Notes: generated by a model from the letters alone, not told the origin. 64,000 bases of DNA from Nitrososphaerota archaeon (GCA_040290255.1 PSMU01000001.1:160001-224000), one strand, 5' to 3'; shown: positions 1 through 64,000, counted from the first letter of the stretch. Numbers and translations: made by a program.

Positions 1-466
1 GGCAGATGATGACATAGCTTGGCCCCTCTAGGAGGACGCCAGGAGCCGTTCCGACCGGGTTAGCGAGCGGGGCTGCTCCCTTGGGCAACAGCGCCATCTT
101 GCGCCTTGCCTGCGTGATCGGTATCTCACGGCCCCTAGCAGCTAGCTTAGCATACTTTTCGGTTACCAGCTGAAGGGCTAAGGGATGCTCCAGGAGCTCT
201 ACTTCAAGCGCCTTCGCCACGCCCTCCACCGTCATATCATCATAGGTGGGGCCCAGGCCACCGGTGGTGATCAGGAGAGAGGTACCCCTGCCGAGCGCCT
301 CCTTGACGGCGCCGGAGATCTCATCGAGGTCATCGCCTACAGTAGTTATCCTGTTGACCCTTATGCCAAGCTCGAAGAGCTGCTTGCAGAGCCACTGGGC
401 GTTGGTGTTCAGGGTCCTGCCGGAGAGCAGCTCATTGCCGACGGAGAGCAGCTCTGTCCGAGGCAC
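1..466 (-). CDS. cinA: CinA-like (competence/damage-inducible, molybdopterin-binding domain) protein, 3' end outside window
   Basis: Manual translation from GTG at 466: MPRTELLSVGNELLSGRTLNTNAQWL...TVGDD...ITTGGLGPTYDDMT...NPVGTAPG; absent from ORF track because it runs off the edge. Confidence 0.9.
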   Translation of the reverse strand, partial: MPRTELLSVGNELLSGRTLNTNAQWLCKQLFELGIRVNRITTVGDDLDEISGAVKEALGRGTSLLITTGGLGPTYDDMTVEGVAKALEVELLEHPLALQLVTEKYAKLAARGREIPITQARRKMALLPKGAAPLANPVGTAPGVLLEGPSYVIIC

Positions 467-520
467 GCGCCACAGCTTGCCTGGCGCTAAATTAATGTTT
501 ACCAGCCCATAGCTTGGGGC

Positions 521-1282
521 GTGTACCTTTTGTATGTGACCGGCCCCGCCGGCTCAGGCAAATCCCAGCTAGTAGGGGCGCTGGGGAACTGGTATGAAGA
601 GAAGGGCTTCACGGTCGCCCGGGTCAATTTGGACCCCGGCGCGCTAGACCTTCCGTACGAGCCCGACGTCGACTGTCGAGAGCTTGTCAACATCTATGAA
701 CTGATGGAGGAAAAGGGGCTGGGCCCCAACGGCGCGCTCATCATGGCCGTGAGCATGGTGGCCATCAACCTCGCGAAGCTTCAAGCGATGCTTGATGAGG
801 TCAATCCCGACTTGGCGCTCATCGATACGCCCGGGCAGCTTGAGCTCTTCGTCTTCCGCGAGAGCGGTCCGTTTATAACGAGCCATTTAAGGCACTCGGG
901 AAGGCTCAATCTCTTCCTCTTCGATGCTACCTTGGCCAAAGAGGCCAGCAATTTAGCATCGCTTGCCTTCCTAGCCGCCTCCACTCAGCTGAGGTTAGGC
1001 CTTCCTCAGGTCGGTGTGCTCACCAAGGTGGACTTGGCCAAGGAAGAAGTTCAAAGAATCCTAAGGTGGCTGGAGCAGCCTGCCGCCTTCGAGGCGGCCC
1101 TGACCGAGGGGAGAAAGGACGAGTACAGGAGGCTGCTCAGCAGAGGTGTCTGGAGAAGCGTTTCTAGGCTGGGCTTTTCGAGCTTCCTTTATCCTGTCTC
1201 TTCCATAACGCTAGAAGGGTTTCTCAACCTTTCGGCAGTGATATCTAGAATCCTTATGAGGGGTGAGGAAATGGCCGAATGA
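521..1282 (+). CDS. GPN-loop GTPase (archaeal PAB0955 family)
   Basis: GPAGSGKS P-loop, NLDPG, GLGPNG loop, DTPGQLE, TKVD. Confidence 0.93.
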   Translation: MYLLYVTGPAGSGKSQLVGALGNWYEEKGFTVARVNLDPGALDLPYEPDVDCRELVNIYELMEEKGLGPNGALIMAVSMVAINLAKLQAMLDEVNPDLALIDTPGQLELFVFRESGPFITSHLRHSGRLNLFLFDATLAKEASNLASLAFLAASTQLRLGLPQVGVLTKVDLAKEEVQRILRWLEQPAAFEAALTEGRKDEYRRLLSRGVWRSVSRLGFSSFLYPVSSITLEGFLNLSAVISRILMRGEEMAE

Positions 1283-1304
1283 GGGCTAAGCCCATCACGA
1301 GAGG

Positions 1305-2198
1305 CTAAGCGTTGCTCCTGAATTCTATGCCTGATAACTGCGATAGGAGCAGGAGCACGGCCGAATAGTCGAGCTCGCCCAGCTCCTTCAACGAGGCGAG
1401 CCTGTAGAGCTCCTTACCCAAGGAGGTCAGCGGAAGCACCGCGCCCGTCCGTTCGGCGGCCCTATAGGCATAGTTTACATCCTTCAACATGTGATTGAGC
1501 GTGAAGGTGGGCGAGAAGTCTCCCTTCGCCATTCTCCGCCCCTTGTTTTCGGTGAGCCCGCTCTTATGGTGGCTGGCGTTGATGACCTCTATGATGACGT
1601 CCGGAGGGAACCCCAGCTTGATGGAGAGGGCCATCGCCTCGCACAGGGCTAGCGTATGGAGCGCCAGATAGAGGTTGAGCGCCAGCTTAAGCCTGTGGCC
1701 GGATGTCACGCCTCCCAAATAGATCGGTGAGCCCAGCTCCTGCAGGAATGCCCTATACTTATCAAAGTCCGCCTTCTCCGCACCGACGAGCAGCAAGGCC
1801 CTTCCCTGCCTGATGAGCGACGGCCCTCCGAAGACGGGGGAGTCTATCCACGTTATGCCTTTAGTCCTCACCAAGGACGAGAGCGCGGCCGACTCCTCAG
1901 CCCCTATAGTGCTCATCTCGATGAGCGCGTGGCCCTCCTCTAGCGCTGAAAGAAGCCCCTTCTCCCCCTCAAGCACGGCATGAAGCGCAACGTGGTCCGT
2001 CAGGCTGGTCATGACCACATCGGCGCTGGCGGCCAGCGAGGCCGGCGTATCATGAGCTACAGCCCCCGCCCTCACCAGGGGCTCTAGCTTGGCCCTCGTC
2101 CTATTGTAAACGTGAACACGATAGCCCTTGCTCAGCAGGTTTAATGCGATGGCGGAGCCCATCCTTCCCGTGCCTAAAACGCCGACTTCTCTTTGCAC
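1305..2198 (-). CDS. NAD(P)-dependent beta-hydroxyacid dehydrogenase (3-hydroxyisobutyrate dehydrogenase family)
   Basis: GTGRMG Rossmann motif, YNRT, DSPVFGG, catalytic KLALN, F-x-L-x-HMLKD. Confidence 0.88.
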   Translation of the reverse strand: MQREVGVLGTGRMGSAIALNLLSKGYRVHVYNRTRAKLEPLVRAGAVAHDTPASLAASADVVMTSLTDHVALHAVLEGEKGLLSALEEGHALIEMSTIGAEESAALSSLVRTKGITWIDSPVFGGPSLIRQGRALLLVGAEKADFDKYRAFLQELGSPIYLGGVTSGHRLKLALNLYLALHTLALCEAMALSIKLGFPPDVIIEVINASHHKSGLTENKGRRMAKGDFSPTFTLNHMLKDVNYAYRAAERTGAVLPLTSLGKELYRLASLKELGELDYSAVLLLLSQLSGIEFRSNA

Positions 2199-2242
2199 AG
2201 CGCCTTAGCAACGCATAAAAATATAAGCGTAAGGAATCGCAT

Positions 2243-2698
2243 GTGGAGGAAGTTAAGGTCGCTGATCTAATGAAGAGTCCGAAGGGGGTGCTTAGGCCCA
2301 GCCAGACGGCCTTTGAAGCGGCCTTGGCAATGAGGGAGGCCGACATTTCCTCAGTGCTGGTGGTGGAGCAGGGAACCCTGCTAGGCATAGTGACGGAGCA
2401 CGATATCGTGCAGAGAGTGGTCGCAAACGGCTTGGATGCGAAGAAGGTAACGCTGGCCGACATAATGAGCCGCCCCATCATCTTCACGACGCCCCAGGCT
2501 ACGATCCTTCAGGCGGCGAAGCTCATGACCCAGTATAGGATCAGAAGGCTACCGGTCGTGGATAGGGGCAGGGTTGTGGGGATTGTGACCGCTGATGATA
2601 TAGCCCACTATCTGGCCAAGCTTAAGGACTATAGCGATGAATTCCTGAACGCTTTAGCCCGTTACTCAAGGCCGCCCATCGAAGGCCCCTACGCCTAG
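2243..2698 (+). CDS. CBS-domain pair protein
   Basis: Two CBS repeats (LLGIVTEHDI; IRRLPVVDRGRVVGIVTADDI). Confidence 0.9.
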   Translation: MEEVKVADLMKSPKGVLRPSQTAFEAALAMREADISSVLVVEQGTLLGIVTEHDIVQRVVANGLDAKKVTLADIMSRPIIFTTPQATILQAAKLMTQYRIRRLPVVDRGRVVGIVTADDIAHYLAKLKDYSDEFLNALARYSRPPIEGPYA

Positions 2699-2702
2699 GC
2701 CT

Positions 2703-3443
2703 CTATAGCAAAGCCTTCCTTCTGAGCTCCCCAAAGAAGGCCTCCATAGCGCCGCGTAGAAGCCCTGGCTTCTCTATTGGTATGAAATGTCCCACATCGC
2801 CGAGCAGTAGCAGCCTAGAGCCGGGAAGAAGGCGCTGCAGCTCTTGACTGGAGGAAGGGGGCACAAGCCTGTCGCGCAGGCCAGCCACTATGAGGCCGGG
2901 CCTCCCTGCCCCATAGGGCTTCCTGATGCTGCGCGCCTTCAAGATTGCGAAGTCGTATAGAAGCACACCCCGGTTTTCCATGAGTAGCCCCTCGATCTCC
3001 GGCCCTAGGCTCTCCTTCCTCTCCTCTGGTAAGGTTATCGGCAGCATCATCTCCCTAATGGCGAGCCTAGGCTCTCTGGCAAGCCTCTCCAAGAAACCAT
3101 CAGGAAACTCGAGCCTCGTCCCGTAGTTAACGCAGATGAGCGCCGTAAAGAGAGAGGGCTTTGCTAGGTAAAGGTGATGCGCTATCAGCGCGCCCAGCGA
3201 ACGGCCAACCAGCACTACGCCCGTAAGCCCCTGCTCGTTGAGCCATGCCTCAACTGCCGTGGAATAACCCTCGAATGTAAAGGGGCCTTCGACATGCCTG
3301 TTGCTGCCATGGCCCGGTAAATCGAGCAGGTAAGATCTAAAGCCGGCGAACCCCTTGCCCACCACGTCGAGCCAGACGCGCGAATCCTCGCCCGCCCCGT
3401 GAAGGAATACCAGGGGAGTTCCTTGGCCTATGAAGATGCTCAC
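2703..3443 (-). CDS. alpha/beta-fold hydrolase
   Basis: FLHG, DLPGHG, GRSLG nucleophile elbow, GLRD acid, GH catalytic His. Confidence 0.85.
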   Translation of the reverse strand: MSIFIGQGTPLVFLHGAGEDSRVWLDVVGKGFAGFRSYLLDLPGHGSNRHVEGPFTFEGYSTAVEAWLNEQGLTGVVLVGRSLGALIAHHLYLAKPSLFTALICVNYGTRLEFPDGFLERLAREPRLAIREMMLPITLPEERKESLGPEIEGLLMENRGVLLYDFAILKARSIRKPYGAGRPGLIVAGLRDRLVPPSSSQELQRLLPGSRLLLLGDVGHFIPIEKPGLLRGAMEAFFGELRRKALL

Positions 3444-3445
3444 GC

Positions 3446-4399
3446 TTAGCCGCCGCTCACCCCCTTGGGAAGGAACTCCTGGCGTAGCGAGAGGGCCGCC
3501 GTAAGGGGATCGAGCTCCCCCCTATAGACCCGTTCCAGCAGCTCTAGGAACTCCCTGCGGCCCGCCAGGCGCTCCACCTCCTCCTTCACATAATCGAACA
3601 GGTAATCCATCACTTCATCCTTTACCATCTCCCTTCTTCTCTGCGCCAACCTGCCCGAGGCCTTCATATCCTCCAATGTGGAAAGCAGCTCCTTGCAGAG
3701 CTCCTCCACCCCTTCGCCCTTGGTGGCGATGGTCCTTAGGACTTTAGCGTCCTTCCTATCGAGCAGGGCCTGCCTAAGGTAGGCGAGTGCCAGCTCGGAG
3801 TACTGAAGGTCGGCCTTATTGAGGACATAAATGTTGCCGCTCTCCATGAGGCCCGCCTTAAGGGCCTGAAGTTCGTCGCCCAGCGCGGGCATGAGGACGA
3901 CGACCGTGATGTCCGCCAGGCGGCTGATCTGCACGTCGGCCTGACCCGCGCCTATGCTCTCCATCAGTACCACCTCGAAGCCGGCCGCTTCCAGCAGGCG
4001 TATCATGAGCCCGATCCTCCTAGCCAAGCCCCCTAGCTTTCCCCGCGCCGCCAGGCTCCTAATGTAGACGCCCTCATCAAGAGTGTGCTTGGTCATCCTG
4101 ATTCTGTCCCCCAGTATAGAGCCTCCGGTAAGATGGCTCGAGGGATCCACGGAGAGGACCCCGACCCTGAAACCCCTCTTCCTGAACTCGGAGATGAGCC
4201 TGTCGATGAGCGTGCTCTTGCCCGTGCCGACCGGACCTACGAAGCCTACATGCATGGCCCCGCCGCTGTAAGGATAGAGCCGGGCCGAAAGGTGAAGCGC
4301 CTCTTCCCTCCCCTCCTCAACCAAGGAGATCGCCCTGGCCAGCGCCCTTATGTTGCCCTTTCTAACCGCCTCGGCCAGGCTCTCGAGCTCAGCTAACAT
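3446..4399 (-). CDS. meaB: Acyl-CoA mutase-associated GTPase chaperone MeaB
   Basis: LARAISLVE, GPVGTGKST, VDPSS...GGSILGDRIRM, IRS, ESIGAGQ, GDELQALKAG, NKAD. Confidence 0.93.
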   Translation of the reverse strand: MLAELESLAEAVRKGNIRALARAISLVEEGREEALHLSARLYPYSGGAMHVGFVGPVGTGKSTLIDRLISEFRKRGFRVGVLSVDPSSHLTGGSILGDRIRMTKHTLDEGVYIRSLAARGKLGGLARRIGLMIRLLEAAGFEVVLMESIGAGQADVQISRLADITVVVLMPALGDELQALKAGLMESGNIYVLNKADLQYSELALAYLRQALLDRKDAKVLRTIATKGEGVEELCKELLSTLEDMKASGRLAQRRREMVKDEVMDYLFDYVKEEVERLAGRREFLELLERVYRGELDPLTAALSLRQEFLPKGVSGG

Positions 4400-4400
4400 C

Positions 4401-5522
4401 CTACTGCGTGAGCGGAGTATAAGGAGGACCTTGATAGAGGGCCCTGGGCCTGTAAATCCTGTTTTCGCTCTGCTGCTCTATGACATGGGCCACCCAGCCC
4501 GCCATCCTGGCGGCTACGAAGATAGGAGTATACTGGTTCATCTCGATGCCCATCAGGTAGTAGAGGGGGCCCGTGAAGAAGTCCACATTGGGGTACAGAT
4601 CCCTCTTCTGCTTCATCAGGAGCTCCACCCTTTCGGCTAGCTCATACCACTGCAGCTTTCCCTTGTTCTCCGCAAGCTGCCTTAATAGGTTCTTGGCGAA
4701 GAGCGCCCTTGGATCGAGCCCCCTCTTGTAGACCCTATGCCCAAATCCCATCACCCTCTCCTTACGGCTTAGAAGCCGGTCGATGTACTCCTCAGCCCTA
4801 GATGCGTCGCCTATCTCGAGCAGCATCGCCATCACCTTCTCGTTTGCCCTGCCATGTAAGGGCCCCTTTAGCGCGGAGATCGCGGCGCAGACGGAGTTAT
4901 AGATGTCCGAGAGGGTGGAGGCCACCACGCGGGCGGTGAAGGTGGAGGCGGCCAGTTCATGCTCTATGTAAAGGATCATGGTCTGCTCGAAGATCCTGGC
5001 TTCAAGGGGTTCAGGTGGACTGGGCTTAAGGAGCCTGAGCAGGTTATAGCTTATGCCTTCCTTCTCCAAGGGATCAAGCGCGGGTAAGCCCTTAAGCAAC
5101 CTGTAGCCATTCCCCACGATCAGAGGGGTGGCCGCTATAAGGCGCAGCCCCTTCTTGAGGTTGGCCTCCACGGAGGGGTCCTCCAGATTCTCCTCATAGG
5201 CCGCTAGGACGCTTATGCCCACCCTCACAACATCCATGGGGTGCATGGAGCCGGGCATCCTGCTCAGCAGCTCGTACACCGGTCTCGGAACGTGCATGTA
5301 GCGGACAAGTTCCTGCTTAAGGGCCGTCACCTCTTCCGGCGAAGGCAGCCTTCCATAAAGCAGTAAGTAGATCGCCGCCTCGAAGGTGGCCTTCTGGGCC
5401 AGCTCGATAAGGTCGTAGCCCCTTATGAGAATTCTATGGTTCTCAACGTCTATGGTTGAGATGCGGGTCGTGGTCGCGATGATGTTCTCCAGGCCGGGAG
5501 AGAAGGGAAGCCCCACCCCCAT
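4401..5522 (-). CDS. prpC: 2-methylcitrate synthase / citrate synthase
   Basis: GLENI, EHELAASTF, LKGPLHG, MGFGHRVY, PNVDF; co-oriented with prpB and prpD. Confidence 0.88.
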   Translation of the reverse strand: MGVGLPFSPGLENIIATTTRISTIDVENHRILIRGYDLIELAQKATFEAAIYLLLYGRLPSPEEVTALKQELVRYMHVPRPVYELLSRMPGSMHPMDVVRVGISVLAAYEENLEDPSVEANLKKGLRLIAATPLIVGNGYRLLKGLPALDPLEKEGISYNLLRLLKPSPPEPLEARIFEQTMILYIEHELAASTFTARVVASTLSDIYNSVCAAISALKGPLHGRANEKVMAMLLEIGDASRAEEYIDRLLSRKERVMGFGHRVYKRGLDPRALFAKNLLRQLAENKGKLQWYELAERVELLMKQKRDLYPNVDFFTGPLYYLMGIEMNQYTPIFVAARMAGWVAHVIEQQSENRIYRPRALYQGPPYTPLTQ

Positions 5523-5525
5523 CCC

Positions 5526-6440
5526 TTACCCCACCCTCTTGTTAGTAGCCCTTTCGCTAAGGAGCTGCGCAGCCCTTTCCGCAAGGGCCCTGTCGCCCTC
5601 CTCATAGCGCCAATAGCCAATTTTTGAGTAGAACTCCTCCCTGGTCGTCATCCTGGAGAGAAGCGTAGCCTGGCTCCCCGTCCGTTTGAGCTCCATCAGC
5701 CCCTCCTCCATGGCCTTGGAGGCCAAGCGAAAGAGCGTGACAGGATAGATCACCAGCTGATAGCCCAGCTGCGCGAAGGTGCTAAAGGGGATATATGGGG
5801 TCTTGCCGAACTCCGTCATGTTGGCGAGCAGGGGTCCCTTGACCTCCTTCCTGAACCTCTCGAACTCCTCAACCGACTCCAGGGCCTCGGGGAAGATGAT
5901 GTCCGCGCCCGCCTCCTTGTAAAGCTGCGCCCTCCAGATGGCATCCTCCAGCCCGTTCACGGCCCTTGCATCCGTCCTCGCCACGATGAGGAAGTCCTCG
6001 CTCCTCCTGGCGTCCAGGGCCGCCATGATCTTCTCTACCATCTCCTTCGGGCCCACCACCCTCTTATGTGCCAAATGCCCGCACTTCTTCGGCATCTCCT
6101 GATCCTCGATCTGGATGGCGGCGGCGCCGGCGGCCTCAAGCTCCTTTACGGCTCTGGCCACGTTGATCGCTTCCCCAAAGCCGGTGTCCGCATCTACTAT
6201 TACCGGTATATCCACCACATACGCTATTCTCCTCACCATCTCGGCGATCTCGCTCAGCGTGAGCAGTCCAAGGTCAGGCAGCGCCATGCTGCCCGAAAAC
6301 GCCGCGCCGCTCAGATAGCAGGCCTTGAAGCCCGCCTGCTTTACGAGCAGGGCAGAGTAGGGGCTAAAGACGCCTACGACCATCTGAGGCTCCTGGAGCA
6401 GCTCCGTTAGACTTGAAGCCCTTTGGCTAGGCCGACGCAA
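5526..6440 (-). CDS. prpB: Methylisocitrate lyase
   Basis: YLSG, PDLG, DADTGFG, IEDQ..PKKCGH, ARTDA, ANMTEFGKTP. Confidence 0.93.
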   Translation of the reverse strand: MRRPSQRASSLTELLQEPQMVVGVFSPYSALLVKQAGFKACYLSGAAFSGSMALPDLGLLTLSEIAEMVRRIAYVVDIPVIVDADTGFGEAINVARAVKELEAAGAAAIQIEDQEMPKKCGHLAHKRVVGPKEMVEKIMAALDARRSEDFLIVARTDARAVNGLEDAIWRAQLYKEAGADIIFPEALESVEEFERFRKEVKGPLLANMTEFGKTPYIPFSTFAQLGYQLVIYPVTLFRLASKAMEEGLMELKRTGSQATLLSRMTTREEFYSKIGYWRYEEGDRALAERAAQLLSERATNKRVG

Positions 6441-7818
6441 CCTTACCCCTCACATCTAGCAGGCCTATCACCTTGCTTATGTTACTCACCCCCTCCAGAT
6501 TAAAGACCAGCCCTGCCAGCCGCTCGGCCCCTTCCTTGCCAATGACGGGCATGGCCAGCCTGTTGAACTTTTCCAGAACCCTCTGATCCTCAACGGGTCG
6601 CTGCGGATGGCCCGGCGCGTGGTCGACCCTTATCTCAAGCACGGCGTTCTCCTTGGTCCTCACCTTAATGTGCGTCGGAAAGGCCTTGGGGTAGAGCGAT
6701 GAGAATTCGCGCGATTCCGTGACCTTCATTTTCCTGAGGAGCTCGTTCACGGTTTCGTCCTTAAACATCCTCTCGTTAAAGTCTCCGATCCATATATCAC
6801 CCTTGGCCAGGCAGACGGCCACGCAATAAGGCAGGCTGTGGTCCGCCGTCTCTCGCGTCTTAGGGGCCCACTTCTCGGGGTCCTTTACGATTATCTCGTA
6901 GGCCGCATCGAAGGTCTCTATATCTATGCGCTCGATCCTATCGGGCCGCAGTCCCCTCTTCCAGAGCTGCAGCGCCCCATCGACGGCGGTCTGGGCATGG
7001 TACTCCACGGGATAGAACTTCATATAGCTCTCCAAAATCTTCGAGGGCGGCCTCTTGCCCATTCCCTCTAGGGCCGAGTAATCGAAATACTTTGCCACGA
7101 GCTTGATGAAGGCCATCTCGCCCTCGAAGGGCTGGAAGGGACCCGTGAAGCCCTCCTTGGCCAGAAGGCAGGCGAAGACCGCATTTCTGCTCGAATTGGC
7201 GGCCGCAGCCCCCTTCCACATAGAAAGTTCCCCAACCCTCGTCTGGCGCATGGACGCGTGAGGCACTATATAGATGGAGATGGCGTTGCTTATCTGCTCT
7301 TGGCTGAGGTCGAGCAGCCTGGCTACGGCCGCGAGGGCGCCCAGGCCTAGGAAGTTGACATGGTCCCAGCCCATCTTCCTCAGCGAGGTCGCGTCACAGA
7401 GCCTCATGGCGACTTCGTAACCGGTGGCTATGGCCGCTATGAGCTCCTTTCCTCCCTTTCCCGCCGCCTCGCAGGCCGCTAGGGCGGCAGGGATTAGGTC
7501 GCTGGGATGTAGCGGCTCTCTTGAGAGATAGGTGTCGTTAAAGTCCAGATATCTAACTGCCACGCCGTTGGCGAACGCGGCCCATTCAATCGGCACGGTT
7601 TCAAGCGTACCGAAGAGGCTTGCCCCTGCCTTTATCCCTGCATATCTTGCCGCGGCCCTTCGGGCTAAGCTGGGCGCGGGCTCCTGGAGCGCCGCGAGGG
7701 CGCAGCCCAAAGAGTCCAGGACCCTCCTCTTTACTTCCCTCACCACTTCAGGGCTTAGATCCGTGTAGGAGGTCCCGGCGATGTATTCGGAGAGAAACTG
7801 CGAGATCCTATCGCTCAT
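6427..7818 (-). CDS. prpD: 2-methylcitrate dehydratase (MmgE/PrpD)
   Basis: RYLDFNDT, HPSD, GWDH, R.GELSMWKG, KFYPVEYH, RETADHSLPY. Confidence 0.92.
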   Translation of the reverse strand: MSDRISQFLSEYIAGTSYTDLSPEVVREVKRRVLDSLGCALAALQEPAPSLARRAAARYAGIKAGASLFGTLETVPIEWAAFANGVAVRYLDFNDTYLSREPLHPSDLIPAALAACEAAGKGGKELIAAIATGYEVAMRLCDATSLRKMGWDHVNFLGLGALAAVARLLDLSQEQISNAISIYIVPHASMRQTRVGELSMWKGAAAANSSRNAVFACLLAKEGFTGPFQPFEGEMAFIKLVAKYFDYSALEGMGKRPPSKILESYMKFYPVEYHAQTAVDGALQLWKRGLRPDRIERIDIETFDAAYEIIVKDPEKWAPKTRETADHSLPYCVAVCLAKGDIWIGDFNERMFKDETVNELLRKMKVTESREFSSLYPKAFPTHIKVRTKENAVLEIRVDHAPGHPQRPVEDQRVLEKFNRLAMPVIGKEGAERLAGLVFNLEGVSNISKVIGLLDVRGKVASA

Positions 7819-7835
7819 GCCAGGCCCGCTCGCGC

Positions 7836-7860
7836 AACTATTATAAAAGGAAAAATATGA
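7836..7860. promoter_or_regulatory. Divergent promoter region (TATA elements) for the prpDBC-meaB operon and the mutase genes
   Basis: AT-rich AACTATTATAAAAGGAAAAATAT in a 63-bp gap between divergent start codons. Confidence 0.6.
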
Positions 7861-7881
7861 GTGTGTGCAACCTAGGGCACC

Positions 7882-9666
7882 GTGGAGTCGGCCCTTTTGC
7901 TGAAAGGAGACGAGTTGGAGAAGAGGGCGCAGTTCTGGGGCGCTATCCTCTCCGAGCTGAGGGAGAGGAGGAAGAGGGTTGCGGAGCCCTATGATGCTGA
8001 GGCCATTGAGCGGCTAAGAAAGGAGGAGGAGAGATGGCTGAGCCAGGTCTATGGGCCCTCGCTCACAGAGGGGGAGAGGAGGCCCGCCTTTCAGACCACG
8101 TCGGGCATAACCGTTAAGCCGCTCTATACGCCCGCGGATATAGCCCATATTAGCTATACGGAGCAGTTGGGCTTTCCTGGGGCCTACCCCTATACAAGGG
8201 GCGTTTATCCCAGCATGTACAGAGGAAGGCTTTGGACGATCAGGCTCTTCTCCGGCTTTGGCTCGCCCGAGGATACCAACAGGCGCCTTAAGATGCTCCT
8301 GCAGGAGGGAGAGACAGGGCTCAGCATCGCCTTTGACATGCCCACGCTCTACGGCTATGACCCCGACAGCCCCAGGGCGTATGGGGAGGTGGGCAAGTGC
8401 GGCGTCTCCGTCGGCTCCCTTAAGGATATGGAGATCATCCTTGACGGGATACCGCTGGACCGCGTCTCCACATCGATGACGATCAACGCGCCTGCCGTGG
8501 TGCTCTTGGCTATGTACGCCGCCGTGGCGGAAAAGCAGGGCGTTCCGTTGAACAGGCTAAGGGGCACGATTCAGGCCGATATACTGAAGGAGTACATAGC
8601 GCAGAAGGAGTGGATCTTTCCTCCCGAGGCCCACCTCAGGATCATAAGGGATATGATGGTCTTCTGCACCAAACATATGCCCCTTTGGCACTATCTAAGC
8701 GTCAGCGGCTACCATATCAGGGAGGCGGGGGCCTCGGCCCTACAGGAGTTGGCCTTCACGTTAATGGACGGTTTCACATACGTTGACCTGGGCAGGAGGG
8801 CGGGCCTCTCCGTCGATGAGTTCGCCCCCAGGCTCTCCTTCTTCTTCAACGCCACGATGAACTTCTTCGAGGAGATCGCCAAGTTTAGGGCCGCCAGGAG
8901 GATATGGGCGCGCGTGATGAAGGAGTTTTATCAGGCCAAGAACCCTCGGAGCCTGCTGCTCCGGTTTCACACGCAGACTTCGGGGGCCTCGCTGACTTGG
9001 CAGCAGCCGCTGAATAACATCATCAGGACCACCATAGAGGCACTGGCCGCCGTGCTGGGAGGCACGCAGTCCCTTCACACAAACTCCTACGATGAAGCCT
9101 GGGCCCTGCCCACGGAGGAGGCGGCGCGGATCGCGCTCAGGACGCAACAGATCATTGCCCATGAAACGGGCATCGCGGATGTTATAGACCCCTTGGCGGG
9201 CTCTTATTACTTAGAGTGGCTCACGGAGCAGCTCGAGGAGGGGGCATACCAGTACTTCCTCAAGATAGATGAAATGGGCGGGATCCTGGAGGCAATTGAG
9301 AGCGGTTACCTGCAGAGGGAGATCCACGAAACGGCCTATCGGTACCAGAGGGCCGTGGAGCAGGGCCGCGAGATAATCGTAGGGGTAAACAGCTATGTAA
9401 TCCCGGAGGAGCCCAGGGTTAACTACCTTAAGATAGATGAGGAGGTTCAGAGGAGGCAGATCGAGAGGATTCAGAGGCTAAGGCAGGAGAGGGACAACGT
9501 GAAGGTGAGGGAGTGCCTGGAGAAGGTTAGAAGGGCCTTCGAGGACCCCAGCGTAAACTGTGTGCCACCCATCCTGGAGGCCGTCAAGGCCTATGCGACG
9601 CTGCAGGAGATCATGGACGTGGGTAGGGAGGTCTTCGGGACTTGGTCCGAGCCCTCGTTCCTTTAG
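7882..9666 (+). CDS. icmA: AdoCbl-dependent acyl-CoA mutase large subunit, isobutyryl-CoA mutase type
   Basis: [16 protein letters not shown] (Phe at the MCM Tyr89 position), [14 protein letters not shown] (Gln at the MCM Arg207 position), [14 protein letters not shown]. Confidence 0.85.
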
Positions 9667-9687
9667 CGCCATGCGCGCGAGCTGGCC

Positions 9688-10143
9688 TTGAGCGGATCAG
9701 CTGAAAGGATAGAGAGGGTTGTGCCCGAGGGCCGAAGGATAAGGGTACTGCTGGCCAAGCCGGCCCTGGATGGGCACGACAGGGGGCTCCTGATACTTGC
9801 GCGGGCCTTCAGGGATGCGGGCTTCGAAGTCATTTACGGCGGGATCCTCAGATCGCCCGAGGAGGTAGTCGAAATAGCCATACAGGAGGACGTAGATGTC
9901 GTCGCCCTGAGCCTTCATAATAATGCCCACATACCGGCCTTTATCAAGGTCGCTCAGCTACTCAGGGAAAGGGGGGCTTCGGATATAGTGGTGGTGGGCG
10001 GCGGCATAATACCCCCTGAGGACAAACCCATCCTGGAGAAGTGGGGGATAACGGGCAACTTCGGGCCTGGTACGCCGTTGAAGGTCATCATAGAGCACAT
10101 CTTGGAGAGAGTAAAGAAGGAGAGGTGGAAGCTCAAGCCTTAA
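9688..10143 (+). CDS. icmB: Acyl-CoA mutase small, cobalamin-binding subunit
   Basis: DGHDRG base-off/His-on motif, GGGIIP, FGPGT; directly follows the large subunit. Confidence 0.88.
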   Translation: MSGSAERIERVVPEGRRIRVLLAKPALDGHDRGLLILARAFRDAGFEVIYGGILRSPEEVVEIAIQEDVDVVALSLHNNAHIPAFIKVAQLLRERGASDIVVVGGGIIPPEDKPILEKWGITGNFGPGTPLKVIIEHILERVKKERWKLKP

Positions 10144-10188
10144 GGGCGGCTTATCAGCCTTATTAAGCCAGCAGGGCGAACGCGCGGC

Positions 10189-11418
10189 GTGCGCTCCGTT
10201 ACCTCCAGCGTCAAGGCCCTAGAGGAGCGGGAGGCCCCCTCTTGGCTGCGCCGCGCCAGGTCCAGGATAGGAATCGTTAAGAGGGCGATCTACTTCGACA
10301 ACGCTGGCGCGGGCCCCCTCTCCAGCGACGTGCGCAGGGCGGCCATCGAGTTCCTGGAGCTCTGGGATCGCGAGGGCGAGCCCTGGGAGGTAGCGCTCGA
10401 GCATATCGTGGAGGCCAGGGCGCTCTTCGCAAAGTTCGTGGGCGCCACGAAGGACCAGGTGGCCGCGGTCCCCAACGTCTCCACCGGCCTGAACGCGCTT
10501 CTGTCCTCATTGGAGCTGAAGGGGGAAGCTAACGCGGTGGCGAGCCCGCTGAATTTCCCCACGGGCATATTCGCCCTTCACGCGCTAAGGCAGAGGGGGC
10601 TGCTTAGGGAGGTAAGGTTAGCCCAGCGGAGGGGAGGCGCGGTGGGCCTGGAGGAGTATGAGCGCCTGATCGATGACCAAACCAGGATCGTGCTCGTGGA
10701 CTATGTCTCATGGATCACGGGGTTCAGGGAACATATAAGGGAGCTGGCAGGACTGGCGCACGCACATGGCGCGCGCCTGATCGTCGATGCCTTCCATCTC
10801 GTGGGCGTGATGCCCCTGGACGTTGCAAGGGATGGAATAGATGCCTTGCTCTGCGGGGCCTACAAGTGGCTGTTGGGCCTTCACGGCGCCGCCTTCGTCT
10901 ATCTCGCACGGGAACTGCTGGAGGGGCTAAGGCCCATGCTCGCGGGCTGGCACTCGATAGCGGATTCCGTCATAGATAGGATGGCAAGAAGGGAGGAGGT
11001 CTTCGCCAGGTCCTTCGATATATCGGACTACAAGAGGGCCGAGGACGCGAAGGTCCTCGAGTGGGGAACCTGGCCCGCCATCGCCTTTGAAGGGACCCTG
11101 GCCGCCCTAAAGATGCTGGAGGCCTTCGAGGTACCTCAGCGCTACGACGGACATACATACCGCTTAACGGAGGAGCTGCTGGAGGGCCTTGAGGGCCTCG
11201 GGCTGAGGGTCCTGACGCCTCGAGAGAGAAGGGCCGCGATCGTCTGCTTCGAGTTTCGCGACTCCCATGTTTTGGTCAGGAAGCTCCGCGAGAGGGGGAT
11301 CATCGTTTCGGCGCGGCCCGGCCTCATCAGGGTCTCACCGCACTTCTATAATACGGAGCAGGAGGTCCATGCCTTCTTGGAGGTCTTGGCCCAGGAGCTA
11401 AAGTCCCTTAGGCAATAG
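10189..11418 (+). CDS. Class V PLP-dependent aminotransferase-fold enzyme
   Basis: YFDNAG, VDAFH, GAYKWLLG (PLP Lys), RVSPHFYN. Confidence 0.85.
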   Translation: MRSVTSSVKALEEREAPSWLRRARSRIGIVKRAIYFDNAGAGPLSSDVRRAAIEFLELWDREGEPWEVALEHIVEARALFAKFVGATKDQVAAVPNVSTGLNALLSSLELKGEANAVASPLNFPTGIFALHALRQRGLLREVRLAQRRGGAVGLEEYERLIDDQTRIVLVDYVSWITGFREHIRELAGLAHAHGARLIVDAFHLVGVMPLDVARDGIDALLCGAYKWLLGLHGAAFVYLARELLEGLRPMLAGWHSIADSVIDRMARREEVFARSFDISDYKRAEDAKVLEWGTWPAIAFEGTLAALKMLEAFEVPQRYDGHTYRLTEELLEGLEGLGLRVLTPRERRAAIVCFEFRDSHVLVRKLRERGIIVSARPGLIRVSPHFYNTEQEVHAFLEVLAQELKSLRQ

Positions 11419-11502
11419 GCCTTCTGAACGGCTACAGGCGCTATCGAAGGGATTGCCTATGGGGCCGAGCTATGGGACGGGTAGGGGAAAACTGCCCGGC
11501 GA

Positions 11503-12222
11503 TCAGGGCGTCAGGCCAAAGTAAAGCCTCCTGTTATTCCTGCCCTTATTTTCGACCCTTAGCAGGACGATCCTTCCCACCTCACCGGTATTGCTCACGT
11601 GAGGCCCTCCGTCGGCCTGGACGTCTACCCCCTCTATCTCCACCACCCTGAGCATGGAGACCTCGGGCGGCATCCTGCCCGCCAGCTTCACCATGCCGGG
11701 CCTTGACAGCGCCTCGTCCCTGGTAAGGTAGTACACCTTCACGGGCCTGTTCCTGCTGAGCTCGGCGTTGGCCTCCTCAATGCAGGAGTTAATTATGGCT
11801 CTATCGAAGGCCTTGAAGCTGAAGTCTACCCTGGCCCCCTCGGGGCTTACGTTATTGCCGGTGATGAGCGCCTCCTCCCTCCTTAGGATCACCGCCGCCA
11901 GGACGTGCAGGGCCGTGTGTAACCTCATGAGCTTGTACCTCCTCTCCCAGTCCAAAACCCCCCGGACGTGGGAAGTCGCCGGGGGCAGGCCTGGGTCGGT
12001 TAAGTGCCACACGCCATCATCGGAGAGCACCGCTTCCTTAACCCTCACCTCGCCGCCCGGGAACGATAGCGAGCCCATGTCCGTTTCGAGCCCCCCTCCC
12101 TTGGGGTGAAAGCAGGTCCTGTCCAGCAGGACGCCCTTGGAGCCCACTTCCAACACATTGGCCTCAAACTCCTTCAGGTAGGAGTCGTCCATGTAAAGGA
12201 GCTCGGTGCGGCCCTGCTTCAA
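11503..12222 (-). CDS. alaXM: Free-standing alanyl-tRNA editing protein AlaX-M
   Basis: TELLY.DSY, LDRT.FHP.GGG, RLHTALH, ADGGPHV, KG..NRR. Confidence 0.9.
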   Translation of the reverse strand: MKQGRTELLYMDDSYLKEFEANVLEVGSKGVLLDRTCFHPKGGGLETDMGSLSFPGGEVRVKEAVLSDDGVWHLTDPGLPPATSHVRGVLDWERRYKLMRLHTALHVLAAVILRREEALITGNNVSPEGARVDFSFKAFDRAIINSCIEEANAELSRNRPVKVYYLTRDEALSRPGMVKLAGRMPPEVSMLRVVEIEGVDVQADGGPHVSNTGEVGRIVLLRVENKGRNNRRLYFGLTP

Positions 12223-12272
12223 CGCCCCGGTTGGTTGGCGATGTGGCTTAAAGGCTTTGGGCCTCGCGCCCC

Positions 12273-12926
12273 TCAGATGTGATGGACGCCCCCCAGCAGG
12301 GCATTGATGAGGTTGGTGGCCTTCTCCTGGCCTATCGTCGTATCGGGCCCGTGGCCTGGGTACACGCGCGTGTCATCGGGCAGGGTGAACAGCTTGCGCG
12401 TTATGGAGTCCGCCAGCAAAGGGAAGTTGCCGCCCGGCGTATCGGTCCTGCCCACGGAGCCGGCGAAGAGCGTGTCGCCGCTGAAGAGCAGGCCGTTGCC
12501 CAGCAGGCAGATGCTCCCGGGCGAATGGCCAGGGGTATGTAGGACCTTAAAGGCATAGGGGCCCACCTTAAACTCATCCCCCTCCTTCATATAGTAGTCC
12601 ACGCGGGGCGGCGGCCCTACTTCGAGGCCCAAGAGCTGCTTTACCCTCTGCTGCATGGAGGCAAGGATGGGCGCGTCCGAGCCATGAAGATAAAACGGGG
12701 CCCCCGTTTCCATGCGGAGGACATCGACGGCCAGCACATGGTCAAAGTGGCCATGCGTGGCGATGATGGCCTTGAGCCTAAGCCCCTCCTGCTTTAGGGC
12801 CGCGAGCAGCGTCTCCGGCTCCCCTCCAGCATCTAAAAGCAGCGCTTCCCTAGATCCCTCATCAGCTATTATGTAGGCGTTGCTGGCCAGCAGCCCCACC
12901 GTAATCCTCTTCAGGACTAAGCCCAT
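12273..12926 (-). CDS. MBL-fold metallo-hydrolase (glyoxalase II-like)
   Basis: THGHFDH, HTPGHSPG, SGDTLF, PGHG. Confidence 0.9.
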   Translation of the reverse strand: MGLVLKRITVGLLASNAYIIADEGSREALLLDAGGEPETLLAALKQEGLRLKAIIATHGHFDHVLAVDVLRMETGAPFYLHGSDAPILASMQQRVKQLLGLEVGPPPRVDYYMKEGDEFKVGPYAFKVLHTPGHSPGSICLLGNGLLFSGDTLFAGSVGRTDTPGGNFPLLADSITRKLFTLPDDTRVYPGHGPDTTIGQEKATNLINALLGGVHHI

Positions 12927-12961
12927 GGCCCTGTGGGCTTACATCGCAATTTAAGGCTTCT

Positions 12962-15178
12962 TTACCGGAAGTCCAAGAGACCCTTACCTCCGGAGACGGT
13001 AAGGCCCACGGCCTCCAGGATGCGCTCGCAGGCCGGGAGGAGCTGCTTCTCGGCATAATAGTCCAGGTCTACATCCTCGAGGCTCGCCTTGTAGTAGGGC
13101 CTGGCCCTATCGGAGACCCTTCCTTTCCCCTTCGCTATTACATAGCCTATGATGGTGCCGGGCACGATATCCCATCCTTCCCGCTTCATTTCGAGCGCGA
13201 CCTTGGTGTGGGCTCCTAGGGCCTGATAAGCTTCTAGGGGCCTCGTGATCTTCTCCCAGATGACCAACGCCGCCAGCGGCACCTTCCCTTCCCTTACCTG
13301 CTGGGCCATGCTCCTGGCCTCCTCCGCCGCTTCACCCGCCCTATCCCTCAGCACGAGCTCCAGCACGCGCAGCTGGGCCCTGCGGGCTGCCTTGCACCAG
13401 TCGCCCCGCACCGCCTCGAGGCCCACCACTTCTACTTTGTCGTCGACGAGCCCCCCATACTTCTTCTTCGCCTTCGTCAGGAGCAAGCGGCTGTACACCT
13501 TATCGATCCTGGCCTCGAGGCCCATCTCCTCCCTTATCCACCTGATCAGCTCCTCGATCGCCGCCCTAGCGCCCTTCACGAAGAGGGAGTCCGTGTCGCC
13601 ATAGAGCACCTCCAGCCCCAGCTCCCTCGCCCTTTCGGCCGAACTAGTAATGGCTTCCCTGCCCCAGGCAGCAATTGCCCTAGCTGCTTCGACGCTATAC
13701 CACCTGGCCGCGGGCCAGCCCAGGTAGCCGTACATGGCATTGGCAAGGAGCTTGAGCGCCCTCTGCTTAGCCTCAAACATCCTGCGCTCAACGCTGCCCT
13801 CCGGGAGGCGCTGGGCCAGGGCCTCCGCCTCCCTCCTGGCCTCTATCAACCTCGAAAGCAGGGAGGGCACAAACGCGTCCCCCCTTCTAAAGCCCACGCC
13901 CAGCCCCGGCGGCTTCTCCTCGCCGTTCTCCTCGATATTATCGAAGGAGACGTTGTGCTTGAGCATTATGCTCGGGTACATGGACTTAAAGTCTATGACG
14001 GCCACATCGCTGTACAGGCCCGGCCGGGGCTCGAACACGAACCCGCCTTCATAAGCATAGCCCGCGCGCCTGGGCCTCGGGGGGATGAGCTCCCCCCTCC
14101 TGACGGCCTCATACATCATATAATTCTCAACCCTAAAGCCCACCGAAGCCGAGAGCACATAATCGGCCGGCATGCCGGTGACCGAGGAGAGGGTGAGCAG
14201 ATAATCCTTTAACTCCTCGAAGAGGCGCAGGATCAGCCGTGCCCTTTCATCACAGAGCTGCGAGGCCCGGCCGGGGTCCTCCCTCGCCAACCTATACCAC
14301 TCCACCTCCGGCACTTCCTCGAGGCCCCGTTCCAAATTCATGTACTCCGCCATCTCCTCCAGCGTGTCGAGTTTAATCTCAGGTATCTCCTCGGCCAGGT
14401 CCTTCAGGTCCACGGCCAGCCTTCCCTCCACGGAGACGTGGCCGTAGACGCTCGTATGCGGCTCAGCGCCCATCCTTCCCAGCGCCAGGCGAAGGCCCAG
14501 AAGTCGGGCCCTGTGGGCCAGGTAGGGCAGGAGGAACTTGGTCCTGAAGCCCACGACTACATCGGCGTTCTCTTCCTCTATCCTCTGCACGAAGGAAATA
14601 AGCACTTGGTCCTCGGGGCCCGTTAGCCTCTCCAGGCCCCTACGCGACGCCAAGCTCAGCTGGACGACCGGGTCCCTATCCGGCCTGGGACTTCCACGCT
14701 CGGGCCTGATCACGGCCTCAAGGGCCACGACGTTAAGCTCCGGGAAAAGCCCCTCGACGTTAACCGGCTTCCCCTTGGCCACATACAGCTCAAGGCCGTC
14801 ATGGGTTCCCTCGAGCGCGGCCTCCAGCTCTACCCAAGAGGAGGGCCTGAGCCCCAGCGAGAGAAGGAATTTATGCGCTAAGCGTATATCGTGCTCGTAG
14901 GCGGTCCTGGCGTACTTCTTGGCCAGCCTCTCCGCCTCCTCCTCGTACTCCGCCCTCGCGGATATGACCAAGGAGGCCCTCGCTGGCTTTCCCCTCAGCT
15001 TCCTCTCCACGACGCTATGAGGCATCTGCTGATCATCGATGGGGGGCACGAGATAGTAGTAGGGCTTGAAGTCCAGGTACTTCACCAGCAGCCGGCTGTC
15101 CTCCTTCACGCACCAAAGGTAGATGACGGGCCCCCCCTCCTGCTGCTCCCCGGCCACGTCGAGAAGCCATGCCCTCAA
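12962..15178 (-). CDS. polB: Family B DNA polymerase (PolB3-like) with degenerate 3'-5' exonuclease motifs
   Basis: DFKSMYPS, KLLANAMYGY, YGDTDS, KKKY and GLEAVRGDW intact; ExoI/II/III acidic residues altered. Confidence 0.92.
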   Translation of the reverse strand: MRAWLLDVAGEQQEGGPVIYLWCVKEDSRLLVKYLDFKPYYYLVPPIDDQQMPHSVVERKLRGKPARASLVISARAEYEEEAERLAKKYARTAYEHDIRLAHKFLLSLGLRPSSWVELEAALEGTHDGLELYVAKGKPVNVEGLFPELNVVALEAVIRPERGSPRPDRDPVVQLSLASRRGLERLTGPEDQVLISFVQRIEEENADVVVGFRTKFLLPYLAHRARLLGLRLALGRMGAEPHTSVYGHVSVEGRLAVDLKDLAEEIPEIKLDTLEEMAEYMNLERGLEEVPEVEWYRLAREDPGRASQLCDERARLILRLFEELKDYLLTLSSVTGMPADYVLSASVGFRVENYMMYEAVRRGELIPPRPRRAGYAYEGGFVFEPRPGLYSDVAVIDFKSMYPSIMLKHNVSFDNIEENGEEKPPGLGVGFRRGDAFVPSLLSRLIEARREAEALAQRLPEGSVERRMFEAKQRALKLLANAMYGYLGWPAARWYSVEAARAIAAWGREAITSSAERARELGLEVLYGDTDSLFVKGARAAIEELIRWIREEMGLEARIDKVYSRLLLTKAKKKYGGLVDDKVEVVGLEAVRGDWCKAARRAQLRVLELVLRDRAGEAAEEARSMAQQVREGKVPLAALVIWEKITRPLEAYQALGAHTKVALEMKREGWDIVPGTIIGYVIAKGKGRVSDRARPYYKASLEDVDLDYYAEKQLLPACERILEAVGLTVSGGKGLLDFR

Positions 15179-15236
15179 GGCCCCTGCGCCTTAGGGGCGC
15201 GCGATGCGTTTATACCTTCCCCTCGGGCAGGGCGCA

Positions 15237-16238
15237 TCACTCAAGTATGAAGGAGGACTTGGCAGGAGCGGGGCCCAGCGGTACGGCATCGAAGCCCATC
15301 CTCCTCAGCTGCCCTGCGAGCTCGGCCACAAAGCCATGCACCGTGTAGACCCTCTCCGGGGAGCACTCCTTGATGAACGAGATGAGCTCCTCAAAGTCGC
15401 AGTGGTCGCTGAGGGGGAGGACGCAGTCCACGCCGAACCTGGCGGCCGCATCGGGCTCCGCGCCCCACCCGCTGAAGGCGATGGTAAGGGGCGCGAGGCC
15501 CAGCAGGCGCCTTATTCGCTCGGCGAGCTCCCTTGCCTGAGAGAGGGATGCTATGCCCAGCCAGGGACCCCTGGCCAGCCCCTCGTTGGCAAGCGCCCCT
15601 TCAAGGGAAGGGGCCTCGGGCAGCTCCACGCCCAGCGCCCGATAAGCCCTGTTAAACCTAAGCACCCTGTCCGAGATGTACAGGTGGGGCTCCCAGACCG
15701 AGAAAAAGTAGCTGAGGATCTGCGACTTGCCCAGAGGGTAGCCCAGCAGCAACACCGGCAGGCCCTGTGAGAAGGCGGCATCGATCAATTCGTTGGTCCT
15801 GTCCATGATCCACGTCAGGGCAGGAAAACGGTACCTGGGCCTGCCGTAGGTGGCCTCCACTATGAGGATACGGCACGGAACCGGCTTAGCGCTGGGCATG
15901 AAGCCCCTTGGCCTGCCGGCTATGTCGCCCGTATAGTACAAGAGGTCGTCGAGGAGGATGCCCGTGGAGCCGAGCATGTGTCCGGTCCTGTACAGCCTTC
16001 CCTCCTCCCTGGCCCCGTTGAGCGCGACGCCCTGCAGCCTAGCCAGCTTTACGGTCTCGGCGGAGGCGAGCACAAGGCCGCCGGGCGCCGGCATGCCAAG
16101 GTGATCGGTATGGGCATGCGAGTAGAAGAAGAGGTCGGCCGCCACGGGCGTCCTGGCATCAAGGGCTACCCTCCTTTGGCCTAGCTCGACCAGCAGCCCG
16201 CCCGCCTCGAGCCGCGTGACCCTGACGAGCTTGGGCAA
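15237..16238 (-). CDS. beta-CASP MBL-fold nuclease (SNM1/Pso2-like, ligase-associated DNA-damage exonuclease family)
   Basis: SHAHTDH, GHMLGS, YTGD, EATYG, YPLGKSQ, FSGW, LSDHCD, VHG. Confidence 0.85.
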   Translation of the reverse strand: MPKLVRVTRLEAGGLLVELGQRRVALDARTPVAADLFFYSHAHTDHLGMPAPGGLVLASAETVKLARLQGVALNGAREEGRLYRTGHMLGSTGILLDDLLYYTGDIAGRPRGFMPSAKPVPCRILIVEATYGRPRYRFPALTWIMDRTNELIDAAFSQGLPVLLLGYPLGKSQILSYFFSVWEPHLYISDRVLRFNRAYRALGVELPEAPSLEGALANEGLARGPWLGIASLSQARELAERIRRLLGLAPLTIAFSGWGAEPDAAARFGVDCVLPLSDHCDFEELISFIKECSPERVYTVHGFVAELAGQLRRMGFDAVPLGPAPAKSSFILE

Positions 16239-16248
16239 GGGCTCCCCC

Positions 16249-16761
16249 CTATCCTCCCGTTAGCCTTGCAAACTTATCCGCCGCGCTTCCGATGGGCTGG
16301 CTGAAGAGCCTCCTGCAGAACTCGATGTTGCTCAGGGCTATCACGGCCGAATCCACGACCTCCTTGCTCGGGTCCGAGAGCGCCTCCTCCAGGGCTTCCT
16401 TGGCCCCTTCGTAGCCTATGACGCCGAGGGCCACCGCCGCCTCATGTCTCACTATGGGGTGAGGGTCCCTGCGCACGGCCTCTATTAGGTACTGCACCGC
16501 CTCGCGGCGGCCCAGCTGGCCCAGCGAGTAGGCGGCTTCGTGCCTCACGATGGGGTTATCATCCCGCAGGAGGACCTCCGCTATTTCCTTCACGTACCTC
16601 TTTCCGGCCAGCTCCGCAAGGATGCAGACGGCCCTGGCCCTTATCACGAAGTCCTGGTGCTTGGTCAGCCGGGCGAAGAACTCCGCGTCTTCTTCCTCAT
16701 ATCTCCTCTCCATCTCAAAGAAGAGCGCGATCCTGTCCTCGGGCACGGAGAAGCTGCCCAC
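16249..16761 (-). CDS. HEAT-repeat protein with two His-Glu motifs (deoxyhypusine hydroxylase-like half)
   Basis: VRHEAAYSLGQLG and VRHEAAVALGVIG; GTG at 16761 chosen for a TATA-like element about 25 nt upstream (ATG at 16785 is the alternative). Confidence 0.8.
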   Translation of the reverse strand: MGSFSVPEDRIALFFEMERRYEEEDAEFFARLTKHQDFVIRARAVCILAELAGKRYVKEIAEVLLRDDNPIVRHEAAYSLGQLGRREAVQYLIEAVRRDPHPIVRHEAAVALGVIGYEGAKEALEEALSDPSKEVVDSAVIALSNIEFCRRLFSQPIGSAADKFARLTGG

Positions 16762-16819
16762 GTTCCCTCCGCGCCTCGGCGCCATAAATAACTTATTTTT
16801 ACGCCTCCTAGAGCGAGCG

Positions 16820-17560
16820 TTGCGCCCTCCCTCAGCGCTGCTCCTGGACTTTGTGGGGACGCTGGTGCTCTTTAAGCCGGATCCGCAAGGCGCGGTCAGG
16901 TGCCTCTTCGAAGAGCTGGCGCCGCTCCTGAATGAGCGGGACTTTGGCTCCTTTCATGGGGCCTACATGCGGGCCTACAACAAATACCTGGCCATCAGAA
17001 GAACCCAGCTGGTGGAGGTCTCTAATGATGTCTGGCTGCAGGAGGCCTGTAGGGCCCTAGACCCCGCCATCGAGCTGGACAAGGGGCTGTTGGAGAGGGC
17101 CATAACGCGCTACTTCACCTGCTTTATGAGGGGCCTGAGGCCCGCCCCGGGCGCTCGCAGCACCCTCCACTATCTTGCGCGCCAGAAGGGCTACAGGCTG
17201 GGCCTCGTCTCCAACTTCTCCTACGCTCCCTTTCTGAGGGCAAGGCTCGAAGGCTTAGGCCTGAGCGGCTTCTTCGAGGTCCTCGCGATATCCCATGAGG
17301 TGGGGTACAGGAAGCCCCACCCGGCCATCTTCAGGTTCGCGCTGGAGCGCCTGGGATGCGCTCCCGAGGAGGCACTGATGGTCGGCGATACGCCGAGCGA
17401 GGATGTCTACGGGGCCAGGAAGCTGGGCATGGGCGCCTGCCTCGTGCGCAGCTCGCTCACCGATAGCTACGCCGCCTACGAGGTGGACAGCGCGGAGGCC
17501 TCGCTGCTCAGCCCCGACCTGATCATCGACCAGCTGAGCGGGTTGAGGGCGCTGCTCTAG
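16820..17560 (+). CDS. HAD-superfamily hydrolase
   Basis: LLDFVGTL, VSN, RKPHP.IF, MVGD...DV.GA; start trimmed to TTG 16820 to avoid overlap with the HEAT gene. Confidence 0.87.
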   Translation: MRPPSALLLDFVGTLVLFKPDPQGAVRCLFEELAPLLNERDFGSFHGAYMRAYNKYLAIRRTQLVEVSNDVWLQEACRALDPAIELDKGLLERAITRYFTCFMRGLRPAPGARSTLHYLARQKGYRLGLVSNFSYAPFLRARLEGLGLSGFFEVLAISHEVGYRKPHPAIFRFALERLGCAPEEALMVGDTPSEDVYGARKLGMGACLVRSSLTDSYAAYEVDSAEASLLSPDLIIDQLSGLRALL

Positions 17561-18477
17561 CCCCTTCTCCTTTCCTCCAGGCCCCTCAGCTCCACCTCCG
17601 GTGTGCCTGTATCGAGCTGTATGGTGACGTGGGCTATGCCGAACCTGCTGCGCAGGAGCTCGTTGATGCGGGCGAGGAGCTCCGCCGCCCTGCTGAGCGC
17701 TTGGTCCTCGACGACCACATGGCAGGTCAACGCGTAGAGGTCGGTGCCTATGGTCCAGATATGTAGGTCATGCAGCGACTTAACGCCGGGGAGGGCCTGG
17801 AGGGCGGCGGCCACCTCCTTGGCGCTGATCCTCTCAGGCGCCCCTTCAAGCAGCACGGCCGAGGAGTCCAATATTAGCTTCGCGGAGGAGCGCAGCAGGC
17901 TGAGCCCTATGATGAGCGCCAGGAGGCCGTCAAAGAAGGCCATATGGGTGAGCTTCACGAGCAGGTTTCCGGTTATGGCGCCCAGCGAGGAGAAGCTATC
18001 GGAGAGGGCGTGAAGGAAGGCCCCCCTGGCTCCCAGGCTCCTGGCGCTGAAGGGCCTGAGGAGCAGGAGCACGGACGAGTTGATGAGCAGCCCTATCAGG
18101 GCCACGCTAAGCGCCAGGTCGGCGTTGGGGAGCGAAGGAAGCAGGAGGCGCCTTATCGCCTCGCCCGCTATGGTTAAGGAGATGGAGCCCAGGGCGACGC
18201 CATTTACGAAGGCGCCCAGCACCTCAGCGCGATGAAAGCCATAGGTGTACTTGTAGGTGTGGGGCGCCCTCGCCCTTCCTATCGTCCATAGCGCCAGCGC
18301 GAAGGCCAGCGCGTCGGTGCCCATATGGCCCGCGTCGCTGAGTAGCGAGAGGCTGCCACTGAGCGCGCCCCCTGCCACCTCCAGCGCCGTGGCGCCCACC
18401 GTGAGCACCAGCGCCAGCCTGAGGCGGGCGAGCAAGGCACCGGAGTGCGGTTCAGCCTCCTTCACACTCTGTCCCAC
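17557..18477 (-). CDS. Cation diffusion facilitator (CzcD/ZitB-like Zn/Co/Cd exporter)
   Basis: SLSLLSDAGHM.TD, TYGFHRAEV, AFLHALSD, HDLHIW, H.TIQ. Confidence 0.92.
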   Translation of the reverse strand: MGQSVKEAEPHSGALLARLRLALVLTVGATALEVAGGALSGSLSLLSDAGHMGTDALAFALALWTIGRARAPHTYKYTYGFHRAEVLGAFVNGVALGSISLTIAGEAIRRLLLPSLPNADLALSVALIGLLINSSVLLLLRPFSARSLGARGAFLHALSDSFSSLGAITGNLLVKLTHMAFFDGLLALIIGLSLLRSSAKLILDSSAVLLEGAPERISAKEVAAALQALPGVKSLHDLHIWTIGTDLYALTCHVVVEDQALSRAAELLARINELLRSRFGIAHVTIQLDTGTPEVELRGLEERRRG

Positions 18478-18520
18478 TATATGCCAGGCCTGCCATTTAA
18501 GGCCTGCAGGGGCCTAAATG

Positions 18521-19462
18521 TTACTTGCCCGCGTAGTAGGACTCGATCTTTATCTGCGTCCGCTTTGCCCCTATCTCGGGGCTGAGCAGCAGCCTCATCA
18601 TGGCCTGAATGAATTCGGCGCTGCCGCAGATTCTGTTGGAGGCCCGCTCATGGGTCAGGATCTCGCGCGGCAGCCAAAGCAATAACTTTTGGGGGCTATC
18701 GACCCTGCCCTGTATCTTGGCGTAGGAGGGGTCGAACTCCCTGGTCAGGGCATGCGTGACGCGAAAGTTGGCGAGCCGCCTCTGCAGCTCCTCCAGCTCG
18801 CTTCTGTATATTATATGGGCCTTGGTCTTGTTGGAATACAACAGATTCACTTGGACATCCCTTATCCCCTTATCAAAGATGTACCTCAGGTAGCACATGA
18901 AGGGTACGATGCCGCTGCCGCCTGCTATCAGGTTCAGGTACGCGCAGGTCCCCTCCTCGAAGATGAAGTCGCCGTCGGCCTCCGTGATATGATAGTAGTC
19001 GCCCACGCTGGCGTTATCGATGAAGGTGTTAGAGAGCAGGCCATAGTAGATGGGCTGGCCCGTCTGCTTATCCCTTTCGATATAGCGCTCGATCGTTAGC
19101 TCTATGTATTCCTTCCTCGTGGGCGGGCTCGCGATGGAGAAGCGCCGCGGCACCTCCGCGGGCCTCCTTTCCTTGAGGGCCTTATCCACCTCCCTGCTGA
19201 GGTTCTCGAGCGCCCTCTGGTAGGCCGGCTTTGGTATGATGCCCTTCGTGAACCCGTCCTCGAAGTAGGCCCTTATCAGCGAGGAGCTCAGGAGCAGGGT
19301 TGCATACTGGCCCGGCCTATGCGTGTATGAGATACCATCTAGGGCGAAGCGGTAGGTGAAGGTATCCGGCGTCTCCTGGACTATCTGGGCCAGCCTTAAG
19401 GAATACACCTTGTAGAGCCTGTTCCCTATGAGGTACTGGCCGACCTCCTGCCTGAGCTCCAC
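18521..19462 (-). CDS. FAD/NAD(P)H-binding oxidoreductase (ferredoxin reductase-like)
   Basis: PGQY, RRFSIAS, IAGGSGIVPF, LLYSNK, ICGS. Confidence 0.82.
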   Translation of the reverse strand: MELRQEVGQYLIGNRLYKVYSLRLAQIVQETPDTFTYRFALDGISYTHRPGQYATLLLSSSLIRAYFEDGFTKGIIPKPAYQRALENLSREVDKALKERRPAEVPRRFSIASPPTRKEYIELTIERYIERDKQTGQPIYYGLLSNTFIDNASVGDYYHITEADGDFIFEEGTCAYLNLIAGGSGIVPFMCYLRYIFDKGIRDVQVNLLYSNKTKAHIIYRSELEELQRRLANFRVTHALTREFDPSYAKIQGRVDSPQKLLLWLPREILTHERASNRICGSAEFIQAMMRLLLSPEIGAKRTQIKIESYYAGK

Positions 19463-19574
19463 GCCGGGGGCAGTACCCCCCCTCTATAAGGCTTATCGGC
19501 GGCTAGGCCAGATGACGCGGGGGTTTGAAATTGCTAACAAGGCCCGTTTATAATTTGGGCCGGGCCGCAGCGGC

Positions 19575-19817
19575 GTGGAGCAGAGGCAGAGGCCGGCGAA
19601 CTGGGCCAGCTATGCTGAGGGCATGATGAAGGCGGCCGAGCAGAAGGCCAAGGCGGGCCAAGTGGAGGAGGCCATCGCCGGCTATCTCATGGCGGCCGAT
19701 ATTTTCCTAACCCTGGCGAAGTCGGAGTCCACATACAGGGCCTGGCTGGACTATGCCACAAAGGCCGAGCTCTGCCAAAAGAAGGTCAAGGAGCTGATGG
19801 CCGGAGGACAAGGTTAA
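19575..19817 (+). CDS. Stand-alone MIT-domain-like protein
   Basis: Three-helix pattern A...A...AG..EEAI..Y..A.....L......Y..KA......L; TATA (TTTATAA) about 25 nt upstream. Confidence 0.65.
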   Translation: MEQRQRPANWASYAEGMMKAAEQKAKAGQVEEAIAGYLMAADIFLTLAKSESTYRAWLDYATKAELCQKKVKELMAGGQG

Positions 19818-19843
19818 AAAGCCGAGCCTTAGCAGAGCCTTCA

Positions 19844-20062
19844 ATGCGTAGGAACGAACTGCAGCCGGTGGAGGTGGCCGAGAAGATCTGCGTGACGGAG
19901 CAGGCGATCACGGCCCTCGAATCGCTTGTGAGCCGGGGGCTCCTGAGCGAAAAGGACGCAAAGGTGCTGATCGAACATATGATAAACTCCCTCCTGAACT
20001 TGGTGCGGGAGTCCAAGGCCCAGAGGAGGAAGATGCCCCACGACCTAAGCCTCCTTAAGTAA
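19844..20062 (+). CDS. Small hypothetical protein
   Basis: 72-aa helical ORF with a TTAAAAA element about 25 nt upstream; no recognised motif. Confidence 0.5.
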   Translation: MRRNELQPVEVAEKICVTEQAITALESLVSRGLLSEKDAKVLIEHMINSLLNLVRESKAQRRKMPHDLSLLK

Positions 20063-23000
20063 GGACCTCTTCTCGCGGCCTTTCTCGCTTTTCCGCCTTC
20101 AGCGCTTCAAGCGTTAGATGGCAGAGGTAGAGGGACCTCGCCTCCTCCTTTAGGTACTCGGCGAGGCGTTCCCTTAGCCTTGACCCCTCCGTCCTTATGA
20201 AGCTCATTTTAGGCCTCCGTGCGGCCTCCTTCTGGGCCTCAAAGCTCACGTCCTGGAGCCTGACCTGCCTGACCATGCCCAGCCCCTCCTCCAGCGCTTC
20301 CCTCGTGGCCCTCTCCCCGAGCACACCCCTCAGCTCCTCGGCGAGCGATAGCAGCAGGCCCAACTTCGCGGCGCCCAGCAGCGAGGCCCTCAGCGAGGCG
20401 AGGCCGGCCGAGGTCAGAAGCGCCTCTACATCGCCCAAGTCGTGGACGATCACCCTAAAGCCCCTATCTATGAGCGAGGAGAGCCCTTGAAGGATGGGCG
20501 CCGCGGCTCGATCGGGCTCGCCCAGCTCCTTTGTGCCCGTAACGCAGGACACCTCCTCACCATCAAAGAGCGCGAGGCCATAGATGCCGCTCCTGAGGTC
20601 CTCCCTGAGCGTAAGGTCAACGGCCGCCAGGCTGGCGAGCTTTAGGGCCTTGGAGGGCCTCGGCAGCGCCAGGCTTCTTCCCTTGAGCTGGACCACGAGC
20701 CTCTCCCTTGAGATGAGGTAATCTAGGAGCGCCAGCGTCTGCCTCTTCACGATCTTCCAATCCAGGCCGAGAGAGAGGAAGCTGGCATGCGCCAGTTCAT
20801 CCACCACCTCTAGGAAGACGGCGTCCAGCTCTTGAGGCTCATAGCGCTCCGCTAGCGCCCGCAGACCTGCCCAGTCGAGCTTCACTAGGAGCCCCGCGCT
20901 CTCCGCCTCATGCAGGAGCACCACCTTCCTGTTGCCCATGACGGCTACATCGTACTTGATCAGGTCGAAGGGGATCCCCAGCAGGCGCCTCAGCAGGATC
21001 ATGAGGAAGGCCAGGCCCAGCCTGAGCAGCTCCTGCCCCTCGGTGGGCGAGACTTCGAAGGAGATGCCATACGTATAGTCCCCATAAGAGCCGAAGGTGG
21101 GCGTGGGCGCCACGATCCTCCTTTCATCGCGCAGCACGAGCGTCCTTTCGCCTATGACCTGCACCCTCCTCTTGGGCAGCGTGAACCTCCAGATCACCCT
21201 ATTCGGTATCTTGCTGTAGAGGCCAAAGCCGCTGGAGGGGGCATGCACGGCGCAGAGCACCTCCGTATGCACGCGGCCGTTCAGGTAATCCCCATATAGG
21301 TCTGGGCGCTCTCCGGCGCTTCTCTTCGCCCTTTCATACTCCTCGAGCACGTAGGCCAGGGCCTCGTGCCGGCGCAGCACCTGCTCCCTCAGATCATCGA
21401 TGATTACGCCCGTTACGGTCCTCGCCCTTCCGCCTCCGAGCCTATGCTCCACCACGACGCCGTCGCTGCTATAGTCTATGCAGCCCACCTGAAACTTCTC
21501 GACCAGGTCGACGTGGGATATATCCTCCAGCTGCTCCAGCTCCCTTCCTCCCCTGAGCCTCAGCCTCTTGATGCCAAAGGGGGGCGCGAACTCGTAGAAG
21601 TTCATCTTGAGCAGGACCCTCCTCCCCTCCGCCGTGAGCTCCCCATCCCTCTCTAGGCCCAGCCCCCTCAGGAAGAGCCTCTCCTCCCTGCTCAAATGAG
21701 CCCTGAGCGAGGGTGAGGAGAGCAGGAAGAGCGCCTCGAAGAGCCTGCTGTAGAGGTTGTCCCGGTTCACGAGCACCTTTTCAGCGGGCATCTCGAGCCA
21801 CTGCCTCAGCGCATTCACCCCCCTGCTGAGGAGCGAGAAGGTCCAGGGGCCCGAGGGGAAGATCACCGTCTCGGTGCGCGCTATCTCCTGCCTCCTGCCC
21901 TTCCTCCCCTCCTTCTGCCGGAACTCCCTGAGCGAATCGGGCAGCCCTATATGCACGACCCTTATGATGGGGCCTATATCGATGCCCTGGCTCAGCGTCC
22001 TCGGCGAGATCAGCAGCTTAAGCTCCCCCCTCCTGGCCCTCTCCTCCAGCCGCTCCCTCATCTCCTTTGAGATAAGGTGATGGTGCGAGGCCACCAGCTC
22101 CGGCTGAAGCTTCATGGAGAGCTGGCGGGCCACCTCCTCCGCCTTCGCGATCCCCCTCGTGAAGACGAGGGTTACGCCCTTATCCTCCGCATACCTGGCC
22201 AGCAGGGAGACGGGGTCCAGGCCCAGCTCTCCCACCTCCAGGCCCAGGGCCTGCACCACCTCCAGCACGGCGTAGCAGCGCTCCCTGAAGTCCTCATAGC
22301 TCTCCAGGTGCCTCAGCACATCGCTTCCCACACCCTTCGCCCTGAGTTCCTCCTTCCTCTCCCTCAGCATCTCCCAGAGCCTGCGCAGGTTCTTGCCCAG
22401 CACCACGTAATAGTGGTTCTCCGGATGAAAGGGCTTGCCCGCCACTATGGCCGTCCCCCTTCCATTTATCGATGTGAGGTATTCGGCCACGTCCTCCGGG
22501 TTCTCCAGGCCCGCGGTCAGGAAGCAGAGCTGCAGGCCCGGGTTCACATGCTTGACGAGCAGCTTCACCATGCTGAAGAGGAGCGCGATGGAGCGGGGGC
22601 CATAAAAGTCGAAGTCGTCCACCACCAGCAGCTGGGCCTCCTGCAGGAAGGGCCTGAGAAGCGAGGGCCTATTTGCCCCTATCTTCCTGAGCTCGTTGAG
22701 GAGGAAGGCGGGGTTCGTCACGACGATATGAGAGGAGAGCAGGCGCCGCCTCAACTCCCTGAAGCCCAGGCTCTTCACGTACTGGTCCCGCTTCAGGGCA
22801 TCTAGGGCCAGGACCTCAAGGCCCAAGGCGCCCCCATATTCCATGAGCCGGCTGAGCTGGTCGTTCGCCAGTGCCAGCGTAGGGTATATGGCCATCGTCC
22901 TCTTGGGGCCTTGGGCCGAGTAGGCGAACCACGCCTCGGTTTTGCCCGAGCCCGTGCCGGACTTCAGGATCAGGTTCAGGCCCTCCCTTAGCGCTTCTAG

Positions 23001-23207
23001 GCCCTGCTTCTGATGGCAATATAGGCGGGCCGGCGCGATGGCCCTGCACCTTGGGCTGGAGGAGCCAAGTAGCCCAGGCAGGAGCTGGCCGAAGGTTACA
23101 TCGCTGAACTCGGGCGCCTGGCCGGGGGAGATAAAATGGTAGTAATCGTAGCCCAGCTCCTTGAGCAGCTGCTCGGTGTTGAGCGGAGGGCCCAGCTGCA
23201 AGGACAA
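20055..23207 (-). CDS. SF2 DEAD/DEAH-box helicase, Hrq1/MrfA/SftH-like, with long C-terminal extension
   Basis: LYCHQ Q-motif, GTGSGKT, YPTLALANDQ, TNP, DDFD (motif II variant), QGIDIG, QKEGRKGRR. Confidence 0.85.
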   Translation of the reverse strand: MSLQLGPPLNTEQLLKELGYDYYHFISPGQAPEFSDVTFGQLLPGLLGSSSPRCRAIAPARLYCHQKQGLEALREGLNLILKSGTGSGKTEAWFAYSAQGPKRTMAIYPTLALANDQLSRLMEYGGALGLEVLALDALKRDQYVKSLGFRELRRRLLSSHIVVTNPAFLLNELRKIGANRPSLLRPFLQEAQLLVVDDFDFYGPRSIALLFSMVKLLVKHVNPGLQLCFLTAGLENPEDVAEYLTSINGRGTAIVAGKPFHPENHYYVVLGKNLRRLWEMLRERKEELRAKGVGSDVLRHLESYEDFRERCYAVLEVVQALGLEVGELGLDPVSLLARYAEDKGVTLVFTRGIAKAEEVARQLSMKLQPELVASHHHLISKEMRERLEERARRGELKLLISPRTLSQGIDIGPIIRVVHIGLPDSLREFRQKEGRKGRRQEIARTETVIFPSGPWTFSLLSRGVNALRQWLEMPAEKVLVNRDNLYSRLFEALFLLSSPSLRAHLSREERLFLRGLGLERDGELTAEGRRVLLKMNFYEFAPPFGIKRLRLRGGRELEQLEDISHVDLVEKFQVGCIDYSSDGVVVEHRLGGGRARTVTGVIIDDLREQVLRRHEALAYVLEEYERAKRSAGERPDLYGDYLNGRVHTEVLCAVHAPSSGFGLYSKIPNRVIWRFTLPKRRVQVIGERTLVLRDERRIVAPTPTFGSYGDYTYGISFEVSPTEGQELLRLGLAFLMILLRRLLGIPFDLIKYDVAVMGNRKVVLLHEAESAGLLVKLDWAGLRALAERYEPQELDAVFLEVVDELAHASFLSLGLDWKIVKRQTLALLDYLISRERLVVQLKGRSLALPRPSKALKLASLAAVDLTLREDLRSGIYGLALFDGEEVSCVTGTKELGEPDRAAAPILQGLSSLIDRGFRVIVHDLGDVEALLTSAGLASLRASLLGAAKLGLLLSLAEELRGVLGERATREALEEGLGMVRQVRLQDVSFEAQKEAARRPKMSFIRTEGSRLRERLAEYLKEEARSLYLCHLTLEALKAEKRERPREEVLT

Positions 23208-23295
23208 GGCTATCTCGTGGCACCGGCCGGTTATTAAGGCCTTGCGGGCCGCGGAGCAAAAAAGGCTTAAATTGCCCTTTTCTCATGCCGGCATA

Positions 23296-23571
23296 TTGAG
23301 CGGCAGAAGGACGCAGAGGGCCTTCATCCTCCTAAAGGTGGAGCCGGGCCACGAGAGGGAGGTCATGCGCGAGCTGGCGGGGCACGATGAGGTAAGGGAG
23401 GTCCACGTGATAGGGGGCGAGTGGGATGTGCTCGCGGTGCTGGAGGTGAGGAGGGAGATAATTGCGCCGAGCGATGAGCAGGTCTACAACTATGTGGTGG
23501 ACAGGCTGAGAAAGGTGAGACATGTGCAGGACACTAAGACGCTCATCCCTCACCTGTCGACCTTCAAGTAG
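23296..23571 (+). CDS. Lrp/AsnC ligand-binding (RAM) domain protein
   Basis: AFILLKVEPG.E.EV...V.EVH.I.GEWD...V..T.TLI; start at TTG 23296. Confidence 0.85.
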   Translation: MSGRRTQRAFILLKVEPGHEREVMRELAGHDEVREVHVIGGEWDVLAVLEVRREIIAPSDEQVYNYVVDRLRKVRHVQDTKTLIPHLSTFK

Positions 23572-23589
23572 GTCGTGGACCGGAGGCCT

Positions 23590-24441
23590 CTAGCCCGAGA
23601 GCATTCTCCAAGCGAAGAAGATGCTGAGCGAGGAGAGGATAGCGGAGAAGAGGCCTAGGTAGAGGAAGTCATAGCCCAGGCTAGTGAGGCCCGGCGCTCC
23701 GAGAAGAAGTTGGCGGCAGGCGTCGGTGGCATAGGTGATGGGGTTTACCTTCGCGATGTACTGCAGCCAATCCGGCATGTATTTTATGGGGAAGAGCGCG
23801 TTGCTGGTGAAGAGCAGGGGCAGGTTCAGCAGGTTGCCCAGCGCGGCCTGCGTCTGCCAGTTCGTGGACCTTACCGCCAGCATCACGAAGAGCGAGGCCA
23901 GGCCAAAGCCCAGCAGCGCGAGGGCGGCAAAGGCCTCCAGCACGCCGAGCACGCTCATCTGGCTCAGGTCCATGCCCAGCAGGATGGCGACGAGCAGGAT
24001 GACGCCACCCTGCGTTATAGCCCTGAGCACATTGGAGAGCACCTTGGCCATGATGATCCAGGCCCTCTCGACCGGCGTGCTGAGCAGCTTATCCAGGATG
24101 CCCATCCTCTTGTCCCAGATGAGCGACATGCCGCCGAACATCACGGTAAAGATGACGATGAAGGAGAGCTGGCCCACGGCGAAGAAGGAGAAATAATCCG
24201 AGGTCCCGAAGGTGCCCTTCATCAGCTGCGTCGCGATCTGGTCTATGACCTGCTTGGGCAGATTGAGAAGGGGTATCTGCAGCGCCCCCTCCCTGAAGAA
24301 GGAGCCGAAGTCCATTGCCCGGCCGAACAGGCTGAGCCAGATGATGGGCTGGACGAGCGAGATGATGAGCAGGAAGGGGACCTTGAACCACTTGATCAGC
24401 TCCCTCTTTGTGAGCGCGCCCAGTCCCTGCAGGCCGCTCAT
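23590..24441 (-). CDS. ABC-2 type exporter permease
   Basis: Six-TM pattern, SLVQPIIW, WDKRMG, SNALFP, NP.TY..DA.R. Confidence 0.9.
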   Translation of the reverse strand: MSGLQGLGALTKRELIKWFKVPFLLIISLVQPIIWLSLFGRAMDFGSFFREGALQIPLLNLPKQVIDQIATQLMKGTFGTSDYFSFFAVGQLSFIVIFTVMFGGMSLIWDKRMGILDKLLSTPVERAWIIMAKVLSNVLRAITQGGVILLVAILLGMDLSQMSVLGVLEAFAALALLGFGLASLFVMLAVRSTNWQTQAALGNLLNLPLLFTSNALFPIKYMPDWLQYIAKVNPITYATDACRQLLLGAPGLTSLGYDFLYLGLFSAILSSLSIFFAWRMLSG

Positions 24442-25430
24442 GCCCTCGCCCTCCTCAGCGTGAGCCTCTGGGCCCACACATCCGCCGGCTCCTCCTCCCT
24501 GAAGGCCCTGCCCGTATACTCTAGGTAGACATCGTTGAGCGAGGGCTTCGTGATCTGAAGCCTCCTTATGTGATAGCCCAGCCGCCTGACCGCCTCCATG
24601 ATGGCGGGCGCCGCATCCTCCCCGGACTCGACCTTTATCCTGTAGGTGCTGTCCTGCCTGCTGACGGCCTTCACGAAGTCCAGCCTGGCCAGCGCGGGCT
24701 CCAGGCTCACGGCATCGCCGTCCACGCTCACCTCCACGATATCGCCCCCCAGCTCCTTCTTGAGCTCCGCCGGGGAGCCCAGGGCCACGACCCTTCCTCT
24801 ATCGATGATGGCTATCCTATCACAGAGCGCATCGGCCTCCTCCAGGTAGTGAGTGGTCATGAAGAGCGTCATGCCGTACTCGGCCTTCAGCTTCCTTATG
24901 TAGTTCCAGACGGCGATGCGCGTCTGCACGTCAAGGCCGAGCGTGGGCTCATCTAGGAAGAGCAGCCGGGGCCTGTTGATAAGGCCCATGGCCAGCTCCA
25001 GCCTCCTCCTCATGCCGCCTGAGTAATGCTCGACCTTCCTCTGCGCGGCCTCCCTGAGGTCCACGAGCTCGAGCAGCTCCTGAGCCCTCCTCACGGCGTC
25101 CTGCTTCGGTATCCCATAGAGCCTCGCCATCAACATTACGTTCTCCATGCCCGTTAGGTCCTCATCGGCCGTGTACTCCTGGGGCACGAGCCCTATCGAT
25201 GCCCTCACGCTCTTGGCCTCCCTCACGACGTCGAAGCCGCAGACGCTGGCGCTGCCGGAGCTGGGCTTCAGCAGGGTGGTCAGCATCTTGATGGTGGTCG
25301 TCTTGCCCGCCCCGTTGGGGCCCAAGAAGCCGAAGACCTCGCCCTCCCTCACCTCCAAGTCTATGTGATCAACGGCCACCAACCTTCCAAAACTTCTCGT
25401 CAGGCCTGAGGCCCTAATTATCTCCCCCAT
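24438..25430 (-). CDS. ABC exporter ATP-binding subunit (DrrA-like)
   Basis: GPNGAGKTT, YSGGM, FLDEPT, TTHY, PSLNDVYL..TG. Confidence 0.93.
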   Translation of the reverse strand: MGEIIRASGLTRSFGRLVAVDHIDLEVREGEVFGFLGPNGAGKTTTIKMLTTLLKPSSGSASVCGFDVVREAKSVRASIGLVPQEYTADEDLTGMENVMLMARLYGIPKQDAVRRAQELLELVDLREAAQRKVEHYSGGMRRRLELAMGLINRPRLLFLDEPTLGLDVQTRIAVWNYIRKLKAEYGMTLFMTTHYLEEADALCDRIAIIDRGRVVALGSPAELKKELGGDIVEVSVDGDAVSLEPALARLDFVKAVSRQDSTYRIKVESGEDAAPAIMEAVRRLGYHIRRLQITKPSLNDVYLEYTGRAFREEEPADVWAQRLTLRRARA

Positions 25431-25914
25431 GCCCCGCCTCGAGCCTTCTCACCAGCGCATCCAGCCTATCCCGAAGCTGCCTAAGCCTCTCCAGATGGGC
25501 CCTGACCTTATCGGGTACGTCCTCAAAATACGACGTATAGGCCTCCATCTCCGTCAGCATTTCGGGCGCGCTGCTGGGCCTGCCCCAAAGCGCCCCTAGC
25601 CACCCCCTCCTGAACTCCTTCAGCTCCTGGACCTCGGCCTTTCCCTTCTCCGTCAGGGAGTACCTACCGTCCGCGCCCTTCGCGACAAGCCCCTGCTCCG
25701 CCAGCCTGCTCAGCGTGGGGTAGACGGAGCCAGGACTTGGCCTCCAAGCTCCCCAGGTCATCCTCTCGATCGCATCCATTATCTCGGCTCCGTTCATGGG
25801 CCTCTCTGCAAGCAGCAACAGCACGGTGCCGCCAAGCCCCCCGTAGCCCCTCATGAACCTCCAGCCCAGGAGGCCCGCGAAGAAGGGTGGGAAGGGCCTT
25901 CTCTCCGTATGCAT
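25414..25914 (-). CDS. PadR-family transcriptional regulator
   Basis: LLAERPMNGAEI, WRPSPGSVYPTL, YSLTEKG. Confidence 0.92.
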   Translation of the reverse strand: MHTERRPFPPFFAGLLGWRFMRGYGGLGGTVLLLLAERPMNGAEIMDAIERMTWGAWRPSPGSVYPTLSRLAEQGLVAKGADGRYSLTEKGKAEVQELKEFRRGWLGALWGRPSSAPEMLTEMEAYTSYFEDVPDKVRAHLERLRQLRDRLDALVRRLEAGHGGDN

Positions 25915-25915
25915 G

Positions 25916-25937
25916 TCGATATCGGAATCGATATCGA
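25916..25937. promoter_or_regulatory. Putative PadR operator (inverted repeat TCGATATCG-GAAT-CGATATCGA)
   Basis: 9-bp inverted repeat between the TATA box (25941-25947) and the padR start codon. Confidence 0.7.
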
Positions 25938-26015
25938 TCCTTTATAAGCCTTTCCTATCTCTAAGCTGTTTAGCTAGTTGGTAAGGCTAATAAAAACGCA
26001 CGGCAGCAGGCGCCC

Positions 26016-26963
26016 ATGGCTTCCGGCCCTTCGCTGGACGAGCAGATCACTTCGGCGGTGGAGAGGGTTTACGCTTCCGTGGTAAACGTAAGCACGGTGC
26101 GTCTGGTCTTCGATAACTTCCTTCAGGTGCATCCCGTGCAGGGCATCGGCTCCGGCGTGATCATAGACCCAGGCGGGTACATAGTGACCAACAATCACGT
26201 GGTGGCCAACGCAAACAGGGTCTTCGTCACGCTCCCGAACGGCCAGCAGCTCGAGGGGGGCGTGGTGGGCGCGGATCCCTACTCCGACATCGCGCTCATA
26301 AGGGTTAAGGCCTCAGGCCTAAACGCGGCCTCTTTGGGCGATTCCGATAAGCTCAAGGTGGGGCAGCTGGTCATCGCGATAGGCAATCCCTTTGGCCCGC
26401 TGCTCGGAGGCCCCACGGTGACAATAGGCGTGGTGAGCGCGCTGAAGAGGCATATAGGGGCGGGCGACTTTGTGCTCGAGAACCTGATTCAGACCGATGC
26501 CGCGATCAACCCTGGCAACAGCGGCGGGCCGCTGGTGGATTCAGGGGGCGATGTGATAGGCATAAACACGGCGATGATACCGTTCGCGCAGGGCATAGGG
26601 TTCGCGATCCCCATCAACGCCGTGAAGAGGGCCGTGCAGGATCTCATCCGCTATGGGCGCGTGCTCAGGCCGTGGCTGGGCGTGCTGGCCACCACGCTGA
26701 CCAGGGGCCTCTCCGAGTACTATGGCCTGCAGCCCATCAAGGGGGCGCTCGTGCTGCGCGTAGTCCCCCACGGGCCGGCCTACGAGGCGGGCCTGGAGCC
26801 GGGCGACATCATAACGGCCCTGGATTCAGTGCAGATAAGAAGCGTGGAGGACCTTCACCATGCGGTGCAGGAGAAGAGGGTGGGCGATGTGGTCAGGCTC
26901 GCGATCGTGAGGCAGGACAGGCGGCTCGAGTTGACGGCGGAGCTGAGCGAGCAGCCCTCCTAG
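26016..26963 (+). CDS. htrA: HtrA/DegP-like trypsin serine protease with PDZ domain
   Basis: GSGVI, TNNHV, SDIA, QTDAAINPGNSGGPL, C-terminal PDZ. Confidence 0.92.
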   Translation: MASGPSLDEQITSAVERVYASVVNVSTVRLVFDNFLQVHPVQGIGSGVIIDPGGYIVTNNHVVANANRVFVTLPNGQQLEGGVVGADPYSDIALIRVKASGLNAASLGDSDKLKVGQLVIAIGNPFGPLLGGPTVTIGVVSALKRHIGAGDFVLENLIQTDAAINPGNSGGPLVDSGGDVIGINTAMIPFAQGIGFAIPINAVKRAVQDLIRYGRVLRPWLGVLATTLTRGLSEYYGLQPIKGALVLRVVPHGPAYEAGLEPGDIITALDSVQIRSVEDLHHAVQEKRVGDVVRLAIVRQDRRLELTAELSEQPS

Positions 26964-27821
26964 CTACCTCTCCCTCCTGCCCCTAGGGGGCAGATAGGGC
27001 GCAGGTATGTATTCGACCGAGGGGCGGGCCTGGGCCGGCTGTGGGTAAAGGTCCATCAGCTGGTAGACCTCCGGAGGGATCCCCACCCTCACCTCGACGC
27101 CCAGCTCCCTGAGCTTACTGGCCGTGATGGGGTAGTCATGCGTGTACTTCCCGCTCACCAGCTCCTCCGCCAGCCTCTCGGCCCTCTCCTGCCCATACTT
27201 CTGCGCGGTCAGCTCGATGATGAACTCCTTCATCTGCTTGATCGCCTTCTCCGCTATATCCGCCCTGACCAGCATGGCATCGCTGGCCCTCTCCCTCCCC
27301 TTCTGCTCGACGGCCCTGAGCACGGAGACGGCGGGCACCGACCCTCCCCTGGCGTCGGCCAGCTGGGGATCGATGGGCCCCAGCACGGCATGAGGATCCA
27401 TCCAGATTTCGTCGGCGGCCAGCGCGACCAGCGTGCCCCCGCTCATCGCGTAATGCGGCACGACCACGACCTTCTTCGCGGGGTGATCCCTGAGCGCCAT
27501 CGCGATCTGCGCCGCGGCCAGCACGAGCCCGCCGGGCGTGTGGAGTATGAGCGTGATGGGCAGGTTGGGGGGCGTTAGCCTTATCGCCCTCAGCACCTGC
27601 TCCGAGTCCTCTATGTCTATGTACCTGTAGAAGGGTATGCCGAGGAACGAAACCCTCTCCTGCCTGTGTATCATCGCGATGACCCTGGAGCCGGTCTTCT
27701 CCTCTATCCTCCTGATGAGCGAGAGCCTGGCGCCCTGCACCATCCTGTGTCTTAGCTGGGGATAGAGGATGAGGAGCAGCACGACCAGCCAGAAGAGCAG
27801 CGTCAGGTCGAGCTCTGGCAA
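26964..27821 (-). CDS. Membrane-anchored ClpP-fold (SDH family) serine protease
   Basis: N-terminal TM, HTPGG, PHYAMSGGT, GPIDPQ, THDYPI. Confidence 0.88.
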   Translation of the reverse strand: MPELDLTLLFWLVVLLLILYPQLRHRMVQGARLSLIRRIEEKTGSRVIAMIHRQERVSFLGIPFYRYIDIEDSEQVLRAIRLTPPNLPITLILHTPGGLVLAAAQIAMALRDHPAKKVVVVPHYAMSGGTLVALAADEIWMDPHAVLGPIDPQLADARGGSVPAVSVLRAVEQKGRERASDAMLVRADIAEKAIKQMKEFIIELTAQKYGQERAERLAEELVSGKYTHDYPITASKLRELGVEVRVGIPPEVYQLMDLYPQPAQARPSVEYIPAPYLPPRGRRER

Positions 27822-27930
27822 GCTACGGCTCCCCCATAGCCCGGCTTAAAAGCCCTTGCCGGCCATCTCCGACCCCTAAACGGGTGATGTGTTGGCAAAG
27901 CTATTTAAAGCTACGAGAGCGGCAAGCGCA

Positions 27931-29709
27931 ATGACGCAGCTTATCGCTATAGAGGGCAGGCTAAAGCAGGGGCAGCTCATCAGGAGGACCCAGAGCATCT
28001 GCCCCGACTGCAACCGCATCCTGCCCGCCTTCGTCTTCGAGAGGGATGGGAAGGTCTGGATGACCAAGACCTGCCCCGAGCACGGCGAGACCGAGGAGCT
28101 CTACTTCGGCTCCTATGAGCTCTATCGCCGCTTCTCGAGCTACTGGACGGAGGGGAAGGGCACCAAGGCCCCCAACGTGCCTATGGAATTCTGCGCGTGC
28201 CCGGCCAACTGCGGGCTCTGCAGCAACCACCTCTCACACACGGGGCTGGCCAACATCATCGTCACAAATAGGTGTGACCTGACCTGCTGGTACTGCTTCT
28301 TCTATGTGAAGAAGGGGCTAGAGGGCTCCTATGTGTATGAGCCCACCATCGAGCAGATCCGGCTCATGGTGAGGGCGCTCAGGGCCGAAAGGCCTGTGCC
28401 GGGCAACTCCGTGCAGATCACGGGAGGGGAGCCCACGCTGAGGGAGGATCTGCCCGAGATCCTTAGGGCCATCAAGGAGGAGGGCGTCGACCATATTCAG
28501 CTCAACACGAACGGCATAAACATCGCGCTCAAGCCCGAGCTCGCCAAGATCTACAGGGAAGCGGGGGCCTCCAACCTCTACCTCTCCTTCGACGGCGTGA
28601 CGCCCAAGACCAACCCCAAGAACCACTGGGAGGTGCCCTACACGCTGGATGCCTGCAGGAGGGCCAACCTGGGCGTGGTGCTGGTGCCCACCGTGATAAA
28701 GAGCATAAACGACCACGAGCTGGGCGCCATAATACGCTTCGGGCAGCGCAACGTGGATATAGTAAGGGCCGTGAACTTCCAGCCCGTCTCGCTCACCGGC
28801 AGGCTCACGAGGAGCGAGAGGGAGAAGTACAGGATAACGATCCCCGACTGCATAAAGCGCATCGAGGAGCAGACGGGCGGCGAGGTGACGGAGGAGGACT
28901 GGTTCCCCGTGCCCTCCTGCGCGCCCGTCACGCACATCATAGAGATGCTGACGAGGAAGCCCCAGTACGAGCTCTCCATTCACTTCGCCTGCGGCGCGGG
29001 CACCTACGTCTTCCAGGATGAGGAGAGCGGCAAGCTGGTGCCCATCACCAGGTTCGTGGACATAAGGGGCCTCTTGGAGTACTTGGAGGACAAGGCCGAG
29101 GAGATAAGATCGGGCAAGCCCACCTACCAAGCCGCCCTGGAGACCGCGATAAGGCTGATGCGCTTCGTGGATGCCAAGAAGCAGCCTAAGGGCCTCGACT
29201 TCAGGAAGGTCTTCCTGGCCATGCTGCTCAAGCACGATTACTCCACCGTGGGCCAGTTCCACCTGAAGAGCCTATTCCTGGGCATGATGCACTTCCAGGA
29301 TAAGTATAACCAGGATGAGGAGAGGCTCCAGAGGTGCGACATCCACTACCTGACGCCCGACCTGCGCATCATACCCTTCTGCAGCTTCAACGTCATACCC
29401 GAGTGGTACCGCGATAGGATCCAGAAGAAGTTCGGCATCCCCGTGGAGGAGTGGGAGAGGCGCAACGGGCGCAAGCTGGAGGATGGGCTCTACAGGGGGA
29501 CGCTGCGCAGGGGCAAGCATCACCCGAACTGCGGCTGTGATATCGCAGGGTATAAGGGCCCAGCTCCGCAGAACGTGATGGAGCCCGGCTGCGGGACCAG
29601 CGGCGTCGTGATCAACACGCCCGGCATGGCCACCATTCACCCCAGCAGGACCGGCGCGGCTACGACGGGCAACGTGGTGCAGCTGGGCAAGAAGCCCAAC
29701 GCCAGCTAG
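27931..29709 (+). CDS. tes: Radical SAM tetraether lipid synthase (Tes / GDGT-MAS)
   Basis: Rubredoxin-like CPDC...CPEHG, CPANCGLC..H, CDLTCWYC radical SAM motif, NFQPVS, H.ACG, RC.IHY...IIPFC. Confidence 0.88.
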   Translation: MTQLIAIEGRLKQGQLIRRTQSICPDCNRILPAFVFERDGKVWMTKTCPEHGETEELYFGSYELYRRFSSYWTEGKGTKAPNVPMEFCACPANCGLCSNHLSHTGLANIIVTNRCDLTCWYCFFYVKKGLEGSYVYEPTIEQIRLMVRALRAERPVPGNSVQITGGEPTLREDLPEILRAIKEEGVDHIQLNTNGINIALKPELAKIYREAGASNLYLSFDGVTPKTNPKNHWEVPYTLDACRRANLGVVLVPTVIKSINDHELGAIIRFGQRNVDIVRAVNFQPVSLTGRLTRSEREKYRITIPDCIKRIEEQTGGEVTEEDWFPVPSCAPVTHIIEMLTRKPQYELSIHFACGAGTYVFQDEESGKLVPITRFVDIRGLLEYLEDKAEEIRSGKPTYQAALETAIRLMRFVDAKKQPKGLDFRKVFLAMLLKHDYSTVGQFHLKSLFLGMMHFQDKYNQDEERLQRCDIHYLTPDLRIIPFCSFNVIPEWYRDRIQKKFGIPVEEWERRNGRKLEDGLYRGTLRRGKHHPNCGCDIAGYKGPAPQNVMEPGCGTSGVVINTPGMATIHPSRTGAATTGNVVQLGKKPNAS

Positions 29710-29813
29710 CCAGCCCCGAATCCAAGCAGTTTATGACGATCGCCCTCGGCTCAGCTAAGGCTGGGAGCGTGGTCCATAGCAAGGCTCATATAGCCCGCCC
29801 TTTTCATCTACAT

Positions 29814-30080
29814 ATGTTATTCATCGTTCTCGCGAGGTTCAGGAGAAAGCCCACGAAGGAACTGCTGGCCCAGGCGGATAAGCTCCTGGCCGAGATGGAG
29901 AGGGAGGGTGTTAAGGCGCTGGCCGGCTACTGGACGCTCGGCAGGTACGATGCTGTAAGGATTGTGGAGGCCCCTAATGAGGCCGCTATGATGAAGGCTT
30001 CGATCAGGCTCTCCGACATCGTTTCGACCGAGACGCTCGTGGCCCTGAAGAGGGAGGACGCGCTAAGGCTGGTGGAGTAA
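29814..30080 (+). CDS. GYD-domain protein
   Basis: YWTLGRYD.V...EAP...TETLVA. Confidence 0.85.
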   Translation: MLFIVLARFRRKPTKELLAQADKLLAEMEREGVKALAGYWTLGRYDAVRIVEAPNEAAMMKASIRLSDIVSTETLVALKREDALRLVE

Positions 30081-30151
30081 GCGCGGCCGACAAAAGGCGG
30101 CGGCCTCTGGCCTAGCCTAGGGCATCGCGCCCTTAGCTCGAATTTTATCCA

Positions 30152-30715
30152 AGGGCCGGCCCTCAGCTGGGCGATACCGCCGTGGTCTTCGGCGCGGGCG
30201 CGATCGGCCTCTTGGTCCTGCTGCTCCTGCGGGCCGCGGGCATCAGGGAGCTGGCGGCCGTCGACCTGAATGAGGCCCGCCTCAGGTGGGCGCAGAGGCT
30301 GGGAGCAAGCCTGAGCCTGAATGCCAGGGAAGTAGATGTGGCCAGGGCCCTTCGGGAGCGCTTCGTGGAGGGCGTGGACATAGCGGTCGATGCCGTCGGC
30401 TCCTCGGGCACCAGGCTGGCCTCGGCGCTGAGCGTTAGGCGGGGAGGGCGCGTGGTGCTCCTGGGCCTGCACGAGAATTCGCTCAACCTAGATGGCAACT
30501 ACGTGGTCAGGAACGAGGTGGAGGTATTGGGCTCCTTCGCATACAGCGATGGGGACTTCGAAAGAGCAACGGCCCTCGTGAACCAGGGCTTGGCAGGGCT
30601 TCAAGAGGGGTGGATAGACATAAGGCCCCTTGAAGAGGGCCAAGAGGCCTTTAGAAGGGTGGCGGAGGGGGTCGAGGGCTATCCTAAGGTGCTGCTCTCG
30701 GCCCATAGGCCCTAG
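30152..30715 (+). pseudogene. 5'-truncated Zn-dependent alcohol/sugar dehydrogenase (C-terminal half only)
   Basis: Begins at GDTAVVFGAGAIG; the N-terminal GroES-like catalytic domain is absent upstream. Confidence 0.75.
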
Positions 30716-30851
30716 GCTACCCACATCTACATGCTTAAGTCGGGCGGCCACCCACAGCCTGCCTTACTAGGGCTTTATGCGGTAGTTTCTGGCCTCGGGC
30801 GACGGCTGAAACAACCTGGAACGCGTTTCAAAGGAGCCCCTTTTAGCTCAT

Positions 30852-31376
30852 GTGGCCCCAGGCGGTGTTGTGATCGCGGGAAAGGGGCTGGTGGCGCTGC
30901 TGCTCGTCGCCGGCCTGGTGGCCGCCCTTGGCGCCTCGGCGGTGAGCTACGCCACGCCACATCCCACGCCTGCAGATGCGGAGCACCAAGCCAAGCCCGC
31001 CAAGGAGGCCCGCCAGTTCGGCAAGGGCGGCGCGAAGATAGAGGCGAGGGGCAACGTCTCGTCGTCGAACATCAGCGGCATAGCGCCGGGCGACAAGGTG
31101 AAGGTGGAGGCGAAGCTCCGCGAGGGAAAGAAGCTGGTGCTCGTGGTGCCGGGGAAGGGCAGGGTCGTGGCCAACGTCACGGGCGTGAGCATCGATGCGG
31201 CGAGCGGTAAGGTTAGGGTGAACGCGACGGTGCTGAGCAGCACCCTAGGCGGAATCTCAAAGGGCGACGGGCTCTCGCTGAGCTTCACGCTCACGCAGTT
31301 CACCATAGGGGATACGGCCACGGGCAAGGCGGCGACGGCCAGCACCTTCAAGATGGAATTCGTGAACAGGCCCTAG
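30852..31376 (+). CDS. Hypothetical exported protein
   Basis: Hydrophobic N-terminal signal-like segment followed by a beta-rich, Lys-rich domain. Confidence 0.6.
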   Translation: MAPGGVVIAGKGLVALLLVAGLVAALGASAVSYATPHPTPADAEHQAKPAKEARQFGKGGAKIEARGNVSSSNISGIAPGDKVKVEAKLREGKKLVLVVPGKGRVVANVTGVSIDAASGKVRVNATVLSSTLGGISKGDGLSLSFTLTQFTIGDTATGKAATASTFKMEFVNRP

Positions 31377-31456
31377 CATAAGCGCGGGGTTTTTCTTTCG
31401 CTATATCATGCTGGCGTTAAGTTGAACGACATAGCCCAGCGATCGAATCCTTGGTT

Positions 31457-33073
31457 TCACTCGGGCGGTATCTCCTTAAAGGCCAGGTCCACCGCTATTC
31501 CCCTGCGCCTATAGTAAACTTTGTGGGCGTAGTATAGCGCGATCCCTAGGAGGTAAACGCCGACTAAGAAGGCCGTCGAGGGCACGCTGAGGATGCCGAA
31601 CTCCGGGCGCGCCATGTACAGATAGGTGATGAGGGCCATGTAGGCGGCCGTGATGGCGCCTGCTATCGAAATTACGGGCACGCCACCAACCCTATACCTT
31701 GAAGCCGGCGAAGCTTCGTAGTGGGCTCTAGTTTTTGGTCGATATGGGTATAGTATGCCCGCGACCCCCACCGCGAGCCAGGTGATTGTCCCCCCTCCTA
31801 TGAAGGCATTGAGGCCGTAAGTGGAGAAGATGTTGAACGGAGGGAATACGAAGATCCAGAGCAGCACTAAGGCCAGCACGGTGCTGAGGACAATGGCGTT
31901 ATACGGGGTGCCGTAGCGCCCGCCCACTCTGCTTAGGCGCTCAGGCGCAACGCGATCGAGGCTCCACGCCAACATGCAGCGTGTGACCATGAGCATGGAC
32001 TGGGGAGCATAGAGGAACGCCCAGGCTATGAAGCCTATCGCCATCAGGAGGTTCGCGACCACGTTATTGGTCAGCAATGAGGCGAAGAGCTGCGTCGAGG
32101 GCGGTATGGCCAGAATGGACTTATCGGGGGCGTTATAAAAGAGCCAGGCGGAAGCGGTTATGAACTCGTAGCCGAAGATCCTGTATGACAGCTCGCCAAC
32201 GAGAGCCAGGAAGACCGTGATGAAGAGGACGGAACCTGCCATCGAGAGCAGGTGGACCTTTAAGCTCATGGCGTGCCTAATCTCGCCGGCCGCGTAGGAG
32301 GACCATACCGCGAAGCCTATCGGCTGAAACGCCACGGCCAGCGCGAAGAGGGTCTGAGCGGAAAAGAGGGAAGGCGCCGAGGCCTCGATTCCCAGTTCGC
32401 GCGCCATCGTCAGGGTACGCTCGTAGGCGCCTGGACCTGCGAAGCTATTAAAGCCCGCCACGAAAGCTTCCCTGCTCGCAAGGGCCATCACCGCGATCAG
32501 CGAGAGGATCCCCAGCATGCCCAAGATGAAAGCTACGCGCATGGCCAAAAAGTACCTTCTCACTCCAACGTAAGCTAAGAGCGCTACGACGAGAATGTTG
32601 TTGGTGCCGATCAAGAAAGCCGCCTCTGGCCTAGCGGCGGCCTCCCCTAACTCCCTGAAGAGCTGTATGCCTGTTGCCTGCCCCACAATGGTGAAGGCCG
32701 GAGAGGCGGCGAACGCGCTCAGGAACCATGAAGTGTAGGCGATCCAGAAGATGTTCCAGACGACCATGCTGAAGTTCACGGCATAGCCAACCAGGGGCGA
32801 GATGACGCGTGTATTGAAGACGTATTCTCCGCCGGAGCGAGGCATCGCGGCCGTGAAGAGCGCGAAGAGGAGCGCTTGAACGAGCGTAAGGCCGGCAATC
32901 AAGAAGAGGGCGAACGTGAAGTGTGCCCCGGGAAAGAGCTGCAGGGCCCAGAAATATGAAGTGGCTACCCAGACCAGATTCATCGTGCCGACGTTCATCA
33001 GAAAGCCGTCGAGAGCGGTTATTTCGCGAAGCAGGCCAGTGGCCTTGCGCACAAAGGCCGGGGGTGTTGCCAC
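31457..33073 (-). CDS. APC-family amino acid permease
   Basis: FVRKATGLLRE, MPRSGGEY, AGEI, R..LAWS.DR, C-terminal FKEIPPE; GTG start chosen by TATA spacing. Confidence 0.88.
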   Translation of the reverse strand: MATPPAFVRKATGLLREITALDGFLMNVGTMNLVWVATSYFWALQLFPGAHFTFALFLIAGLTLVQALLFALFTAAMPRSGGEYVFNTRVISPLVGYAVNFSMVVWNIFWIAYTSWFLSAFAASPAFTIVGQATGIQLFRELGEAAARPEAAFLIGTNNILVVALLAYVGVRRYFLAMRVAFILGMLGILSLIAVMALASREAFVAGFNSFAGPGAYERTLTMARELGIEASAPSLFSAQTLFALAVAFQPIGFAVWSSYAAGEIRHAMSLKVHLLSMAGSVLFITVFLALVGELSYRIFGYEFITASAWLFYNAPDKSILAIPPSTQLFASLLTNNVVANLLMAIGFIAWAFLYAPQSMLMVTRCMLAWSLDRVAPERLSRVGGRYGTPYNAIVLSTVLALVLLWIFVFPPFNIFSTYGLNAFIGGGTITWLAVGVAGILYPYRPKTRAHYEASPASRYRVGGVPVISIAGAITAAYMALITYLYMARPEFGILSVPSTAFLVGVYLLGIALYYAHKVYYRRRGIAVDLAFKEIPPE

Positions 33074-33617
33074 GGGCTTTCTTATACACAAAAATTATTA
33101 AAAAGTGTTGCCTTTGGAGGCATCAGTGCGGATCATATCAGGACAGTGGGCGCTCCCGAAGGAGAATTTTTGCGAGATCGGGAGAATGAGCATCGTTGGC
33201 GCGCCCTGTTTACATGTGAATTAACTGCCGGGAACTAGCCCCGTGCTTTTTAATGGTCACCTTACGGCATGTTGGATCCTGCCGGCAAGAAGGCGAAGGC
33301 GCGTAATGCGTAGGGTTGGGCGTTCGATGCAACCGAAGCGACACGTAGAAATCCGCCCTCTTCAAGTCGCAGCACGGCGGTCAGCGCAGGGAGGTTCCTT
33401 CGTTTATGTCCCGTTTTTAAGAGCCCCTCGATCTGGACGTCCCTGATGAAATTGATCTTGGTGGACTCGCGAACCGCTAGGGGCGATAAGGCGCTCTGAC
33501 GAAGGTCTGGCGTATCGCTGATGGCCTTTCGTCATGGGCCGCCTTGAGCCCCACCAGGCTCGTCTACGTATAACATATTCAGGCAAAGCCGCTCGAGAGC
33601 GCATGAGCGCGTTTTAG

Positions 33618-33760
33618 GTGGGCCTAGCCACCGTGGCGGTTGGCTTAGTGAAGCAGTGTGATCTCTTGGCGGCCGTAGATGAGTTCAACTTAAGGGTTGA
33701 ACGAAATGCAATACATGGCTATGGGCCAAACGGGGCCGGCAAGATCATGACCGTCAGGCT
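33618..33760 (+). pseudogene. Remnant of an ABC ATPase N-terminus
   Basis: GLVK...AVD..NL.V....IHG-GPNGAGK, then loss of similarity. Confidence 0.6.
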
Positions 33761-33980
33761 TTGTTCTTATAGGATGCTGCTTTTGTCGCCTTTCAGACGT
33801 CGGACTGCCTGTTAAGAGGCCCTCAATGTAAGGCACTTTCAGCTTTGCGGGGCGCAGCTGGCGCATTCATGCCTGACGAGGCCGGTGAGCCGGCCCGATC
33901 TGCCCACCTCCAGGAGCCTCTGGAGAACTAAACCCTATGAGGGCTCGCGTGAAACCCTTTAGTCCACTACACTTCAAGTA

Positions 33981-34330
33981 ATGCATGTGAGGTACGCGAA
34001 GGTCGAGGGGACGGTTAGCTGTCCCAGGGGAAATAGCGCGCTAGAAGTGGAATTTCTGGTGGATACCGGAGCCGGCGGAGATCACAAGACACCTGGGCTT
34101 AGAAGTGCTTGCGAGGACCAAGGCCACCCTGGCCAATAAGGTTGAGGCGGAGGCCGACCTCTCTTTAGTGAATATAAGGGTGATGGACAGAGAAGCCCCT
34201 GTGCCGGTCCCGCTGATGGACTCGCCCATGCCGCTCATAGGAGCTTTTACCCTCTAGGTTCTCGGGCTAGAGGTGGATCCCGTCAGAGGTGAGGTTTGGC
34301 CATCGAGGCCCTTCGCCTTGGGGCTGCTAG
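33981..34330 (+). pseudogene. Clan AA (retropepsin-like) aspartic protease pseudogene
   Basis: FLVDTGA at 34053-34073, frameshift right after it, PLIGAFTL*VLGLEVDP with in-frame TAG at 34255. Confidence 0.75.
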
Positions 34331-34653
34331 CATGCTGGAAAAGGAGCTGGGCGCACATATTAGCGAGGCTACAAGGTTGCCTATTAGCGCCGGCTCGCCA
34401 TTTAAGAGGGCCCGTCGCATCTGAGCGCGGCCCATGGGCCTCTTCCTGGTTAGGCGCTCACCGTTGCCAATCCCGGTTCTCTGGCTTCGATGTCCTCGTT
34501 TGAGGAGCTCTGGGCTAAGGCCCTGGGGGTAGATGGAGCCACGCGAGATTGAAGCGCTAGCCCTGATGGTTCCCCTGGGCCTGCCATGCGGGCTTAGCCG
34601 GGCTTTGGAGTTAAGATGCGCCCACGCCCAGCGGCGCCAGGTCCTTGTCGCTT

Positions 34654-35171
34654 CTAGGTGAGCTCGGCGATGAGCGCGCCGTTCTGGTACAGCTCGCGCT
34701 TAACCAAGCAGGCCTTCTTCAGCGTCTGGGTCACATAACAGTCCTCCACGGCCGCCCTGGCCAGCTGGGCGATCTGATCAGCATCCGAGGGGCTCTCTAC
34801 GTCCCCCTGTAGGCTATCTCCTCAAAGCGCCTAGGATGAGCCAGCGAGAACCTTCCCCTGACCCTTATCGATAACGAAGCCAGCTCTATCCCCTTGGTGG
34901 CGGCGTGCTCCGCATAATGCACCATCTGGCACAGGCCAAGGCTGGAAAGGAAGTAGGCGAGGGGGCTTACTCCCTTTCCCGAGCCGCCCTGCGCCCTGTG
35001 CTCATCGGGGAACCATGTTACATCGCCTCCTGGCGTGGAGGCCTCGGCCAGCAGGTTATCGCCCTTGACCACCACGACCTCGATGGAGCTCTTGAGAGCC
35101 TGCTCATCGGCCCTCCTGTAAAACTCCATCCTCCTCATCCTCTCCACGAAGTCGTGGGTGAAGGTGACCAA
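34654..35171 (-). pseudogene. OsmC-family protein with a single frameshift
   Basis: DE....GG.G.G.SP..YFL.SLG.C; second Cys (EDCYVTQTL) lies in another frame after a G run at about 34804-34808. Confidence 0.75.
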
Positions 35172-35212
35172 GCCTGCCCCTGCCTTTTGCTAGGATAAGG
35201 CCGTTGCGCGCG

Positions 35213-35758
35213 CTAGCCGCCCTGGGGCGCGGGGCTTGCCGGCTGCGCCTGAGGGAGCTGCTCGGGGATCGAGAAGTACGCGACGGCCTGCAGGATCAGG
35301 CCCACGAGGATGAGGATGACCCCCACGAAGATCACGAGCAGGATGGAGCCAATGAGGAAGAAGAGCGCGGCCGTCCTGAAGTGGCCCACGTTCAGCTTCT
35401 GCGCGATCTTATCATAGCTGCTCTTGAGGAGGAGGGAGGCCACGATGCCCAGTATCCAGGCGGCCACCAGCGGCAGTATAAAGGCGCCGAACATCGCAAA
35501 GGGGTTCTTGAAGAGCGCCCCCAAGAGCGCCCCCACTCCAAAGGAGAAGAAGAAGAGGAAGGATGCAATGAGCGAAGCCGCTATTACGGTGATGGCCGCA
35601 TAAAGCAGGTTGTTGAAGATGGACCTATCCTTCGTCTCGTCGGAGATATACTTCCCGGCTATCAGCACGAGGATCCAGCCCGCCACGCTCGCGCCGGGCA
35701 CGAAGGCCAGGACGGAGCCTATGCCCCCTATTGTCTTGGCCTGAGAGAGGGTTCCCAT
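35213..35758 (-). CDS. DUF996-like membrane protein
   Basis: LSQAK.IGGIGS.L, IS......IF.N, F.TAAL...IG.IL....VG, AYFSIPE. Confidence 0.8.
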   Translation of the reverse strand: MGTLSQAKTIGGIGSVLAFVPGASVAGWILVLIAGKYISDETKDRSIFNNLLYAAITVIAASLIASFLFFFSFGVGALLGALFKNPFAMFGAFILPLVAAWILGIVASLLLKSSYDKIAQKLNVGHFRTAALFFLIGSILLVIFVGVILILVGLILQAVAYFSIPEQLPQAQPASPAPQGG

Positions 35759-35971
35759 CTCTAGATGATGAAAGGGGGGCCTTAAAAACCTTAGCGTCAG
35801 GGCAAAGAGCATCTCAAGGCCCTCGCCGCATATGTTAGCACGAGCTCATCTATATCCTGCAGGGGGTCTTTGCGTTAGTCTTGCTGGGCATGCGCGCAGC
35901 AAGGGGATGTTTCTTCGTTTTCTGCCGGACCTTTGCTAAAATTTTTATAGGGCGCGCATCAGCGGCCCGGG

Positions 35972-37528
35972 ATGAGCGAGGGCGTATACGCGCGCACGGC
36001 CTCAGGCCTAGTCAGGAACGTCTCCGCATGGGATGCGATGATCTTCAACATAATGGTGATGGCCCCCATGGCAATTCTGGTCTATGGCGTATGGGCCTCG
36101 GTCACCTATCCCGGTGCGCACCTTCCCACCACCGCGCTCCTGGCGATACCCATCAGCATCATCGTGGGCCTCTTTTACGCGCTACTCTCGGCGGCCATGC
36201 CCAGGGCTGGAGGGGACTACATCTGGGTGAGCAGGATCCTGCACCCGGCCTTGGGCTACATGATCAACTTCTTCCTCTTCATGGTCATCCTCAGCGTGGC
36301 GGGGGCCTACATACCCTGGTTCACGCAGTACACGCTGGCGCCCGTCTTGAGGGTGAACGGGATGCCCGAGCTGGCGAGCTCGGTATCATCCAATGAATTC
36401 GCCTTCGCCTTCGCGGTGGCCTTTTACGCCATCTGCGCGGCCATAATCTCCAGGGGAGCTAAGTTCACGATGAGGGTCCTCTGGGCCCTCTTCGCGCTCG
36501 TGCTCATCGGCCTGGTCGCCTATGCGGGCGGGCTCCTGATAACCGGGCAACAGGGCTTCTCGAGAAACTTCTCGGCCGCCACGGGCATGAGCCCCGAGGC
36601 CGTCATCCAGGAGGCGGTCAAGGCCGGCTATCCCGGCCAGTTCACGGTCACGGCCACGCTCCTGGGGCTTACGTTCACCTACATCAACTTCCTGGGCTTC
36701 CAGTTCTCCATATACCTGGCGGGCGAGATCAAGAAGGTGGAGAGGTCCCAGTTGATAGCCATAGTGGGGGCCGTGCTGGTCTTTGGCCTCATCGACTGGC
36801 TCGCCTATCAGGTCTCCTATGCGGGCATGGGGGGCGAGTTCCTCGGCGCGCTCTCCTACCTCTATGCCATAGGGAGCGACAAGTATCCGCTGAAGGATGC
36901 CCCCTTCTTCATGTGGCTCTTCCAATACGCTTCTAACCCCTGGCTCTTCACGCTGATGATGGTAGGATGGGGCGCGATGGTCCTGGCCGCGATACTGACA
37001 TATGTGGCCGCGGCCGTGAGGTTCGTCTTCGCCTGGGCCTTCGACAGGGTGGTGCCCACGTGGCTCTCCAAGGTGAGCGTGAGGTCCGGCTCTCCCTATG
37101 CGGCGCTCATCTTCGTCACCATCGTGGCTATCGTCTTCCAGGCGCTCTGGCTCTGGACCCCCCTGCTGCAGTACTTCGCCTATATCGTCTTCGGCTGGAT
37201 GATCATGCAGATCATCACGGCCCTGGCCGCCCTGCTCTTCAGCCGCAGGAGGAGGGACCTCTACGAAAGGGCCCCCGCCCTCGTCAGGGCCAGAATGGGA
37301 CCCGTGCCCGTGCTGGCCATCCTATCGGCGCTCTCGATGATCTTCGGCATCTGGCTGGGCTATGCCAGCATCTCGCCCGCCTTCGTGGGCACGCTCAACC
37401 CCTGGATAATGGCCTTCACGGTGGGCCTCTTCCTGATAGGGGCGGCCATCTACTTCATCTCCTCGCTGTATCACCGCCGGAGGGGGCTGCCGCTCGAGCT
37501 CTCCTTTAAGGAGCTGCCCCCCGAGTAG
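35972..37528 (+). CDS. APC-family amino acid permease
   Basis: YARTASGLVR, MPRAGGDYIW, YLAGEIK, FAWAFDR, C-terminal FKELPPE. Confidence 0.9.
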   Translation: MSEGVYARTASGLVRNVSAWDAMIFNIMVMAPMAILVYGVWASVTYPGAHLPTTALLAIPISIIVGLFYALLSAAMPRAGGDYIWVSRILHPALGYMINFFLFMVILSVAGAYIPWFTQYTLAPVLRVNGMPELASSVSSNEFAFAFAVAFYAICAAIISRGAKFTMRVLWALFALVLIGLVAYAGGLLITGQQGFSRNFSAATGMSPEAVIQEAVKAGYPGQFTVTATLLGLTFTYINFLGFQFSIYLAGEIKKVERSQLIAIVGAVLVFGLIDWLAYQVSYAGMGGEFLGALSYLYAIGSDKYPLKDAPFFMWLFQYASNPWLFTLMMVGWGAMVLAAILTYVAAAVRFVFAWAFDRVVPTWLSKVSVRSGSPYAALIFVTIVAIVFQALWLWTPLLQYFAYIVFGWMIMQIITALAALLFSRRRRDLYERAPALVRARMGPVPVLAILSALSMIFGIWLGYASISPAFVGTLNPWIMAFTVGLFLIGAAIYFISSLYHRRRGLPLELSFKELPPE

Positions 37529-37531
37529 AGC

Positions 37532-38485
37532 ATGGCGCGGCTGCGGCTCTTCTTCTGCTCGGACATTCACGGCAGCGATGTCTGCTTCAAGAAGTTCGTG
37601 AACGCCGCCGAGGCGTACAAGGCGGATGTGCTGATCGTGGGCGGGGATATAACGGGGAAGTTCATCGTGCCCATCTTCGAGGAGCAAGGAGGCAGGTATG
37701 CCTACAGCTTCCTGGGGGAGCAGCGGCGCGTGGAGGAGGCTGGCCTGGGCGAGGCGCTCAAGCTGATAAGGGATACCGGCTCTTATCCCTACGTAACTTC
37801 CAAGGAGCGGTGGGAGGAGCTCACGTCGAGCCCCACGAGAATGGAGGAGCTCTTCCTGACGCTCATACGGGACTCCCTTCGCTCTTGGGCGGGCTTCGCG
37901 GAGCTCAGGCTCAGGGGCAGGCCCGTGCAGTGCTACATCATGCCCGGGAACGATGACCATCCGCTTGTAGATGAGATGCTGAAGGGCTCGGAGGTCATCA
38001 TCAACCCCCATGAGAGGGTGGTAGAGTTATCGAGCGGCCTCAAGCTGCTGGGGCTGGGGTACTCGAACATCACGCCCTGGAAGTGCTACCGCGATGTACC
38101 GGAGGAACTCATCGAGCGGAAGATAGAGCAGCTCATGGGCGAGGTGGCGGAGGGCGAGGGCCTGCTGTACGCCATTCACGTGCCCCCCTTCAACTCGGGC
38201 ATCGATGCCGCGCCCGAGCTCGATGAGCAGATGAGGCCCAAGTTGGCCCCGGGAGGGCAGGCGCTGCTGAGGCCCGTGGGCAGCACCTCCGTGCGCAGGG
38301 CGATAGAGAGGCATCAGCCCGCCCTGGGCCTACATGGACACGTGCACGAGGCCAGGGGCTTCGCGAGGATAGGAAGGACGCTCTGTTTCAACCCCGGCAG
38401 CGAGTACCAGGAGGGCGTGCTCAGGGGCGTGCTGATACAGCTTGAGGATGGGAAGGTCAGGGACTTCATCTTCACGGCCGGCTAG
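37532..38485 (+). CDS. Calcineurin-like metallophosphoesterase (Icc-related)
   Basis: SDIHG, GGD, PGNDD, HVPP, HGHVHE, NPGS. Confidence 0.88.
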   Translation: MARLRLFFCSDIHGSDVCFKKFVNAAEAYKADVLIVGGDITGKFIVPIFEEQGGRYAYSFLGEQRRVEEAGLGEALKLIRDTGSYPYVTSKERWEELTSSPTRMEELFLTLIRDSLRSWAGFAELRLRGRPVQCYIMPGNDDHPLVDEMLKGSEVIINPHERVVELSSGLKLLGLGYSNITPWKCYRDVPEELIERKIEQLMGEVAEGEGLLYAIHVPPFNSGIDAAPELDEQMRPKLAPGGQALLRPVGSTSVRRAIERHQPALGLHGHVHEARGFARIGRTLCFNPGSEYQEGVLRGVLIQLEDGKVRDFIFTAG

Positions 38486-38719
38486 CGAGCCCATATCCCT
38501 AGCAGGAGGGCGAGGGCGTCAGAGCGCGCCGTAACTCGACCGAACCGTAGGCTCTAAGCGCGATCTTGGGCTGAGCGCCCGGTTCGAAAGATACTCAGTT
38601 CAGCCTCAAGGATGGGAATGATGCCACCTAAACAGGCCATGTGCCCGCTACCCTCTACTTACCATGTCTCTAGACAGGTCACGTCAGGGGCCTGACCCCT
38701 GGAATCTTGAATGGGGAGC

Positions 38720-39331
38720 CTACGCGCTGCCCAGCGCGCTCCTCTTGGCATGTCTGCCGAGGCCCCCCTTGAACCTCTCCTCCAGCCATACGTTTCCCCT
38801 CTCATGATAGCCGTAGGCCTCCCAGTAGCCATCCCTATATGCCTCCATGAACTCGATCCTCGTAAGCCACTTGGCGCTCTTCCAGCCATAGAGGCTGGGT
38901 ATGAAGGGCCTGGCCGGGAAGCCCTGCTCCGGGGCCAGGGGCCTGCCGTTCATGCGCAGCGCGATGATGGCCTCCTCGCCCAGGGCATCCTCTATCGGCA
39001 CGGGCGCGCTATAGCCATCCAGGCAGTGGAACATGACCCATGTGGCCCTGGGGCTCACGCCCGCCTCCTGCGCCAGCTGCCTGATGGGCACGCCCTCCCA
39101 GGCCACATCCCTTATGCTCCACTTCGTGACGCAGTGAAAGGAGGCGACATAGCGCTTCAGCTCCCTAGCGAGCAGCTGCCCATAGGTGAGCTCGAGCGGC
39201 CTCTCCACCAGGCCTTCTACCCTTAGCCTCCAGGATTGTATGTCGACGCGCGGCACGCCCAGCGCCGCGTAGATGATGAACCTCCTTCCCCAGACCTGGC
39301 CCGGAGGGAGGGACTGAGCCTTTGGCTCCAT
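38720..39331 (-). CDS. Sulfite oxidase-family molybdopterin oxidoreductase (YuiH/MsrP-like)
   Basis: W.L.VEGLV, FHCVT.WS (Mo-Cys), WEGV, GFP.R, YGWKSAKW, GYWE..GYH. Confidence 0.88.
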   Translation of the reverse strand: MEPKAQSLPPGQVWGRRFIIYAALGVPRVDIQSWRLRVEGLVERPLELTYGQLLARELKRYVASFHCVTKWSIRDVAWEGVPIRQLAQEAGVSPRATWVMFHCLDGYSAPVPIEDALGEEAIIALRMNGRPLAPEQGFPARPFIPSLYGWKSAKWLTRIEFMEAYRDGYWEAYGYHERGNVWLEERFKGGLGRHAKRSALGSA

Positions 39332-39440
39332 GCGCGAGCATGCGGGGGCAGGAAGATAAGCCTTGATGCCTCGCGCTATGGTGAAAGGGGGGCAAGCATG
39401 GCCATGAAAAGGCTTTTAGTGGCGGAGAGGAGGCGGGGCG

Positions 39441-39566
39441 ATGGCGGCCCTCATCCTCGGCTTTGAGCCCTTTCAGGAGTACGATGAGAACCCCTCCCAG
39501 CTCGTGGCGGAGCGCCTGGGCGGGAGGAGCATGGCAGGGGAGAGGGTGGTGGGGCGCGTGCTGCGC
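39441..39566 (+). pseudogene. pcp: N-terminal fragment of pyroglutamyl peptidase I
   Basis: MAALILGFEPF....ENPS...A..L.G.......VG.VL, then runs into the convergent gene. Confidence 0.75.
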
Positions 39567-41132
39567 CTAGGGCTCGGGGTACATTGCTCCTCCTCCGGGG
39601 GTCTCCAAGATGACTTCATCGCCCGGCTCTAGCTCGAGCGTGCACTTGCTGGGCAGCGCCAATTCTTGGCCCTTAGCTCTCCTGACGTGGGCGGCGCCCG
39701 GCCTTCCGGCTTCACCTCCCCAGAGCCCCCAGGGAGGGTTCCTGAACCTATCGGCCAGCAGCGAGAGCCTGCAGCGCTCCAGCACCCTGAAGGCCCTCAC
39801 TATGCCATCCCCCCCTCTATACCTGCCGCGGCCGCCGCTGCCCTCCCTTATCCTGTAGGCGGTGAAGAGCAGCGGATAGGCCCTCTCGGCCACCTCGATG
39901 GGCGTGTTGAGCGTATTGGTCATGTTCACCTGCACGGCCGATACGCCGTGCCGGCCGGGCCTTGCGCCGGTGCCGCCTCCTATCGTCTCATAGTAGGCCC
40001 AGGGGCCCGCTGGCCCCACGCCCCCCAGGAGCACGTTCATCATCGTGCCGGAGCCCGCCGCGGGTATCCTGTGGGGCAGCGCTTGCGCCAAGGCCCTGAA
40101 GGCCACGTCCGCCACCCTCTGGCTCGTCTCGAGGTTACCGCCCGCCACGGGCGCAGGGCGGTGGGGGTTAACCAGGCTCCCAAGGGGCGCCCGCACCTCT
40201 ATGAGCGCGTAGAAGCCCTCGTTCGTGGGCACCTCTCGCTCCAGCGCGCACCTCACCGCGAAGGCGGTGGCCGAATAGGTGACGCCGTAGACGGCGTTGA
40301 GCGGCGCCTCCACCTCCTGATCCGTGCCCGTGAAGTCCGCCCTTATGCCTCGCTCGCCTATCTGCAGCCTCAGCCTTATCCTGAGGTCCCGCTCGCCCAG
40401 CTCCAAATAATCCTCGGCCTCATAGGTGCCCGCCCGCCAGGAGCCCATCTGGCGCAACGCCAGCTCGCGCCCGTGGGCCAGCGCCCTCTCCCATGCCTCC
40501 CTCAGGGCCTCGAGGCCCCTGCGCTCCAGCAGCTCCTGCAGCATCCTTATCCCCCTGAGGTTGGCGGCCAGCTGCGCGCCCAGGTCGCCCCTGCTCACGT
40601 GCGCCGCCTTCACGTTGGCCTCTATCAGGCCCAGCAGCCCCTCATCGAGATGCCCGGCCCTGACGAGCCTTACGGGCGGTATGATGAGGCCCTCCTCGTA
40701 GAGGGTCCTGGCCTGGGGGTTTATGCTGCCGGGCACGGGCCCGCCTATGTCCACGTGGTGGGCCTTGTTCACCACATAGGCCACCACCTCTCCCCTATAA
40801 TACACCGGGGCCAGCAGCATGACGTCGTTGAGGTGTGTGCCCGAGATGTAGGGGTCGTTGAGCGCCAGCATATCCCCCTCGCCCAGCTCGAGGCCCTCCT
40901 TCTCGAGCCAGGAGAGCGCGTTGGAGAGGCCTACCCTGAAGGAGCCCAGGTGCACGGGTATGTGCTCGGCCTGGGCCACGATCCTTCCGCGCTCATCGGC
41001 TAGGGCGCAGCTGTGGTCCAGCCTCTCCCTTATGTTGGGCGAGAGCGCGGACCTCTTGAGGGCCACGCCCATCTCCTCGGCTATGAAGGCGGAGGCCCTG
41101 TACAGCACCTCCCAGGAAGGAGGGGACATCAT
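39567..41132 (-). CDS. Hydantoinase B / 5-oxoprolinase subunit
   Basis: SPNIRERLDHSCA, HIPVHLG, NDPY..GTHLND, HH.DIGG..PGS, ETIGGG, TPGGG; start at ATG 41132 (ATGA overlap). Confidence 0.9.
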   Translation of the reverse strand: MMSPPSWEVLYRASAFIAEEMGVALKRSALSPNIRERLDHSCALADERGRIVAQAEHIPVHLGSFRVGLSNALSWLEKEGLELGEGDMLALNDPYISGTHLNDVMLLAPVYYRGEVVAYVVNKAHHVDIGGPVPGSINPQARTLYEEGLIIPPVRLVRAGHLDEGLLGLIEANVKAAHVSRGDLGAQLAANLRGIRMLQELLERRGLEALREAWERALAHGRELALRQMGSWRAGTYEAEDYLELGERDLRIRLRLQIGERGIRADFTGTDQEVEAPLNAVYGVTYSATAFAVRCALEREVPTNEGFYALIEVRAPLGSLVNPHRPAPVAGGNLETSQRVADVAFRALAQALPHRIPAAGSGTMMNVLLGGVGPAGPWAYYETIGGGTGARPGRHGVSAVQVNMTNTLNTPIEVAERAYPLLFTAYRIREGSGGRGRYRGGDGIVRAFRVLERCRLSLLADRFRNPPWGLWGGEAGRPGAAHVRRAKGQELALPSKCTLELEPGDEVILETPGGGAMYPEP

Positions 41133-43087
41133 GCCCTGCGCAGCCTCAGCTCCCCCAGCGGGCCCACATGAAAGGCCCAGCCTCCGGGCACCACGGTGCA
41201 GGAGCCGTACTCCTCCACGAGCGCGGGCCCCCCATACAGGGCCCCGGGCTTCAGGGCCTCCCTTCGGTAGACCGTTGAAAGGTGCCATTCGCCCCCCGCC
41301 AGGCACCTCCTCCGCCCGCTCACGGCCTCGCCCTTGGGAGACGGGGGCATGAGCCTGGGCCTGGGCCGGCGAAGGATGCCGTGGACCCTGATGGTGACCA
41401 CTTCTATGCGATGCTTTAGCGTGAAGCCGAAGGTGGCCAGGTGCTTCTGCTCAAAGCTCTCCTGCACCTGCCGCTCCGAGCAGGGCCTGGGCACGGGCAG
41501 CGTGAGCTCCCAGCCCTGCCCCTCATACCTTACGTCGGCATACCTGACAAAATAATCCACGCGGCCCAGCCTGGAGCTGAGCCGGGCCTCGAGCTCGGCA
41601 TACGCGCTCTCCAGGGCCCTGGGGAAGGAGGCCCTTGCCTCGAACCTCCAATCGGCGAGCAGCAGGCCCAGCGCGCTGAAGGCGCCAGGGTGAGGCGGTA
41701 TGATGACCTGGCGAATGCCCAGCTCCTGGGCCAGCTCGGCGGCATGCTGGGGCCCCGCGCCCCCGAAGGCGATGAGCGAAAACCTCCCCGGCTCCAGCCC
41801 CCTCTCCACCGTGACGAGCCTTATCGCCCTGGCCATCTCCACGTTGATCAGCTCTATCGCGCTCCTGGCCACCTCGAGCGGCTCGCCCAGCCCGGAGAGC
41901 GCCCTGAGCGCTGCCGCGACGTCGAGCCTGAGCTCCCCTCCCAGCAGGCATTCGCCTATCCTGCCCAGGGCCAGGTTTGCGTCGGTGATGGTGGGCTGGG
42001 CGCCGCCCCTTCCATAACATGCGGGGCCCGGCTCCGCCCCCGCGCTCAAGGGCCCGACCCTCTGCGCGCCCGCTTCATCCCTCCAGATGATGGTCCCCCC
42101 TCCCGCGGAGACCTCGGCCACGTCCACGAAGGGGAACCGGACGGGATAGCCCGAGCCCTTCACGAGCCTGCCGTGGTGTGCCTCGCCGCCCACCTCATAC
42201 TCGCCGGTGACCTGCACCTCTCCCTCCACGATGGTGCCGGCCTTGGCCGTGGTGCCGCCCATATCCAGGCTGATGGCCTGGCCCTCGTTCATCATCCTGG
42301 CCAGCTCCGCGGCCGCCACCACACCCGCCGCGGGCCCGCTCTCGATCAGCTGCACGGGCCTCGCCGCCGCCTCCTCGGGGTCCACGAGCCCCCCTGAGCT
42401 CGACATGATGTGCAGCGCGCTCGACCTTAATGCGCCGCGCAGCCGTCCGAGGTAGCCGGAGATGAGCGGCATGAGGGCGGCGTTCACCACGGCCGTGGAC
42501 GTCCTTTCGTACTCCCTGGGCTCAGGGGCCACGTCATGGGAGAGCGTGATGTGCTTTACCGCCCCGCGCAGCGCTTCTCCGGCCCTGAGCTCGTGCCGGG
42601 GGTTGGCGTAGGAGTGCAGGAAGCCGATGGCCAAGGCCTCGACGCCCCTGGCCCTGAGCTGCTCCTTAACCTGCTCCAGCTCCTCCTCGTTGAGCGGCAA
42701 CAGCACATTGCCCTGCGCGGTAACCCTCTCGCCCACCTCGAACCTGAGCTCCTTCGGGACCAGGGGCCTGGGCCGCTCAAAGAAGGGGTCGTACAGCTTG
42801 GGCCTGTTCTGCCTCCCTATCTCTATTATATCCCCGAAGCCCTTCGTGGTGAGGAGCGCGACCCTGGGCAGCTCGAGCCCAATCTGCCCCCTGAGCGCGT
42901 TCGTGGCCACCGTGGAGGCATGCAGCACCTCGCCGACGGGGCCCACCCTCTCCAGCCCCTCGAGCACCACGCCCTCCGGCTCCCGCGGGCGCGTCAGGGC
43001 CTTGAAGGAGCGCAGCTCCCCTCCTTCATCGACGTACACGAAGTCCGTGAAGGTTCCTCCCACGTCGACGGCCACGGCGAGGGGCAT
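41129..43087 (-). CDS. Hydantoinase A / 5-oxoprolinase ATP-binding subunit
   Basis: DVGGTFTD, REYER.ST, ESGPAAG, DMGGTT, AGGG, FGGAG..H, RY.GQ. Confidence 0.92.
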   Translation of the reverse strand: MPLAVAVDVGGTFTDFVYVDEGGELRSFKALTRPREPEGVVLEGLERVGPVGEVLHASTVATNALRGQIGLELPRVALLTTKGFGDIIEIGRQNRPKLYDPFFERPRPLVPKELRFEVGERVTAQGNVLLPLNEEELEQVKEQLRARGVEALAIGFLHSYANPRHELRAGEALRGAVKHITLSHDVAPEPREYERTSTAVVNAALMPLISGYLGRLRGALRSSALHIMSSSGGLVDPEEAAARPVQLIESGPAAGVVAAAELARMMNEGQAISLDMGGTTAKAGTIVEGEVQVTGEYEVGGEAHHGRLVKGSGYPVRFPFVDVAEVSAGGGTIIWRDEAGAQRVGPLSAGAEPGPACYGRGGAQPTITDANLALGRIGECLLGGELRLDVAAALRALSGLGEPLEVARSAIELINVEMARAIRLVTVERGLEPGRFSLIAFGGAGPQHAAELAQELGIRQVIIPPHPGAFSALGLLLADWRFEARASFPRALESAYAELEARLSSRLGRVDYFVRYADVRYEGQGWELTLPVPRPCSERQVQESFEQKHLATFGFTLKHRIEVVTIRVHGILRRPRPRLMPPSPKGEAVSGRRRCLAGGEWHLSTVYRREALKPGALYGGPALVEEYGSCTVVPGGWAFHVGPLGELRLRRA

Positions 43088-43243
43088 AGGGCTCTGACCA
43101 CGGCCCGCGCGGCGGCGCGATTTTAAGGGTGCCCCAAGCGCCCGCCCATCGCCCTGGCGGGGCTGCAGGCTCGCATATCGCGCCAGGCCAAGCGGCCCCT
43201 AAGATGGCCAAATCCATGCGGCCCTCTATGTTCTCAAGGAGAC

Positions 43244-44701
43244 CTAGGGCCCTGCTGGCTCCTCCCTGGGGCCCGCCGCGGCCAGGTTCTGCAGGATGAT
43301 GGCGAAGGAGGCCTCCATGCTCAGCAGCCCGCCGGTGGGCCCCCCTTCGGCCACCACCAGGTACTCGTTGGGCGAGTGCGCCAGCCCGCCATGGCCCAGC
43401 CCTCCTTCCACGAAGGGGAGGCCCAGAGGAGGGGCGGCGAAGAGCGAGAAGGGCGCGCTGCCCGCGAGCGTGGGCCAGACCTCCACCTCCTTCCCCAGGG
43501 CCCTATAGGCCTCGCGCACCGCCTTGGCATACTTGTGGCCGTAGGGCATGCGGGCCGGGGGATAGCCCACATCGAGGGGCCGGAGCTCCACCTCCGGAAA
43601 GCCCCTCCTGTTCAGGTGGTCCCTGATCATGGGCAGCACCCTCTCCACCTTCATATTCGGCACGAGCCTTACGTCCATCTTCACGGTGATCTTATGGGGC
43701 AGGAGGGTCTTTGAGCCCGGCCCTATATAGCCTCCCCAGATGCCATCTATGTTCAGCGTGGGGCTGAAGAGGTAGAGCTTCAGCGCCTCCTCGCCGCTGG
43801 CATCGCCTATGAACTTGCTCACCCTCAGCTGCTCCTTCATGGCGGCCTCATCGAAGACCTTGGCCAGCTCCCTCACGAGCCTCAGGTCCTCCTGCGTGGG
43901 CACGGCCACATCATCGTAGAAGCCCTCGATGAGCACCCTGTTGCCATCGGGCGAGGTCATGGTCGCGAGCGCCTGTATCATCCTCCAGGCGGGGCTGTCC
44001 ACCCAGGCCTTGTTGCTGCCATGTATGCCGAACTCCAGGGGCCCCCTTCCCCACTTCGCTCCATCGAGCTCGAGCTCAAAGTACACGATCCCCTTCACGC
44101 CAAGGTGCTGGACGGCCCTTCCCCTCCTGTTCTCGGAGGGGATGGGGAAGAAGAGCAGGTCGGCCTTGGAGAGCTCGCCCTTCATGGCCTCAATGAACTC
44201 CGGCAGGTGCCTGCTGCCCAGCTCCTCCTCGCCCTCTATCGCGAAGATGAGGTTCACGGGCAGCTCCCCGCTCACCTCCCTTATCGCCTCGCAGGCGTTG
44301 AGGAAGCCGGCCAGCGCGCCCTTCGTGTTATAGGCGCCCCTGGCTACAAGGCAGGCGCCAAAGGGCTCGAGCTCGATGACCCTGCCCTCAAAGGGGGGCA
44401 CCCTCCACGAGGGCTCATCGGCGGGCTGTGTATCATACATGCCGTAGAGCAGCACCGTCAGGGGGGCGCCCGCATCATAGGTTCCGAAGACGACGGGGTT
44501 TCCCGAGGTCTCCACCAGCCTGGCATCCTCGCAGCCCAGCTCCTTTAGGTAGCGCCTCACGAGCTCGGCGCACTCCCTTATCCCCCTATCCTCGGGGCTC
44601 ACTGAGGGCTGCCTCACGAGCTCCTGGAGCCTCCTCAGATGCCGCTCATAGCGGCCCTTCAGGTAAGCGATGAGCCTTCCCTGATCGAGGGCCTTGGGCA
44701 C
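43244..44701 (-). CDS. M20/M25/M40 metallopeptidase (dipeptidase/deacylase-like)
   Basis: YGMYDTQP, ARGA.N.KG, EGEEE.GS, HG, AHSPNE. Confidence 0.87.
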   Translation of the reverse strand: MPKALDQGRLIAYLKGRYERHLRRLQELVRQPSVSPEDRGIRECAELVRRYLKELGCEDARLVETSGNPVVFGTYDAGAPLTVLLYGMYDTQPADEPSWRVPPFEGRVIELEPFGACLVARGAYNTKGALAGFLNACEAIREVSGELPVNLIFAIEGEEELGSRHLPEFIEAMKGELSKADLLFFPIPSENRRGRAVQHLGVKGIVYFELELDGAKWGRGPLEFGIHGSNKAWVDSPAWRMIQALATMTSPDGNRVLIEGFYDDVAVPTQEDLRLVRELAKVFDEAAMKEQLRVSKFIGDASGEEALKLYLFSPTLNIDGIWGGYIGPGSKTLLPHKITVKMDVRLVPNMKVERVLPMIRDHLNRRGFPEVELRPLDVGYPPARMPYGHKYAKAVREAYRALGKEVEVWPTLAGSAPFSLFAAPPLGLPFVEGGLGHGGLAHSPNEYLVVAEGGPTGGLLSMEASFAIILQNLAAAGPREEPAGP

Positions 44702-44724
44702 AGGGGAGCCTGGGGGCGCGGTAG

Positions 44725-47700
44725 TTAAGCCCTGCCCTCTGTCCCCCGCCTTGCCTTGGCCCTCCTGAGCGCATAGGCGGCTAGGGCGGACAGGGCCGCG
44801 AGGCCCCCGGCCATGGCCGCGAGGGCGGGGATGTTGTACGAGAAGGCGGCGCCCAGGGCCTGGGGCGAGCTGACGACGAGCGAGATGGAGGAGGAGGTGG
44901 CGTTGACCGCGCCCGACCAGCCCCTAAAGGCATACAGGAAGCTCGAGGGCCTGGCGCGGAGCTCTATGGCGCTTCCCGGGGGCACGTAGAGCGTCTGCGC
45001 GCCCGTTATGGTCCCCGAGCCGGCGCCGTAGCTATAGTCCACGTATCCCGGCCCGGTGATGGAGATGGCCAGGCCCGGATAGAAGAGCGCGGTCTCGTTC
45101 AGCGGCGCGCTCACGCGCACCAGCGCGGAGCTGGAGGGGCCCGAGAAGGCGCCGGGGCCCTCGCCCCGCCATCCCTGGAACCGCCATCCCTGCTGGGCGC
45201 TCGCCGAGAGCTGAAGCGCTTGAGAGGCGTTATACCAGCCGCTTTGGGGGCTCACCTGGCCTCCCGCCTCGGGCTCGGCGCGCACGAAGACATAGTACTG
45301 ATGATAATATGCGGGCGCTATGGTGCCGGGCATCGTTATCTGGCCCTGGGGCTGTGGGGCATACCACCGCTCGCGGCCGGCGCTGCCCGGCAGCAGCTGA
45401 GGATATGAGTAGGTGGACCCCGCATCGGCCCAGGCGGGGACAGGGCCCGAGGAGCTCAGCGGGAGTTGCAGCGGCCTGCCAAGGCTGAAGAGGCTGACCG
45501 TGGGCGGCGAAGAGCCGCTGTGCCCTCCAATGATGACATAGCCGAAGGAGACGAGGTACTGATGGTGGTATGTTATGGCCAGCTCCAGCGGCCCCGCGAG
45601 CAGGCCCATATTTGCGGCATTGGCCTGCCACCTCTCATTCTGGGTCAAAGCCTGCAGCGTGGCCGGAAAGGAGTAGGGCGAGCCGGCATCGGCCCAGACC
45701 TGGGCTGGCCGTTCTGAAAGCGTGAGCGTGGAGCTCAGGCCCAGCGATATATAGCTCAAGGAGGGAGGCGGAGGCGCGCCGCCCCCGCTGACCGAATACG
45801 ATATGGTGAGCAGGTACTGGTGGTAGTAGAGCGCCTTATAAAGAAGGGGCCCCGTGATGTAGCCCGAGGCGTTGGGCGCATACCACCTTTCGCCCTGCCC
45901 CCCGGCCATGACGGCCTCAAAGCTGTAGCCGGAGCGCGCGTCGGCCCAGGCCATCACGCCGCCGGCGGAGGAGGGCATGGAGCTGGCCAGGCCAAAGCTG
46001 GAGAAGGTAACTAGGGGCGGGCCAAAGGCGGAGCCATCGCTGGAGGCGTGCGCGAAGGTCACCAGATACTGATGATAGAAGGAAAAGGCCATGGTCAGGG
46101 GCTGCAGCGCGGTGCCGTTGGCGGGCTGATGGGTGGCCCACCTCTCGAGGCCGCCGGGCGAATAGAGGCTCGGCGTCACGCTCCAGGGCGTGCCATAGTC
46201 CGCCCGGTAGGTGGTGGGGACCCGGCTCAGGGGGGCCTTGATGGTCATGCCATCGGATACATATGTGAGCAGCGGCGGGCTAGGGGGCTCAGGGCCGTTA
46301 GGCACTATGTAGCTGAGCGTGAGGCTCACCTTCGGTATGACCATGCTCGCCCTGCTGATGAAGGTGGCCCAGCCCTGCGGCGTTCCGTATTCGCCAGCAA
46401 GCCAGACCGAGGAGGGGTCCGATGGATCATCGCTGGCCCCAAAGTAATCGCCGTAGCGGCAGACGTTGGGTGGCACGAGGAAGCCGCAGACCGTCTGCTC
46501 GGGCCCGCTGCCCTGTCTTATGGCGCTCAAGGAGGCGAGGAGCGAGCTGGGGTCCTCGAAGGGGGCAAGGCCCGCGGCCCCCAGGCTGGGGTAGGAGGAG
46601 CTGGAGGAGTAGCCGAAGGCCATGTAGAGGTTCGAGCGACCATCCAAGGCCAGGGCGGGGTAAAAGAGATAGAGGCCAGGGCCCGCGTGCACAGTAAAGT
46701 CGATGGGGGCCACGAGCGCGCTCAGGTCGGCCTTCACGAGCCTGAAGCAGGACCTGGGCTGGACATCGCCAGGAGGGGTACAGGCCTCGTTAAAGGTGAG
46801 CCAGAGCGCGTTGCCCGAAAGTATGGCCGCCTGGGGCCTGAAATCTCCCGTATGCAGCAGCTTATCCGTGCCCCGCTGGGGCGCATCAGGAGGCGCTTGG
46901 GCGCTGCGTATGCCCACGTCGAGCCTGGCCAGCGAGACGGGCGCGGGCGGCACGCCCTGCACCCTGAACAGGGCCAAGGTGCCGCCGCAGTACATTACGC
47001 AGGCCATGTAGGCGAAGGTCGAGGGGCCCCTGGGGCGGGTCGGATGCAGCGAAAAGAACTCGGCATAGGGGCCCAAGGCAGCATAGCGCACGCTCGTTCC
47101 GGAGAGCAGGTCGGCCTTATTCAGCACCCACACGTAGGCGCCCAGGAAGGAGCTGAGGCTTGGCAGCGAGAAGAGGTTGGCCGAGAGCACCACCTGGCCA
47201 TCGCTGAACCCCAGCATGGGCTGGTCTGGCGCCGTGCCGGGCGGGGCGGGCAGCGCATATACCCGCCAGGCAGAGGTGGGGTCCGAGGACGAGGAGATGG
47301 CGAAGAGCACCGCGCTGGAGGTGAAGTCAAATGCGGAGGCATACCACCTCCCGGCGCCCGCATCGAAAGCGAGCTGGGGGTCGCCGATATGGTGCCATCT
47401 TGGCGCGCCGAAGAAGGAGTAGAGATCCCTGGCCATGAGGGGCGTGCCGTCCTTCAGCCAGACGCTGAGCTGCAGGTTCACCATCTCCGCTACATGCAGC
47501 GGCCCGACGGCCAGCTGCACGTCCGGCGGCGCGGTCTTAAGGAGGCTTGAGGCATAGCTTATGCCCTCGAAGGCCTGCGCGAAGTGCAGGTTTGCCTGGC
47601 TCGGGGCGGGCGCCTGCGTAGCGGCCGGCCCTGGGCCCTCGGCGCCCCTTGAAGCCAGCGCTGGCGCGGAACCTGGAGGGCCCTGGGCGAGCGCGGCGGG

Positions 47701-47757
47701 CAGGAGCAGGAGGAGCGCCAGCAGGGGCAGGAGCCCCCTCACAGGGCCAAATGGCAA
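44725..47757 (-). CDS. Large exported, membrane-anchored repeat protein
   Basis: Signal peptide, PPD..AVGP/RYGDY domain, four approx. 85-aa HQY repeats, F.GW.G repeats, C-terminal TM with basic tail. Confidence 0.75.
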   Translation of the reverse strand: MPFGPVRGLLPLLALLLLLPAALAQGPPGSAPALASRGAEGPGPAATQAPAPSQANLHFAQAFEGISYASSLLKTAPPDVQLAVGPLHVAEMVNLQLSVWLKDGTPLMARDLYSFFGAPRWHHIGDPQLAFDAGAGRWYASAFDFTSSAVLFAISSSSDPTSAWRVYALPAPPGTAPDQPMLGFSDGQVVLSANLFSLPSLSSFLGAYVWVLNKADLLSGTSVRYAALGPYAEFFSLHPTRPRGPSTFAYMACVMYCGGTLALFRVQGVPPAPVSLARLDVGIRSAQAPPDAPQRGTDKLLHTGDFRPQAAILSGNALWLTFNEACTPPGDVQPRSCFRLVKADLSALVAPIDFTVHAGPGLYLFYPALALDGRSNLYMAFGYSSSSSYPSLGAAGLAPFEDPSSLLASLSAIRQGSGPEQTVCGFLVPPNVCRYGDYFGASDDPSDPSSVWLAGEYGTPQGWATFISRASMVIPKVSLTLSYIVPNGPEPPSPPLLTYVSDGMTIKAPLSRVPTTYRADYGTPWSVTPSLYSPGGLERWATHQPANGTALQPLTMAFSFYHQYLVTFAHASSDGSAFGPPLVTFSSFGLASSMPSSAGGVMAWADARSGYSFEAVMAGGQGERWYAPNASGYITGPLLYKALYYHQYLLTISYSVSGGGAPPPPSLSYISLGLSSTLTLSERPAQVWADAGSPYSFPATLQALTQNERWQANAANMGLLAGPLELAITYHHQYLVSFGYVIIGGHSGSSPPTVSLFSLGRPLQLPLSSSGPVPAWADAGSTYSYPQLLPGSAGRERWYAPQPQGQITMPGTIAPAYYHQYYVFVRAEPEAGGQVSPQSGWYNASQALQLSASAQQGWRFQGWRGEGPGAFSGPSSSALVRVSAPLNETALFYPGLAISITGPGYVDYSYGAGSGTITGAQTLYVPPGSAIELRARPSSFLYAFRGWSGAVNATSSSISLVVSSPQALGAAFSYNIPALAAMAGGLAALSALAAYALRRAKARRGTEGRA
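45290..46330 (-). repeat. Four degenerate intragenic approx. 255-bp repeats (W.AD..S.YS...ERW...YHQY)
   Basis: HQY motifs at about 46070, 45815, 45557 and 45297. Confidence 0.7.
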
Positions 47758-48476
47758 GGGGGATTTAAAAGCCTAGTCCCTACAGCTTGCGCCTGGGCCC
47801 CCTCCTTCCTCAGGAGGCTCAAGAAGGCGCGTGCGGGCCTGACCATGTTCAGGTAGTGAAAGGAGAAGTAGGCCTCCCTTGGGCTCAGCGCGCGCAGCCT
47901 TGCCCTGAGCTCCTGGAGCGCCTCCTGCCGCACGCCGAACCCGAAGAGGCGGGCATAGAGCAGCTCATGGGCATAAGAGGGCAGCTCCCTGAGCAGGTCC
48001 ACGGCATGCACGATGCCCAGTTCGCGCAGCACCTCTATGGCCTGCGCGGCCAGCGGCCTCATGGTCCTTCCTCCGGGGTCTAGGGCGAGCGCCACCTTAC
48101 GCCCTACCGTCGATGCCAGCTCCCTGAGCCCCGAAAGCGCCGGCCCATCGAGCGGAAGGGAGGAAGGCGTCTGAAGCAGCAGCGCGCGGGCCCTGAGCTC
48201 CCCGCAGACCTCCAGCATGCGCTCCAGGCATGCCAGGGCCCGCGCGCTCGGCCTGAGCCGCTCCTCATGTGTTATGATCCTATTGCACTTGACCGTGAAG
48301 GCGAAGGAGGGCGGCACGCTCCTCCTCCAGGCCTTAACCCTCTCCAGCGGGGGCAGCGCGTAGAAGGTGGAGTTGACCTCGGCGAAGTTGAAAAGCCTGG
48401 AGTAGCGGGCCAGCATATGGTAGGGCGGTTCGTTGGAGGCCCACCCGCCCGTGCCCACGTACACCTTGGTCTCCAT
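47739..48476 (-). CDS. DUF72 family protein
   Basis: VGTGGW, Y...FN.AEVNSTFY, W...VP..F.F.VK....ITH, LLQTP.S. Confidence 0.85.
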   Translation of the reverse strand: METKVYVGTGGWASNEPPYHMLARYSRLFNFAEVNSTFYALPPLERVKAWRRSVPPSFAFTVKCNRIITHEERLRPSARALACLERMLEVCGELRARALLLQTPSSLPLDGPALSGLRELASTVGRKVALALDPGGRTMRPLAAQAIEVLRELGIVHAVDLLRELPSYAHELLYARLFGFGVRQEALQELRARLRALSPREAYFSFHYLNMVRPARAFLSLLRKEGAQAQAVGTRLLNPPCHLAL

Positions 48477-48561
48477 CCGTGGCCCCGTGGAAGGCCGTAG
48501 CGACATGAGGTTATAGCCTTGCCGGCTCCTTGGCCATAGCCCTGGGCTTCCCTGTCGCAGG

Positions 48562-49188
48562 CTAATCCTTAGGGCTCGCCGCTATGTAGCTCACCGATTC
48601 GCCGATATACTTCGCGTGGTCCGCTATCCTCTCCAGGTAGCGAAGCATCAGCGAGCCGGAGAGGATGCACCTCACATCTGCATCCCTTGAGGCCAGGGCC
48701 CTCTTCAGGTGCTCCAGGTAGATCTTGTCTATCTCATCGTCCATGGCCTCCAGCCTCTTGGCCATCGTGGCGTCCCTCTCGGCAAAGGCCTGCGCGCTCA
48801 GCCTTATCATCTCCTTCACGCGCTCGGCCGCGGCCCGCGCATCGGCCTTGTCGCAGGAGGAGATGTCGCCGCAGAGGTCCAGGGCCACCATGATATCGTA
48901 GGCATACCTGCTCATGCGCCAGAAGCCGTAGGCGATCTCCATGCAGGACTTTATGAACCTCAGGTCCGAGGCGACGGGCTGAAACCTGGCGATGAGCTCG
49001 ACGGCCACTTCGCTCGCCTCCTCCTGAAGGTGCCTGAGCCTCTGGGCCACGCTCAGCGCCTCATCGGGCTTCCCCCTACCCCTCATGTAGGCCTCTATCG
49101 CCGTGTCCACGCTCCTCTCCGAGAGCTGGGCCATCTCCAGTATGAGCGCCCTGAGCCGCTCCAGGCCTATGTCCATGAGCCTCGACAA
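48562..49188 (-). CDS. phoU: Phosphate transport regulator PhoU
   Basis: IARFQPVASDLR, DDEID, RYLERIADHA..I.E; start TTG 49188 or ATG 49176. Confidence 0.9.
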   Translation of the reverse strand: MSRLMDIGLERLRALILEMAQLSERSVDTAIEAYMRGRGKPDEALSVAQRLRHLQEEASEVAVELIARFQPVASDLRFIKSCMEIAYGFWRMSRYAYDIMVALDLCGDISSCDKADARAAAERVKEMIRLSAQAFAERDATMAKRLEAMDDEIDKIYLEHLKRALASRDADVRCILSGSLMLRYLERIADHAKYIGESVSYIAASPKD

Positions 49189-49189
49189 G

Positions 49190-49954
49190 CTAGCCCACCC
49201 TCCCCGTGACGTACAGCTCCGTGAGCCTATGCCTGGGGCTGGTGAAGAGCTGCGCCGCCTCGCCCACCTCCACCACCTCACCTCCGTACAGGAAGGCTAT
49301 AAAGTCCGAGACCCTGGCGGCCTGCTGGGGCACATGCGTCACTAGGATCACGGTGTACTCCTGCTTGAGCTCGCGCATGAGCGCCTCTATCTTGCTCGTG
49401 GCCACGGGGTCTACGGCCGAGGTCGGCTCGTCCATCATTATTACTTCTGGGTTCAGCGCCAGGGCCCTGGCGATGCAGAGCCTCTGCTGCTGTCCGCCCG
49501 AGAGCCTGGAGGCCTTCTTGCCCAGCTCCTCCTTCACCTCATCCCAGAGCGCGGCCTTCCTCAGCGCCTCCTCCACGCGCCTGCGCAGCTCCTCTCCCCT
49601 CGCGATGCCGTTGACCCTCAGCGCAAAGGCCACGTTATCATAGATGCTCATGTGGGGGAAGGGGTTGGGTATCTGGAAGATGAGGCCCACCCTCCTCCTG
49701 AGCTCCAGGGGGCTCATGGAGAAGACGTCCGCCCCATCGAGGAGGATGCTGCCCTCCACCCTGGCATCGTGCTGAAGCTCGATCAGGCGGTTGATGCAGC
49801 GCAGCAGCGTGCTCTTGCCCGAGCCCGAGGGGCCCATGATCGTGAAGACGCAGCGCTTCGGCACCTCCAGGCTCACCTGCTTGAGCACCTGCTTGGGGCC
49901 CAGCCACACGCTCAGGCGCTGTATCTGCAGCGCGGGCGCTTCTCCCTGGCTCAT
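49190..49954 (-). CDS. pstB: Phosphate ABC transporter ATPase
   Basis: GPSGSGKST, FQ.PNPFP.MSIYDNV, LSGGQQQRLCIAR, DEPTS. Confidence 0.93.
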   Translation of the reverse strand: MSQGEAPALQIQRLSVWLGPKQVLKQVSLEVPKRCVFTIMGPSGSGKSTLLRCINRLIELQHDARVEGSILLDGADVFSMSPLELRRRVGLIFQIPNPFPHMSIYDNVAFALRVNGIARGEELRRRVEEALRKAALWDEVKEELGKKASRLSGGQQQRLCIARALALNPEVIMMDEPTSAVDPVATSKIEALMRELKQEYTVILVTHVPQQAARVSDFIAFLYGGEVVEVGEAAQLFTSPRHRLTELYVTGRVG

Positions 49955-50787
49955 CTCGAGCCCAGCCACCTGGCGGCCCTGGTGCCCATGAATATAAGCA
50001 GAACGAGCAGCGCCAAAACGAGGGAGCCGCCCCAGGCGACCTGGTGCCAGTTATCGTAGGGGCTCAGCGCGAAGAAGAAGATGAGCACGGGCAATCCCGA
50101 CGTGGGCGAGAGCGGCGAGGTGAGGTAGAGGTTGAAGGAGGTGGCCGTGGTGAAGAGCAGGGGCGCCGTCTCCCCCATGGCCTTGGCAAGGCCTATCAGG
50201 AAGGCCGTGAGCACGCCGCCCGCCGCGGCGCCCAGGAGCACCCTGACGGTGTGCCTCAGCCGAAGGCCCAGCGCCTCCGCCGCCTCGAGCAGCGACTGCC
50301 TGGGGGCCCTGAGCGCCTCGCTCACCTGCACCACCACGTAGGGCAGCATGACGAGCGAGAGCGCCACCGCCCCCGCCAGCGCGGAGAAGGTGCGCGTGGG
50401 CACCACGAGCAGGAGGTAGACCACGATGCCTATGACGATGGTGGGGAACTCGACCATGGCCTCAGCGAGCGCCCTGCTGAGGCGGGAGAGGCGTGAGTTA
50501 GGGTAAAGCGCAACATAGACCCCCGTGGCCAGGCCCAGGCCGCCCGCGAGGGCCAGCGCCAGGCCTGACATGAAGAGCGTGCCCTGAAGCGAGGGCCCCA
50601 CTCCGCCCAGGCCCTGGCCTGGAAGCGGGGGGAGCGCGGCCAGGAAGCGGGGGCCCACCTGCAGGAGCACGGGGAGCCCCTGCCGCACGACATCGCCCAG
50701 CATCCAGAGGAAGGGGAGGAGCGCGAGCAATGTGCCCGCGGCGCTGAGCAGCAGGGCCAGGGCGTCCTTAGCCCGCACCTCCCCCAC
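49951..50787 (-). CDS. pstA: Phosphate ABC transporter permease
   Basis: PTIVIG, EAA.ALG, GETAPLL; operon context. Confidence 0.9.
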   Translation of the reverse strand: MGEVRAKDALALLLSAAGTLLALLPFLWMLGDVVRQGLPVLLQVGPRFLAALPPLPGQGLGGVGPSLQGTLFMSGLALALAGGLGLATGVYVALYPNSRLSRLSRALAEAMVEFPTIVIGIVVYLLLVVPTRTFSALAGAVALSLVMLPYVVVQVSEALRAPRQSLLEAAEALGLRLRHTVRVLLGAAAGGVLTAFLIGLAKAMGETAPLLFTTATSFNLYLTSPLSPTSGLPVLIFFFALSPYDNWHQVAWGGSLVLALLVLLIFMGTRAARWLGSR

Positions 50788-51664
50788 CCCCTAGGATGCG
50801 CTTGAAGAGCGTCAGGAGCCCCAGGCCCAGCAGGAAGAGCAGGAGCGCGAGAGAGAAGAGCGCGGAGGCCTGCAGCGAGGGGTAGTAAGAGGAGCCGAAC
50901 TGGTTTACGATCAGGGCCGGTATCGTCAGGCCCGGGGCCAGGAGGCTCGCGGAGACGTTGAAGGCCCCGCCCACCGTCATGGCCACGGCCACGGTTTCGC
51001 CCATCGCCCTTCCCAGGGCAAGGGCCAGGCCCCCAAGGACCTGCGCCCTCGTGTAGGCGAGCGTGACCCTGATCGCCTCCCACTTCCCCAGGCCCAGCGC
51101 ATAGACGCCCTCCACCATCGCCCTGGGGGCCTGGGCATAGGCCTCCCTGATGAGCGAGGAGGCGAAGGGCGTGATCATGATGGCCAGGACGAGGCTCGCC
51201 AGCAGGTAGCTGGGCCCGTAGGGCCTGGTGGAGAAGAGCGGGATCCAGCCCAGCTGGCCGTAGAGCCAGCTGAAGAGCGTGCCCTTGAGCAGGGGGGCCA
51301 GGGAGAGGAGCCCCCAGAGGCCGAAGAGCACGGCCGGAAAGGAGGCGATCAGGTCGCCCACGTTCACGAGCACCGGCCTCAGCCAACGCGGCGAGAACTC
51401 GTTCGAGAAGACCGCCATGGAGAGGGCCAGGGGCATGGCCAGGCCCACCGCGATGGCGGTCACCACCAGGCTCCCGTAAATGGCCGCAAACCCCCCGTAA
51501 ACGTCCTCATACGGGCTCCAGCGGTTGCCCAGGTAGACGCCCAGCCCCAACTTTGAGAAGGCCTCCAGCGAGGCGAGCAGGAGCGCGAGCACGATTAGCG
51601 CGATGATGGAAATTAGGAGAAGGGGAGGAAGCGCCAGCGCGTTGAAGCGGGCCCTTGCCTCCAT
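50768..51664 (-). CDS. pstC: Phosphate ABC transporter permease
   Basis: P.V.FGLWG, LVLAIMI.P, LGRAMGETVAV. Confidence 0.9.
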   Translation of the reverse strand: MEARARFNALALPPLLLISIIALIVLALLLASLEAFSKLGLGVYLGNRWSPYEDVYGGFAAIYGSLVVTAIAVGLAMPLALSMAVFSNEFSPRWLRPVLVNVGDLIASFPAVLFGLWGLLSLAPLLKGTLFSWLYGQLGWIPLFSTRPYGPSYLLASLVLAIMITPFASSLIREAYAQAPRAMVEGVYALGLGKWEAIRVTLAYTRAQVLGGLALALGRAMGETVAVAMTVGGAFNVSASLLAPGLTIPALIVNQFGSSYYPSLQASALFSLALLLFLLGLGLLTLFKRILGGGGGAG

Positions 51665-51698
51665 CCCGCCGCCGGCCCGATGCTCATGCCTTTCTGCC

Positions 51699-52865
51699 TT
51701 ACGGCCAGAGCAGGAGATCCCTGACCGGCCTACCCTGGTAGCTCAGCGCGGCGTTCACCTGCTCTAGGAGCCTGCTGGCCAATGGGCTTGGCAGCGGGAT
51801 ATAGCCCTGCAGCACGATGCTATCGCTCTGGCCCGCGGTGAGGAGATACCGAAGCCAGAGGTATACGGCCGCGGCCTCCATGATGTTCGAGTAATGAGCC
51901 TTGCAGATGAGATAGCTGAAGGTGACAATGGGATAAGAGGAGTGGCCCGGCAGGTTCATGAAGAACGAAGTATAGTTGGACCAATCGGCGGTGATGCTGG
52001 GCAGGCGGCTCAGGTTCGCGCCGTTGAGGGCAGCGGCGACCGTTTCGCGGCTGGCGAAGACGGGCAGCCCGTCATGGTTGATGAGCTGTGCCGAGGGGAG
52101 GCTGCTGGCCGCGGCGTACTGATATTCCACATATCCTATCGAGAAGGGCGTCTGCTGCACCAGCGCGGCGACGCCTTCATTCCCCTTCCCGCCCAGGCCC
52201 GTGCCCAGCGCATCGACGGGCCAGCGCACTGTGAAGCCCGTGCCCACGCCGCTCCCCCTCCACTCCTCGGAGACCCCGTATAGGTACGTGGTGAAGGCGG
52301 CCGTAGTGCCGCTGCCGTCGCTCCTGTGGACCGCTATTATGCTCTCATGGGGCAGCGCGGTGCCCGGGTTGAGCTGCTTTATCCTCGGGTCATCCCAGAA
52401 GGAGATCCTGCCCAGGTAGATGGCCGCGAGCGCCTCGCCATTGAGGATAAGGGGGCTTGAGAGGCCCGGAAGGTTGTAGATGACCGCTATGCTCCCCACG
52501 ATGACGGGGACCGTGATTATGGAGCCGTAAAGCCTCACGGCCTCCTGGTACTTCTCCTTGGTCAGGGGGACATCGGAGGCGCCGCAGGTGTAGGTTCCTT
52601 GGAGAAAGCCGGAGACGCCGGCCCCGCTGCCCACCGAGCTGTAGGAGACAGGGATGCCCGCATAGTTCCAGCGGCTCACCCAAACTTGCATCTGCGGGTT
52701 AATGAAGCTCGCGCCGCCCATGACGAGGTTATACGAAACCTTGGAGGGGGCTATCCTGTCGGAGGGCGCGGGGCTCGATCTTGCCAAAAGTGAGTAAGAG
52801 ACCGCCGCGGCCGCGGTAAGGATGAGCACGACGGCCACCAGAGCTAGCCTGGAGATTCCCTTCAC
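51699..52865 (-). CDS. pstS: Phosphate-binding protein
   Basis: GASF..P, Y.SVGSGAG, ASD, HRSDGSGTT..FT.YL, GKGNEGV, IGYVE, YPI. Confidence 0.92.
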   Translation of the reverse strand: MKGISRLALVAVVLILTAAAAVSYSLLARSSPAPSDRIAPSKVSYNLVMGGASFINPQMQVWVSRWNYAGIPVSYSSVGSGAGVSGFLQGTYTCGASDVPLTKEKYQEAVRLYGSIITVPVIVGSIAVIYNLPGLSSPLILNGEALAAIYLGRISFWDDPRIKQLNPGTALPHESIIAVHRSDGSGTTAAFTTYLYGVSEEWRGSGVGTGFTVRWPVDALGTGLGGKGNEGVAALVQQTPFSIGYVEYQYAAASSLPSAQLINHDGLPVFASRETVAAALNGANLSRLPSITADWSNYTSFFMNLPGHSSYPIVTFSYLICKAHYSNIMEAAAVYLWLRYLLTAGQSDSIVLQGYIPLPSPLASRLLEQVNAALSYQGRPVRDLLLWP

Positions 52866-52964
52866 GGCCAGCCTCCCGGCCCCCCTGATATAAGCAAGTC
52901 GCATGTGAAACTAGTAAATTCATTTCTGAATATATTTATTAGGCGCTGATATATACCAAGGCTC

Positions 52965-54035
52965 ATGAGCGAGGAGGGGGAGCTCAGGAGGCTGCAGCGC
53001 TCGGGCAGGTCTTCGTACATCTTGGTCCTGCCCAAGAGATGGGTGGAGGAGGCTCGGCTGAAGGAGGGCAAGAGCGTATATGTGGCCAAGCAGGCCGATG
53101 GCTCGCTGCTGATATCGCCCTATGGGCCCCTCTCGAAGCCCTCGATGGGCGAGGCGCAGATAGAGCTTAGGCAGGGCGACGACGCCAACGCCATCATCAG
53201 GAAGATCATTTCGGCGTATCTGCACGGCTACAGCGCCTTCTACGTCAGGGCCAAGGGGGCGAGGCTAGGGCTCGCGCAGCGGATGACCGTGAAGGAGACG
53301 ATCCGAAGGTACCTGATAGGGGCCGAGGTCGTCTCGGAGTCGGCCGAGGGCGTGGTGGCGCAGGTGCTGGTCAGCTACCCGGAGCTGGACGTGGAGGGGG
53401 CGCTGCGAAGGATGGCCCTCATAGCGCGGAATATGCACAAGGATGCCCTCGATGCGCTGAGGAGGCTCGACAGGGAGCTGGCCGAGGCCGTCATAAGGGC
53501 GGATGATGAGGTGGATAGGTTCGCGCATTACGTGGACAGGCAGCTGAACTTGGCCGTACAGCTCCACGGCCTGCTGAGGGAGCTGGGCCTCAGGTCGCCG
53601 AAGGACTGCCTCAGCTACAAGCTGATAGCGAAGAGCGTGGAGAGGGTCGCGGACCACGCTTCACAGCTGGCCTCCATAGGGCTGAGCCTAAGGGAGGGGC
53701 TGAGCCCGAAGCTGCTCGAGGCCCTCGGGCAGCTGAGCGAGGGCTCGCTGGAGGTCTTCGGCGGGGCGATGGAGGCCCTGTACAAGAGGAGCTATGAGGC
53801 GGCGGAAAGCATCGTGGGCGCCGCGAAGAGCGTCGCGCGCCAGGGCGAGCAGGCCATTGCGGAGCTCAGCCTGGGCGAAACGGACCTGCGCTGGGCCCGC
53901 GTTATACTGGAGCATATAAGGCGCACGGCCGAGTATGCGAGCGATATAGCCGAAGCGGTGCTGAACCTGACGGCCGAGGGCATCGTCGTGAAGGCGCTCG
54001 GGCCGAGGGAGCAGGCCCTAGCGCGGGGCCCCTAG
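52965..54035 (+). CDS. AbrB-PhoU phosphate uptake regulator
   Basis: N-terminal R.LQ.SG.SSYIL.LPK.W (AbrB) plus two PhoU repeats (DDEVDRF, ERVADH, R.AEY.SDIAE). Confidence 0.9.
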   Translation: MSEEGELRRLQRSGRSSYILVLPKRWVEEARLKEGKSVYVAKQADGSLLISPYGPLSKPSMGEAQIELRQGDDANAIIRKIISAYLHGYSAFYVRAKGARLGLAQRMTVKETIRRYLIGAEVVSESAEGVVAQVLVSYPELDVEGALRRMALIARNMHKDALDALRRLDRELAEAVIRADDEVDRFAHYVDRQLNLAVQLHGLLRELGLRSPKDCLSYKLIAKSVERVADHASQLASIGLSLREGLSPKLLEALGQLSEGSLEVFGGAMEALYKRSYEAAESIVGAAKSVARQGEQAIAELSLGETDLRWARVILEHIRRTAEYASDIAEAVLNLTAEGIVVKALGPREQALARGP

Positions 54036-54151
54036 GCCCTCTCTTTGGCGCCAGCGCAGGGTCACCATGGCGAAAGCTCAGCCAACCATGGCCGCCAGGG
54101 TCCTAAAGGAGAGCCCACAGCTAATTAACCCGCGAGGTAGGCCTTGGCGGC

Positions 54152-54943
54152 TTGGTGCTGGTATCGCCCCAGCTGGTAAAGGAGAAGGTAAAGGGGAACA
54201 CGAAGCTGGAGAGGGCGCTGCAGTTCCTGGAGCAGGACGAGGAGGTGCAGGCCTACCTCAACCTCTGCAACGACATGGTCGTGAAGCGGCTCTTCTATAA
54301 TGACCACGGGCCCGTGCACTCGCGGATCGTAGCTGGCGCGGCGCTGGAGATCCTGGAGCTGCTGAACGGGGCGGGCATAAGGCCCTCTATCATGGTGGAG
54401 GGCGGCTACGGGCTAGAGGATGCCCAGCTGGTCGTCCTGCTCGGCGCCTACCTGCACGATATTGGCAACATGATACACAGGGACTTTCACCACGTGACGG
54501 GCACCTACCTGGCCCTGGGCCTGCTGGGCCGCTGCCTGCCCCAGCTCTACGAGGATAGGAGGAGGATGTACAAGGTGCAGCAGGAGGTGCTGCACTGCAT
54601 CCTTGCCCATGACGAGTCGCTGAGGGCGCTCACCGTGGAGGCGGGCGTGGTGAAACTCGCGGACGGCACGGATATGGCCGAGGGCAGGGCTAGGATACCC
54701 TACAGGGCGGGCAAGTCGGACATTCACTCGGTCTCCGCCCTGGCCATCAGGCGGGTGGACATAGTCAGGGGCGAGGAGAGGCCGATAGAGGTGGTGGTGA
54801 ACATGGACAACGAAGCGGGCCTCTTTCAGGTGGAGGAGGTCTACGGCAAGAAGATCGCCACCTCGGGCCTGGCCCAGTACATCCTGGTCAGGATGATGAA
54901 GGAAGGGAGGCTCTTCAAGGTCTTCAGGCTGGACAGACATTAG
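54152..54943 (+). CDS. HD-superfamily phosphohydrolase
   Basis: YNDHG.VH, LHDIG..HR..H, HD, ADG.DM..GR.R, IH..SA. Confidence 0.87.
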   Translation: MVLVSPQLVKEKVKGNTKLERALQFLEQDEEVQAYLNLCNDMVVKRLFYNDHGPVHSRIVAGAALEILELLNGAGIRPSIMVEGGYGLEDAQLVVLLGAYLHDIGNMIHRDFHHVTGTYLALGLLGRCLPQLYEDRRRMYKVQQEVLHCILAHDESLRALTVEAGVVKLADGTDMAEGRARIPYRAGKSDIHSVSALAIRRVDIVRGEERPIEVVVNMDNEAGLFQVEEVYGKKIATSGLAQYILVRMMKEGRLFKVFRLDRH

Positions 54944-54973
54944 GGATAAAAGGGCGCCTCCGCCAAAACGCCC

Positions 54974-55708
54974 GTGCAGGCGGCCGAGGTGTCGGTGGTG
55001 ATCTCCGAGCGCAGCTTCTCGCCGCGAAGGCCCTATCTTGTGGTGGGGGTGCCCGAGGCGGGGCTGGTGGGCTCCATAGCCGCCTCCTACATGGCCCAGA
55101 GGCTGGCGCTGCCCGAGGTGGGCTACCTGGACTCCGACCTCTTCCCTCCTATCGTCGTAGTTCACGACGGCGAGCCCCGTTCCCCCTTCAGGATCTTCGG
55201 CAGGGAGGACCTAGTAATCGTGAACGCGGAGGTGCCGGCCTCGCCCGAGCTCTACTCGCCCATCGCCCAGGCGCTCACCGCATGGGGGCGGGACCTTCAG
55301 AGCCCGCTGATGATAGGCATGACGGGCCTACCCTCCAGGCAGCGGCTCGAGGTGGAGAGGCCCAGGGTCTTCGCGCTCAGCAGTTCGCCCGAGGTGAGGG
55401 AGAGCTTCAGGAGGGCGGGGAGCGAGGCCTTCCAGGAGGGCTTCTTGGTGGGCTTCTACGCGCAGCTGATGAGGGCCTGCCTTAAGGCCGGCCAGCCTAA
55501 CCTCACGCTCCTGGCCGAATCCCATCTGCAGTTCCCCGACCCGGGGGCGGCGGCGGGCATCGTGGCCCAGCTGAGCGCCTACCTCTCGCTGGGCCTGGAC
55601 GTGAGCCCCCTCATCGAGGAGTCGGAGCAGATAAGGCTTCGCACGAGGGAGCTGATGAACAAGACACTGGAGAGCATGTCGAAGGTCGCCTCCGGACTGT
55701 ACGCATAG
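54974..55708 (+). CDS. PAC2-family proteasome assembly chaperone
   Basis: G.P.AGLVGSIA, FPP......G....P.RI, FPDP.AA, L.EE. Confidence 0.87.
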   Translation: MQAAEVSVVISERSFSPRRPYLVVGVPEAGLVGSIAASYMAQRLALPEVGYLDSDLFPPIVVVHDGEPRSPFRIFGREDLVIVNAEVPASPELYSPIAQALTAWGRDLQSPLMIGMTGLPSRQRLEVERPRVFALSSSPEVRESFRRAGSEAFQEGFLVGFYAQLMRACLKAGQPNLTLLAESHLQFPDPGAAAGIVAQLSAYLSLGLDVSPLIEESEQIRLRTRELMNKTLESMSKVASGLYA

Positions 55709-55712
55709 AGGC

Positions 55713-56126
55713 ATGAGCCAGGAAGAAGGAGCCCCTAGGAGGGTGGAGAGGATGATGGAGGAAGCATATGGGGGCATCAGCTCGGACCTCTGCGAGCCTT
55801 CGGAGGGCTGCCTAAAGCCGCTGTACAGGATAGAGGTCGATGAGAACTACGTCACCGTGACCTTCGATATGCCGGGCGCGAAGAAGGATGAGATAAGGGT
55901 GAGCGCGACCGAGGAGATGCTGGCCGTGGAGGCCAGGCTCGTCGAGCCCGTGGCGCTGATGATGGGCGGTCCGCTTCAGAGAAAGGTGAGCTTCACGAAA
56001 TACATGAGGAGGATAAGGCTGCCGGCGAAGGTCGACCCGGAGAGGGCCTCCGCCACCTACAGCAAGGGCCTGCTGTCGATAAGGTTCCCCTTAGAACGAG
56101 GGGGCAAGGCCATCAGCATCGAGTAG
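55713..56126 (+). CDS. Small heat-shock protein (Hsp20)
   Basis: DMPG..K..I.V, I.LP..VDP....A.Y..GLL.I. Confidence 0.88.
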   Translation: MSQEEGAPRRVERMMEEAYGGISSDLCEPSEGCLKPLYRIEVDENYVTVTFDMPGAKKDEIRVSATEEMLAVEARLVEPVALMMGGPLQRKVSFTKYMRRIRLPAKVDPERASATYSKGLLSIRFPLERGGKAISIE

Positions 56127-56156
56127 CTGGCTTAACGGGAGGCGGGGCGGGGGCAA

Positions 56157-56268
56157 TAGCGGGGGTTCTCCCCTGCGGCTACAGGTGTGGATTTGAATTC
56201 GGCGCCCTAGGCTCCACCGACCTCCGGGTTATGAGCCCGGCGGGGTAACCTGGCTCCCCTACCCCGCT
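56157..56268 (-). tRNA. Initiator tRNA-Met (CAT) with two introns (53/54: 56198-56213; 64/65: 56166-56186)
   Basis: Removing both inserts gives a perfect 75-nt cloverleaf with A1-U72, GGG/CCC anticodon stem, CTCATAA loop and TTCAAAT T loop; both inserts form BHB-like motifs. Confidence 0.93.
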
Positions 56269-56308
56269 GGCGCCCAAGCGGGCCCCCTCTAATATAGGCC
56301 TTTCGGTG

Positions 56309-56788
56309 CTACTCGCTTATCAGGCGCACCCTCCCGTGGTCCATCTCATACCTCAGCAGCAGCGCATACCTGCCCCATTCGACGATCCAGAGGAAGAGCC
56401 TCTCGGGGTCCACGTCGGGCATCTCCCGCCTGAGCAGGGCCAGGAGCAGCTCCTTCTGGACCTCGCCATCCTTCTTGGAGATATAGCCCAGGACCTGCTT
56501 GAAGGGAGGCAGCGCGGCCAGGATCCTGTTGAGGAGCCTCTTCCTGCCCCTCGAGTCACAGGAGAGCAGTTTCTTGCCCTTATCGGTGAGCTCCAGGTCC
56601 CCGTCGCTCACCTTCAGCAGGCCCAGGAACTCGGCCGCGTTCACGACGGGCAGGAGGCTGTCGACGGACATCACCAGGTCGTTGGAGACGAGCGCCATGT
56701 CCACCCTGCCGCCGTAATCCTCGAGCACCTCAAGTAGCCCTATGACCTGGCCGATATGCACGGAGGAGATCGAGGGGATGTCGGCCAT
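56309..56788 (-). CDS. Stand-alone AAA-associated C-terminal domain protein of NitT/TauT-type ABC ATPases
   Basis: GLLE.L...GG..D......D.LLP...AA..LG......GD..LT..G; C-terminal WGRYA.L..Y. Confidence 0.8.
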   Translation of the reverse strand: MADIPSISSVHIGQVIGLLEVLEDYGGRVDMALVSNDLVMSVDSLLPVVNAAEFLGLLKVSDGDLELTDKGKKLLSCDSRGRKRLLNRILAALPPFKQVLGYISKKDGEVQKELLLALLRREMPDVDPERLFLWIVEWGRYALLLRYEMDHGRVRLISE

Positions 56789-56853
56789 CTTGCTGGTTCT
56801 TCCTGATGCTTCGCTTCAGCGCTTAATTAACTTTAACCGTGGCGCGCCCATAG

Positions 56854-57633
56854 CTATACGGGTCCCAGCGCGGGCCCTCCCGCGAGCAGGGAGGTGACCT
56901 CATCGGCGATCGCGTACAGCTCCTGGCTCTTCGGGTCCCTGGGCCTCTTGAGCGGCACGGGCACCTCCTTGAGGATCGTGCCGGGCCTGGGCGTCATGAC
57001 CAGGATGCGGTCGGCCATGTACACGGCCTCCATGATGTTATGTGTCACCATCAGTATGCTGCTGGGGGGCCTGCTCCTATCCTCCCAGAGGTCCAGCACC
57101 TCCTCCCTCAGGTGAGAGGCGGTGAGCACGTCGAGGCTGGAGAAGGGCTCATCCATCAGCAGGACCTCGGGGTCCGAGACGAGCGCCCTAGCCAAGCCCA
57201 CCCTCTGCTTCATGCCCCCCGACAGCTCGCGCGGGTAGGCCTCCTCAAACCCCTCAAGGCCCACGAGCCTTATAGCCCTGAGGGCCCTCTCCCTCCTCTC
57301 CTCCTTGGAGAGGGGCTTGCCCTCCAGGCCCAGCTGCACATTCTCATACACGGTGAGCCAGGGAAAGAGGGCGAAGTTCTGAAAGACGAAGGCCATCTCG
57401 CCGCAGACGCCCTGCACGGGCCTGCCCTTATAGTACACCGCCCCCTCGCTGGGCTGCACCAGCCCTATGATGATCCTGAGCAGCGTGGACTTGCCGCAGC
57501 CCGAGGGCCCTATGATGCAGACGAACTCGTTCTCCTGCACGGCCATGTTCACATGCTCGAGCACCACCAGCGGGGGCTGGCCGGGCCTATAGTAGGCCTT
57601 CGTGACGTTCTCCACCAGCACCAGGGGCGCCAA
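56854..57633 (-). CDS. NitT/TauT-family ABC transporter ATPase
   Basis: GPSGCGKST, FQNFALFPW, YPRELSGGM.QR, MDEPFS.LD, VTH. Confidence 0.92.
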   Translation of the reverse strand: MAPLVLVENVTKAYYRPGQPPLVVLEHVNMAVQENEFVCIIGPSGCGKSTLLRIIIGLVQPSEGAVYYKGRPVQGVCGEMAFVFQNFALFPWLTVYENVQLGLEGKPLSKEERRERALRAIRLVGLEGFEEAYPRELSGGMKQRVGLARALVSDPEVLLMDEPFSSLDVLTASHLREEVLDLWEDRSRPPSSILMVTHNIMEAVYMADRILVMTPRPGTILKEVPVPLKRPRDPKSQELYAIADEVTSLLAGGPALGPV

Positions 57634-57643
57634 GGGCGCTCAC

Positions 57644-59290
57644 CTACGCCTCGAGCTTGTAGCGGGCCAGCGCGAACCTATATATCCGCTTCCATGCCAG
57701 CCTATTCAGCGCCAGCACGGTGAGCACCATGGCCCCAAGGCCGGCGAGCAGCAGGCCGTTGTTGCCCATCTCCAGCGCGGCCGTGCTCAGGAGCGAGCCT
57801 ATGCCCGGCAGGCTCACGACGCCCCTGCCCGTGACGATGTACTCCGATACGATCAGCGTGTTCCATCCTCCTCCCCACGCCGTTATGCTGCCCGTGACCA
57901 GCGAGGGCAGCGAGGCGGGGAGGATGAGCCTGGTCCAGAGCCTGAGCCCCCTGAGCCCATAGACGCTGGAGGCCTCGCGCAGCTCGTTGGGTATGGAGCT
58001 GATGCCGCCCAGCAGGTTGAACAGGATGTACCACTGCATGCCCGTCATCGTCAGCAGCACGGAGACGAGCCAGTAGCCGCCGGGCAGGTAGGGCGCGACC
58101 AGCGTGAACAGCGGAAAGAAGGCCGTGGCGGGGATCGAGGCCAGGACCTCCGCCGTCACGCTGAGCGCGTAGAGTCCCCCGCTGCCCCTTTGGCTCAGCC
58201 AGGCCACGAGCGGGAAGGACCAGGCCAGGCTGAGCGCAAAGGCCGCCGCGAGCCGGGCGAGCGAGTAGAGGATGTAGAGCGGCATCTGGCGCAGCAGGGC
58301 CGAGGCCCTAGGGTCCGCCAGCTGGGCCGCCAGCAGCGAGAGCTGAAGCTTCAGTTGCAGGAGGAGCTGCGGGGCCAGGGCTATGACGAGCGCGGGGAGG
58401 GTTACCGTGGCCCCCAGCGCCAGCGCCCTGAGCAGCCTTACTTGGGGCTGGAGGCGCCCCCAGGAGGGCCTGATCGCCCTCCTGAGCAGCGCCGCGCGCG
58501 GCGGCCCATGCCTCCAGGAGAGGGAGGAGAGGACCCTGAGCCTTGCATGCCTCCTCAGCCAGGCGAAGGCCGAGATGTGGAAGAGGTAATAGCCCGAGGC
58601 CCTTTCGTGGGCCACGGCCTCCTGCACGAACCTTTCCGCATACGCGCGGAGCGGCAGCCAGAAGAGCAGCTCCACGAGGGCCAAGATGAGGAGCAGGGCG
58701 GCGAGCCCCAGCAGGTACCCGCCGAAGTCGCCCGCGAAGGTGGCCTGGGCCAGGTAGCTGCCCAGGCCGGGCAGCCTATAGCTGGTGGAACCGAGCGTGA
58801 TGTATTCGGCGGCGATGAGGAAGAACCATCCGCCGGCCCATGACATAGTGCCGTTGTAGACGAGTTTGGGCACGGCGGCGGGGATGAAGAGCCGGCGCAG
58901 CTTCTGCAGGAGGGAGAGGCGGTAGACCTTTGCGGCATCCTCGAGCTCGGAGGGCAGTGCGCTGACGCCCTCATATACGGCGAAGGCCAGGTTCCAGGCC
59001 ATGGAGGTGAAGATCAGGAAGATGGCCGCCAGCTCGAGCGCCAGGCGCGCGCCCTGAAAGGCGCTGATGAGGAAGAGGATGGCCACGGGAAAGAAGCCCA
59101 GGATGGGCACCGACTGGAGCACGTCCAAGATGGGCAGCAGCACCCTCTCGGCCGCCTTGCTCCTCGCCGCGAGGACGCCGTAGGGGATGGCGAAGGCATA
59201 CGAAAGCGCCAGGCCCGCGAACATCCTGAACAGCGAAAGGGCGGCATAGGCCAGCACGGCGCCCAGCGCCTCCAGCAACTCTAGGGACAA
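57644..59290 (-). CDS. ABC transporter permease with two fused TM domains
   Basis: LDVLQSVPILGF, SWAGGWFF...E, ASIPA...FP, TAWGGGWN..IVSE. Confidence 0.9.
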   Translation of the reverse strand: MSLELLEALGAVLAYAALSLFRMFAGLALSYAFAIPYGVLAARSKAAERVLLPILDVLQSVPILGFFPVAILFLISAFQGARLALELAAIFLIFTSMAWNLAFAVYEGVSALPSELEDAAKVYRLSLLQKLRRLFIPAAVPKLVYNGTMSWAGGWFFLIAAEYITLGSTSYRLPGLGSYLAQATFAGDFGGYLLGLAALLLILALVELLFWLPLRAYAERFVQEAVAHERASGYYLFHISAFAWLRRHARLRVLSSLSWRHGPPRAALLRRAIRPSWGRLQPQVRLLRALALGATVTLPALVIALAPQLLLQLKLQLSLLAAQLADPRASALLRQMPLYILYSLARLAAAFALSLAWSFPLVAWLSQRGSGGLYALSVTAEVLASIPATAFFPLFTLVAPYLPGGYWLVSVLLTMTGMQWYILFNLLGGISSIPNELREASSVYGLRGLRLWTRLILPASLPSLVTGSITAWGGGWNTLIVSEYIVTGRGVVSLPGIGSLLSTAALEMGNNGLLLAGLGAMVLTVLALNRLAWKRIYRFALARYKLEA

Positions 59291-59346
59291 GCCGCTCGCT
59301 GCCCGCGGTTTGCGCCGGGCTTTATACGCCTACCGCGCCCGTGAGG

Positions 59347-59871
59347 CTAGGCGCGGGGCCTCAGCTTTAACTCCTTCTCGATCTCGGCGATCCTGGCGCC
59401 CAGCGCCCTTACCATCTCGCTGTTGTCGACCTGCTGCAGCACGTTGCCGCAGGTGGGGCAGGTGTAGAAGGAGTCGATCGCCTCCTCCTCCTCGAGCACG
59501 GGGTGGCCCTTGGCGCCGCAGTGGTAAAACCTATGCTCGCTCTCATACCTGAGCCTCTCCCTCAGCCTCATCAGGATCTTATGCTTCTGGCCCTCGATAT
59601 AGCTCTCGACCTGATCCCTGTCGGCCTTCCACCTATAGATCGTCCACCCCTTCTTGGGGTCCTTGGTCCTGATGCCCTTTATCAGCGTGCGGCCGTGCAG
59701 GTCGTAAAGGATCCTCCTGACCGCGTTGATCTTAAGGCCCGTAGAGCTGGCGACCTCCTCGTCCGTGACGCCCTCCGTGGAGAGCAGCGCGCGGGCCACC
59801 TTCACATACTCATCGCCCCCCAGGATGCTGCAGAGCTTCACGAAGCTGTCCTCGAACTCTACCTTCGACAA
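59347..59871 (-). CDS. tfe: Transcription factor E (TFE alpha)
   Basis: TDEE.A..TG...N.VR..LY.L, KGW..Y.W, RL.YE, F.CP.CG Zn ribbon. Confidence 0.9.
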   Translation of the reverse strand: MSKVEFEDSFVKLCSILGGDEYVKVARALLSTEGVTDEEVASSTGLKINAVRRILYDLHGRTLIKGIRTKDPKKGWTIYRWKADRDQVESYIEGQKHKILMRLRERLRYESEHRFYHCGAKGHPVLEEEEAIDSFYTCPTCGNVLQQVDNSEMVRALGARIAEIEKELKLRPRA

Positions 59872-59896
59872 GGCCGTTTACTCGCCTCCTGTTCGT

Positions 59897-60328
59897 TTAA
59901 GCTTTGCGCTTCTCCTTGAGCAGGCCCTCGAGATAGGAGCCGTAGCCCCGCGCGTCGAGCAGCTGGGTTAGCTCGGCCTCAAAGCCCTCCCGCAGCTCCA
60001 GGGCCGCGATCCACCCCTGCTCATAGGGCGAGGCGTTGATGAGCTCGGGCCTGCTCGTGAGGGCCTGGTTCACCTCGAGCACGATGCCCGAGAGCGGGGC
60101 ATAGACCTCCCCCACGGCCTTCACGGACTCCAGCGTGGCGACCACATCGCCCTGCTTCACCCTGTCGCCGGGCCTGGGCAGCGAGACATAGACGATGTCC
60201 GTGAGCTCCTTCGCGGCGTAGTCCGTGATGCCCAGGTACGCCCTGCGCCCCTCCACCCTCGTCCACTCATGTTGCTTTGTGTAGAGAAGGCCCTCCCTTA
60301 TTCTGTAGCCCTTCACGAGGCGCTCCAA
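59897..60328 (-). CDS. gcvH: Glycine cleavage system H protein
   Basis: YTK.HEW, GITDYA, ESVKA (lipoyl Lys), N.SPY..GW. Confidence 0.93.
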   Translation of the reverse strand: MERLVKGYRIREGLLYTKQHEWTRVEGRRAYLGITDYAAKELTDIVYVSLPRPGDRVKQGDVVATLESVKAVGEVYAPLSGIVLEVNQALTSRPELINASPYEQGWIAALELREGFEAELTQLLDARGYGSYLEGLLKEKRKA

Positions 60329-61449
60329 GCCTGCCCTCTCTCCCGGGCTCCCCTCCTATAGCCATAAAGGCTTTGGTCGTAGAAGGGAGGCCTCCTTATG
60401 AGCGCCCTCCTGCTCCTGCCCTCGGCCACCACGAGGAGCTCGAGGTTCTCCTGGGCCAGCTCGGGCGCCACGTAGCCCAGCGCGATGCCCCTCCTGAGGA
60501 TGGGCGAGTAGCCGCCGCTGGTGATGCGGCCCACGATGGCGGAGTCCCGGGCCAGCTGCTGCCCCGCCCTGGGCACGCCGGGCTCGAGCAGCAGCAGGCC
60601 CACCCTCTTCTCCCTGATCTTGGCCGAGGAAAGGGCAGCCCTTCCCACGAACTCCCCCTTCTCCAGGTTCACGAGCCGCTCCAGGCCCGCCTCCAGCGGG
60701 TTTGTATCCTCGTTTATGTCCTGGCCATAAAGGCAATAGCCCGCCTCGAGGCGAAGGCTGTCCCTGGCCCCGAGGCCGCAGGGCCTGGCGCCCAGCTCCA
60801 GCAGCCTCTGCCAGAGCGCGAGCGCCGGGTCGGGCCTATGGAGCATCACGTCTAGGAGCACCACCTCAAAGCCGTCCTCGCCCGTATAGCCCGTCCTGGA
60901 GATGATGGCGACCTGCCCCTCGAAGCGGGCCTGAAGCAGGCCGAACCTCCTGAGGCCTGGGGCGGAGGGGAAGAGCTGGGCCAGGAGCCCCGCCGCCAGG
61001 GGCCCCTGCAGCGCCACCATGGCGCTGGCCTCGGTTATATCGGCCACGCTCACGCGCGCGGCGCCTCGGCGGGCCCTCAGCCAGCTCGCATCCTTCTCCC
61101 TGTTCACCGCGTTGCCCACCAGCAGGTAGCGCTCCTCCTCCAGCCTCATGATGATGACGTCATCCAGGATGCCCGCCGCCTCGTTGAGCAGGAGGGTATA
61201 TGCCGCCCTCCCCGGCTGCAGGCTAGAGAGGTCGCTCGGCACGAGCCCATCGAGGAAGCTGGCCGCATCGGGGCCCTCGATCAGGAAGCGGGCCATATGG
61301 GAGACGTCGAAGAGCCCGCAGCGCTCCCTCACCGCCATATGCTCCGCGAGGATGGACTCGTAGTAGAGCGGCATCAGGTAGCCGGCGAACTCCGTGAGCT
61401 TGGCGTGCGCGGCATGATAGCTGTACAGGGGCGTGAGCCTTAAGGGCAC
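60313..61449 (-). CDS. gcvT: Glycine cleavage system aminomethyltransferase T
   Basis: TPL, FAG..MP..Y, FDVSHM, RTGYTGEDGFE, GLGARD.LRLEAG. Confidence 0.93.
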   Translation of the reverse strand: MPLRLTPLYSYHAAHAKLTEFAGYLMPLYYESILAEHMAVRERCGLFDVSHMARFLIEGPDAASFLDGLVPSDLSSLQPGRAAYTLLLNEAAGILDDVIIMRLEEERYLLVGNAVNREKDASWLRARRGAARVSVADITEASAMVALQGPLAAGLLAQLFPSAPGLRRFGLLQARFEGQVAIISRTGYTGEDGFEVVLLDVMLHRPDPALALWQRLLELGARPCGLGARDSLRLEAGYCLYGQDINEDTNPLEAGLERLVNLEKGEFVGRAALSSAKIREKRVGLLLLEPGVPRAGQQLARDSAIVGRITSGGYSPILRRGIALGYVAPELAQENLELLVVAEGRSRRALIRRPPFYDQSLYGYRRGARERGQAWSAS

Positions 61450-61494
61450 GCCCTGGCCTCGCGCTCGGCCGTTTAAACGCTTGGGCAGGTTTAA

Positions 61495-62409
61495 ATGCCG
61501 GCCCTTCGGCCGCTGGCCATTGTCCTACTCCGGGCAATGGCGCTAAAGGGGGAGGCTTCAGGACGCGCCCTGCTCGAGGCGCCGCGGGACGCGCTGCGCG
61601 ACGGGGATATCCTGGTCGTATCGAGCAAGTATGTGGCCAAGCTGCAGGGGAGGGTGCTGAGGTATACCGGGGTGAGGCCCAGGGCGAGGGCGAGGAGGCT
61701 GGCGAGGGCCTTTGGCCTGCAGCCAAAGGAGGCCGAGGTCATCCTGAGGGAGGCGGAGGAGGTCTACGGGGGGATTCGCGGCGTGCTGCTCACCGCCAAG
61801 CTGGGCACGCTGGCCCCCAACGCGGGCATCGACCACTCGAACGTCAGAAGGGGCCTGGTCGTGCTACAGCCCCTTCGACCTTGGGAGGAGGCGCGCAAGC
61901 TGTGGGACAGGTTCTTCCTGTACCGCAACGCGAGGCTCGGGATCATCATAGCGGACAGCCGGCTGACGCCTCTGAGGCGAGGCACCACGGGCGTGGCGCT
62001 GGCCAGCTGTGGCGTGCCGGGCGTGCTGGATGAGAGGGGCAGGGAGGACCTTTATGGCAGGAGGCTTCGCGTCACCTTCAGGGCGCTGGCGGATGCGCTG
62101 GCCTCGGCGGCGGAGGCGCTGATGGGCGAGGCGGGCGAGGCCACGCCCCTGGTGCTGATCAGGGGCTATAGGGCCAGGGGAAGGGATGCCGGCGCGCTCA
62201 GCGTGAGCCCGCGCATCTGCCTCTTTATGAGGGGCCTAAAAGGAGGGGCTGAGCTCCAGCTTGAACCTGTCGAGGGAGAGCAGCCGGCCGCAGCTCCTGC
62301 AGCGGTTGGAGTAGATCTTCAGCGCATCCCTGGGCGACCTGAGCTCGGAGCCCGAGTAGATGACCGCCCCGCAGGCGCCGCACCTGATCTCGAAGACCAC
62401 CCCTCCTAG
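61495..62409 (+). CDS. cofE: Coenzyme F420-0:L-glutamate ligase (homology appears to end near 62240)
   Basis: GD.LVVSSK, NAGID.SN, I.DS...PLR.G..GVA, D.RG..DL.GR.L.VT, D.LA..A...MGE..E.TP. Confidence 0.87.
   Translation: MPALRPLAIVLLRAMALKGEASGRALLEAPRDALRDGDILVVSSKYVAKLQGRVLRYTGVRPRARARRLARAFGLQPKEAEVILREAEEVYGGIRGVLLTAKLGTLAPNAGIDHSNVRRGLVVLQPLRPWEEARKLWDRFFLYRNARLGIIIADSRLTPLRRGTTGVALASCGVPGVLDERGREDLYGRRLRVTFRALADALASAAEALMGEAGEATPLVLIRGYRARGRDAGALSVSPRICLFMRGLKGGAELQLEPVEGEQPAAAPAAVGVDLQRIPGRPELGARVDDRPAGAAPDLEDHPS
62236..62400 (-). CDS. 54-aa zinc-ribbon protein
   Basis: MVFEIRCGACG...NRCRSCG...F*; GGAGG upstream of GTG and a TATA-like element about 25-35 nt upstream; below the ORF-track length cutoff. 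Confidence 0.72.
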   Translation of the reverse strand: MVFEIRCGACGAVIYSGSELRSPRDALKIYSNRCRSCGRLLSLDRFKLELSPSF

Positions 62410-62462
62410 GCCGCGAGGGGGGCCTATAAACTTAAAGCCTGGGGCCTGCGACCCGCGCCAGC

Positions 62463-62852
62463 TTGGGGGCCCGGGCCTTTCTCTCCCGCTTCATGGAGAG
62501 GCTGAGGAGCAGGCCTAGGGGACATGGCGCCGCGGCCCTACTCCCGCTGCTGCTCTATCTGGCGGCGCTGGCCCTCTTCAGCGCGGGGCTGCTCAACGTC
62601 CTGCTCGAGGGAGCGACGCTGCCGAGGGATGTGATCATCTACGGCGGGCGAGAGCGGCAGACCATCTACGAGCTCTTCATGCTCATGGGCGTCTACATAG
62701 TAGGCGCCACGGGCCTCTACGCCTGGGTGCTCGCGGGGAGAAGGGGGATGCAGGAGAGGATCGCGAGGATGTACTTTATGGTCGGCCTGCTGGGCCTCCT
62801 GCTGGCCTTCGCGATGGGCTACTATATCCTGGTGCGCAAGGGCTACTTCTAG
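62463..62852 (+). CDS. Three-TM membrane protein resembling OSTC/DC2 (OST3/OST6 family)
   Basis: G....L.E, Q.I.E, G..GL and C-terminal K(xx)GY pattern in a 3-TM topology. Confidence 0.55.
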   Translation: MGARAFLSRFMERLRSRPRGHGAAALLPLLLYLAALALFSAGLLNVLLEGATLPRDVIIYGGRERQTIYELFMLMGVYIVGATGLYAWVLAGRRGMQERIARMYFMVGLLGLLLAFAMGYYILVRKGYF

Positions 62853-62854
62853 GC

Positions 62855-63346
62855 CTAGAGCTCTATGACGTGCACGCCCAGCCTCTTGAGGGCCAGCTGA
62901 TTTATCAGCCACCTGCCGTAGGCGCCCAGCTCGTATTCGCAGAGCAGCACGGGCGCCTTCAGCTGCAGGGCCAGCTCGGAGAGGAGCACGAGGTAGAAGA
63001 GCGTGAAGAGCGGCACCTCCCTGAGCATGAGGCCCCTGGCCATCGAGAGCACGGGGGCGCGCAGGCTGTCGGAGATGACGCAGGAGGGCGTCGAGAAGAG
63101 GGGGGGCAGCGGGGGGAGGCCCAGCTGCGCGCAGAAGGCCAGGCCATCCACCGCCCTCACCCTGCGCGTGAGGGGTGCGGCGAGCCGGCGCAGCACGTGA
63201 GGCCAAGAGCCGCAGAAGTCGTAGTAGAGCGCCCATCCGCCCTGGGCATAGCGCTTCAGCGAGGCCGCGAGGAAGTCCAAGGCATCGGCCGGGTCGCCGT
63301 AGATGGCCAGGTTCACGCTGTCGCCGCGGAGCTCGGGCGCGGCCAA
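62855..63346 (-). CDS. Hypothetical protein, possibly a degenerate RecA/RadB-fold
   Basis: AIYGDP (no GKT), YYD, VISDSL (Walker B-like), PVLL. Confidence 0.5.
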   Translation of the reverse strand: MAAPELRGDSVNLAIYGDPADALDFLAASLKRYAQGGWALYYDFCGSWPHVLRRLAAPLTRRVRAVDGLAFCAQLGLPPLPPLFSTPSCVISDSLRAPVLSMARGLMLREVPLFTLFYLVLLSELALQLKAPVLLCEYELGAYGRWLINQLALKRLGVHVIEL

Positions 63347-63368
63347 GCCCTAGCCCCTGGCCCACTTG

Positions 63369-63429
63369 GGGTGGTCGGACTTCTTGTTCTCTTCACAAAT
63401 CGGTGAGACAGGTCCTCCGCATCCCACCC
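63369..63429 (-). ncRNA. Box C/D methylation guide sRNA
   Basis: GGGUGG terminal stem, C box AUGCGGA, 12-nt guide, D' CCGA, C' GUGAAGA, 11-nt guide, D CCGA, CCACCC; TTATAA 24 nt upstream. Confidence 0.8.
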
Positions 63430-63470
63430 TGATGAAGAAGGGACGCCCGGGGTTATAAGAGTTTGCGCGC

Positions 63471-63671
63471 CTAGGGCAGCAGCCGCCCCGCCACCCTCCT
63501 GGCGCGCCGCTCGAAGGCGGCCTCCTCGACCAGCTCCTGGGCGGCATACTCATGCATGTGGCCCATGGGGCAGGCCAGCACGTATCTTTCCTGGCCCTTA
63601 ACCATGCCCTGCTCGGGGAGCCCGCTGTTGAAGTAGAGCCCGCAGCTCCTGCAGCGCACATATAGGGCCAT
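63471..63671 (-). CDS. Small zinc-finger-like protein
   Basis: CRSC...CPMGH.H; TATA-like element about 25 nt upstream. Confidence 0.6.
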   Translation of the reverse strand: MALYVRCRSCGLYFNSGLPEQGMVKGQERYVLACPMGHMHEYAAQELVEEAAFERRARRVAGRLLP

Positions 63672-63756
63672 GGGCGCCCGGGGCGCCGGTCGCTTATATG
63701 GTTGGTCTTAACCGGGTTATAGCAATCGTTAAATCGGCTGCGCCTTTCGCTTTCCC

Positions 63757-64000
63757 GTGAAGGTCCCCGTCGCGCTCACCATCGCGGGCTCGGACTCAGG
63801 GGGAGGGGCAGGGATCCAGGCGGACCTTAAGACCTTCGCCGCCCTAGGCGTGCACGGCGCCTGCGCGATCACGGCCATAACCGCCCAAAACACGCGGGAG
63901 GTGACGGGGGTTGCGCGCGTGGAGATCCCCCTGCTGAGGGCGCAGATCAGGGCCGTGGCCGAGGACCTGGGCGTGGATGCGGCCAAGACGGGCATGCTCT
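63757..64000 (+). CDS. thiD: Hydroxymethylpyrimidine/phosphomethylpyrimidine kinase, partial
   Basis: [22 protein letters not shown]...ITAITAQNT...KTGML; runs off the window end. Confidence 0.93.

Follow-up and report, generated by a model that had tools for sequence, protein, structure and literature searches.

A stretch of 64,000 nucleotides from a Nitrososphaerota archaeon (hereafter the window) contains on its minus strand a locus that our analysis confirms as a real archaeal initiator tRNA-Met (iMet) gene with two short introns, both of them in the T-arm. We regard it as highly probable that this is a functional gene of a thermophilic TACK archaeon, the only iMet gene found for it, and that its transcript would be spliced by way of EndA and RtcB along the pathway proposed below. 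If this is true, each round of translation initiation in such lineages would depend on two non-canonical splicing events. The gene adds a deep-branching, order-level lineage in which initiation would rely on a broad-specificity splicing endonuclease, and it provides an unambiguous example of an intron at position 64/65. The arrangement is uncommon, yet it lies within the well-known class of interrupted tRNA genes and is not categorically unusual; since tRNA genes with several introns and the enzymes that process them have been described at length, no new mechanism is involved.

Anatomy and initiator identity of the gene

The gene and its parts, in the order in which they would be transcribed, are the following.

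56157-56268, minus strand: whole gene, 112 nt, consisting of three exons (55, 11 and 9 nt) and two introns
56268-56214, minus strand: exon 1, 55 nt, tRNA positions 1-53 (acceptor 5′ strand, D-arm, anticodon arm with CAU, variable loop, and T-stem 5′ strand GGTGG)
56213-56198, minus strand: intron 1, 16 nt, at 53/54, with a motif-free boundary and an HBh' motif
56197-56187, minus strand: exon 2, 11 nt, positions 54-64 (T-loop and four bases of the T-stem 3′ strand)
56186-56166, minus strand: intron 2, 21 nt, at 64/65, with a motif-free boundary and a relaxed HBh' motif
56165-56157, minus strand: exon 3, 9 nt, positions 65-73 (position 65, acceptor 3′ strand, and discriminator A73)

The gene does not encode CCA, TTG being found directly 3′ of exon 3, and a canonical 37/38 intron is absent from it as read. 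The boundaries were fixed with a home-made cloverleaf score that sums stem pairs and universal bases, has a maximum of 54, and is blind to splice motifs; the motifs themselves were inspected only once the boundaries had been set. When every single deletion and every pair of 8-39 nt deletions in the 112-nt stretch was scored (n=414,872), the full 54/54 was reached by 1 of the 414,872 variants, the one in which 16 nt are taken out after base 55 and 21 nt after base 82, so that removal of the two introns, and this solution alone, restores a canonical cloverleaf. The runner-up, in which intron 1 is moved by one base and T54 is spoiled, scored 53, and the best single-deletion variants all fell below 40. 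Shifting either splice position alters the spliced product; both boundaries are unambiguous. The minus-strand sequence quoted in a preliminary description of the locus matches exactly on re-reading, and the introns it had placed at 53/54 (16 nt) and 64/65 (21 nt), with none at 37/38, have the same boundaries as the unique top-scoring variant.

Archaeal initiator tRNAs are marked by an A1:U72 pair, by three consecutive G:C pairs at 29-31:39-41, and by the anticodon CAU. The spliced product shows all three marks, and its discriminator is A73; the anticodon stem is CCGGG/CCCGG and the loop CTCATAA. A1:U72 is named as an initiator mark in the abstract of PMC5393177. Exon 1 shares 95% identity with the intron-less iMet genes of two genomes of the same class (G017 and G037), and the BLAST match of relatives' iMet genes ends exactly at the 53/54 junction. 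The initiator identity assigned at the outset is thus upheld by all of the initiator marks as well as by the likeness of exon 1 to iMet genes of the class.

The matching iMet genes come from Nitrososphaerales or Nitrososphaeria genomes, the nearest compared genomes share only the class level with the host, and the host is an order-level lineage that stands alone among the genomes compared. Its closest iMet counterparts are 95-97% identical to the spliced product and have no introns, so that both introns were either gained on the host branch or lost in the others. We compared the two introns by local alignment with 24 other parsed introns of the genome, and the best shuffle p values were 0.023 for intron 1 and 0.05 for intron 2; as neither is significant after 24 comparisons, transposition is unsupported. 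The introns that relatives carry at 52/53 resemble intron 1 only in the bases that pair with exons.

Splice motifs, splicing machinery, and a proposed pathway

In the splicing motif reportedly defined by Marck and Grosjean in 2003, 3-nt bulges lie on opposite strands and are cut after the second bulge base, and a 4-bp helix is said to form between the bases just upstream of each bulge. Two 3-nt bulges and such a helix are found at both introns, at intron 2 in relaxed form. The central helix of intron 1, CGGT/GCCG, is paired at 4/4 positions (3 Watson-Crick pairs and 1 G-U); its bulges are GG^A and AA^T, its inner hairpin is GCC-TAG-GGC, and its BHB tuple (H,h,h') is (4,0,3), that is, no outer helix and an inner helix of 3 bp. 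Intron 2 has a central helix ATCC/GGAG with 3/4 pairs and one A-G mismatch, bulges AC^A and AA^C, an inner hairpin CCTGT-AGCC-GCAGG, and a tuple of (3,0,5), with an outer helix of 0 bp and an inner helix of 5 bp. The central helices and bulges of both introns and the intron 2 hairpin, all of which the preliminary description had given, came out the same in a hand check and in our home-made BHB parser. Neither intron has the strict hBHBh' form, in which h and h' are both at least 2 bp, h being 0 bp in each; because the outer helix is missing, both belong to the relaxed HBh' class. At 400,000 random positions in this genome, equal-or-better motifs arose by chance at rates of 0.0011 for a length of 16 nt and 0.0013 for 21 nt.

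The T-arm region, folded locally to minimum energy, contains the intron 1 motif. For the entire 112-nt RNA, the unconstrained minimum-energy fold, which says little about a GC-rich tRNA, does not reproduce the cloverleaf: it has -49.4 kcal/mol versus -43.6 kcal/mol for the cloverleaf-plus-BHB fold, and its z-score against shuffles is -1.13. With the other three arms (acceptor, D, and anticodon) enforced, the two-motif fold lies 0.1 kcal/mol (37 C) or 0.4 kcal/mol (70 C) above the optimum, and both motifs can coexist because they use different exon bases (48-51 versus 60-62). Once one intron is removed in silico, formation of the T-stem competes with the remaining motif, which is then less stable than the optimum by 1.6-1.8 kcal/mol (37 C) or 0.3-0.4 kcal/mol (70 C); the gap is alike whichever intron goes first, so the order of splicing cannot be derived from it. 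If all four cuts preceded ligation, the 11-nt exon would be held by just four T-stem pairs, an arrangement that looks fragile at high temperature.

A gene of this kind had been expected to need a broad-specificity endonuclease, and the genome does encode a two-subunit EndA with a lysine in the specificity loop. Both paralogues, of 183 and 182 aa, lie outside the window. The 183-aa protein matches the catalytic chain of the Aeropyrum pernix enzyme (3p1z_B) at 7.6e-48, keeps the Tyr, His, and Lys motifs, and aligns without gaps across the Crenarchaea-specific loop, where its K37/K39 fall under K44/R46. Hirata et al. demonstrated that cleavage at non-standard positions and of relaxed motifs depends on this loop and on its K44 (PMC3241643). 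The 182-aa protein has no catalytic His and gives a weak match to the A. pernix beta chain (2.6e-5). The two paralogues, the loop, and the lysine aligned to K44 point to a host endonuclease able to cut relaxed motifs, and an alpha2beta2 heterotetramer, its assembly and activity being inferred, is the natural reading. Such an enzyme would be like A. pernix EndA (alpha2beta2, PDB 3p1z/3ajv) in its alpha subunit, catalytic motifs, loop residues, and second paralogue that lacks the catalytic His, and unlike it in the weak similarity of its beta subunit; the host enzyme is predicted from sequence. Clusters that resemble the alpha subunit are mostly from Nitrososphaerota and Bathyarchaeota. RtcB is also encoded outside the window (566 bits).

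We propose that a precursor of about 112 nt would be transcribed in which the T-arm is unable to form. The 3′ portion of intron 1 would instead base-pair with T-stem bases 48-51, and that of intron 2 with bases 60-62, which would yield two separate HBh' motifs. A heterotetramer-type EndA, made up of a catalytic alpha subunit with the specificity loop and a non-catalytic beta subunit, would then cut in the four 3-nt bulges, RtcB would ligate the 55-, 11-, and 9-nt exons, and CCA would be added later. Judging by its sequence, the iMet transcript is very probably spliced twice. The analysis establishes the anatomy of the gene, the geometry of its motifs, the presence of the enzymes, and the recurrence of the same gene in independent assemblies; transcription, cleavage, and ligation are inferred.

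Non-canonical introns also occur in 9 of the 35 other tRNA genes that we parsed in this genome. The parsed set of 36 consists of 35 of the 37 Rfam matches (two partial matches were left out) and one CAT gene found by BLAST. Fifteen of these genes have no intron, 11 have a canonical 37/38 intron only, and 6 have one non-canonical intron (Gln 24/25, Arg CCT 30/31, Pro GGG 34/35, Ile GAT 43/44, Ala TGC 43/44, and Thr GGT 45/46); the remaining 4 have two introns (Leu CAA 30/31 + 37/38, Ser TGA 29/30 + 37/38, CAT 37/38 + 59/60, and iMet). Position labels inside the anticodon stem are possibly off by a base or two in this list. Two non-canonical introns are found in iMet alone among the 36. The HBh' shape with h = 0 is shared by the introns of Thr GGT, Ile GAT, and Ala TGC, by Ser TGA 29/30, and by both iMet introns; CAT 59/60 has an outer helix. 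Those non-canonical introns that lie outside the anticodon arm are of one form, with no outer helix (CAT 59/60 excepted) and an inner hairpin of 3-6 pairs; they begin with A and end in AA or AG.

Three of the host's other tRNA loci deserve mention in their own right. The second gene with a CAT anticodon, at G000:C3:248640-248741 (+), 24.6 kb past the end of the window, is interrupted by 12 nt at 37/38 and by 16 nt at 59/60, and position 54 of its T-loop is A; it was missed by ARAGORN and by the whole-genome Rfam search. The tRNA-Thr(GGT) gene, outside the window at G000:C3:96181-96270 (+), has a 16-nt intron at 45/46. Its counterpart in Ca. Caldiarchaeum subterraneum is described with an intron at the same position in a passage of PMC3293823, and because isoacceptor and position agree, this is possibly an old shared intron. 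Contig C7 begins with a tRNA 3′ half (G000:C7:1-42), for which the assembly lacks the 5′ part; over the T-arm and acceptor strand it matches a relative's elongator-Met-like gene exactly.

Interrupted initiator tRNA genes in other archaea

Two T-arm introns in an initiator tRNA, one of them at 64/65, had been thought rare, and this judgment needs to be narrowed. T-arm introns in iMet are frequent in the class, 53/54 is a listed position, and both paired T-arm introns and the 64/65 site occur elsewhere; what stands is that the exact pair 53/54 + 64/65 was not found in another gene in the collections searched. The accompanying statement that multi-intron tRNA genes are known in TACK archaea agrees with reviews that, in the sections seen, describe up to three introns per tRNA gene in Crenarchaeota and Thaumarchaeota (PMC4090602, PMC8450103). 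A passage in one of these reviews names 53/54 among the known non-canonical positions (PMC4090602). The position 64/65 is absent from the example lists in the accessible sections of the reviews ("53/54, 56/57, 59/60, etc."), such slash-type labels not being text-searchable. According to a 2026 preprint, introns in the T-arm occur commonly among Asgard archaea, and the standard annotator often overlooks genes that are interrupted more than once.

An uninterrupted iMet query gave a match in 329 of the 401 genomes of the class, a tally that takes in the unpublished G364 and G131. From the class we assembled a sample of 16 loci with broken alignments and 4 earlier loci, chosen for interruption and thus not random, and 17 of the 20 could be parsed. 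The interruptions in these 17 loci are distributed as follows.

37/38 only: 5/17 loci
D-loop intron only: 4/17 loci
52/53 only: 3/17 loci
59/60 only: 3/17 loci
37/38 + 59/60: 1/17 loci
52/53 + 59/60: 1/17 loci

A pattern scan of all species representatives, which called for an iMet anticodon arm and a T-loop followed by a gap of 13-43 nt before the acceptor 3′ strand, returned at least 120 loci; among the matches listed, most were bacterial chance matches and 13 parsed as archaeal iMet. Again among the matches listed, three Nitrososphaerales/Nitrososphaeria MAGs (L124, L130, and L139) have iMet introns at 52/53 + 59/60, two Borrarchaeum MAGs have one at 58/59, two Aenigmatarchaeota MAGs (L106 and L112) have them at 29/30 + 64/65, and one uncultured archaeon (L171) combines a D-loop intron with one at 64/65. 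In L106, L112, and L171 the 64/65 position is set by the motif, with tuples of (3,0,10-11) versus (0-1,0,0-2) at two equivalent shifts. The pattern GGTGG-N-TTCAAATCCAC-N-CCCCCGCTA had 0 matches in genome contigs, a collection from which the host's own records were possibly left out. Two matches to the same pattern in metagenome contigs, where the host's records may likewise be absent, were rejected as chance because the tRNA 5′ half is missing.

The known multi-intron tRNA genes of Thermoproteales, Thaumarchaeota, and Ca. Caldiarchaeum subterraneum are like the gene described here in having short introns at seemingly arbitrary positions with relaxed BHB motifs and, as far as the sections seen of these articles go, in their link with an alpha2beta2-type EndA (PMC4090602, PMC8450103, PMC3293823). 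They differ from it in that this one is an initiator tRNA gene in which both introns are non-canonical and lie in the T-arm. Closer in layout are the iMet genes L124, L130, L139, and L037, which also have two T-arm introns, no canonical one, and HBh'-like motifs, and whose first intron is one base off the 53/54 site and ends in ...CCGAA, as intron 1 does. Their positions, unlike those in the window, are 52/53 + 59/60, their introns are longer (21 and 29-30 nt), their middle exon measures 7 nt rather than 11 nt, and the introns themselves have no sequence likeness to the window's beyond the pairing that the exons force.

The iMet genes L106, L112, and L171 share with intron 2 the 64/65 site, the exon partner of the central helix (positions 59-62), the 3/4 pairing, and an AA bulge, and the L171 intron has a 3′ end, GGAGAA, in common with it. 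They differ in phylum, in the length of the introns (30-32 nt), in inner hairpins of 10-11 pairs, and in the location of the second intron (29/30 or D-loop); moreover, in these three genes the flanking bases repeat and the position is fixed by the motif, whereas in the window gene it is unambiguous. A further likeness is offered by Thermofilum pendens, whose circularly permuted iMet gene (Chan et al. 2011, cited in PMC4090602) is, in the passage concerned, a T-arm disruption that likewise relies on the BHB splicing machinery for its repair. There, the permutation has placed the new ends in the T-arm, whereas the window gene is collinear with two introns.

Within the T-arm, iMet introns were seen at 52/53, 53/54, and 59/60 among Nitrososphaeria, at 58/59 in MAGs of Asgard archaea, and at 64/65 here and in Aenigmatarchaeota. 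We doubt that the iMet T-arm is a recurrent intron site hit independently across archaeal phyla, a generalization that seems unlikely to us at present. A possible reason for such recurrence would be that the invariant T-loop and T-stem supply one strand of the central helix, so that a short insertion with GGA(G)AA or GCCGAA at its end might be spliceable at once. Introns are also said, in work attributed to Randau and Soll in 2008, to interrupt the 3′ half of a tRNA gene, to which integrating elements attach, and iMet T-arm introns might be kept for disrupting such a site.

Independent contigs, detection, and surroundings of the gene

Eight runs were found for 55200-57200, none of them recorded as RNA, and the contigs of four DNA runs (X2, X5, X6, and X7) were compared over 55800-56700. 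An 11.6-kb contig from X2, which belongs to another study, covers the region in full with 3 differences, 0 of them in the gene. X6 and X7, a third source, which have equal sizes and identical contigs and are probably one data set filed twice, yield a 2.3-kb contig with 20 differences in 706 bases (97% identical). In this strain 2 differences touch the gene of 112 nt, at positions 56181 and 56180 of the + strand, and both belong to intron 2: through one of them the closing U-G pair of the inner hairpin becomes C-G, and the other alters the loop's first base. Intron 1 and all 75 exon bases are the same as in the window, and the comparison appears to favour, weakly but consistently, selection on the exons and the hairpin. 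Among the contigs of the four DNA runs there is no intron-less allele or joint.

X5, a soil metagenome, contains fragments of other organisms' iMet genes and no contig over 56157-56213. One of its fragments, at 56214-56269, continues past 53/54 into the T-loop and then into the sequence of the 59/60 intron of L051, a locus from a genome of the same class; with an intron of the L051 type, it points to a second archaeon with an interrupted iMet in that soil metagenome.

The Rfam model RF00005 covers 56157-56268 (-) end to end (model positions 1-71) with 33.9 bits versus a gathering score of 29, a match obtained on a 600-base stretch and in the whole-genome search. The alignment handles the T-arm as a 52-nt insertion, and because of this gap the score is low: it is the third lowest of the 37 tRNA matches in the genome and the lowest among the parsed full-length tRNA genes. 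The concern that standard scanners may miss the gene was justified. An Rfam pass over the whole 64-kb window at the gathering threshold with fast filters did not report it, and ARAGORN had no match in the window and also missed iMet with its intron option on the whole genome. An essential gene thereby escapes both ARAGORN and a default Rfam pass, and calls of completeness or of a "missing tRNA" for such MAGs can therefore be wrong. In intron mode on the whole genome, ARAGORN proposed introns of 1415 nt for a tRNA-Glu, 1993 nt for a tRNA-Ser, and 853 nt for a tRNA-Trp, and several odd intron offsets besides. Wrongly parsed genes that have non-canonical introns, or tRNA halves paired by chance, seem to lie behind these implausible calls, which we disregarded.

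The host genome is a metagenome-assembled one of 1.21 Mb in 9 contigs, 91.27% complete. The preliminary description had advised a check for another iMet gene, and a search of this whole assembly with an uninterrupted gene of a relative found no second locus. One might suppose, given that degree of completeness and an Rfam score near the bottom of the genome's list, that the locus is a decaying or disabled iMet with two T-arm insertions and that a working gene lies in the unassembled ~9%. We think this very unlikely, since the 75 exon bases form a flawless cloverleaf (54/54) with every initiator mark, both insertions have splice motifs at a chance of ~0.1% each, a strain at 97% identity has zero exon changes, and the low score is due to the 52-nt alignment gap.

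We give as little weight to the suggestion that the endonuclease acts on one insertion alone and that the second one, for which intron 2 would be the likeliest candidate, is removed otherwise or retained in an unusual tRNA. The 3/4 pairs in the central helix of intron 2 and its missing outer helix would fit such an account. The same 64/65 geometry, (3,0,10-11), is found, however, in three other archaeal iMet genes, and the introns of L106 and L112 differ by one compensatory and two one-sided pairing-preserving hairpin changes. The Ile GAT 43/44 intron of this genome likewise has a 3/4 central helix, and a 21-nt insertion retained at 64/65 would break the T-stem. That the interrupted structure is an artefact of assembly or binning, as the metagenomic origin and the 9 contigs could suggest, is scarcely credible: independent contigs carry the gene, identical in X2 and with the same structure and two intron changes in X6/X7, and the artefact is therefore refuted as far as contigs can show.

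We return to the reading of the locus as a functional gene with two T-arm introns. It sits in a 182-nt intergenic gap, and no integrase or other mobile-element gene adjoins it. Archaeal TATA boxes lie about 26 nt upstream of the start of transcription. The features around the gene are these.

56290-56296, minus strand: TATA-like box TATATTA, centred ~25 nt upstream of tRNA position 1 and immediately preceded by a purine-rich stretch
56309-59290, minus strand: ABC-transporter operon (permease, ATPase, and a protein with an AAA-associated C-terminal domain), the end of which lies upstream of iMet
55713-56126, plus strand: Hsp20 gene, convergent, downstream of iMet

On the strand opposite the gene, at 56201-56258 (+), the Rfam model RF02803 (PyrR205, a Pyrobaculum H/ACA-like sRNA) gives 24.9 bits versus a gathering score of 35.6, and we rejected a PyrR205 gene at this place as a sub-threshold match to the antisense strand of iMet. 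True PyrR205 genes were found in 8/8 genomes of one genus within a 151-genome sample of the phylum, and they do not lie opposite iMet genes. The complement of PyrR205 resembles the part of a CAU-tRNA that runs from the D-loop to the anticodon (20/25 bases against the window gene and 16/20 against the iMet of its own organism), and because of this resemblance PyrR205 may pair with a Met-type tRNA.
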